DNA of 48,057 nucleotides from positions 19,163 through 67,219 of the forward strand of contig JAKMXF010000047.1 in assembly GCA_024704765.1 (NCBI GenBank), given 5' to 3'. The stretch is from Oopsacas minuta. Its lineage: Eukaryota; Animalia; Porifera. The position numbers and the translations under genes were made by a program. Positions 1-48,057 of the stretch are shown piece by piece. How positions within the stretch are numbered: the first letter of the stretch is position 1; every line of letters begins with the position of its first letter. The notes under the pieces are model-generated. The model had not been told where the DNA came from. It saw only the letters and a program-made list of their open reading frames with translations, and did not search any database.

Positions 1-1114
1 CCATCTTACCAAAAACTGTGGTTTTGCCTATGTTCTTAGTTCTTTCCTTCAAAACGACCCAATTGAACATCACTCTGGGATTTACTGAATGATGAGCGGT
101 GCCCAGTACAATGTTACATTTTGCCAAGTTTTGCAAAGTGAGGGACTAATTAAGATTTCTGCAATTCTTAAGTTGTTCTCCTCTAGTACTCCGGGTGAGA
201 GACCAATCTCATTAAAATAATTTTTAAAGTCATTTTCAACCTCAGAAGAATCTAGCGATGACAATATAGTCGATTTGGACCCCTATAACAGAGTGTTCAA
301 TGAAGATGAGACACCAATCATACTCGATACTTCTCTCATTCAATCTTTAGCCTTTATTGCCGGTGATTGTGTTCATTCCATCTTCAAAAGTGCTTTCTAT
401 TCTAAGCGAGGTATTACTCACTCTTCTGGCGTAAGAGATACGGAAGAAGTGAGCAATATTTGCTCTCAGTCTTTGCTCTCAGTCTTTGCTCTCAGTCTTT
501 GTCAAGTCTTGTTGAAGTAGATACTCTCGAATTAGATATAACTGATCCCGTCCATGGTTTAATATGTTCGATTGACAGAGGAGGCCTTAAGTGGCCTTCA
601 GCTCCAGTACTTGAAGCAGTTGTAATTTTCTGGAAGGTCTACTCCAGGATCAAAATGGATTCTAGTCTCTTAAATCTCTTTATAACAAGTCCATCTCGGA
701 AGATCTGAGTTTTGGAGAAACAAATGCCCTATTTTTGACACAATAGGATGGAATATCTTAAAGAGGATTATTTTTTCAGCAACCAACTGTATCCTAGCTA
801 CTAAGTGAAGAACATGAATTCGTTGAAAAGGACATTAACTGAAAGCTTGCATAACTCTCGTAAATACACCAAATTCAAATCAAAATAATTAGTAATTTTG
901 TTGTTGGCAGTCTCTTTGTTGTCCTAGCATTGCTTATTTCTTTATTTATACAATTTTTGTTGTCTTAGTGTAAAATATGATTACCTTCTATCTACCATTT
1001 GGTCGAATATTGTCAAAAACAATGGTATTAATCTCAACATACCATATTCAATTTATGCACTTTAAGTAATCCATGGTCCAATGAACAATCAGGCCTTATA
1101 TTACGTAGGTCACA
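1..1114 (+). mobile_element. 3' half of a P-element/THAP9-family DNA transposon (degenerate transposase plus right end)
   Basis: Frame 2 from nt 2 reads ...YVLSSFLQNDPIEHHSGIY*MMSGAQYNVTFCQVL, the P-type QDPLE catalytic-E motif. The 460-708 ORF contains IDRGGLKWPS, a P C-terminal motif. Terminal repeats at 1055-1075 and 1090-1113 are inverted relative to 11760-11780 and 11712-11735. Confidence 0.8.
459..501 (+). repeat. Tandem 13-mer TTTGCTCTCAGTC x3.3 inside the P transposase relic
   Basis: Three exact copies at 459-471, 472-484 and 485-497. The two extra copies (26 nt) account for the frame change between ORFs 275-520 and 460-708. Confidence 0.9.
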
Positions 1115-1787
1115 GGTTAGGCAAAAATGAATGATTTCAGTATTTAGTTAGGTTGCTATTCATGAATATTGTTATTCGGTTCGATCGGTTTCGACCTTGC
1201 TTGTTATCATTTTATGCCAAGATTTAATGGAATATCTTGTTGCTATATAACTATTTAGTCTTTCCACAATCAAGATTACAATATATTGAGGTAGTAAGTT
1301 ATGTTATATGTAGAATGCTAATCGTAAAATTTATATTCACTACATTCATTGTGATGCAAATTATAGAAAATATCTTAAAACTCATATAAAACGGACTTAC
1401 AAGGGAAACGAAATTAATTCATATTAAACGAGTATGCGTCTCATCCGAATGGATATTGTATTAAAATTGAATGATAACAATTTCTGGGATTTTTTGATAG
1501 TACTGCATACTGCCTAACCTAGTGTACGTCTTCTCCCAGTTCTACTGTGGTTATAAAAATGTGGAATTTTCTATCATAATGCTGATATTTCTATTGAAAA
1601 CCGAGAATATCCGCTGGAATGAATCGCGAACAACAGAACAAGACAATATATCACCCGCGAGTAGTCAAAATCGCGGACGGCGAGGCCTGCAAGTACTAAT
1701 TGTTGATTGATAATTTAGTTTCATTTTATAAGTATATTATATATTCTCTTTAATAATTAGAGAACTATGAGAAGGTACTTATAAATA

Positions 1788-1815
1788 CAGGGGTTGTTCA
1801 ATAAATACTGAGACT
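1788..1815 (+). mobile_element. Solo mariner-like left terminal repeat
   Basis: TA|CAGGGGTTGTTCAATAAATACTGAGAC resembles the TIR of the mariner at 41724 (CAGGGGCATTCAATATATACTAATCAC). No matching right end was found. Confidence 0.55.
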
Positions 1816-1864
1816 TTTTTTCATAATTCATATAGTAGACCTATATTTATCATAATTGATTATA

Positions 1865-3004
1865 CACAGGCCTACAAAAAAATGTTATATTGCAGTTGTT
1901 TATATTTTGATCACTGATTTTGACTAATTTAGGTGCGCTGATTCTGAATATCTATTCAGTTTTTTCTTATCACGTCGGGTTTTTTCACAACTATATAGCT
2001 ACATTTTCAGAAAAATCTCGATTTTTGCCAAAAATTCACCATAATTACATATTACAACAATAACATTTTGTACATAGTATATATAGTCAAATAGTCTTAT
2101 TTGCTTATTGGTTTTTATCTAGTCTGTTATTCTTTTTTGTTGATATGTCGAAAAGAAAGTGTTTCAATTTTCCAGACATTTTGTTATATTTGTGGTATCT
2201 ATACTCTGAAACCTCAGATGCAGAATATTACTGAATTTGTGAATAGAGCTTACCATGCGAATTTCAATGTTAAGCTGGGCGACCAGGACAAAAGTTGGGC
2301 ACCTCATAAGGTCTGTAAATCTTGTGTAGAATTATTGAGGTCTTGGAGTAAGGGTAAAGAGAAATACCTCCCTTTCGGAATTCCTACGATTTGGAGAGAA
2401 TCAAAAATCATTTCGATGATTGTTATTTCTGCATGGTAAATGTTATGGGCTGCAAAAAGAGTGACAGACATCTGCTTAATTACCCAAATTTAGAATCTGC
2501 TATTCGACCAGTCCCTCATTGTAGTGATCTACCTGTACCAATATTCACAGAGTTTCTCGGACTCTCTGATGATGAAGATGGTGCCAGTTCGGAAGAAGTC
2601 AATGATCATGACTGTGAATATGATGTTGATTTTCAAAGTCCTCCTCGGAGCCTTGACCGCTCGAAAGAATCTTCTGAGTTGCCTGCATCTAGATTGAAAG
2701 AAAAGAATCTACTCCATCAAGGAACAAAGGTAACATTATATCGTTACAGGGAGCAAGATTTTCAACAGTATTTCTGCGAAAAGAATGGCTTGATGTTTTG
2801 TCCAAATGTTGAGGGTCTTCTACTGGCAATGGGAGTTCTGAACTACAATCCAAGTGACTGGAGGCTGTTTATTGACAGCTCCAAAAGGAGTCTGAAATGT
2901 ATACTACTCCATAATGGAAATATATTCGGTTCAATTCCTATAGGATATTCAGTTAAACTCAAAGAGGAGTACAATAATGTGAAAGAGATATTAGAGATTA
3001 TTAA
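1865..3004 (+). mobile_element. Chapaev (Chapaev3-like, CMC superfamily) transposon relic, 5' part, cut by an assembly gap
   Basis: FCYICG...KLGDQDKSWAPHKVCKSC (ORF 2101-2439), DDCYFC and WRLFIDSSKRSLKCILLHNGN (ORF 2391-3020), with frameshifts. A CAC-initiated end, CACAGGCCTACA, lies at 1865. The relic ends at the N at 3005. Confidence 0.75.
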
Positions 3005-3005
3005 N
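3005..3005. other. Single N: probable contig join or gap
   Basis: n in the sequence; Chapaev homology stops abruptly here. Confidence 0.8.
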
Positions 3006-3159
3006 GAAATGTGCGAATGATGCGCACCACCTTTGCTATGTCTCCAATAGAATTCACCATTACCCGGACCATAGTGCACAACCATAAACAAATACCTAGC
3101 CACGCCACTGCAGACAATCCCAAAATTTGGTCAGAGAAGCGACTTTTTGTAATTAGATG

Positions 3160-3307
3160 TCCCCTTATCCAAGATAAGGTGGACAGTTTGCAATTGCTAG
3201 CGATCAAGTCAATTTCCGGTTACCTCAAAATGTGACAGATAAAGGGACTTATTTTGAAATTTGATCTCCCTTTATCCAAGATAAAGGAACACCATATGCT
3301 TATACTG
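3160..3307. mobile_element. Right part of a pogo/Tigger-type MITE with internal hairpin repeats
   Basis: Hairpins CCTTATC-CAA-GATAAGG (3163-3179) and CCTTTATC-CAA-GATAAAGG (3269-3287). The segment ends ...TACTG|TA. Confidence 0.45.
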
Positions 3308-3311
3308 TATA

Positions 3312-3930
3312 TATATATGTCTGTATGTTCGGAACTGATTGAATATACTGGAACACACTCAGGGCTAATTGTTTGCATCCAATGGTTTTTGGCCCTGACT
3401 CAGACAAGTTCAAGTTTTGAATAAAAATGAACACCTATGACGTCATCATTACCTTTATTTTCGAAATATTACAATATTAGCCACTCCTCAGCCAATATTA
3501 ATGACAGAAGTTTGAAATTTGAATGAAATTATCCTTAAATGCCACACGTTCTGACGTCATCACTTTGAACAATTCCAAACTCATCAGGATTATTATGTAA
3601 TCATATCTGCATACATTAAAATCATAATTCCAGAATTTCGTTGCTTTTAAAATTCATAATACTCGAGAGACAAAGTACACGGATTACAAACCAAAAGCCA
3701 GCTAGCAGCTCCTTTATACTACAGAAAGCCATTAAATGGAATTTGGATGGATTATGAATAATTTAGTTACAATTTAATCAAAGATTTTACCTCGAGCTCG
3801 AGGCACGGGTTGCTGAGTATACCCGGTCGCGTAGATCCCAAGAAGCATCAAAAACTTTAGCTGCTATTTCTTAAGCTAACCTGAGACACTAACCAGTACC
3901 TAGTAAGCGAATTGCACCTGGAATAATTAA
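3312..3930 (+). repeat. Non-autonomous interspersed repeat, Helitron/Helentron-like, copy 1
   Basis: Collinear with 32480-33090. Shared blocks: GACAAGTTCAAGT (3403 and 32572), TGACGTCAT, CCATTNAATGGAATTT, CGAGGCACG, CTTAAGCTAAC, CCTAGYAAGCGAA. It starts with a TGTA/TCTG microsatellite. The Helentron class is an inference. Confidence 0.6.
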
Positions 3931-4941
3931 ATTAATTGAGATCCATTATTTCATGCTCATAAAATATTCTATATTGTTAAACGTCATTATAATTTACCAA
4001 TTGTATTTGAGACTCTATCAAGGCTGATTCATATTTTCCTAGCAGATGGAGAATATTTTCAAATTGAGCAAGGGAACAGCAAATACTCTCAATTTCACAT
4101 CCATTGGTAAAACCAACTTAATTAGGCATTTTTCACACATTAGGGCTATTTTAGAGCCAAATTCGATGTTATTCAAGTCATAATTTTCAAAATATACTGA
4201 CCTCGCCATATTTACGCACATTTATTCATCAAAAAACATGGAAACCACTGGAATAGATAGAGAAATATCAGGGCTCTCCTCTGAACCATAGTACGAGCTT
4301 CAAAACTGACGAGTTACCTTCCCAAGTAGTTATTTTGTAAGGATTTTCAGTCTCCCTCTCCTTGAAACTACGTAACTTAGCTTATAAATGTGTGTACATT
4401 GACCGAGGTCGGTATTTTCTTTGACAATTCTGACTTGAATAATTCAAATTAGTTTCTATAGATAGACTTAAAATGTGTGAAAATGCGTAATTAAGCCAGT
4501 TTAGTGATTCATGTGGAAATCGAGAGTATTTCCGTGCCTTAAGTCCATTTTCCGGTTGAAATAATTAACAGTACAACAATAAGTTCCCCTTATACCGTCA
4601 CCAATAATAGCAAAAGAGAAACGTCTAACCTTTGATGCAGCCATTCCCAGTCTTGTAACTCCAAATTGACGGGTTATTCACGTTTGGATAATATTTTATG
4701 GAAATATTGAGTTTTGTCGAGTTTTAAACGTGAATTACTCAATTTGGATAATCCAGGGCTGGGAATACTGCTTCGGTGGTTTAGTCCATTCTCTTCCGCG
4801 CTGATAGGTTAAAAAGGCCAATGAAGCTTTGGGGAAATAGAAACTGTAGTCTAAAATATTCATACAAAATTTTCCCAAATGTGCTTTCTTCCTTTGTCTT
4901 GTACACAAATTTTTCTTTGTAAACAAGTGTCGTACTTCCGA

Positions 4942-5046
4942 TACGATTCAAAATGTGAAGAGTGGAAGCATTTGGAGTGTAAAAATTTCGTATGTAATTC
5001 AGAACCTCCGATTCATTTCAGTTGCAAATCATGTACACATCAGTAG
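4942..5046 (+). pseudogene. PHD-finger-like coding fragment
   Basis: Translates YDSKCEEWKHLECKNFVCNSEPPIHFSCKSCTHQ*, matching the C-terminal PHD pattern CxxWxHxxC...FxCxxC. Confidence 0.45.
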
Positions 5047-5051
5047 AAAAT

Positions 5052-6136
5052 TTATAGGAGTGCGATATTTGTGTACTAAGACAAATGTGTACTAAGATTT
5101 GTGTACAGATTTTCTGTGTAAATATTTAGCAATCAGTCTAGGGTTACAGTTCCCTTTAACTCGGCTAACTGCACACCAGAGGATCTTTTATTTGATATAA
5201 TAATAGATTTTCTCTTTGTGTACTCATATACAGTCAACTTCAGTTATCTCGAACCATCAGAGGGAATAAAATTCTGTTCAAGAAAACGAATGTTCGGGTT
5301 ATTGGGCACTCGAGATAGCGGATGTTAACTGTAGTATAAGTAATTTCTTTCTTTTAGTAAAATATATACTTGTATTTTTAAAGAAAATTCAAGAAAGATT
5401 CAAGTTTTAATTGAACCCTAAGTTCAAATTATGAAGATTCCAGATCCAATCCAATTAACAGGAATGTTCATATTCATTTTTACAATTGATTTAATTCATT
5501 ATACGGGTATGTCTAAAGGATGATGATCGTTCCGATCGATGAACACCAATAAGTATTGAAATACCCTATACAACAACTAAAGGTCGCTATTCAAAGAATC
5601 CTAAAACTGACCTCTCCTATTGAACATGGATCTATGGTGTTCAGCTTTCGGAACGATCATCGCCCGTTAGACAAACCCTTTTAATTAATTGAATAAATTA
5701 TAAAAATGAATTTGAACTTTCCTGGCAACTTGAGTAGATCTGGTAGCTTCTAAATTTGGACTTAGGGTTCAATTCAAACTTGAGTCTTTCTTGAATTTTC
5801 TCTTGGAAATATAAGCCTATTTTGCTAAAACAAAGGAAAAAATTATACTAGATACAACATTCACTATCTCAAATGCCCGTTAACTCGAACAGAATTTGAT
5901 TTCCTCTGGGGGTTCGATGTTGACTGTATATGTGTACAAGAAGAGAAATTCTATTTATTATTGCAAATCAAAAATTCTACTGGTGTGCAGTTCGCAGAGT
6001 TAAAGGGAGCTGTAACCTTAGACTAATTTCTAAGTATTTTCACATAAAATCTGTACACATTTGTCTTTGTACACAAATGTGACACTTGTCTTGTACACAA
6101 ATGCCCCTGTACACAAGTGTCTCCCTCCGATCCTAT
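5052..6136. mobile_element. Foldback/palindromic element with ~490-bp imperfect arms
   Basis: 5101-5160 is the near reverse complement of 5999-6058. Homology runs from ~5065-5555 to ~5632-6085 around a ~75-bp spacer. Subterminal TTGTGTAC motifs are present. Confidence 0.85.
5232..5330. mobile_element. Small TA-flanked pogo/Tigger-type MITE nested in the foldback left arm
   Basis: TA|CAGTCAACTTCAGTTATCTCGA ... TCGAGATAGCGGATGTTAACTG|TA. A mirrored, decayed copy lies at ~5850-5927. Confidence 0.65.
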
Positions 6137-6149
6137 CACTCTAATTTAT

Positions 6150-6960
6150 AGTTCGTAGCAGCATGTTGGTGTTTCTATCTCCATTTTGTTCAAGATTCTA
6201 TTTTTATTCCTTTTTGTAAATGGAAACTTGTGAATTTCCCAAGAGTATGCAGTTCTCGATCTGTTCTTGGTGTTTTTTTTTAACTATCAAAGTGTATTTG
6301 ACGCACATCATCTGACTGACGTATGGTCCGCGAAGGCATTTCTGACTTTGAGAATATCAACATTGAATTGATGGCCAGTAGAGAGAAAGACCTAAGTTTT
6401 TTGTTCTTCAAATTGGACATTTAAGTAGGATGAATATAATATCCATTGAATCAACTTTACCATCTTTAGTTACTGATGTAACACAATGGCTTATACCAAT
6501 ATGAAGTAGTTGAACATCTACTTCCCTGTTGAGCGATCTCATTAACTGAGTTATACCTTGTAATATAGAGTAGTTGAAATGAAATTCATACTAAATTGAT
6601 TTTTTTGGCATCCTTTGGATATCCAAGATATCGTTCCAACCAACACATTCTCTTTACGGTGCTAGAGTTTTGATCGTGTTCTGCTAAACCTAATTATTTG
6701 AGCCACATTTGTTCAATCGGGGTTTTTCTTTTCAGACTAAAATCTCTTTCTGATTTAAGGTATCCGGGTTGATTTTGAGAAAATTTGAAAGATGTAGAGT
6801 TCTGAGAATGATAATTTGAGATATACATGGGTTTCTGTAATGAATGTCTTTCTTTTTCTTTGGTTTCCAAATCTCAACACCTTCTTTATGCTCTTGATTC
6901 CTCTCCCGCCCTTTTTTGAGCTTTGGTCAATATTTCTTTTTTATACCAAAGGCGCTGCCA
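6150..6960 (-). pseudogene. Possible highly decayed non-LTR retrotransposon fragment (post-RT region)
   Basis: The minus frame near 6900-6950 gives KRNIDQSSKKGGRGIKSI, similar to the LYLxRKxGGRGL motif after non-LTR RT domains. The rest is riddled with stops. Confidence 0.25.
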
Positions 6961-7080
6961 TATAGGGACTGATAATATACTGCGAGCTTTGCGAACGAGA
7001 AATTTTGTTGGGAGGACGGAAGAAATTGTGTAAAATGTGGGTGAGTTGGCAATCCTGATATGTTTTTATTTATCAATTAG

Positions 7081-7501
7081 CATGGATCGACTATTTGAAT
7101 TTTCATCAATTTCTATTGATTTGGACAATTCCATTTTCAAAGCCTTGAAAAACACTGATTCTTTCTTGTCTTTATTAGAGTGCTTGTTGTTTAAATACCA
7201 AATCACCCCTCTTAATTTTGGACAATTTTCTTTAGAGTTCAAAACTCTTTTAAATCAATGTTATAATTCAAACATTGATCTAAGATTTTCACTTACACAA
7301 TGTTCGAAGAATTTGCACAATTTGGTCCAAACTGTTTCAAATGTTTTAGATGATAATCATATTTCCCAAAATATGCTAGAAAAATCAATTTGTAACGATC
7401 AAATTTCAAGCGATGTTTTAATTGACAAGTTTATCGAATTGAAGAATGAAGAGAAAAATGCTTTTGAACACTTTGCAAAATCCAAATGTGAATACTTCAA
7501 A
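7081..7501 (+). CDS. Exon-like open segment (~140 codons, helical/coiled-coil composition), unknown gene
   Basis: Lies within stop-free ORF 7037-7615. Preceded by a pyrimidine tract and AG (7079-7080), followed by the donor GTAAGC at 7502. A further donor, GTGAGT, lies at 7041. Confidence 0.3.
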
Positions 7502-7656
7502 GTAAGCTTCTCTCTATATTTGGAAATTTTTTTTTTCACATACTATTTGTTTGGTTCTCTAGTAACTACCATCTTTCCTGATATTTCATTTTCATCTCTG
7601 CGTGACCTTCGATGATTTGGGGAAGATTTGACATCAATATCGAATTTTTGGACTGA

Positions 7657-9946
7657 GATATAGTATTGTACGGTAAATATTATACTCGTAAACAGAATGG
7701 TTTCATGTAGCACAAACAGTTCTTTTATGTCAAGTAAATGAATTACTCATATGTGGAATATCATGTCTCCAAATCAAAAAGCAATATTTTTCCAAAATGT
7801 TGCAATTTCTTTGCTTAGTAAGTATTATTTGGGGAAAATGGCCTAATCTTTGGTGAGCTGTAGGATGTTAAAATAGCGCATCTTTGATTTCAAAGTTATT
7901 GTACGAAATGATTTAGAGATGCTTTCGGAAAACATATTAAAAATTTGTCATGATGTAGTTGGCGGGTTTGTGAGTTATAGCAGTGATCATGGATGGGAGT
8001 ATTTTGTCAACATGCATTTATAGGTCGAAAACCCTCAATGAATAACGAAACTCACTATTGCCGATTTATAGTATATAGCCGATGTACCATACCCTTGTAA
8101 TACATTTTGTTATGATATATACACGGATTATTGCATAGTCGTCAATAAATCCATATTTGATTATTTTCAGGGTTGTCTTATTATGGTAGGAGATCTCATA
8201 TCAACATGTACTATTAGGTAAGGGGTACTTAAGTATATAAAGGGTGGCCAAAAAGTTCTGCCACATTGAAAAATTATTGTAACTTAACGAATTCTCATTC
8301 GATCTTGTTGACATTTTAATATACGCTTCTACAGACTATTACATATAATTTATACGACTGTCATTCAATATATCCACCCTTTTGCTTGATGACAGACTTC
8401 AGACGCTGATTGACTGCCGCTACAGCGGTATGGACAATTTCTTGAGGGATATTTCCCATTCTCGCCTCAAAGATGTCTTCAATGATTTGATATTCGCATG
8501 AGATTTCGAGCTGGTTCTTGACTCCAAAATCGACCAAAGGGTTTAGGTCTGGACTAGAGGGAGACCATTCTACCTTCGTGATAAAGTGGGGAATATTCGC
8601 ACCAAGCCACTCTTGAGTGCTTTTTGCAATGTGAGCAGGCGCATTGTCCTGTTGGAACACAAATGAATCATTTTCAAAACATGGTCTTGCCGAGTTCTTT
8701 CACTAAAGGTTCAAGAATGAGCTCCTTGTATGTTGTAGCGTTGATTTTTACACCAGATGGGAAGAAAACAAGCGGTGTCTGACCAACAGAGGAGATTCCC
8801 GCCCAAACCATCACCGAGAGTGGTTTCTGGACTCGTTTGACAAATCTGTATTTCTCAGTGATGGCAGAGGTATATGTCTACAAATTTCTATCATTCTGAC
8901 GATTTGTTACTTGCTCCACAGTAAAGAGTTTCTCGTCAGAGAAAAGTACTCGATCTAGGCCTTGGGTGGCGAATCGAGAAAGAAGTCCTTTGCTTCTTGA
9001 CAGTCTCTTCATTTTACTTGATCAGTAATGAAGTGAACTTTTCTCGCTTAAAAGAAGATAACTCTAAGTCTCTTCTTACAATATTTTGAAGCGATCCATG
9101 AGATATTTTAGTTCTTTAGCAATTTTCTTACTGATCGCTGAGGATTCCGCCATATCGGACTCCTGACTATCCTTCTCATCCGTACAGTCGTAACTGACAT
9201 TGGGCGACCACTCTTGGGGTTTGTCTATAATGCTACCGGTCTCGTTGAATCGTTTTGTAGTACGAAATATCAACTTTCGCCTTGTTTCTGGAAAATTTAG
9301 TATTCTCATGATTTCCTTTTGATTTTTCTCATTTTTGAATAATTAAATTATTGCTGATCGTTTCCTTTCCATTGCCACTTAATTTGTTGCTATGTACTAA
9401 ATGGTCTACTATTCTGGTGAATTTCGATCCTAAGGCTTTAATCAATTAATTGAATACGAAAGCTACCTATTTATCATGGTTGCATAATTTATATTACTAT
9501 ATGAAGTTTGGGGTAGAAGTTATTTGCCACCCCGTACAATAAATCGGCAGTATTGGGTTTTGTTATATTATTGAGAGTTTTCGGCTTATACATGGATACT
9601 GACAAATTATTTGCATCCATGGCCACCGCTGTACCTCACAAACCTGCCAACTTCATCATGACAAATTTTTAATATGTTTACAAAAGCATCTTTAAATCAT
9701 TTCGTACATTATCTTTGAAATCAATGATGCGATATTAAACGTTCTACATTTTACCAAAGATTGGGACATTTTCTCCAAAGAATGCTTACTCAGCAAAAAT
9801 TACCACATTTTGAAAATTTTTGCTTTTTTTGAAATTATATTCTACATATCAGCAATGTATTTCTTTGCCATAAAAGTATTGTTCGTGCGATCTGAAACTA
9901 TTCTGTATGTCAAGTAACATACTATTTAACATACAATACTATATCC
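7657..9946. mobile_element. Second foldback element with ~410-bp arms; a maT element is inserted in its loop
   Basis: ~7657-8068 is the imperfect reverse complement of ~9541-9946. Examples: CATCATGACAAATTTTTAATATGTTT vs AAACATATTAAAAATTTGTCATGATG; outermost GATATAGTATTG / CAATACTATATC. Confidence 0.8.
8240..9534 (-). mobile_element. Tc1/mariner maT (DD37D) element, degenerate, copy 1
   Basis: TA-flanked TIRs (AAGGGTGGCCAAAAAGTTCTG / AGAAGTTATTTGCCACCCCG). The minus ORF reads FQQDNAPAH...WSPSSPDLNPL with 37 residues to the third D. The N-terminal RTTKRFNETGSIIDKP matches copy 2. Confidence 0.85.
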
Positions 9947-11710
9947 CTAGTATATCTGATGCTAGGCCTTATGTAGAGAAGATCTGGGTCTAGGAAAGTT
10001 TTTCATATTTTTTGTCTAAGAAGTTGGAATATTTTTGTGGGGAAATTGGTCAAAAGTAACTTAGGGTTTCAGACTAGAGTTAGTTAGCCCATATAGCAAA
10101 TTCTACTTTATTTTCACATTGCCGAAACGGGCACTTTTCCCCCGAATATATGTATTACATATTTGTAAAGCAACAAATTATCGACCATGGTGCTACTCAA
10201 AACATTTTCGAGAATAGCGATTAGCTGCATGCCCTCTGATCCGAGGGCTGCTTAGACAAAACACTGCCCTATTCATACCTCTCTTAAACCTTCGAAAACA
10301 TTGAACATATGGGTGAAAACGACACTATTCGGTTAACCGAATAGTAGTATTTTTTCTTAACAGTTAAACGGGTATAGTGCTTATTAACTGATAAACCGGC
10401 TAACCGAATCCAGCCCTGAACCTTATATGCTATTGATTCAGGAATGTGGGAAAATATGTCTAGTAAGCTTTTGTTTCTTAAAATACGCCATTCTTTGAAG
10501 TCCTATAGGTCGTTCAATATTATACCTTTCATTTCAAAGTGATTTTATCTAATGATCCATTTCTATTTTACAAAATATCGAAATTTTATGATGCAAAGTT
10601 CAACATGTTCTTTTGTTCCAATAGACACCAAGGATGACACATTTATGATAAACCTTTTAACTCAATACTTGTGAAAGTTTTTCTTGAGTCACTTTGGACA
10701 CTTTATTGTGGTACCTGATTGCCATAAGCCCTAACTTATCAGTACCCATTTGCTGGTCATTATCCTATTTTGACGGCTTTTTTACAAAATATAGACAAGT
10801 AATGGAAACATTTTCTATGATAATATGACCCTAACATACATCATGGCCAATTAACAGTATTTTCAAAGAACAATTCAAATTTTTTAAGTTTATTTATTCA
10901 CTACGAATTCTGACCAAATTAGCATTTGGCTACTCACTTCAAGTGCATGGAAAGCTATACTTATACTGTTTACTGTAGAACTCAGATAAGTCGTACTGTT
11001 TCTTATATTCCCAAAATTAGTTATCATTTATTTATCATATGCCAAATCAGGGTTCCTTGGATGGTTGCCAAGTATGTGATAGTTTGTTTCCTCCTCTCTT
11101 CGAAGTATATTCTCAAATCCGTCTACGTTCAATACCTTGTACTGGTCGCTAATATGACTTTGAATTCGAAATTGGAAATTTCCCATCCCTATATATGGCT
11201 CTATTATCATTTCGCATTATTAAGGAAGAATATGGTGAATTCTTTGGATATTTCTTTAAAATTGCTGAAACTTGGTTTGAAGGGTAATATCGTGCACATT
11301 TAGCTTGTGATAACCAATTGAAATGTTTCATCTCCAAATAATAATGACCTCACTAATTGACATTTTGTTCATGACCTCCTCGAGGATACATCTCAATTTT
11401 CAAATTATGATGTTACTTTTGTGACCATGGGGCTTGCTATGCAAAAATACTCAACTTATTTGAGTTGTATCTAAATCCTTCACTACAGTCTAAATAATCT
11501 CTCGTAATTTTGATTCAGATGATGTGGTTTTTGAATTTTTATCAGGTTGCCCCTTGAAAATGCAATAACCTTTTATGAAGTTTGCATCCGAATAATTCAA
11601 TATTCGGTTCAACTGAATACTATTTGGCGAATAGTTCAATATTCGGTAACCAACCGAACACTATCGGCAGTATTCTTGCTTTAACCGATCATTATCAGTA
11701 TTCGGTTAGG

Positions 11711-12944
11711 CGTGACCTACGTAATATAAGGCCTGATTATTGTGCATAGAATTACCTACCATGGATTACTCAAATTGCATTTTGTAATTCACCCATAATT
11801 GTAACATGCAAAATTGACATTATCTGAATTGTTGAAATTCTGTTTTAATCACTTCTCTTATATAGGTATATATAAATTAGCTCGAGATTATGTTCCGAAG
11901 CATTTCGTTATTTAGGATTTTACAATTTTATCTTATTCTGCAATTATGTTTCATCACTGATTAGACTTGATGCCTAACACTTGCTCTGTACCTGGATGCC
12001 GGAGTAATTATTCAGGGGAGCCATATACACCAGTATTCAGATTACCCTCAAACTCTGAACTTAGAGAAAAATGGCTACGCGGTCTGCACAGGGAAGATAT
12101 TGAAGATCTAAAAAACGTATTTGTTTGTTCTAATCACTTTCGTACTGAAGATGTCATCACTGAAATGGATATGCCTCAACCTGATGGCTCATTACAAAAA
12201 ATTTCTCGGCGACGAATTCTACACAAGAACGCTATACCTTGTCTTCTTCCCAGTTGTCCCAAGTATCCTAGCTCACCATCCCCGAAGCCTGAACGTTTAG
12301 ATCGTGGGAAGATTGAGAGTAAATTGTTCTTTCAAGCCAGAACAGAGCCTTGATCTTCATAAAGCTGAGGACAGTAAGCTCGGTGTCAAATCATTAGGAT
12401 AGCTAAAATCTAAACTCGAAGAATTTGAACTACCTTCTTCTTGGGTTTAAGGTTTTCAGATGACACGTCTATTAACTTGCTAAAGCTGTCAAAAGACAAA
12501 CATATATATACCAGCATTTGTTTCAATTAATGACTCCTTAACACCTACAGGCTTCTGTCAAAACATTCAAATTCCTCACACAATACACAATCTCAGTGAT
12601 ATTCGAGAAATCGATACCATCATCAGCGAGGTTTCTGCATACACTAAGGACCCTGTTGAAAACTGTATTCGCCAAGCTACTTCTAACATTGAAAGTATAA
12701 TTTCGAAGATAGGAACTTCGAACGATATACTAGAGAAATATTCAGAATTGTACCCAGTTAAAATTTCTACTGTCCAGCTTGAGAATACACTAATTCCCAA
12801 AATCGAAGACGGTACAATGTTGTTACAATGGTGCTAGCTCTAAAATCTCATTTGATATCTTCTACCTGCTACAGCTACTTACAGTCTTTGAATTGTTTAA
12901 TATTTCCCCACCCAACAACTCTACGTAGTCCTTATGGGACTATA
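11711..12944 (+). mobile_element. 5' half of a P-element/THAP9-family transposon, cut by the gap at 12945
   Basis: Left-end repeats at 11712-11735 and 11760-11780, then the THAP ORF. A decayed P-type PHPTTLRS motif lies at ~12905-12930. Confidence 0.8.
11967..12353 (+). CDS. THAP (C2CH) zinc-finger domain of the P transposase, prematurely terminated
   Basis: MPNTCSVPGC...FRLP...W...VCSNHF...LHKNAIPCL: C-x4-C...C-x2-H with an AVP-like box. Confidence 0.85.
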   Translation: MMPNTCSVPGCRSNYSGEPYTPVFRLPSNSELREKWLRGLHREDIEDLKNVFVCSNHFRTEDVITEMDMPQPDGSLQKISRRRILHKNAIPCLLPSCPKYPSSPSPKPERLDRGKIESKLFFQARTEP

Positions 12945-12945
12945 N
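12945..12945. other. Single N: probable contig join or gap
   Basis: n in the sequence, between the P 5' half and a P right end. Confidence 0.8.
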
Positions 12946-13053
12946 GCACCAATTTTGTAATATCGTGATAATATTATTGCCTATCAAATGTAATGGACTT
13001 CAAGTAATCCGTGGTTTCGAATAGTAGTAAGGACTTATATAACGAAGGTCACG
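12946..13053 (+). mobile_element. Diverged right end of the same P family
   Basis: 12993-13013 ATGGACTTCAAGTAATCCGTG matches 1055-1075 at 18/21. 13029-13052 AAGGACTTATATAACGAAGGTCAC matches 1090-1113 at 20/24. Confidence 0.75.
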
Positions 13054-13059
13054 CATAGT

Positions 13060-13400
13060 ACATATTTTCAAAAAATATAGTACCATAATTCCCGTCACAC
13101 TATTATGTTACAAAGCACCACTAATGTCCTGGTTAGACATTAGATGCCCCGCAAGCACTTAGAATTCGGTTAGCACCTTATGTCCGATGCCTATATATTT
13201 TCAAATGGCATCTAATATTTCAAAGAGACGAAGCTCAATTTATGTCACTTTAGCGGACTTGATTGCCAAATAGCACCATTAATGAACTGTTAGTACTTTA
13301 TGAGACCCAATAGCACAAAATATCGAGCGATAGTTCCTTAAGGTGCTAACGGGACATATTGTTACATCTATACTAGTAATGGGACCATTGTTGTAGTGCC
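13060..13400. repeat. Short patch of the ~20-bp GGTGCTAWYGGGACAT minisatellite family (mixed orientation)
   Basis: Reverse motifs (TAGCACCATTAATG, CCCAATAGCAC) followed by forward AAGGTGCTAACGGGACAT at ~13340. Confidence 0.6.
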
Positions 13401-14101
13401 ATCTGTCCCTCTCCTATTTTCGTTCCCCGCACTTCTGGAACTAGGGTCAATAGTCCTCCCTTTGGGTCAGATGTACCCCCAGGACTTGTGGCACTAGGGC
13501 AAGGCGTCCCTGTACCAGTTAGATTTACCCAAAATAACCTAGATATTATGTTATATTCTAATGAACACTAGTATATATTACAACCAGTCAGTGTTGAATG
13601 TTATCGTAAGTTTCAATCTAGATTTATCACGTAAATATCTATGTGGCATTTTATAACATCAACCACAACAAATATATACAGTGGCGTTTCTAGGCTTTTG
13701 ATTAGGAGTGTGCTAATTTATATGGGTTGACATTGAAATTAAAAAGATCTCGTCAGACTATATTCACTATAATAGTACTTCTCTATTAATGAAGATCAGG
13801 GAAGCACTTGATTTGATTGTTGGAACCACAAAATCCTTGATTTTAGACAACAATCTCTGTCTTAATCATTATCAATTGCTATAATTGTTATTCAAGGGGT
13901 GTGCTCGAGCACCAATTCCGCGCTCCTGGATAGTGGATGCTACTAAGTATGTACAGTTGAAACCGGTGTCATTGTGCCACAAGTCCGGGGGATTCCTTGC
14001 CCTAGTGCCAGAAGCCAGAAGGGACAGCCCACCAGGGGGGACAGCTGACCCTCTCACACCGTGTTGGTGGTAAGGTTACATTATTGTAGTAATGGGATGT
14101 A

Positions 14102-14918
14102 CAGGGACGTCGCCACGAGGGGGCAATGCCCCCTTGGTAAAATCCGTGCCCCGGGACAATGCGCCCCCGGTAAACCCGCACCTCAGGGCATGACCCCTTG
14201 TAAATTCGTCCCCGGGGATGCGGCTTAAATTGCTAGCTGGAAAATTTCTGCTCGCTTCGCTCGCTCTTACGCTCAATGTTATTTAATCTAACCGATAAAT
14301 TAAGGATATAGCTTGTATTGATCTACCGAACTAGGTAATATTTGTGAGTATTTATACCCTGAGCAAATGCAGTGTTTTCCCCAGGCCGTTTTGGCCTACT
14401 GGGCCGGCATCCCTTCAGTTGTTAAACAAATACAAGCACCCATTTCAATCCTGGGCCACTATACTAAAATATAGTGGGTACAGTAAAAAGTAGAATTGAG
14501 CATACAAGTCATAATATCAAGGATTATCGTACGATTTTTCCGTTCGATGCCTCCATTGATATAATAATTATTAATAACTTTTCGTTGTTTGTTTAAAGAT
14601 AACTCTATATTCCTAAAATATAACTGAGAAATTGTTTCAAGATTCAAACTTAAGTGGCAGTACAAAGGTGATTAATGTAGTAGCTATTATAGCTTATTGT
14701 TCAAGGGCTACGCCTCGTCACGACTAAAAGACCTACAGCACCCAGACCCCCATCTACAGTAATGTCGTGCATATGTGACTGGGGGGCCCCAAATATCCTC
14801 CGAGCTACACATCATTACTCGACGAAAAAAACAACTTTCTGGAGCAATTGCAGACCATACGTTATTTCTTTCAATTGTTTAACTCTTGGACCTTACCGAA
14901 TGTTTACCGCGCCCATAG
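14102..14918 (+). mobile_element. hAT-type left end and long arm, inverted relative to 19268-19875
   Basis: Starts CAGGGACGTCGCCAC, the perfect reverse complement of 19861-19875. GC-rich subterminal region. ~14380-14918 aligns in reverse to ~19268-19790. Confidence 0.8.
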
Positions 14919-14959
14919 GCTTTGAAATCTGCCATCTAATGGCTAAATAGAAATTAATA

Positions 14960-17100
14960 GTGCTTTGAGACTTTATGGTGTTAATGGGGCTTATATGGCT
15001 CAATTTTAGCAAATATAATGTGAAATCGGATTATAAATGGAGATATAGGAACATATAGGCTAATATCGGGATATATTAAGTGCTATTGGGACATACGGGG
15101 CTAATGTGACATTAATGTTGCTATTGAGACAATTAAGGTACTATCTGGAAGTATTACTTCCGATTGAGACATCTAAAGTTCTTAGGGTACATTACTCAGG
15201 CGATGATAACATTACGGTATTAGCGAGAATTATCTGGTGCTTTGTTTGAGAAATAGAACTTGTAACCTGAAAATTACGTTGGATTGGTTCATCTTAGAAG
15301 ATATTGAGGCATATAAGGTACATCTGAACATATTAAGTACTATTGGGACACTTAAAGTACTAATGTCACATTAATGGTGCGATTGTGACATTATGGTGCT
15401 AATGGGACATAGATGATGGTGGCTCTGGGAATTATAAGGTGCCAAACGTTGTTATGAGGCATATTACATAGGGGGGACATAGTAGTACAACTAAATTGAA
15501 ATTAATGCTGCTATTAAGACACAATGGTGCTGACGGGACTTGTTCGCGCATCGTTTTGGGAGTTATAAGGTGATGTCGGGACGTATTAATTGTGAATGGT
15601 ATTTTTATCATGCTTGGGTTTGGGAAATATATTGTTCTATCAGAACATATATGTGTATTATGCTATTGTGGCATTATTGAGGTAACGAGGCACACATTGC
15701 GCTTCGTTACTTTGGAATATAAGTGCTGTTGGTACATATAAGATGTCCTTGAGAAATCTAAGGTTTTAACAATCAATAATTGTGCTATTGGGACATCTAC
15801 GGTGGTATCGATGTGCTATAGGGGAATAGTAAATGCTATTGACTCATATAAGGTGCTAATAGGAAATTTACATGTTCCAATGGAACCATGTATATTGCGC
15901 TAGCGCCTTAGATTTCAAAATTGCACCATTACTGTCCCGTTAGATCATTATTTGTTTTAATAGAATTCATATTTCCCGATATCACATTATATGTCCCAAT
16001 AGCTCCATTTGTGTCGGATAGAACCTTATATTTCAGACAAAACGACATACCCTATGAGGCCTGATAGTACCATAACTTCACAATAGCACCACCAATGTCC
16101 CGTTGGCAACTTAGATTTCCGATGACAGCTGATATGTACCAATAACACCATATATTGTATAGAAACGAAGAGCCATGTATAGGACTTATATGGTGCTATC
16201 TGGACATAATATGTGTTATTGGGACCTAAAAGATGCTAGCGGGACATTTGACGAACAAATTGGACATAGGTGTAAGGTTGTAACGGTACATTAATGGTGC
16301 AATTGTGATATCTAAGGTGCTAAGGGGACAGTGTTGGTGCTATTGTGACATTTATGGTGCATCTTGGAGTTATAAGGTGTTTATTTAGGAAATATAAGGT
16401 GCTCTAAGGACATACAATGTTTAGGTGGACAATACAGGTGCTATTGTGATAACTAAATTTCTAACGTGATTTAAATTGTCTCCCATAGGAAATATATGGA
16501 GCTATTGGAACATATTATGCAATAGGGAGATATAAGTTGCTAGCGGGACAGTATTGGTACTATTTTGACATTATGTTTCTAACGGGACTTATTTGATGCT
16601 TTGCCTTACGAGGTATATGATGCTCTCTGAAAATAGATGGAGGTATTTGAACATATTAAGTGGAAATATGTTATAAATGTTGCTAAAGTTATTATGTGAC
16701 AACTGGACATATTAGTAGTTTTTGGAAAAATTATGAGCTGACCGGACGTTTATGGTGCAATAATAACATCTAGTGTTTGCGTTATTATTCTGAATATAAT
16801 GTGCTATCGGGACATAAAAGTTCAATGCGGATATCTGATGTTCTATCGTGACATATTAAGGGGTTTTGGTACATTAAAGGTGCTAACGGGACATCAATGG
16901 TGCAAATGGAACCTATAAGGAACGAAAAGGAAATATTAAGTGCTATGGGGACATATGTGTTAGAGGGATATAATGTTTGAAATCGGGCCCTAAAAGTTTC
17001 CTGCGGGACATGAGATATTGAGTTATATATATGGTGCCAACGGGACCAGTTTGTGCTATTAGGACTTCTAAGGTGCTACAGGGACATAGCACATGCTACT
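14960..17100. repeat. Degenerate ~19-21-bp minisatellite, consensus ~TAAGGTGCTAWYGGGACATA
   Basis: GGTGC-started units at 15376/15395 (19 bp apart) and 16879/16899 (20 bp apart). An inverted block lies at ~15925-16160. Confidence 0.8.
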
Positions 17101-18110
17101 ATGAGTCCAACAGAGAAAGTCCAAATAATTGAAATGTGATGAAAGATATACTAGATATGGTCGATACTGTTTCCTTAACAGTTGATCTATGTTCCAAATG
17201 GCAAATGCTGTGGTTTCACTGGATAGCCTACCATTTATATTAGATTGGTCCTTGCGTTCAGTGATTTTGGGATGTAAACGATTTCGGGGTCAACTCAATG
17301 CAGAAACATTACCGAACACTATGAAGAGATAATCTCATTTTATATATTTCAAGGTCAAATAGCTAACATAATTACTGATAATGCTTCAAACATGTCAAGG
17401 CATTCAAACTACCTTGATTTGCTCTAATAGCAATATATGGTTCGATCTCAGATTCTTGTGATGAGGATTATGGTGATATTGTACGACCTACATCCCAGAA
17501 CACGAACCCTGTATTATTCACACGCTTCAACTGGTCATAAAGGATGGTTTTAAAGAAGCAGAGATAGTGAATAATATACCTATAAAGGCAACAAATATTG
17601 TGTCATATGTTCGTATAATCTTAAAAGAGGAAAATAGAATACAAGCGAGAGTTGTTAAAAGGTGGAATATTGAATTAATGAACGAACAGGCTTTACTAAA
17701 TAATCTAAAGCAAAGCTAGAAATGTTGGTTTGTCAACAGCTAAGCGTCTATGACTATGAGCGTAGCTAACTCTCAGATCTAGTAGAAAATACTAACACCA
17801 TTTTAGGAAGCTACAGATTTAACACAGCGGAAAGTTCAATCTCTGTTTGTTTCGTTATACCATGCATCCGGGGAACTCGACATTGCTTGAAACACTGAGA
17901 TCAAAACATAAGTCTTATAAGTTGAAGCACTGCAGAATTCTCAAGATGACGGTATGGGAATCTACAAGGAATGCGAAAATATATTTCGCATACCATTCTT
18001 GATCCAAGATTCAAATTGAATTGGTGTACTGGAAGTGAATCAGCTAGAATTGGATCTACTTTCAAAAAGAATGTTTCCAACATGACAGGAATAGAAGATA
18101 TTCATAATTT
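17100..18110 (+). pseudogene. hAT (Ac-like) transposase relic
   Basis: Decayed motifs in order: VSLTVDL (first D), ITDNASNM, HTLQLVIKDGF, a TRWN-like KRWNI, and ILDPRFKL. Confidence 0.8.
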
Positions 18111-18599
18111 AGACACAAATCGAAGGTGCACCTGAACCGCCATCAGGAAGTGCAGGTTCCTGAGTTTATATTAGACCAGCTTGCCTTCTCATTAACCAAT
18201 GATAGTTTCATGAGCATGGGCGTCGATCCCGTGGGGTAAGAGAGCTTTCGCGCCACTCCTCTAATATACATTAGAGGGGGCTAGAGTATCATTTCGGCCC
18301 CCAATAATAGGGAATGTTTTTTCCAGTTCCTACCATATTGTAATACAAAGTACAACTTGCTAGAAAGTGGAATTATATGTTATGATGTTAGATAGTGATA
18401 TGTGTAAAATTTCAGTCTATACATTAATGGACGTGGGAGGGGGGCATTTGCCCTGGTACACACCGCCCCCTTCCTATTTTTGACCTCCAGTATATTATTC
18501 ATATGGAAATCTAAAATTGTTTAGTTAGTGTTTGTGAGGGATATGGAAAAAATGATGTTAACAAATATGAAAGTTAAATAATTAATTGGATACTATAAT

Positions 18600-18960
18600 C
18601 CGCCTTTGTTTTCTGTTCCATTTTTCAATAATCTCATTTAACTCATCTTTCGATAGTTTTCGATAGTAATTTCATACTTAATCATATTCATTTGTGAGAA
18701 ACTTCGTTTTGATGAGGCAGTAGCTACAGGAATTGATAGGCAGATATCCGCCATGATTTTCAAATTCGGAAACAGATCTATATGCATGGTGTCAATCCTT
18801 TAGCTGTGATTTCACATCCACTTTATGGCTTTGAGATATGTATCTCCTGAATGTCTTTCATTCAGGAAGAATATCAGCTGAAATCTAACCTCTTTTAGTA
18901 AACTCTTCCCCTAACAATAATTTGGCTGAAAGATCTCTCCATTATTGGTTCAAGATAGTA
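18600..18960 (-). pseudogene. hAT C-terminal dimerization-domain relic
   Basis: The minus frame reads DLFPNLKIMADICLSIPVATASSKRSFSQMNMIK (FPNL...PV.TAS.ERSFS). Confidence 0.75.
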
Positions 18961-19267
18961 CCAGTATATTTACCCCATAAGTAGGGAAGTCGCTAGGATT
19001 TTTCACCTAGGGGGGAAAAGAATCACCAGGAGGGCACGAAGTTTCCAAATGCAGGACGATTGGCAAGGTGTTTCACGGATTCAACAGGAGCATGCCCAGT
19101 GGCGGATGAATAAGTTTTTAGTTGGTTAGTACCATCCAGCGGGGCAGTTTCGTCGTGTGCCTTTGATATATGGAGACACAAATTCAATCTGTTTGTCAAC
19201 AAGTTCTAGATGTTTCCTACCAGAGTGAATTTGTGCACACCAGATTTCAAAACTTATGGATGCTGTG

Positions 19268-19875
19268 AACATTCAGTAAGGTCCAAGAGTCAAACAATTG
19301 AAAGAAATAACGTATGGTCTGCAATTGCCCTAGAAAGTTGTTTTTTTCGTCGAGTAATGTGTAGCTCGGAGAATATTTGGGGCCCGCCAGTCACATATAC
19401 ACGACACTACTGGAGCTGGGGGTCTGGGTGCTGTAGATCTTCCAGTCGTGATGGGGCGTAGCCCTTAGACAATAAGCTATAATAGCTACTACATTAATCA
19501 CTTTTGTACTGCCACTTAAATTTGAATCTTGAAACAATTTTTCAGTTATATTTTAGGAATACATGGTGATCTTTAAACGAACAATGAGAAGTTATTGATA
19601 ATTATTATATCAATGGTGGCATCGAACGGAAAATCGATCGATAATCCTTGATGTTATAACTTGTATGGTCAATTCTACTTTTTACTGTGCCGAGACTGCA
19701 GACTATACTTAAGTGTAGTGGCCCAGTATTGAATTGGCGCCTATAATTTTTAAGAACTGAAGGGCTGCCGACCAGGTATGCCTAAACTGCCCAGGGAACG
19801 AATTTAGCAGGAGGGCTTGCCCCAGGCTGAGGGTTTACCAAGGGGGGCACTGCCTCCCCTGTGGCGACGTCCCTG
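19268..19875 (-). mobile_element. hAT-type right end and long arm
   Basis: Ends GTGGCGACGTCCCTG. Reverse-complement match to 14102-14918, with a shorter GC-rich portion. Confidence 0.8.
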
Positions 19876-20134
19876 CCCATAAGTAGATAGTCCTGGTGAT
19901 TCAAATGGTGGCATTTACTAGGATCTAAAATCCTGAATGATGACACACGTCTTGAGATCTAAATCGATTCATGATGTTGTTCTCGAAGTCATTAATAAAT
20001 AGTATAGTCACTTTACCCTGGAAGGATGTAATAGCTGCCGAGGTGACTTCGAATCCTAGCTCTCACAATTTCTTCCCTTACATACAGCAATTTAAGCACA
20101 GAATTTGCAATTGGAAACAATGCAACATCTAGAG

Positions 20135-23100
20135 CAGTGATTATCAACCTGGGGTCCATATAGATTTTAAGGGGTCTGTAGTGTCTTGCCGAAAATCTCG
20201 GATTTCATTTAGCATGAATGCTCATCTATGTACATTGAAGGAACATATATATTTTTAGACAAGCATTCAACATATAATTACTTTCCTCAGACAATGTTTG
20301 TATTATTGGAAGATGTTGATGGTATTAAATAAAGATTGACATATTTGAATTATTCTATTTATGCAACCTTTCAGTATGTTCTTGGAGTGTTGAACTGATT
20401 CATAGAGCTATTAGAAGTGCTATATGTTAATCAATACCATCGTTAGATTCAGATATGCTGTAGAATAATTATTAGATTCTACAGGGTGGCAAATAAGTTC
20501 TGGCACATAGGAAAACTATTATAATTTAACCAATATTCATTATATTGAGTTGATATTTTAGCATAAGTAGTTTGGCATTATGAGTTTTATTGTCCACAAT
20601 CTCTATTCTATGTATCTGCCTTTCTTTTTGATAACAGCCTTCAGACGCCCGGGGACTGCCCACACTGCGGTACGCAGAATCTCCTTCGGGATTTTTGCCC
20701 ATTCTCTCATCAGAGATTGCTTCAGAGTCCCAATACTGTTATGGGAGTTCGAGCAAGCTTGACTCTAAAATGGACCACACTGAGAAATCTAGAGGGTTGA
20801 GGCCTGGGCTAGACGGCGGTCATTCTACCTTTGAATAAAGCCGGGAATGTTTTACTGAAGCCATTCCTGAGTACTGTTTGCTGTAATGGGCAGGAGCAAC
20901 GTCTTGTTCGAATATGAACGGCTGGTTTTCAAACATCATCTCACCAAGATCTTTCACAATGGGCTGTAAAATGAGCTCCTTATACGTTGCAGCATTTATT
21001 TTGACCCCTACAGGGACAAAACCAGTGGTGTCCGGCCAACAGAAGATCTCCGGCCCAAACCATCAACGAGAGTGGTTTCTGGACTCTTTTAACGTACCTG
21101 TACTCATCAGGGATAGTAGAAGTGCTTTTAGATAATATTCTATCGTTTTGACGATTGAATGCTTGTTCAACGGTGAAAAGTTTTTCATCGTAGTAAAGGA
21201 CTTGATCCAGTCCCTGGGCTGCGAATCGTGTATGGAGGATTTTGCTTCATGTGAGGTTCTTTGTCTTTATTTTGTCTGAAAGGAAATGGACATTCCTTTT
21301 CTTAAACGAGGATAGCCCTAAGTCTCTCTTGATAATCGTTTGAAGAGATCCACGGGATATTTTCAGTTCTTTAGCCATTTTTCTGATCGATCGCTGAGGA
21401 TTTCGCCACACTCGACTCCGCACTACCTTTCGCATCTTTACGCTCGTGATGGAGACCGGGCGACCAGTTCTGGCTCTGTCCATCACGCCACCAGTCTCAT
21501 TGAAGCGTTTTATCGTACGGATTACGAAATTCTGACATGTCTGTAGAATTTTTAAAAGTTTCATTATTTCCTTTTGTTTTTTCCCTTTTTGAAATAATTC
21601 AACAATCGCCGACCGTTCTTTCTCCATAGCTGATAATTTGTTCCTGGTTTTCAAATAGTGTATTTTTCAATAAATATTGTATTGCGAGAGATAACAGAAT
21701 AATACAAACCAGTAACGTCAATCAATCTACATCATGAAAGATCTTGGCACGATATTAAGTTATGTGCCAGAACTTATTGGCCACTCTGTAAACTAAGAAT
21801 TGTCAGTTTGCAATTTTCGTGTCATAAATATATATACTTTTTAGTAATTTAAGTATAAATACCACTCCCGTATTATGTTATATATATTTCCAAACTATTA
21901 CTCGCTGCTACAAGTGAATTCACTATAACAAAACTATCTAATAATGGTGCAATGAAGCAAATAAAGTATAATAAAGACTATCTTATGCTTGGATATATTT
22001 CTTTTGAAACTCTTCCAACAACAAAACCAATTTGTATCTAGTGGGGTGAGGATGCTGAGTAACGAGTCAATGAAACTTTCTAAACTGATCCGTGACCAAC
22101 ACACACTATGCTACGACTATTTCTAAAAACAATAGTTTCTTTATGAGAAAAAGAAGCTCCATCACTCGAACCAATGAGCGAATATAGTTTATCTCTCACC
22201 AAAAATGCAATAGATGTAGACAATGCCGGTATTTTATCATTCGATGTAAGCCTGGCCATTGCGAAGTACAGTCAACCTCATTATATAGCAGAAGAAGTAT
22301 TTATGACATGTTGCATTGATATCGTTGGAACAATGTTCAGTGAAAGCGCTGCACAAAAGATCAAATCCATTCCTCTTTCAAATGGTACAGTGAAGAGAAG
22401 AATCGATGTAATGGCTGTGGACTGTGAGGATCAACTCATCCAAAAAGTACATGATAGTCGGACTTGTTGAATGAGTTGAATTTTCTATCCAACTGATGAA
22501 AGTACTACAGTTGCAAGTGAGTCCCTCTACTTGTGTTTGTTCGATCCCTAAACATGAATAAAAAAAGTTTAAAATTGGATCTATTTTGCATTCTGTTAAT
22601 TTATCCCCAACAACAAGAGGAGAAGATATCTTAGGATAAATTTTGGATTTTTCATCTTCACGAGTTGGATTTCAAAAACTCGTAGTTTGCTGTTGGATGG
22701 TCTGCTTCCATGATGGGTGTTCATAGAGGATTCATTGCCAGGATGAAACCAATTGCCCCAAATTGCAATTTTTCATTACTTTTGCATCTAAGAGCGCTGA
22801 GAACGAAGACGCTTTCTCCGATTATAAATGATGTACAGTCAGGCTACAAAAAACTTGTTACCTTTATTCAGTTAAGTCAAGGCCACTGAACAATATGAAA
22901 TTTATCGAATTATGTATCGATGAGGAACACAAAACCCTCTCACTTCATACATAAGTACATTGGTTATTGCGAGGTTGTGTATTAGAGAGGTTATTTGGAC
23001 TACAATTTCCTGTCCGAGGAATTGATGCTAATAATTTTTGCGGTATTTTGAAAGTTGTGATAGTACTTTTTCATATATTTTGCTTATCTATCAGATATTT

Positions 23101-23750
23101 TTGCCATATATACATCTATAATCTGAGACTCCAAGGACAAAATATCACAATAATTGAAACAGTTAAGTCAGTGATCGCACTCAGGGCTTGAATGGTATAC
23201 TGGATTAGCAAGGTCAAGAAAAATAAGTTATCTATGTTTCCTCTACTTAGTGAAATTGTTGCAGATTCGGTACCAACAGATTGCATTGAACTATCCTTGC
23301 TCATATGCATAATTTGGAAGGTGAAATTTTGCAAGGGTTGACAAGATTCAATACGCCGGCTAATTAGCATGGGTGATTGACCCTTTTCTAGCGAAACCAG
23401 AAGTTTCATATTTATCAAACGGAACAGAAGAGGAATTAATAGGACTACAAACGAATACGCAAGCAAACAATAATTCGATAGAAAGTGATACATTTGCCTC
23501 TGGGTTGAAAATAACATCATAGCGAAGACATCATCTTCTATCGCTCGGAAATAATGCATTTTACCTTTCGCAAAAACTTACTTAGCTAAGAGAGCGTTCA
23601 GTGATGTCTTGACGATACACACGAAAATAGAAATAGACTGGAAAGCCATAATGAGCTCAGGCTAGGAAAACAAACATTAAGCCAAATATAGAAATCCATG
23701 CTTATGATACACAAGGATAACTAAGCCATTGAGATCAGAATATAGAACCG
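20135..23750 (+). mobile_element. hAT Buster/Charlie (ZBED5/FAM200-like) relic interrupted by maT copy 2
   Basis: Left TIR CAGTGATTATCAACCTGGGGTCC follows ATCTAGAG (nnnTAnnn target). ORF 22174-22470 reads IAKYSQPHYIAEE...IPLSNGTVKRRI. Later HT*VHWLLRG (HTEVRWLSRG) and a decayed C-terminus. No right TIR was found. Confidence 0.8.
20482..21788 (-). mobile_element. Tc1/mariner maT (DD37D) element, degenerate, copy 2
   Basis: TA|CAGGGTGGCAAATAAGTTCTGGCACA ... TGTGCCAGAACTTATTGGCCACTCTG|TA (24/26). ORF 21247-21654 encodes the paired HTH (GRP motif, RSIRKMAKEL). The catalytic part is frameshifted. Confidence 0.9.
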
Positions 23751-23859
23751 CGATATCTATTATTTAACCCACAATTTCTACTTCAGATCTTTGAAGATTC
23801 TATCTCAATAGTATGAATAATAATAATCATTAAAAAATAATCAGAATTATTGTCATATC

Positions 23860-24060
23860 GAGAGTTAAAGGGCTGGAAGTGGGAAAAAATTCTGATTCCT
23901 TGGAATAAGAAATAAATCCATAATTCCTGTAATTAAAGGGCTGAGAATGGGGATAATTTCTGATTTCAAGGAATGGGAATGAGAATTAGCACCTGATTCC
24001 TGGAATTAAATGGCTGAATGAGAGGGTCCGAAAATTCGGCTTCGGAATGCGGATTAAAGG
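23860..24060. repeat. Imperfect ~50-60-bp tandem repeat
   Basis: Recurrent TTAAAGGGCTG(G/A)A and CTGATTCC(T)TGGAAT blocks. Confidence 0.5.
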
Positions 24061-24089
24061 ATAAATTCTGATTTAAATCCGTACATGGT

Positions 24090-24950
24090 CATAGCAGCAC
24101 CATTAATGTCCTGTTTAAACATCACATCTCCCAAAAGCCTTTATAATGTTTCGATATCACCTAATATGTCCCAAAACGAAGCGCTCTTTTAGTCCGAAGC
24201 ACGATAAAGTCACAAATACATTAAATGTTCCGTTTGCGCATTAGATACCAAAAAAGCAACATTTATGTCCGGTAAGCAACATATATTTCCTAATAGTACT
24301 TGAAATGTCCCGATAGCACAGTATATTCCAAAGGTAAAGCATCATAAAAGTCCCGCCCGCACTTTGATGTCCGGTTATCACATTAAATGTCCCAATAGCT
24401 CCATTACTTTCCTCTTATAACATTTTATATCCCGATATTAGGGATCGACTGGCCTACGGAGAAGAACGGGAGATCTTCCGATAGATCGATGGGCCAGTGA
24501 GCTGCTTATAAACCATTCTGTGCAGTGCAAGAATTTTTCAAAACACAATAGAACTGTCAAACGACGATAAATATTATGGAAGTATTTCAAGGTCTGCCAT
24601 TATCATGATCATTCTGCCCATTTTCTATTGTCAATATATTACGGTAATCTAATTCTCCAAACTATATTTACTCCTTATCTTGCTGCCTGGGCTACATTAG
24701 AGGTCGCAATCTCGGCGTTTTTGCATTCTAATTAGAACGTGTTAGAGAATATATTTTGATAGGGCAAGACATTTTGACACCTATCACATAGAGTTTTTAG
24801 AGATATCATTTAGATATTATAATTTCATTACTTTCTATACACATGATAAGGACTAATCTCTAACTCTTACTATGTCCCAATCTCACATAATATGTCAAGA
24901 TATCACCTTATATGTCTCATTGGGCCCTTAAATTTCTTAAAACTTCAATA
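24090..24950. repeat. Reverse-orientation patch of the ~20-bp minisatellite, interrupted at ~24440-24780
   Basis: Repeated ATGTCCCAATAGC / ATGTCCCGATAGCAC / AGCACCATTAATGTCC motifs. Confidence 0.65.
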
Positions 24951-25114
24951 CTTAATCTAAGGCAACCCCCGTTGGACGAAGTATCTCCTTTCTACTGTAT
25001 GTAATATCCGAAAAGTGTAAAAAAGATAATAATTCGAAATTTGAAAATATTATATGATTCAATTATCAGACTATTTTAGCATAAAACTATTTAATGTAGA
25101 AAAGGTAAAAGATT

Positions 25115-27786
25115 TCAATTTAAGCGATAAGAACGACCAACTGTGTGGTCCTTGTCAATACACATCTTCTTGCACGAAGGTATCTCTAAGGTACGTACCT
25201 TTGTGATAATCTTTGTATTCACAATGTGTTCTGGATAACTTTCATATAGTACTGAAAGAATTGGAGAGAACTGATGGCATGTGTAAGCTCGTTCCAAAAT
25301 ATCGCTCTTAGATATACTGACTTTGCTAGCTACACGCGAAATTAAATCAGAAAAAAATCTTTTAAATATTCTCATCATTCTGGTTTCTAAATATACTTCT
25401 TGGATGGGCTTTTCGTAATTCCATTTTAGAATATGGATTACGACGATTTTTCTTTACAGAAATAATTACTCGATTCAAACATAAGTGAAAAGGCTTCATC
25501 TTGATTCCCATGTCAATCTTGTTCAGATTATGCTCACATTTCAAAGAGGTAGATTCATGGACGGATGATTCAATAGATAAATTAAATGCAGAATCGCTAG
25601 ATTCACAGCTGTATGAATGGTAATCCGATGAGCAGTGCGTTGGAATAGGACCCGCTGTTATAACTGTGTTAGTCTCCAGTGAAAAATCTGGAAATATCAA
25701 TGATTCCGAGAGAGGAGAATTTGATACACGAGATGAACTTAAGTTAGTTGATTCCATCTCAGGTATAATTGGAACAAAATCTTCAAGTTGGGTAGTAGTA
25801 GGCAGAAGATCTTTGTCAGAGCAATGGAAATCACGGGTAATACTATTGTGCGATTGAGTTACTTCAATAGTCCTAGAGTACAAATCTTTAAGGGGAGTTG
25901 AGGTATGATTAGAAGTATTTGTCAAATATTCAGAATCATCTCCATGTAGACTGAGCAACGATTGGGTTGAATCAGAATCACAATTTTGAACGGTATCACG
26001 GACATCGATATTTGTAAGTGCTGAAGAACATTCTGATAGTCCATTAATTAACTCTGAATCTTTAGTAGAGATAGATTCCCAGATTCTACAGTAGTGTTGC
26101 AATAATTCAAATGATCAGGATCAGATTGATAATTCTCAAGACTTTTAAAAGCCTCAGCTAGTCCATCATGTCCAACATTCATCACATAGTACTTGTCGTG
26201 GGCCTTTCTACTGTGGCTAAGAAACAAAGACATCACATCGTTCATTTCGGGATCAAATTTCGCAGTTAATGTAGCCGCAGCTTTTCTAATATCAGTTAAT
26301 GTACCAGTAAAAGAAATACCCATTTGAGAGAGAAAATTCCTCAATATCGGAGTGATTCTGGGCGATGGTATTGGTTGACCCATATAAGTCTGGAAAACAA
26401 AAGATTCTTTTGATAATTGAATGGTATTAGACAGGTAACAAGGAAGTTTATACAAAATAATATGCACAAAGATATCAAGAGAACAAAAATTTCAGGGTAT
26501 ACAAATAAAGTGGCTGGCTGAATATTTCCAGTTTTATGATTTGCAACAATAATCTTATGATAACCCTGTTCAGTAATTTCTAATTCTGCCGATTCTATTT
26601 CCTCAATAATGACTCCAGAAATAACACCCGGTCTAAGTCCATTTGGGATAATTAACTCTGTCATCAAAAAGTTTCGCATCTTTAAATAGTCATCTTGTGA
26701 TAAATTTATATCATCGTTTCCGGTATACCCCTCGAAAAGAAACAAGGAATTGTAAGTTTTACGTTGCTCACGCCACATCTTAAGAACTTTAGTAGTATCA
26801 CTAAATTCCTTTCGGCTCTTTGTAAATATCACTTTTCGTCTCTTTTTCTGTAATTTATTTAATGAAACTATCATACCTTTGATAGTGGATATCAATAATT
26901 GTAATTTGCTTGCATTAGGTAGAAGATCGGCACGATATATTGTTAAGTATTCAACAAACCTCGAAATAGGTAATAGTCTAGAATATAGTGTTGATTGTGA
27001 TTTACCTAATTCCAACTCCCTAGATATATGGTGGTTCAATTTTGAGGAATTGAAAAATGATTTTTCACCTAGAGCATTAAAGATGAATATAATGTTTCGA
27101 TAGTCCATCATTCTGAATTGTAGTGATCTTGAACCTCCGCATATAGTCAAAGAATGATCTCGAAAAGAATAAATGGAGTTCAAAAAATGCTGAGATATAG
27201 TCTTATTAATATTTTTGGGTATAAAAATTGGGTTGTCCTCTAGGATTTCATCATTGGAATCAGCACCTTCTGGAAACTCAAAGGGATCATCGTTTAGATC
27301 ACTCTTTTCCATTCCATCAACTTCACCTACATCTATTTCACAGTTTTCGGTGGATTTTTCCTCAATAACATCTAAAAGTTTGGAAGAAAGAGTAACTTTA
27401 TCATTAATGTCGATAACAGGATTAAACTTAAGATTATTCTGATTAAAGAAGACACGCCGTTGAATACTTTCACAATTTTTCAGAACTTTGTCATAAGCAA
27501 CATCTGTAGATTTTAGTCCATGAAATCGGGTCAAATGAGTAGGTAAATCTTTGACAACATTATTACACCCATTGATCGTACATCTACTTCCAGTTACAAT
27601 CGAATTAACAACATTTCCGTAATCTCGCCTTGAATAACGGGTTTGAAAAATAATTTCGCCTAACTGTTTGGAAGAAATCTTTTTCTGTTTGACATGATAC
27701 CTTAGATGACGCTTGTATTTTTTCGCATTCTTATATTGGAAGCAGATCTCACAAAGAACTCTAGATACTGTTGAATTCGACGTGTC
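25115..27786 (-). CDS. Zinc-finger + tyrosine recombinase (phage-integrase-like) protein, three small frameshifts
   Basis: The frame of ORF 26341-27534 stays open upstream through CEIC..RHLRYH and CTINGC..THLTRFH to a TTTTAG acceptor at ~27786. Catalytic motifs: NGLRPG (R), NHKT (K), TDIRK (HxxR variant), LSHS (H), DKYY (Y), across ORFs 26341-27534 and 26048-26467. An S/T-rich linker (25362-26102) and a C-terminal ORF (25115-25378) follow. Confidence 0.8.
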
Positions 27787-28115
27787 TAAAATAGAAAGAA
27801 TATAATCACAAGAACAAATAGAAAAATACTCCCAAAGTTCTGATCTATTTAAACGGAAATAGTGCTACGAAGGTCCATAAGAACAACTGTCCCAGTTTGC
27901 CCGGTCCAGCATGTATAGACAGTGTAGACTGGGACAAACGATTCTAGCCAGGTCGTGGTCAATCCAGTTCGAATCTAGAATATTGGCGGTACATATCGAT
28001 TTGAATCGCTCCCTATAGCCATATTCAATGCTAACAAGATTATTGTGTTACTCTAAGACTAACACAACGAGCGCACATCACTTGATCGACGCTTCAGGAT
28101 GAGACAGACCTTAGA

Positions 28116-28136
28116 AACAACCGCTCTGCGGTTGTT
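28116..28136. other. Perfect 9-bp-stem inverted repeat upstream of the recombinase gene
   Basis: AACAACCGC-TCT-GCGGTTGTT. Confidence 0.7.
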
Positions 28137-28427
28137 GCTTGGATGCTTTTAGTACTTCAAGCTCAAGTATTGCCTAGGGTGCATAAGTTGACCCTGATAT
28201 TGGAAACAACACTTGGCTCAATATTATTTATGTAATGTATATCTTAAAATTCATAACGTAACATTTCTATTTAGATTCATTTAGAGTTAAGGTGTGTGGA
28301 ATTCGATTATCCTAAGTAAGTTTCTAAATGAGATTTGACCGGTTTTCTGGGAAGTTTCAGTATTGTATACGTCTTATCTATGTAGATAGTATCTAACTTA
28401 GAGTGGCTGTATTGGGTGCGGTTGTAT

Positions 28428-28446
28428 CTGTCTCTTATACACATCT
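28428..28446 (+). other. Tn5 mosaic end / Nextera adapter (library artefact)
   Basis: Exact 19-mer CTGTCTCTTATACACATCT. Confidence 0.95.
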
Positions 28447-28596
28447 AATAATACAGATTACTAGGCTATTGAATCTTCTTCAACAGACTAGTAATCTGGA
28501 CTCTATAATAGAATACTACGTGTATAAGGCTCTCCAAAATCAAAAGAAAATTTTCTGAAACAGTACCACATAGGACATCAAAATGCATTATTAGTA

Positions 28597-28782
28597 CAGT
28601 AGAACTCGGATAAGACGTACCCGCTCGGGAAACAGAAATTAGTACGTCTTAACCGAGTGTACGTCTTATCCGAATATGTTTGCATTACAAATAATGATGA
28701 CTGATATTTTGGGATATAAGAAATGGTACGTCTTAACCGAGTGTACGTCTTAAGCCGAGTACGTCTTATCCGAGTTCTACTG
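28597..28782. mobile_element. 186-bp pogo/Tigger-type MITE
   Basis: Perfect 24-bp TIR CAGTAGAACTCGGATAAGACGTAC, TA on both sides, and internal GTACGTCTTA repeats. Confidence 0.9.
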
Positions 28783-30077
28783 TATATATCAGTCCGGTTC
28801 GATATCTATTGAATGTAAATTTATTCCGATAATTAGTACTCTGGAGAAGGAGTAGGAATATTCGCATTCCCCTGGTGTACGTATTAACGATACTCTACTG
28901 TAGTTATGAGTGAAATTATAGGCTATATTTACAAATGAGTTGAAAATCAAGAGTTTTAATACTCGGAACATGGGTAAATAATGGATAATCCTGTTTCTTT
29001 AAAAATAACTTTCTCGTCTTAATTAACACATACGTATAAAACTACAATATTGAAATAATGAATTACATGATGTGTATTCTGCTAATGGGGAAAATGGAAC
29101 TAAATACTATGAAGGGAATCGAAAATATACAAAAATATGTTGAAAAAAACTGTAAATTTTCTCTAAAATTCCTGATCTGTGTATACAAAACCGTGAATAG
29201 TCAAGGGAATGTCACAACAAACAAAACACAAAATATCATTCAGGAATAGTCAAACCGCGACGGTATACTCGCGAACTTCGAGGGATCCCTGTTGTGTATT
29301 ATTCGCTCGAATTGCATTTGATTCTATCTCAATCGATCCAATTCCAGGGTATAAAATTATTCAATCATATTCCTATCTATCCCAATCCGCATAGTGGGCT
29401 ACTAAGATGCATTAGGCCCAAATTCTTACCTTCTATTCATACCATTTTGAATTATGAATTAGATTCTAGTTTTATTCAATGAACAATATGTAAAGTATCA
29501 GATGAAATAGTTAGGTATTTCAGTTTTTGTGGTCAATCAAATCTAGAACTTCATTGCTGTATTCTATGTTTATACATGCATTATATAAATGACAGAAGCA
29601 ATTTCAATAATCTGATAAATGTATGATGCATACTATTGTTCATCTACATGCATCCCAAGCAAAGTGAGTGTGCTGAATTTGAATATATCATTATTTTTCT
29701 TCAGGAACGAGAAGGTTAATCAGATACTACGGATACAATACTGTGAAAAATTTTGTAGAAATTCCTCTAGGTCATAAGCCATATTAGTGACAGCAAATTT
29801 GTTTCCACTAGTTTCTACCCTGAATCTTTAGTATATTATCTTGTCAAGTAATTTAAACATTATATTAAAAGTACAAATGTCGCTTCATTGCGTAACATAT
29901 TAAATTTTATCGAATTCTATTCTCACATTTATATTGCTATGGTACAATATAATGTAATTACATTGTCATTTGACACCAATATAACGCAATAATTATCTAT
30001 ATATACTGAATACTACGAGGTAGCATACAAGTTCATCAACTTGATAACCTATAAAACCTCTATTTATCAATTTAAAG

Positions 30078-31560
30078 ATGGCTGAAGCAACAAAATTATC
30101 TGAAAACCTGAAAACACGTCTTGACTTGGCCATCATACTGAAGGCTCAGGACTATAATATCAATTAAGCAGCAGATGAAGTAGTGTGTTTACTAAATCTC
30201 GAAGAAGACAAGAGACATTCTGTATACTCTCTAATGTCTAAAATATCATTTAATGTCAGAAAGACTAAGAAATCTATTGTGAGCTTAGATAATGAGTGGT
30301 GGAGTGCAAGTATTCCATGGATCCCTGTTACTTAAGAGCACCCAATCATTACTTTCTGTTTCAGGCTGTGATGTAGAAAGCGGTGTCATATTGGTTCCAA
30401 ATGTCGAGAGGAGAAAGTCAATGGATGACATTCAAGTGCATTCTAAAAAGATCAGGCTTGATCAGATTGGGATACCTACTTCCATCGTCAGATAGCACAA
30501 CTTGAAAATATTTCAGGTATTCGCTACATTGCTCTCCTCTTGTATATTGCAGCTGTAGAACAAATTGGTTTTAAAGGCATCGTAAACATCGCTTGGAAAA
30601 TCTATAACGAACAATCGATACCATCCCTCAGTAACGTAGTTTCACCAGAAAAATCAACATTCTTAGCATATCAACTTGAGCTCGGGAAAGGAAAATGGAG
30701 AGATCTTAAATAATATCTCCAATCAAAAGGCCTAGTTTTGTCAACATGGGAAAAAATTACTGAAATTAGAAATTCAATTGTTCCAACATTTAACTGGTAT
30801 CCAAATGCTTCCAATCCTATAGGGGCCTATATTTCTTACTCATCACATGTAATTTCTCTTCTTGACCGGTTGTGAAAGAATGTGTGGTAAATTTTCCTGA
30901 ACCACACTTCTATCCATTAACACCCAAAACCAAGCATGGATTGGATGGTTCTGGATCTCATTCTTCCCCTAAGTTATTATCAGACTTGAATATAGACCGA
31001 TTAAATTATATTGTCTTTTCATGGTTTCACTCCTTCAGGAATAGATCGATTCGTGAATCTTCTGTGGGAAAATAGACATCCAAACTCGTGGTTTTCTAGT
31101 CAACCAGTATCACTTATTGGCCAAAAGGGGACTATTGACACTGTTATAGAATTGAGCAAGTTTTTAAACCCTGAAATTGTTTCAATTAATGAGAATGGTT
31201 TTGATCACAACAATTGCCATGTTAAAGTAGAAGTCAAAGCTTCGATGTTTGAAGGCTAAACGTTAGCAACAATGACAGATAAAGGAGGAGCGCCATGTAT
31301 TGCCTACAAAGCAACCCGAAGTCATATAAATAATATCACGAAAGTGGTTTGCGGGTTTACTTTGGATTGTTCGATATAGGATATCAAAGAGACAATCCGT
31401 CAGTTAACCTCTGATGGAAAAGAGTTGATGAGCTACAATACAAAGCAACGGTGTGGAATTACACACAAACCTGCAAGTGGCATTGATGTATTTCCTGCAG
31501 CACCTCTACATTCTTATCTAAGGATTTTAGATTGGTTCTTGAACCTCATCTAGATTTCTG
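30078..31560 (+). pseudogene. RAG1-core/Transib-like transposase relic 1 (N-terminus to first ZnH2 His)
   Basis: KHGLDGSG (first D, 30944), LLWENRHPNSWFSSQPVSL, ASMFEG* (second-D position), GGAPCIAY, GITHKP and APLHSYLRILDWFL. Many stops and frameshifts. Confidence 0.75.
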
Positions 31561-31736
31561 TATTACTATATACGGTAATTAAGATTTCGTCATATATTGA
31601 AACCCTGATGTGATACCACAAAATTGAAATCAACAAACGAACTGCGATAGTCGACTTACTATATAGTAATAATGCATTGTATAAGCCTATATCTAAAATT
31701 GAACGCATAAAGCCCTAATACTAGAAATTCGCAATT

Positions 31737-31749
31737 ATAACCCACTGTG
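31737..31749 (-). repeat. Putative Transib/RAG-type right terminus with RSS heptamer (CACAGTGGGTTAT on the minus strand)
   Basis: ATAACCCACTGTG, identical to 41609-41621; lies ~190 bp after relic 1. Confidence 0.6.
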
Positions 31750-32479
31750 AATCTGTTTCACGTCCTATAGATTAGATAAAATATTCAGCCAAGTATTGTC
31801 CCAAAAATAAGGGGTAACATATGCAGTCTAGCGCACTATTGCCGCTTCGGGGCGACAAATCATATAATTATTCAAATCTGAGCAGTTCGAGCATTGAAAT
31901 AAATATTGAAAATAGATTTTCAATCCACGGTCAACCCTCTCAAGATGCATATGGGCGGTATTTCACAACATTATCACATGATTATATAACGTTATGATAG
32001 AAAATATTTAGTCAAAAAATTAATAAATGCTATACATTCGTGTCAAATTGAAAGGATATTATTGAAAGATCTTCCGAATAGTTTAGATAGATTTAATTGA
32101 GATAATGTAGTACTAGTGACAATAAGAAATTTAATGGCCAGAAACTTAAAGCTGGCAATAAAGAAGAAACAGGTCACAAAATAACAATAGAATATTTGGA
32201 TGATTAGTATTGGCCATCTCTCAACTACACTGTATCATAAGATACAACTTTGGTGACATCGAATATTCGAAGGATTAGAAAGGGTTAGTTAGTTACTTCC
32301 GAATATTAGTCTCAGCCCAAATAATTTGTTCATTTCTATACAAAGAAACTATAAAAGGGGAAGAGTGGATAGGGTACGCCTGAGAGTGCATTTGGGAGTC
32401 CCAATGTTCACTACATCTATATTATTCAAACTAATTAATCTATATGTGTATATATCTATACTGTTAAAACGCAATTTAT

Positions 32480-33090
32480 CAATGTGTATGTATGTATGTC
32501 CAGAAATGATTGAAGAAACTGGAGGACCCCAGGACTGATTTTGCATACAGGGGTATTTTGGGCCTGGATTGGACAAGTTCAAGTCTTGGGCGAAAATATG
32601 ACGTCATTATCACCTTTTTGGATCTTCAACAATTCACATTATTAACCACTGTTCAGCCAATATACAAAATATAGGTTTGAAATCAGGTAGGCCTAATGTA
32701 AAAATGTCCTGAAGGTATGATTCTGACCAGAAGCTAACTCATCAAGAGATTATTACGTCAACATGATTGTACCAAAAATCAAAATTCTACAAATTTAGAT
32801 ATTCTTGAGAATTTCTAACATTCTAGACACGAAGTAGCCAGATTACTAACCTAAAGCCACGTAGGATCTGAAGTGTTACCACAGAAGCCCATTCAATGGA
32901 ATTTAAATGGACTAGAATATTTAAAATTAAAATTAACAAAACAAATAAACCACGAGGCACGTAGTGCTTGAGTATATCCAGTTGCGTAGCGACCAAAAGC
33001 ATTGAGAAATGCAGCTGTTTAATACTTAAGCTAACATGAGGCCCTAAGCTGTCGCACAGAGACCTAGCAAGCGAAACATGCTAGTATAAT
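32480..33090 (+). repeat. Helitron/Helentron-like interspersed repeat, copy 2
   Basis: Collinear with 3312-3930. Ends ...CCTAGCAAGCGAAACATGCTAGT. Confidence 0.6.
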
Positions 33091-33129
33091 ATCACTCATG
33101 AGAATTGAAATGTAAAATTTTGATTCAGA

Positions 33130-34040
33130 ATAGATATTTAACTTGTATAGCTGTTGAGAGGGAGGCAAGAGTAGTTCTGGAATGTCTTAAGATTCTTCTG
33201 GAAACTATCAGCCATTGCTCTGTTGCCTGTTAAATCAGTTGGACTATCTTTAGGACTCTAAAACACGCAAGAATGGAGGCACAATGTGTTAAGAAGGCAT
33301 CGACCTCGGTAGGCGCATTATCCACCCAGTTGGAGACAAAGGGCGCAACATGTGATTGTTTCGTTGTAATTCTCCACCTTCTATATGAGTCACAATCTTT
33401 TTGAATTTATCCCGCGTTTTGGAAGAGCTTTATGAAGGTGAACCACTATGTTTATTCTCTCCATGGCCAAATCTACCTCATAGTTTGATTAAGTGAATCA
33501 TGCACGATCAAATTTAGTTGATGGCCAAAGCAAATAGAGGGCATTTTCATTTTCTGCCAGAACCTTGGCTTGGAGACCGTTTAGTCTTCCTGCCATATTG
33601 GAGGCGGCATAGGCTCCTCGTCCACGAACATCAGAGAAGGGCAGCCCAAACTTGGCAGTGAGAACTTCACTTGGTTAAGAAGCGTCTCTGAGTCTGTGTG
33701 ACCTGTTTTGTGGAATCCCAAAACACCTCATCGCTTTTAATTTACTATAACAGAAGCGCACGTAGGAGCTGACTTGCTGGGAGCGATTTATATCACTCGT
33801 TTCCTCAACAATGATCGAGAAAGAGGAACTTTTGATCTACCAAAGGTGAACGCCCAGTTTTGAAGAAATTGACCCCCTCAACCATTTTCGAAGGGGGACC
33901 AATTCTACAAAATAGCCAATCTCAATGAACGCGGGCCTGCGGAAGTGGTCAGTCAGTTCAGATAATTGCTGGACCACTTTCCCATGATTACAAGTTTGTT
34001 TTACCAATTCCATTTGCTTCTGCTGGTCTGCCTTGTGACC
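33130..34040 (-). pseudogene. hAT transposase relic, ZMYM1-like/Tip group
   Basis: The minus strand reads FSIIVEETSDINRSQQVSSYVRF and FGLPFSDVRG...ASNMAGRLNGLQAKVLAENENALY. Confidence 0.8.
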
Positions 34041-34144
34041 TAGATTGTAGTTAGCAATTTACATTGGGACGTACGGGGATAAATAAATAAATAAGCAAGC
34101 AATTAATTATATGTGGCATCACCTTATCTAGATATCTCAATCAA

Positions 34145-34217
34145 TATAGTCAACTCCACTTATTCGGGACAAAAGCTCTGGAACAAAAGTGACCCAATTA
34201 AGCGGAGTTGAATGTAT
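34145..34217. mobile_element. Tiny decayed pogo-type MITE
   Basis: TCAACTCCACTTATT ... AATTAAGCGGAGTTGA inverted ends. Confidence 0.5.
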
Positions 34218-34249
34218 GTGATTAAAGTTTCAACAATGGCACCAAGGAT

Positions 34250-35640
34250 ACATTTTGTCACGTCATCTCTCGTATTTTAAGAAGCAATAAATCAGAGTTT
34301 CAAACTAGATAGTATATTGAAGAAAAGATCAACATTCTGACTAGAGGAAAGAAAATCCAAGGTAAATAGTAATCCAAATGGCATAGACTGAACAAAAAGT
34401 ACACACTTAGAGAATGTCAAACATCCAAGATAGTATATCTTCGTGGAAGTGATCATGCACCAGCAAGAGAGTGGTAGCGATTGAAGATATTCACGAAATA
34501 TTCAAAAAAGGGCATGAGATCTAAACAATTGTGGTCAAACAGGGCTCTACAACGTCTATCAATGGAGTATCATGGAATTTTTCGTTCCCTATGTCAAACC
34601 TTTGCCAATCACTGCGAAATCTGCCAACTTAAAAAATCAAGAAAATCATGAAATCTCTGAAAATTTAACCGATTTCTTCTTATCATTATCTTTCTCGGAG
34701 TCAAATCAATTTTATTGACTTCCCTAGCGTATTCCCTGAGATAAATCAGCCGTACAAATGGCTCGCAGCATATTTACACCATTTTACCAACTTCATTCGG
34801 CTCAGATCTCTATAAAGGAAATCTGCTGAAAAAGTGGCTCATTTCCTCATGAACCTATTTTTGTGAACAAGGCCCACATCTAATATTGCAATCAGGCAAT
34901 GGAAGAGAATTTAAAAATTCTTTGTTATTCCAGATAATTAATGAAAAGTGACCTGCAACCAAAATTATTCGTGGCACAACCTCGTCAACCTGAATCCCAG
35001 TGCTCAGTGGAACGAGCGAACCAAGACATGAAAGAAAATTTACCATAAGGATGTTAGAGAATGAGAATGAGAATGATACTAATTGGAACAAATATGTAAG
35101 GTTAGTGCAGTATAAGAAGAACACGAATTACCATTCAACTATTGGAATGACGCCCTTTCAAGCAATCTTAGTAGAAAACCGCCCATTGGGCCAGAGGTAT
35201 CTGTTCATCGTATTCGAATCGAATTAATGTCCGATATATCTACAGGGGAGGATCTCGACAGCCATTCAAGAGTTAAATTATAGCAAACTCCCTCAACCTG
35301 AAACTTCTTAGACAGAATATCAAATATACTCTAACCTCTCTAGCCCAGCTCAAGCCGAGCGTTTGAGTTTAATTCCGATCCATATTTAGAGGAAATATCA
35401 CAACCGCTAGCTAACATTGTTCATCTTTATGAAGAATCACAAATTTGTATTTTCCATCCGAATGTTTGCCATCTGCTCCATTTAATTCAAAGTTTCCTAT
35501 TGTGGAGGATTTAGAAGTCAGTAAACAAAAGAATCAGTTCATATTGAATCCCAATCAGTAACTTCACATAAAATGTGCTGTTTGTGACAAAGAAACAACT
35601 CAAGCGTACAGTTGTCCCGATGTTTCAGGCACATACATAG
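34250..35640 (+). pseudogene. rve-type integrase relic, KRBA2/SCAND3 (Ginger-like) family
   Basis: YKWLAAYLHHFTNFIRLRSL, GPHLILQSGNGREF, VQYKKNTNYHSTIGMTPFQA, and a C-terminal KCAVCD...C..C..H. Confidence 0.75.
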
Positions 35641-35965
35641 GCATCGTTGCAGGGGGGTGGGGAAGCCTGCCCCCCCAGAAAAATGTTGGGGAAGTCTGGG
35701 CCTAACTCGCCCCAGGATATGTTACCTGAAATGGGTTTTTCTTTAAAATGAGTTGATATATATAAAATAATAGTGCTGTTGTATGACTATTTAATAACCA
35801 TAACGGTTTCCTTACATCTATTACGTGAACCATGGATATTTCTATCCATAACGGTTTACTTACCTTTCTCTATTTCTCTATTATTTCTATTCTCTATAGC
35901 TTCACAATTTATACTTCCTATTACACATCTACTTATTCGATTTGCACATTATGCATCACGTAAGC

Positions 35966-36740
35966 AACAATTTCAAAGTTAATTATTTCTATTCACGAAT
36001 AATTAAGTAACTTTATTATTGATTCATTATTTGGGAAGTATAAATTGATATATAATCCAAACAGGAACCTCAAGCCCACCATACACGATGGAACTGTTAC
36101 TTTCAAGTTTTGTCTCACGTTATCGTGAAATATAGCTTGCTACCTCTGTAACAATAGAGTGACAAATTTCCCCTCGATGAGCATTAACAACCTCTTTGGT
36201 GAAAACGATCTCCACTTGCTCACCTGTGAGTTCAGTGAATTTCTAACAGCTGTAAAAGGATGCTCTTTAGCGTGTCTTGAGTATTTTAGGAATTTGGTGA
36301 CTTTAGATATATCAGAATCAAGACCTGTTTGTATTTATATTAAATGTGTCACTGGATCGTAAGATATCCCAAGAAACGTGTCAAATTAGGAATTCAACCC
36401 TAAACTAATCCATTAATGTCTCGAATTATAACACTGTGCATTGAGATGTTATTTGATGTTTAATTGGTATCATATGTCAACAAAGTAGAGTTAAGTTAGT
36501 CATCGAGTTGGAACCAGTACAAGGCTCTCAGACAGAGTACATATACACTCTTCCAAATATCAAATTCTCTGGTGCTAATCTATAATATTAATCCTCAATT
36601 GTTGTCTGATGGTTTGTCCGTTGTCAAGGACAAACAAACAGAATGCAATTTTGAAACTGTGTATAATTCCCAGATAATGAATTAATAAAAGCATTACTAA
36701 ATAATTCGTGAATAGAAATAAATAACTTCGAAATTGTCAT
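35966..36740. mobile_element. ~780-bp segment bounded by ~80-bp inverted repeats, with a weak HIRAN-like relic on the minus strand
   Basis: 35966-36050 is the reverse complement of 36661-36740 (core TTATTTCTATTCACGAATAATT). The internal minus frame ends YGGLEVP. Confidence 0.5.
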
Positions 36741-37189
36741 TTCTCAAAGAACTGCTATACAAAATACTTCTCAAGGTGTCACTTACCTATGCAAGTGCAA
36801 AAGTTGCCGAACTACTGGTTGTCCATGTCGACAATCATCTTTAGATTGTCACTTAAGATGTCACAACGGGAGAAGTTGTTTCAACAAAACAAACTGAGAG
36901 AACACTATTAGTATTTCTAGATTATTTAATCTTAATGTATAAATACACTTACTAACAAACCACTTGAGTAAATCAAAAAGAATTCACACTAGGACCAAAA
37001 TCGCAGTTGGCCTGCAATCATATACACATTTGTATATCTGTAAGGAAATGATTGAAGAACGTATAAGAGCCACAGCTGAAATTTGGCTGGTAGGTGATTG
37101 GCGGTTGAAAATTAAATAGAATATGTGGATCACTTATACCTACCAGCTGACCAAAAATAACAATACAGTAAATCAATACAAACAAAATT

Positions 37190-37750
37190 ATTCAGGACGA
37201 AATGAAGTCATTCGATTAGCTAATTGGCGAATACGTTGTAAAAATGTTCCAACATTGATGCTCTGTTTAGACGTCAAATACAACCCATCTCGATTCCAGA
37301 AAAAGATTAATCAATTAAAGGACATTTTCATACGAAGTATAAGGAATTTGTAATGATAAAGTTGTCATGTTCTTAAGTTACAACATAAACCATGGATGAC
37401 ACCAGTTTCATCAATATCCAACTACAACTAGAAAACCTTTAATGTTAACTCCAAATCATCTTCCAATATATAGTGTATACACGACTTCCAATACCCTAAT
37501 AATACATTTTGATATGCAATCTCTAACGACTACGACACAATCATGGGATATTCCCAAATATATGGTCATATTAATCATAGCGTCATTACGGGAGGAGATA
37601 TCGTTTCAGGATGTATTATTGGGGTATGGGAAGTCGGGTAAACACTATACATTGGCAGATGATTTGGTAATTAACATCAAAAGTTTCCTAGTTATTGTGG
37701 ATTTTTGACAAAATGTGCCATCAATTGTCACGAAATAAACTGAGGATCGT
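37190..37750 (+). repeat. Unidentified coding-like relic, copy A
   Basis: Collinear with 43800-44400; shared peptide pattern FDM...EIS.Q.VL.GYGKSG..Y.LA. Confidence 0.55.
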
Positions 37751-38149
37751 GACAACTTTATTTAAACAATTGGTGTATTATTTCCATAATAACACCCTTC
37801 GATAATTAGCAGACAATTTTTATCATGTCAGATTTTGAGAATGAGTTAGCATTTGAAAATTATGACGTAATATTTAACTTCCAAAAATATATAAATTTAT
37901 TTCGTTTTATATAATTCATTACTATATACGATATTCTTATTAGTATCTTGTTTCAATAACAAACACTAGTAACTAGGCAACAAATTAGTTATTGTGGAAT
38001 TGTGACCTAATCTTGTATGAAACATAATTTTGTGATTCGGATATATTGTATAGGAATGTGATATTATTTCAACAACAAAATACATATATTTGTAAACCTA
38101 AACTATTGTATAACAAGTATTTCGTATAAATTATTGTCACACAAAGCTG

Positions 38150-39150
38150 TAAAGTGTCACTTAGACTTCATGAAGCAAATGAAATATTCCTGGATACTAA
38201 ACAGGGCCATCAAAATCAGGCGTCAATGTTAGATGATAAATGTGTGCATTATTATAAGTTGCGGTTGCGCTGCTTGCCAGTGTTGCTTCGCAGGTCAAAC
38301 TGATGTATCAGACCCTGTAGTTATACTAGCAGGCTTCTCGCTTAATTCCACGTTGCAAACAATCAAAGATACCACCGTGGGACTAGCTTCTGATGGAAAG
38401 GAGCTTACAGCTCATCCTTCCCTACCACGAGTTGGAATCACTCATGAACAAGCAAGTTTAATTGAAGTCCTTCTTATTGCACCCTTACACTCATACTTAA
38501 GTATACTTGATTAGTTCCTGAAAATATTTTATCAGATAGCAGAGAAGACGTAGCTGGGCTGATCATGTAAATATTAGGACAAGCTATGAACTGATTACAC
38601 AACTGATTAAAGAAGTCACGAATATTCAGGTTGACCAACCCGGAGGAAGTGGGAACTCTAGCACTGGTAATTCAGCTCGTCTGTTCATTTGTAGTGATCT
38701 CGCTTGTAAAACAGCGCTCTCCTTAATACCCCAAGAAGACGTTGTCATAAATTTTTGCATAGAAATATTTCTGCTCTACCACGTGTAACTAATTCCTCTC
38801 AGAACATCAATTTTAATAACCACAAGACAATATGCGATGAAATATATCTTTCTTTTAGATCATTACCCCTGGTTTCAATATCTCCCACAGTGCATAAATT
38901 TCTAGCACATACCTATCAATTTATAGAACTGGGTGATAATCGTAGGGTTAAGAAATTAATAGAAGAAGGTTTGGAATAGGCAGATAAGTAAATGTGCAGG
39001 TTTAGCAAATATCTATCGTAAAAATCAGATTTTGTCTCAGAAGTGAAAGAATTATTCGCCCAGAAATCTTAGTAGGAGAGCCAGTACTTAATGAGAAATT
39101 TCTTCAGTGTCACAACAGTAAGAAATGTGGAGAGTTTGAACATCAACGAG
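38150..39150 (+). pseudogene. RAG1-core/Transib-like transposase relic 2 (second D to C-terminus)
   Basis: ASMLDDK (D at 38232), CAACQCC, VGITHEQ, IAPLHSYLSILD, VDQPGGSGNSSTGNSARLF, ISPTVHKFLAH and LIEEGLE (catalytic E region). Confidence 0.8.
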
Positions 39151-39599
39151 GTTGCAATGCGAAATTGAACAGCGACAGTTCAGACATTGATTCTATTGAC
39201 AAACATTTGCTAGAAGTCACTGATAACATAGCCCAACAGAAATGAAGAACATTTCTGGTGCTTCAGAATTTCGCCCTATTTTAGAGTATACCTGATTTGC
39301 TGATTTCAATACTACCATTGGTTTTCCTCCATTTGCTCTATTTTTGAGCTTGAGGATATTTCCTTAAAGACTGATTCGCCTCTAATGTAGGCTTAATTTG
39401 GGATCTATAATACCCTAATTGAATCATGTTTCTTTAGTAAATCAGAATAATTTTGTGCCTGACTTAAGTCTTGAAATATTTCATCTTTCATTTATTCTTG
39501 CACTATATGCATGTATGCTTAATATTTTGGATATAATTGTTATCATATTATATTGATTTTCATTTCAAATACTAAGTAGTTATTGTTGTATTACATGGC

Positions 39600-40970
39600 T
39601 TCGTCATGAAGAAGTTGTTTGAATAACCCAAATGTATTCTGCTATATTTGTTGTGGTGGCTACACTATGAGAGAACAGCGAAAACCTATTTCTGACTTTG
39701 TTAAGAAGGCATATCTTGCTTATTTTGGAGTCAGGCTTGGAGACCAACATAAACTCTGGGTCCCAGAATACAGGCCAAATGAATGGCGCCTTTTTGATCG
39801 ACAGTTCTACTAGGAGTTTGAAGTGTGTTTTGCTCCATAATGGGAACAAATATGCTTCTATTCCAATTGGTCACTCAACCAGTATGAAGGAGGAGTATGA
39901 GTCAATCAAACTGGCTTTGGAGAAACTGAAATATCATGTTCATCAATGGGTAATTTGTGTTGACTTAAAGATGGTTAATTTTCTCCTTGGCCAGCAAAGT
40001 GACTACACAAAATATCCATGCTCCCTTTGTCTTTGGGATAGCGGAGCAAGAAATGACCACTGGACGAGAAAAGATTGGCCCTTGAGAAAGAATATGGTAG
40101 TGGGAGAAATGAACATCATTAACAAACCTATGATTACAAACAGGGGAAAAATCATTCTTCCACCACTGCATATCAAACTGGGCTTTATGAAACAATTCGT
40201 CAAAGCTCTAAATGAAGATGATTCCTGCTTCCATTATCTATTCAGTTCATTTCCTGAACTTAGCATCGAAAAGTTCAAAGCTGGAATTTTTGATGGCCCC
40301 CAAGATCAGAAAGCTCACTAAAGACACATGTTTTATTAGTTCCATGAATGACCCTGATTCTGAAGCTTGGTCCGCATTTGTATTTGTTACACAAATTTTT
40401 TGGGCAACTACAAAGAAAATTCCGCTGAATTAGTAGGCAACATGCTCTCGAAATTCAATAATCTTGGCTGTAAGATGAGCATCAAGGTTCATTACCTCCA
40501 TAACCATTTAGATCATTCCCCGGAAAACCTTGGTGACCTAAGTGAAGAACTAGGAGAAAGGTTCCATCAAGACATCAGGGTAATGGAAGAGAGATACCAA
40601 GGAAGGTGGGATATTCACATGATGGGAGATTACTGCTGGAGTCTTCAGCGAGATTGTCCAGGCAAATCTCACTCAACGGTGTCCCGGGGAAGACGCTTTT
40701 TAGACGTTGATTGATTGTTTCTACTGTTTATGGAATTTTCTGTATACATTTTTACTCTTGTGATAACGTTTATGCTAAAGGCAAAACATTCTCAACATGT
40801 ATATTCGTATATGTATATATTATACTAATTAATTAGTTTAAGTCAATCGCCGATATATTTCAAAAACAAGAGCTGATTGATAAAAACTGAGGGCATTTTT
40901 CGAATCTACGGACAAAATATAACTAAAAACAAGTCAAACTTCCAAGGCACCAAATACATGTTGACCAATG
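39600..40970 (+). mobile_element. Chapaev3-like transposon, internally deleted and frameshifted
   Basis: NNPNVFCYIC, GDQHK, IDSSTRSLKCVLLHNGN, LPPLHIKLGFMKQFVKAL, SEELGERFHQDI and MGDYCWSL. Right end ...GTTGACCAATG at 40970. Left end not located. Confidence 0.8.
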
Positions 40971-41608
40971 TAGTGTTTAAACAAATGTAGTAGCATTATA
41001 ATATGTTAGATAGCCTTTTGGGAGTTATGTGAATAATAGTTAAGTTAAACACTATATGATCATAGTAGCTTGCTATACCATAGTAATCCAAAGTATTGAA
41101 TGGAATGTTGACATCATTTCGGTTTCGCTGTACTTGGCTGAACAAATATTTATAGAATAGTTTATTTGATACTGTTTGATGCTGAAATTTCTTGAATAGT
41201 GCGAGAAATTGCGAGAAACTTTTGTTCACAATAAAATATGTTCGCAATAATTATATTATATACCCTATAAAAATGCTGTATCATTACAAGGTTTAAATAG
41301 AGAAAATTCATAACAATAGGGTTTGAGCTGTAAGAGTAACATTAGAACTACACTAGTATAAGATTGGCAGTATTTTGAAGGTTGAAAGTATATTTATAGG
41401 AATTTAGGTTTGGGGAATAAAAATATTATCTCAAAAGGCGAAAGAAATTAACATAATTTGCTGTGACTTTGAGATAGTACAAAACTCATGTAAGTTAATT
41501 CAGATAAAGAACAATCGTAGTTTTGGATACACTTACATACTTCTGATCATTCTCAATATATATACTTTGACAAGATGTAAATATGAAAATTTCCATTACT
41601 GGAAGCGA

Positions 41609-41621
41609 ATAACCCACTGTG
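41609..41621 (-). repeat. Second copy of the heptamer-bearing terminus
   Basis: ATAACCCACTGTG, identical to 31737-31749; downstream of relic 2 once the Chapaev insert is removed. Confidence 0.6.
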
Positions 41622-41723
41622 ATACAGTAATAGAAAATTTGGCGATGATTATAGTATAAACTCCCTTAGAAAGAGCGTGCGTAGCTTGCTTAAAACATGT
41701 ATAGTTACTCGAAGTGAAATTTA

Positions 41724-43060
41724 CAGGGGCATTCAATATATACTAATCACTGTATATTTTTAATGAAATAGCAGTTCTAAGCTAGTATTTCTCAGTGCAA
41801 TTATATAGAACCATATTTCAACTTTCTAACAAAACTTAGAGAGAGTTGATCACTTAATTATTTCCTAAGTTTCAGTTATTTTTAGAAACCTACATTTTCT
41901 CCTTTACATTTTTCATGGCTTCTTGTCCAAATTTTTCGGAACTTGAACAACGAACGTACATCAAATTTCGCACCATTCTCGAAATCCCTCCAAAGTCTAT
42001 TCATGAGGATTTGGCAACGATATGTGGAGAAAATACTTTATCGTATTCAACTGTCAGAAGGTGGGTGAGCCAATTTAGGGAAGGTAGGACCTCTGTCCAA
42101 GACGCCCCTCGTCCTGGAGCACCAAAACTGGCGACCAACAATGACAAATTGAGTGAAGTAAAGGAATATGTCAAGTCTTTTCCGCATTCTTCGGTTGAGG
42201 AGGTAGCTAACTATGTTGGCATTTCAACGGGAAGTGCACACACAATTCTGAAGGCGGATTTAGAACTGAGGAAGGTCCAAGTGCGATGGGTACCACATTG
42301 CTTAACTTTTCCACAAACGGCCACGAGACTCCAAATGGCTAAGGAAAACCTTGAAATTTATGAAGGAAGTGACCCTAGGCGGTTATTAGAGTTAGTAACA
42401 GGAGATGAAACATGGATACAATTCAAACCACCGATCAGAAAGCAAGATGGCAGGGTATGGCTAAAGAAGGGAGAGGTACCCCCAGCTGTTGGTGTATCCG
42501 ACTTCCGTGCCCCGAAGGTCTTGTACTGCATATTTTTCGATGGCCTAGGTACTGTAGCCCAAATCCCTGTTCCCAAAGGTCAGACACTCACAGGACAATT
42601 TTACGCAGATGTGGTGTTGCCTGAGGTCGAAAAACATTATCTTAAGCATCGTCCAAAGACTGGAACTCGTGGTCTCAAAATTTTGCACGATAATGCTAGA
42701 CCGCATAAATCTTTGGCTGTAAGGCAAAAAATTAAAGATATGGGTATGCACGAAGTTCCACATCCACCTTACTCCCCTGATATAGCCCCATGTGACTTCT
42801 GGCTGTTTAGAAAACTCAAAGATAACCTCTCCGGACGCGAATTTGAGGATCGGCTCAGCCTCGGTCGGGCAATTTACAGATACCTTGAAGTCATTCCCAA
42901 GGATGAGTACAGAAAGACATTTGAAAATTGGATTAAAAGGCTAAATTCAGTTGTAGCGTATAAAGGATTCTACTTTGAACATTCATAGCAAAAATTACCA
43001 ACTTTACACAAGTATCTATAGTTTTTAGATGGTATGATTAGTATTTATTGAATGCCCCTG
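41724..43060 (+). mobile_element. Full-length mariner (DD34D), 1337 bp
   Basis: 27-bp TIRs (25/27 match) flanked by TA on both sides, enclosing an intact transposase ORF. Confidence 0.95.
41915..42988 (+). CDS. Mariner transposase, 357 aa, uninterrupted
   Basis: WVPHCL, TGDETW, HDNARPH-(34 residues)-YSPDIAPCDF; bipartite HTH N-terminus. Confidence 0.95.
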   Translation: MASCPNFSELEQRTYIKFRTILEIPPKSIHEDLATICGENTLSYSTVRRWVSQFREGRTSVQDAPRPGAPKLATNNDKLSEVKEYVKSFPHSSVEEVANYVGISTGSAHTILKADLELRKVQVRWVPHCLTFPQTATRLQMAKENLEIYEGSDPRRLLELVTGDETWIQFKPPIRKQDGRVWLKKGEVPPAVGVSDFRAPKVLYCIFFDGLGTVAQIPVPKGQTLTGQFYADVVLPEVEKHYLKHRPKTGTRGLKILHDNARPHKSLAVRQKIKDMGMHEVPHPPYSPDIAPCDFWLFRKLKDNLSGREFEDRLSLGRAIYRYLEVIPKDEYRKTFENWIKRLNSVVAYKGFYFEHS

Positions 43061-43799
43061 TACCAATTTTGGATAAATATAACACACGAAAATTTTCTAA
43101 AAATCAAATTATCACTTTGTGGGATTACATTTCGACGAGTTGAAATATAATTAATTAGATAATTAGCTAATTAAATATTGGAGATCGATATCACCAAAAT
43201 ATTGGTATTAAGTGAAATCTGACTTCGGTGCTCCATAATTTCACTTGATGAATTGTTATTTTATATTAATAAATGTATATTTAGTTTCAGGAGTTGTCTG
43301 CCTTTCGTACTCCAGTAGATTACGCTTAATAGGGTCACAAAAGCAACAGGTCATTTTCACTCGATTAAGCGGATTAAACTTGTTAGCCGAGTTAACGGAG
43401 ATATTGGACATCGTATTATACTGTTTATGGCCAAGTGACTCTAATAACCTTGAGGAAGCATATTCTGGACCAAAATAATAACGGAACAATTGGACTGTGC
43501 CCCAGGGCCCTTCAAAAATTTATGGCCTTCGAAAATTTATAGAATGTGATGAATCCATAGAAGATAAATTTCATTATTATTAAACTTGCTCAGGGATGTG
43601 ATATAGAGTGGTAACATGGACATAGAATTCGATCCTTTATCAATATGGAGTCCTATTGAACATACGAAATATGGCTAAGACAAAGTGGATAAATTTTGAT
43701 GGGTAATTGCATATTGTTGATAATATGAAAATGACATATTGTCACCCGAATAAATGTGTTATTGATGCCCAAGAATTCACAAAAGCGACATTTGTGTAG

Positions 43800-44400
43800 A
43801 TTTACAGATCGCAGTTACGTCAGATGTTAGCATAATTGGCAAATAAGTTACAAAAATGTTCCATCTTTGAAACCATGAAGAACGAAAATAATTTGTATCT
43901 ATCTTCAAAATAATATATACCAAATGATCTCAAATAGTTTCTGTACAAAATATAAAAACTTTGTAATGGTAAAGTTCCAACATTTCTGAGTTATCGCACA
44001 GACCATGGAAGTGCACGTACTTTGTTAATATCCTCAAATACTCGATAATCGCAGGAATTATAGTAAAATCAGGATAGCTATAGTACATACCCAACTCCTC
44101 ATACCCCTGTGATATATTTTGATATGATACTCCTAAAGATTATTGTCGAATCTCTAAAATGCCCATAAATGAGCATATTCATGATCACGTCACATTGGCA
44201 AGAGATATCATGTCAAAATGTATTATAAGGATATGGGAAGTCAGGTATAGAATATATATTAGCCGTGCTGTTTTTACCATAATTGTAAGGATTATCGAGT
44301 TTTAAGTGAATATTAACAGAACAAACGACATCCAAGGTCTGTGTGATAACTCTGAAACACGCCCACTTTATCATGACAAAAATCATTATTTCGAGGATAT
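43800..44400 (+). repeat. Unidentified coding-like relic, copy B
   Basis: Collinear with 37190-37750, e.g. GTATTATAAGGATATGGGAAGTCAGGTA vs GTATTATTGGGGTATGGGAAGTCGGGTA. Confidence 0.55.
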
Positions 44401-45084
44401 CTGTAGACACGGCTCTCGAGTATAGATCATTAAATATTTGAACATTTTAGCCAAGGATCAATATTTATTGCTCTACACCAAAGATACTTCAATTTAGCTA
44501 AATTTCACGGATTTATAGTTGACGACTTGTATGGCTATATTTTTGTAATATTTGAATTCGCGCAAAAAAATTTTTTTTTTCTGCGTGTTAGGGTATACTG
44601 GGAGTAGGCAGGGTAAAGGCATTAACAGCTAATTTTGAGTAGGCAAATCAACTCATTTTTTAGCAGGGTTGTCGTGGGAGTGAAATATTGATTTCCATTC
44701 CCTCAGGATCCTCTGTGGGAAATACAATGGGATTCCTCCATATTCAAATTTCATTCACCAACTCATGTATATAAAACGAATTATCGGGAGTATTTTTTTC
44801 ACGTTGATTGTTTTCATTTACTATTATAGGGGTCACATAAACATGTTAGAAAAAAGAATTCAGGAACAACACAGGAACGTGCTCATTCTTTGCCTCTGAA
44901 ATTAATGTTTCAAAATTTGATGCCAGGGACATGTAGATGACGTCTAAAGAAATACTTCTTTTTTCAGCGTGTCTCAATTCGACTAAATGTCGACCATAAG
45001 CTACCGGACTAGCGCATTAAAGCTTGCTGACGGCATTATATGATTATAAAGTAATTTTATCACGTTTTTCAACCCATTGTAGCC

Positions 45085-45330
45085 GTTAAGAGCAAGTCCC
45101 TAAGTATATTATAACATTTAGACTATTTGTTACCTATATTATCATAAAAACAGCATGATGTAAAATACATATGAGAAACTTGAAAACATTCGGATAAGGC
45201 GTACTTGATTACCCATATATTTCTGTTAAGAGCAAGTCTCTAAGAATATATCGTGATTTAACAATTTGTTTACTTGATATTCATCATACCAACAAATAAA
45301 TATAACTATGAGAAACTCGAAAGTGTGAAA
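45085..45330 (+). repeat. ~140-bp imperfect tandem duplication, with a third copy at ~46270-46385
   Basis: GTTAAGAGCAAGTC at 45085 and 45225; GTTAAGTGCAAGTC at 46327. Confidence 0.7.
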
Positions 45331-47779
45331 ATCGCAATCAACCTACTCAATTAACCCAATTTATACTGTTTATTTTCCTATATAGCAAACCAAAGGATAG
45401 GTTATTCCCTATATAATATACGCAGATCATCTTCCATTATGACTATAGTAAAAGTGGACAAACAAACAAACACAATTATTGTATTGTATAGCATAGATTG
45501 TTAAAAAGGTCCAGCCGACAGACTGGGAGTGCAGCTCAGGGTTATGTGAGTTTTCTTTTCATGGAGGACGCCCCGCCTGACCCCCCCGTGTAGATACCGC
45601 AATTCACCAGAGCTGACTGATTGGGGGACCTGGCTGGATCTGAAAAATAAGTGAAAATATGATTATCATATGGATAATCACCGACTGAGAAAAATTTGTA
45701 TCCACATACTTGATAACACCTCACTAACAACCAAAACAAAATCTTAGGCATGATTTGAAATATTTCAAAAAGGTGTGTAAAATGATTAATCATATGTAAC
45801 ACTACATAGAAATAGCATAGAAATCAACATACTCGATTACCCCTTCTAGCAGTTAAAACGAAATTTCTAGCATGATTTTGAAAAATATGGAAAAAGTGTG
45901 GAATTTTCACTTTAGAAAAATTCATACCCGAAGTGCAAATCTCCGACGCGAAATGTGCATGTATGACTATTTTATGTAAATCTGACTGTCAAATTTCGCA
46001 AGGTAGAACCGACAAAGGGACGTAAGGACGCATCTCACTATTGGAGCTGCATTACAAATTTATCCTACGATCCGCTTCGCTTGCTCACGCTGCGGGCTTG
46101 CGAACACTATGTGTTCGCATAGAACTTTACACTTCGTGCCTCGAATATAATAAGAACAACAATCATGGCCATATGGTACATTGAGTGTGAAATTTAGAAG
46201 CAGTGTATATTACAAAAAGCATAACCGTGGAATCCAAGTTTCTCGAACTATATCTAAAAACAACAATAAATTTACAAATGAGAAACTTGAGCAAGGTTCA
46301 GCGTACTTAATTATCCCTATCTGTCTGTTAAGTGCAAGTCTCTGTATATTTGAGATTTTAGCAATTTGTTTACTTAAAAATATACACAGCTAATCTAGTT
46401 AATTATCAATTTTGGGATACATGGTGCAGAAATAAATTTCTATAAAATTATACCAAGTGTCAGCAGCTTCCAAAATCTAAAGAATCGCAAAATTTACTTT
46501 TGATTGGTTAATTTTATTATAATGGGTATTATAGAGCTACATGATACTGAATATAATAAGCGATAGAAAATAGAATACATAATACAAATATATGGTGGGG
46601 TATATGGTAAGGGTGGGAAATGTGTCCGAAACATTCCGCCGAAATACAAAGTCAACTTTGCCAGAAAAAGAAAATGCTTTCCAGTGACAAAAATTTTAGA
46701 AAGGATGTACACTAATGCATACTAGGTATAAATGGAATCAAATCTGACGTTGCACGAACTACCCTTCGTAGTAAAAATTTCGAGTAGTGTACATCGATAT
46801 CTGGAAGTACGGCTCAAAATGATATAATATTCGACAAATAAGGTAATAATAACAATAATGACAAATATACTATAGATGCTGCAATATGATGAAGTTGGCA
46901 CGTTAACGTTATATTAGCTACCATGAATGGCACATATTTGGTCAAATCCCCTCGTAACTCGATAGTCGCCCGAGGTATTACCATATCAGTCCAGCCAAAT
47001 AAATAATATTCTTATATATAGGCAATTAGCATTGCCAGTGGGTTAAATGGAGGCAATGCTAGTCATCCATGTCCTTACTGCACCTATAATGTATAGACTA
47101 TCAATCATTTAATTAGATGAAACTGATATACCTTAGAGTGCAATATTCTTAAATATGTTTTAACTGTCAATATGATAATTAATTAAATATTATCTTAATC
47201 CGCTTACTATTTCGAGTGTTGCTGCTTACTTATGTTACATTCCACATTATCACACACATATAAAACCGTATTTTTCACGAATTTTTCCAGCATATACAGG
47301 AAGTAGTTTGCTAAGGGCACCCAAAAATAATGCTCTACAAATAAATAACATAAAAGTAGCAAGGAAATGAATGTATCGAAACAGAAAATGGTGGAAACTC
47401 GTAGTGTATCATATATATGTATAATATTTAGGGATTGAGTTATGTATGCATGCACAAATCAAGAATATAACACACCTTCTAATACATATATATGAGTATT
47501 CCTACAGTATTAAGATTGCATGTAAGGTATCTGTTGTGGCTACAATACTTAATCACTCATATTAAAATAACTATGTTAAATCTTGCATAAAGCACATATT
47601 ATATATTATAGGGTAAAACTCAATTCAAATTTAATAGACTTGAAGTAATCAATGGTCCAGGAAATTCTGTCCGTGATCAGGCTATACATTCGGAGGCTGT
47701 GGTATTAATATATAGTAAATTACCTTATGGGAATTGTTTGGTCATTTTGTTCGTCAATGTAAAGATGCTGTCCTACATT

Positions 47780-47950
47780 TCTTCTATTTTCGTCTCCATT
47801 TTATATTTTTCTAGTCTGTCGTTCGCAGCGTTCCGTTCTATCTCTGCTTTTGCTTCTGACTCTTCTTCTAATTTCTCCGTCAAAAGGTTTACCTTGTTAG
47901 ACAAATCTGTTGCAATCCTGTCCAATTTTTTATCGCCACTTTTAGAATTC
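47780..47950 (-). pseudogene. Coiled-coil coding fragment of unknown origin
   Basis: The minus frame reads KKLDRIATDLSNKVNLLTEKLEEESEAKAEIERNAANDRLEKYKMETKIEEM*. Confidence 0.3.
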
Positions 47951-48057
47951 TTAAATTATTTTCAATGTTCGATTCTGAACTATTAGAACTTCGTTTCGAA
48001 GCTTTAGAACTTTCGATTCTGAATTTTCCATTCTTCTTCGTTTCAGCACTACATACA

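Follow-up and report, generated by a model that had tools for sequence, protein, structure and literature searches.

Tyrosine-recombinase (YR) DNA elements of animals are rare and poorly characterised. Many groups of Cryptons have short (4-6 bp) direct repeats at their termini, and CryptonF carries a C-terminal GCR1_C DNA-binding domain. Elements of the DIRS, Ngaro, PAT and VIPER groups have split or inverted terminal repeats and encode Gag and reverse transcriptase (RT)/RNase H, sometimes together with a methyltransferase. Starship captains (DUF3435) are fungal recombinases of the Pezizomycotina, and their gene occupies the 5′ end of large, cargo-carrying elements. The Cryptons of animals were described without a C-terminal domain, and the recombinase of CryptonA corresponds to Pfam DUF3504 (Kojima & Jurka 2011, PMC3212892).

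The DNA analysed here, referred to as the window, is a stretch of 48,057 nucleotides from the glass sponge Oopsacas minuta. It contains a locus that is probably a decayed copy of a single-gene, YR-only and operationally Crypton-like element, of a lineage known chiefly from sponges. Four overlapping ORF pieces on the minus strand (27785-25115) make up a single path of about 889 codons; from 27785 to 25118, ORFs A to D overlap end to end and no in-frame stops were found. The ORF pieces were searched separately, and intact natural relatives served as proxies for the whole protein. These relatives (843-1014 aa) were collinear with all four pieces in tblastn, with matches in frame -1 at 27789-26473, in frame -3 at 26530-26075, in frame -2 at 25421-25371 and again in frame -3 at 25369-25172. 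The predicted architecture comprises two C2H2-type fingers, an acidic linker, a SAM-like domain, a catalytic domain, a Ser/Thr-rich linker and a helical domain. The features of the locus, in window positions, were as follows.

28258-28264, minus strand: candidate tiny first coding exon, ATG plus four nucleotides and then GT (tentative)
27786-27812, minus strand: 3′ splice acceptor, pyrimidine tract plus AG; exon 2 starts at 27785, phase 1
27753-27694, minus strand: zinc finger 1, C-x2-C-x12-H-x3-H; Cys/His invariant in 9 aligned sequences
27582-27520, minus strand: zinc finger 2, C-x4-C-x9-H-x4-H; spacing variable among relatives
26341-27534, minus strand: ORF A, open upstream to 27864
27324-27232, minus strand: acidic linker
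27200-26740, minus strand: core-binding domain (SAM-like, all-helical), boundaries approximate
27138-27124, minus strand: GGSRS motif, inside the core-binding domain
26740-26476, minus strand: catalytic domain, first half, frame -1
26643-26626, minus strand: Arg I (NGLRPG)
26538-26527, minus strand: HKT, beta-hairpin Lys
26476-26486, minus strand: frame break 1 (-1 to -3), in or beside a T-run
26476-26114, minus strand: catalytic domain, second half, frame -3
26048-26467, minus strand: ORF B
26296-26282, minus strand: TDIR (Arg II; Thr in place of the box-II His)
26221-26204, minus strand: His (LSHSRK)
26197-26186, minus strand: Tyr nucleophile region (DKYY)
Within 26048-26102, minus strand: frame break 2 (-3 to -2), in the overlap of ORFs B and C
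25362-26102, minus strand: ORF C
26047-25422, minus strand: Ser/Thr-rich, poorly conserved linker, frame -2
25400-25163, minus strand: C-terminal four-helix domain, about 65-78 aa, single copy (HMM E = 8e-32); helical motif placed at 25400-25184
25365-25371, minus strand: frame break 3 (-2 to -3), inside the C-terminal domain
25115-25378, minus strand: ORF D
25115-25117, minus strand: stop codon of ORF D

An earlier note on this DNA had described a joined path of about 890 codons with three frame breaks, two C2H2-like fingers, an acidic linker, a core-binding-like region with GGSRS, a complete R-K-(T)xxR-H-Y set, a Ser/Thr-rich linker, a helical C-terminal domain and a splice acceptor at about 27786 implying an intron, and all of these were recovered. 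Both fingers showed a C2H2-type pattern with ligands invariant across the aligned sequences. An HMM of the finger region matched 53 of the 182 collected relatives, including weak matches in distant members, and the match of the fingers to Pfam zf-C2H2 was non-significant (E = 4.3). The motifs NGLRPG, HKT, TDIR, LSHSRK and DKYY followed each other in the window in the expected order. Across 35-38 family members R, K, R and H were invariant and Y nearly so, and Thr stood in place of the box-II His throughout; in a profile alignment this T-x-x-R was aligned with the H-x-x-R of integrase 3nkh. The second half of the catalytic domain shared 50-64% identity with intact relatives. The Thr at the box-II position, in an enzyme whose activity is putative, was counted against the Crypton-like explanation.

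The two-domain fold was judged on an intact relative, P0002 (residues 150-545; 47-59% identical to the window), standing in for the broken window protein. Its AlphaFold2 model had a pLDDT of 91.2, with values above 90 in the helical N-domain. In a Foldseek search of the PDB the model matched XerA, Cre, lambda Int, XerH and Tn1549 Int (probability 1.00, E = 1e-6 to 6e-3); all top matches were tyrosine recombinases, and the alignments to Cre, XerA and lambda Int spanned both domains. The integrase fold suspected for the window protein was predicted for its relative. Membership in PF00589 is transitive, since the window pieces gave no match and the gathering score (27.1 bits) was exceeded in the distant members P0136 (37.4 bits) and P0116 (31.5 bits). 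P0136 was joined to P0002 at E = 1.7e-10, and P0002 itself reached only E = 0.059 against PF00589. At E <= 0.01, 12 of 35 members matched PF00589, and with the threshold relaxed to E <= 5 it was matched by 18 of 38; weak matches to Phage_int_SAM_1 and Phage_int_SAM_4 were observed in 7 and 4 of 38 scanned sequences, respectively. Searches of the window ORF pieces against Pfam, NCBIfam and PDB sequences gave no match; P0002 found nothing in PHROGs, nor did P0002 alone or with P0001 in Pfam and PDB sequences, and a family profile run against PDB sequences reached no more than marginal matches to integrases (E = 0.016). Conserved residues and predicted fold mark the family as one of genuine tyrosine recombinases. 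The window copy belongs to it through its homologs, as its own pieces match no Pfam model, and this was counted against the Crypton-like explanation.

Ser and Thr made up 25% of the whole ORF C piece. An equivalent low-complexity linker could be observed in relatives (P0173), and a KPFH motif (25496-25485) ahead of the first tail domain was likewise present in P0173. The C-terminal domain was conserved in relatives, and two copies were present in 22 of the 39 relatives matching it; the window has one, and no second copy was found in 23000-26200. The homologous repeat in P0156 was modelled with AlphaFold2 at a pLDDT of 96.5, the fold gave no match in the PDB (best E = 1.3), and 13 C-terminal domain sequences gave none in Pfam. 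The helical tail domain is novel, and it is tandemly duplicated in most full-length relatives.

At the 5′ end, a pyrimidine tract with AG was found exactly 32 nt ahead of the first Cys codon of finger 1, both in the window and in loci L002, L009, L011 and L012, and 29 and 35 nt ahead of the first finger in L005 and L007. The position of the acceptor was therefore kept at 32±3 nt before finger 1 in all seven loci compared, as was its phase. Exon 2 contains no ATG, and no in-frame ATG was present between the stop at 27865-27867 and the first finger. A simple loss of the start codon was considered and rejected in favour of a conserved intron; the gene would then have a short 5′ intron between a tiny start-codon exon and the main exon. 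The candidate first exon is in the correct phase, precedes the acceptor by 472 nt and resembles that of the intact relative L009, where ATGTTAT followed by the donor GTAAGT precedes the acceptor by 132 nt. Its own donor is weak (GTTATG), and the chance of such a match, judged post hoc, was estimated at about 0.01.

The locus is annotated in GenBank as hypothetical protein LOD99_10617, with the UniRef label 'C2H2-type domain-containing protein'. This model employs the identical acceptor (27786) and bypasses the frame breaks by splicing the catalytic domain out. LOD99_10617 is thus most likely a wrongly spliced prediction over a pseudogene of transposon origin rather than a host C2H2 gene, and its reinterpretation as such is of practical value for the annotation of O. 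minuta.

The frame changes in the tblastn matches of relatives placed the three breaks as listed above. At break 1, residues 5-429 of relative P0154 stopped at 26485 and residues 431-551 restarted at 26482, and the relative P0002 is unbroken across this position. At break 3, residues 828-844 of P0154 stopped at 25371 and residues 846-906 restarted at 25369, and the consensus of the C-terminal domain was divided in the alignment between ORFs C and D. The exact site of break 2 could not be fixed because the linker region is unconserved. The O. minuta assembly is a hybrid: SPAdes built it chiefly from Illumina k-mers, PacBio reads contributed to it, and Pilon was used for polishing (PMC10280926); the polishing with Illumina data indicates that the breaks are probably real. 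Frame breaks in or beside short homopolymers could still be assembly errors, a point counted against the Crypton-like explanation. Judged from the three breaks and the missing second C-terminal repeat, the window copy is most likely a pseudogene, and as assembled it is incapable of making the full protein. In-frame stops have not yet accumulated, indicating a fairly recent fossil. The descriptions 'near-intact' and 'young, possibly functional' in the earlier note were thus overstated for this copy, and its statement that the gene is far better preserved than its neighbours was only partly true, as a mariner transposase ORF at 41915-42988 of the window is intact.

Relatives were gathered by a full HMMER scan; an earlier word search had returned only the locus's own model and one relative. 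The family comprised 328 clusters at 50% identity (E <= 1e-3), most of them fragmentary, and many members were no more than short pieces although their contigs measured hundreds of kb. On sequence grounds this large, mostly fragmentary family shows TE-like decay. Several lineages only 35-60% identical were found to coexist in one sample or genome. The recombinase gene is single-copy within the window; a diverged second member was detected in O. minuta (LOD99_6166, 41% identical), and a second close copy was not found in this species. Neither a scan of JGI metagenomes with a window piece nor a scan of IMG/VR viral contigs with P0173 yielded relatives. As judged from the sequences collected, this largely undescribed family, present in glass sponges, occurs mainly in sponges, where it is abundant, and has distant kin in cnidarians.

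Comparison of locus L012 with L009 and L011 revealed a unit of 4.4-4.7 kb, consisting of the ORF with about 450 bp upstream and about 950 bp downstream. The unit was 87.7% identical between two samples and showed sharp edges within unrelated flanks. Loci L007 and L008, from different hifiasm primary contigs, were 99.4% identical over a block that opens sharply 385 bp ahead of the ORF and continues for at least 13 kb downstream. Most of the high-identity copies taken from other sponges represent, group by group, one locus or a large duplication: flanks were collinear throughout, over 19-23 kb, in the groups L002/L003/L004, L005/L006 and L001/L009/L010/L011, and at least 19 kb were common to L002, L003 and L004. 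Independent insertions were therefore not demonstrated. For the same reason, these copies were rejected as a guide to the element ends, and sharp boundaries were obtained only from L012 versus L009/L011 and from the left border of L007/L008. A search for terminal repeats, direct or inverted, gave none, no tRNA gene as a potential target was present nearby, and for O. minuta neither element ends nor a target-site signature were detected. The claim that this gene defines an element accordingly went too far for O. minuta, given the lack of ends, target sites and a second close copy there. As had been claimed, RT, capsid and polymerase were absent from the neighbouring window ORFs of at least 75 aa (Pfam scan), and precomputed Pfam annotation showed no RT/RNase H in called genes within 10 kb at the loci of 12 relatives. 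The flanks in the window consist of other transposon remnants, and the surroundings are TE-rich.

Like the animal CryptonA and CryptonI elements (Kojima & Jurka 2011, PMC3212892), the present family is eukaryotic and has a tyrosine recombinase as its sole recognisable enzyme. Further likenesses to Cryptons are the absence of RT, the lack of detected terminal inverted repeats, low copy number, the possibility of introns and the occurrence in non-bilaterian animals. Unlike animal Cryptons, however, this family has two conserved N-terminal zinc fingers and an often duplicated C-terminal helical domain. The box-II Thr also differs from the His of Cryptons, and the short terminal direct repeats of many Crypton groups were not found here. 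DUF3504 (PF12012) and DUF3435 were matched by none of the 35 and 38 members scanned, the result at E <= 5 being among the 25 most-matched of 39 families, and GCR1_C gave no match in full-length members or in the 13 C-terminal domain sequences. The best structural matches were prokaryotic and phage recombinases, and PF00589 and the SAM-like N-domains were the sole Pfam families matched. With XerA, XerC/D, Cre and lambda Int the family shares the two-domain fold of helical core-binding and catalytic domains, and their R, K, R, H, Y active-site residues match its own. In contrast to these enzymes, the sponge proteins (about 10-17% identical to them) are eukaryotic and intron-containing, carry Thr for His in HxxR and add zinc fingers, long disordered linkers and a tail domain. 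DIRS, Ngaro, PAT and VIPER are likewise eukaryotic mobile elements with a tyrosine recombinase, but none of their Gag, RT/RNase H or repeats was found beside the gene or within 10 kb in relatives. The L007/L008 recombinase gene lies within a few hundred bp of a sharp junction at which a long shared block begins, a position reminiscent of Starship captains; here, however, there is no DUF3435 match and no identifiable cargo, the host is an animal, and the shared blocks may be haplotigs. The gene had been called an 'unclassified YR element', and DUF3504, DUF3435 and GCR1_C were not matched. With Cryptons defined operationally as eukaryotic DNA transposons that have a YR only, it would count as a new Crypton-like lineage, set apart by Pfam models and descriptions, and not as a kind outside those known.

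The family is presumably mobile. The enzyme of intact members would bind the element ends, probably aided by the fingers and tail domains, and might excise and reinsert the element by conservative site-specific recombination via a 3′-phosphotyrosyl intermediate. By analogy with what has been proposed for Cryptons, a circular form would be the probable intermediate.

Several observations might be explained otherwise. The path of about 889 codons free of in-frame stops, the position of the first and third breaks, at least, beside short homopolymers, the PacBio reads in the hybrid assembly (PMC10280926) and an untrimmed Nextera adapter 640 bp upstream, which marks the assembly as locally imperfect, are consistent with an intact, functional gene whose breaks are assembly errors and whose product of about 890 aa derives from two exons. 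This is unlikely, as the assembly is mainly of SPAdes Illumina k-mers with Pilon (PMC10280926), three independent indels within 1.1 kb are unusual, the second C-terminal repeat of most full-length relatives is missing, neither a good donor nor a start exon is nearby, and many truly broken copies also occur among the HiFi-based relatives. Likewise unlikely is a host multigene family of zinc-finger recombinase-like proteins, domesticated or never mobile, of which the window copy would be a pseudogenised paralogue. Crypton domestication is known in animals, but domesticated DUF3504 genes are mostly without the catalytic residues (PMC3212892), all of which are kept here. The collinear flanks of the high-identity copies, which look like those of alleles or segmental duplicates, the conserved intron position and the terminal repeats that were not found would suit such a family; the hundreds of diverged, fragmentary copies, the lineages 35-60% identical side by side, the sharp-edged unit of 4.4-4.7 kb and the TE-rich surroundings of the genes argue against it.

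A role of the recombinase as 'captain' at the end of a much larger cargo-carrying or integrated virus-like element, with the unit of about 4.5 kb as its recombination module only, is very unlikely. The long L007/L008 block and the sequence common to L002, L003 and L004 point in this direction. The shared blocks, however, contained no recognisable cargo, capsid or polymerase but only hAT/mariner debris and satellites; L007 and L008 could represent haplotigs that differ at the junction by an unrelated indel; DUF3435 was never matched, viral contigs yielded no relatives, and the window flanks derive from other transposons. The reading as a decayed copy of a Crypton-like, YR-only element was preferred.

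A lineage with zinc fingers of sequence-specific appearance and a new, duplicated helical domain would widen the known diversity of eukaryotic YR elements, as animal Cryptons have been described as bare recombinases. It is quite unlikely that this combination of zinc fingers, recombinase and tail represents an undescribed superfamily of non-bilaterian YR transposons with active copies in other sponges, possibly end-located in blocks of more than 13 kb; if true, such an end-located recombinase would be an animal counterpart of the fungal Starships. Intact natural enzymes of related sponges would allow the choice of ends and targets to be studied. Candidate intact ORFs in other sponges were P0173, P0154 and P0012 (1005-1014 aa).

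The tyrosine-recombinase (YR) gene was found as four minus-strand ORF pieces that overlap end to end and give a joined path of about 889 codons, lying in AT-rich, transposon-laden animal DNA (33-40% GC in the window):

26341-27534, open upstream to 27864, minus strand: piece A, overlapping the next piece
26048-26467, minus strand: piece B, overlapping its neighbours
25362-26102, minus strand: piece C, overlapping its neighbours
25115-25378, minus strand: piece D, the last piece

Each window piece was searched on its own, and the fold was studied on natural relatives that are intact. With one of these, P0002, as query, a full HMMER scan yielded 328 cluster representatives at E <= 1e-3, among them ORFs without breaks, 843-1014 aa long (P0004, P0005, P0009, P0012, P0015, P0154, P0156 and P0173). 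By tblastn, these long relatives could be aligned along the entire locus: 27789-26473 in frame -1, 26530-26075 in frame -3 and, in the 3′ part, 25421-25371 in frame -2 followed by 25369-25172 in frame -3. This shows that the joined path reflects real homology and not chance, and bears out the path of about 890 codons proposed in the earlier note; every motif listed there was also found in its place.

The path is broken by a change of frame at three places: 26476-26486, a point within 26048-26102, and 25365-25371. Illumina paired-end, Nextera mate-pair and corrected PacBio reads were combined by SPAdes into the hybrid O. minuta assembly, and this was polished with Pilon (PMC10280926), so that three indel errors within 1.1 kb are unlikely, though not impossible. 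The window copy is quite probably a pseudogene, and its earlier description as near-intact, young and possibly functional was overstated in view of three frame breaks in a polished assembly. An exact Nextera mosaic-end adapter (CTGTCTCTTATACACATCT), explained by the mate-pair libraries, is embedded in the contig at 28428-28446 (plus strand), where it yields a tell-tale 'MCIRDR' ORF. This leftover, some 640 bp upstream of the YR gene, indicates a local assembly imperfection and possibly marks a mis-join.

When the longest piece was used in a word search, the hit was the GenBank hypothetical protein LOD99_10617 (KAI6659819.1, 520 aa) of the glass sponge O. minuta. Residues 280-520 mapped to 26087-25365 at 100% identity and residues 1-306 to 27798-26881, which identifies the protein as the model annotated at this locus. 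The contig belongs to a sponge and is not human. The model (25362-31483, minus strand) begins 3.7 kb upstream with an exon of 13 nt at about 31483, removes 26955-26087, i.e. the whole catalytic domain, as an 'intron', and ends at 25362, omitting the C-terminal tail domain. Its splicing looks like a predictor's detour round the frame breaks, and the entry is a mis-modelled pseudogene carrying a C2H2 protein label. The Nextera adapter lies inside its 3.7-kb 'intron'.

No ATG was present in the window between the in-frame stop at 27865-27867 and the first zinc finger, and the intact ORF at locus L009 of another sponge likewise had none before this finger. In the window and in the relatives' loci L002, L009, L011 and L012, a pyrimidine tract with AG preceded the first Cys codon of this finger by exactly 32 nt; the distance was 29 nt in L005 and 35 nt in L007, with the phase kept. 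L009 showed a consensus donor (ATGTTAT/GTAAGT) in the right phase 132 nt upstream of the acceptor, and homologous motifs were found in L011 and L012. The previously proposed intron with an acceptor at about 27786 is therefore supported by comparison. The best in-phase candidate for exon 1 in the window, tentatively, is ATGTTAC/GT at 28264-28256. In L011 (about 9020-9876) the putative exon 1 motif (ATGCACCATGTTACAT/GT) was about 870 nt upstream of the acceptor as against 132 nt in L009, indicating an insertion of about 750 bp inside its 5′ intron. Immediately before the acceptor, at 27900-27950 (minus strand), the sequence is relatively rich in GC and contains an inverted repeat with perfect 9-bp arms (TGTCCCAGT … ACTGGGACA) about 31 nt apart, which may have arisen by chance or may be a regulatory or recombination site.

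Neither the window pieces nor P0002 gave a significant Pfam or PDB sequence match. In alignments of 35 and 38 family members, G, K, F, R and H were invariant and R, N, R, H, T, T and Y were conserved at >=90%, giving the catalytic pattern R...HKT...T-x-x-R...H...Y. Thr takes the place of His in the box-II H-x-x-R, which, judged from the alignment, is a family-wide trait and not damage to the window copy. Phage_integrase was matched by 12 of the 35 members at E <= 0.01, with two distant members (P0136 and P0116) above the Pfam gathering score, and SAM-like N-domains were weakly matched. The AlphaFold2 model of P0002:150-545, built from the 38-sequence alignment, had a mean pLDDT of 91.2; in Foldseek searches against PDB all of its top matches were tyrosine recombinases (XerA, Cre, lambda Int, XerH, IntI and Tn1549 Int; probability 1.00), aligned over about 360-400 columns covering both domains. 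Conservation, the matches of distant members and the fold of P0002 together support the recombinase identity.

Both zinc fingers described in the earlier note had ligands that were invariant in nine sequences, and an HMM of the finger region gave weak matches in distant members too. The tail domain (consensus approximately SIF....DE.IF..VFS.LI.RV.....SK..IL.RA.....F.PVL..L......DV..KI.NKVR.LG) was modelled confidently as a small four-helix unit (pLDDT 96.5), with no match in Pfam or among PDB folds (best E = 1.3). It is divided in the window by the third break. Two tandem tail domains occurred in 22 of the 39 relatives matching the domain. The window holds a single one, equivalent to the first copy and preceded by a KPFH motif as in the relative P0173, and no second was found when all six frames of 23000-26200 were scanned with an HMM. 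The window copy is therefore either 3′-truncated or descended from a lineage with one repeat.

The ORFs neighbouring the window gene, and the genes within 10 kb in 12 relatives' loci, included no RT, RNase H, capsid or polymerase, which agrees with the absence of RT noted earlier and argues against a DIRS-like or viral context; no relatives were found in IMG/VR viral contigs. The family also differs from CryptonA, Starship captains and CryptonF in lacking, among the Pfam families listed for its members, matches to their respective marks, DUF3504, DUF3435 (both comparisons suggested earlier) and GCR1_C. Crypton is an operational, polyphyletic class of YR-only eukaryotic DNA transposons, its groups split by accessory domains (PMC13465315), and animal Cryptons have been described without a C-terminal domain or terminal repeats (PMC3212892). 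The YR family fits this operational class as YR-only and Crypton-like, but with a new architecture.

The family may be mobile, and the evidence for this, from sequence comparison, is indirect. Relatives number in the hundreds and are diverged and mostly fragmentary, and different subfamilies coexist within one sample. O. minuta holds two members only 41% identical to each other, the window copy and P0023 (LOD99_6166, on a 412-kb contig), a 234-aa gene model covering the linker and core-binding region. P0023 shares 65-67% identity with P0002, which comes from a different sponge sample, so the O. minuta genome contains at least two old lineages. A 4.4-4.7 kb unit, 87.7% identical between ERZ25766962 and ERZ25072730, has sharp edges and unrelated flanks. 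Against mobility, most high-identity fetched copies were collinear over 19-23 kb and are thus alleles or large duplicates. No terminal repeats were seen. The YR may instead be the end-located recombinase of a larger element, a reading kept open by L007 and L008 (9616 onward), which lie on separate primary contigs of a single HiFi assembly and share at least 13 kb at 99.4% identity; the shared block starts at a sharp junction (TTGGGTGATTTTATC…), 385 bp before the recombinase ORF, and the sequences further upstream are unrelated.

The window also contains other repeats and ORFs:

28595-28784: MITE-like unit, about 190 bp long; its terminal inverted repeats measure 29 bp and are 97% complementary, and a tandem repeat of 16-17 bp lies between them
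1376-1532: copy of this unit, 71% identical
20480-21790: Tc1/mariner-type remnant with 30-bp inverted repeats at its edges (93%)
21247-21654, minus strand: 135-aa ORF in this remnant, with paired-like and Sleeping-Beauty-type HTH domains
41915-42988, plus strand: uninterrupted mariner/Mos1-like transposase ORF of 357 aa, with an HTH_48 match
11967-12353, plus strand: ORF of 128 aa that clearly contains a THAP domain (E = 4e-15)
2101-3020 and 39698-40714, plus strand: two ORF sets with the common motif …RSLKC[IV]LLHNGN…SIPIG[YH]S…KEEY…

The mariner/Mos1-like ORF, which also gave weak partial matches to DDE-type transposase domains below Pfam cutoffs, equals or exceeds the YR gene in preservation, so that the earlier view of the latter as far better preserved than its neighbours holds only in part. 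The common motif indicates two copies of another repeat family; the ORF at 39698-40321 had no Pfam match. In the relatives' loci, hAT-, MULE- and FAM200/ZBED5-like genes adjoin the recombinase (L002-L004, L001 and L012), and in L005 (17416-23018) and L006 (17417-23018) it is followed downstream by a long array of satellite units, each of about 161 bp.
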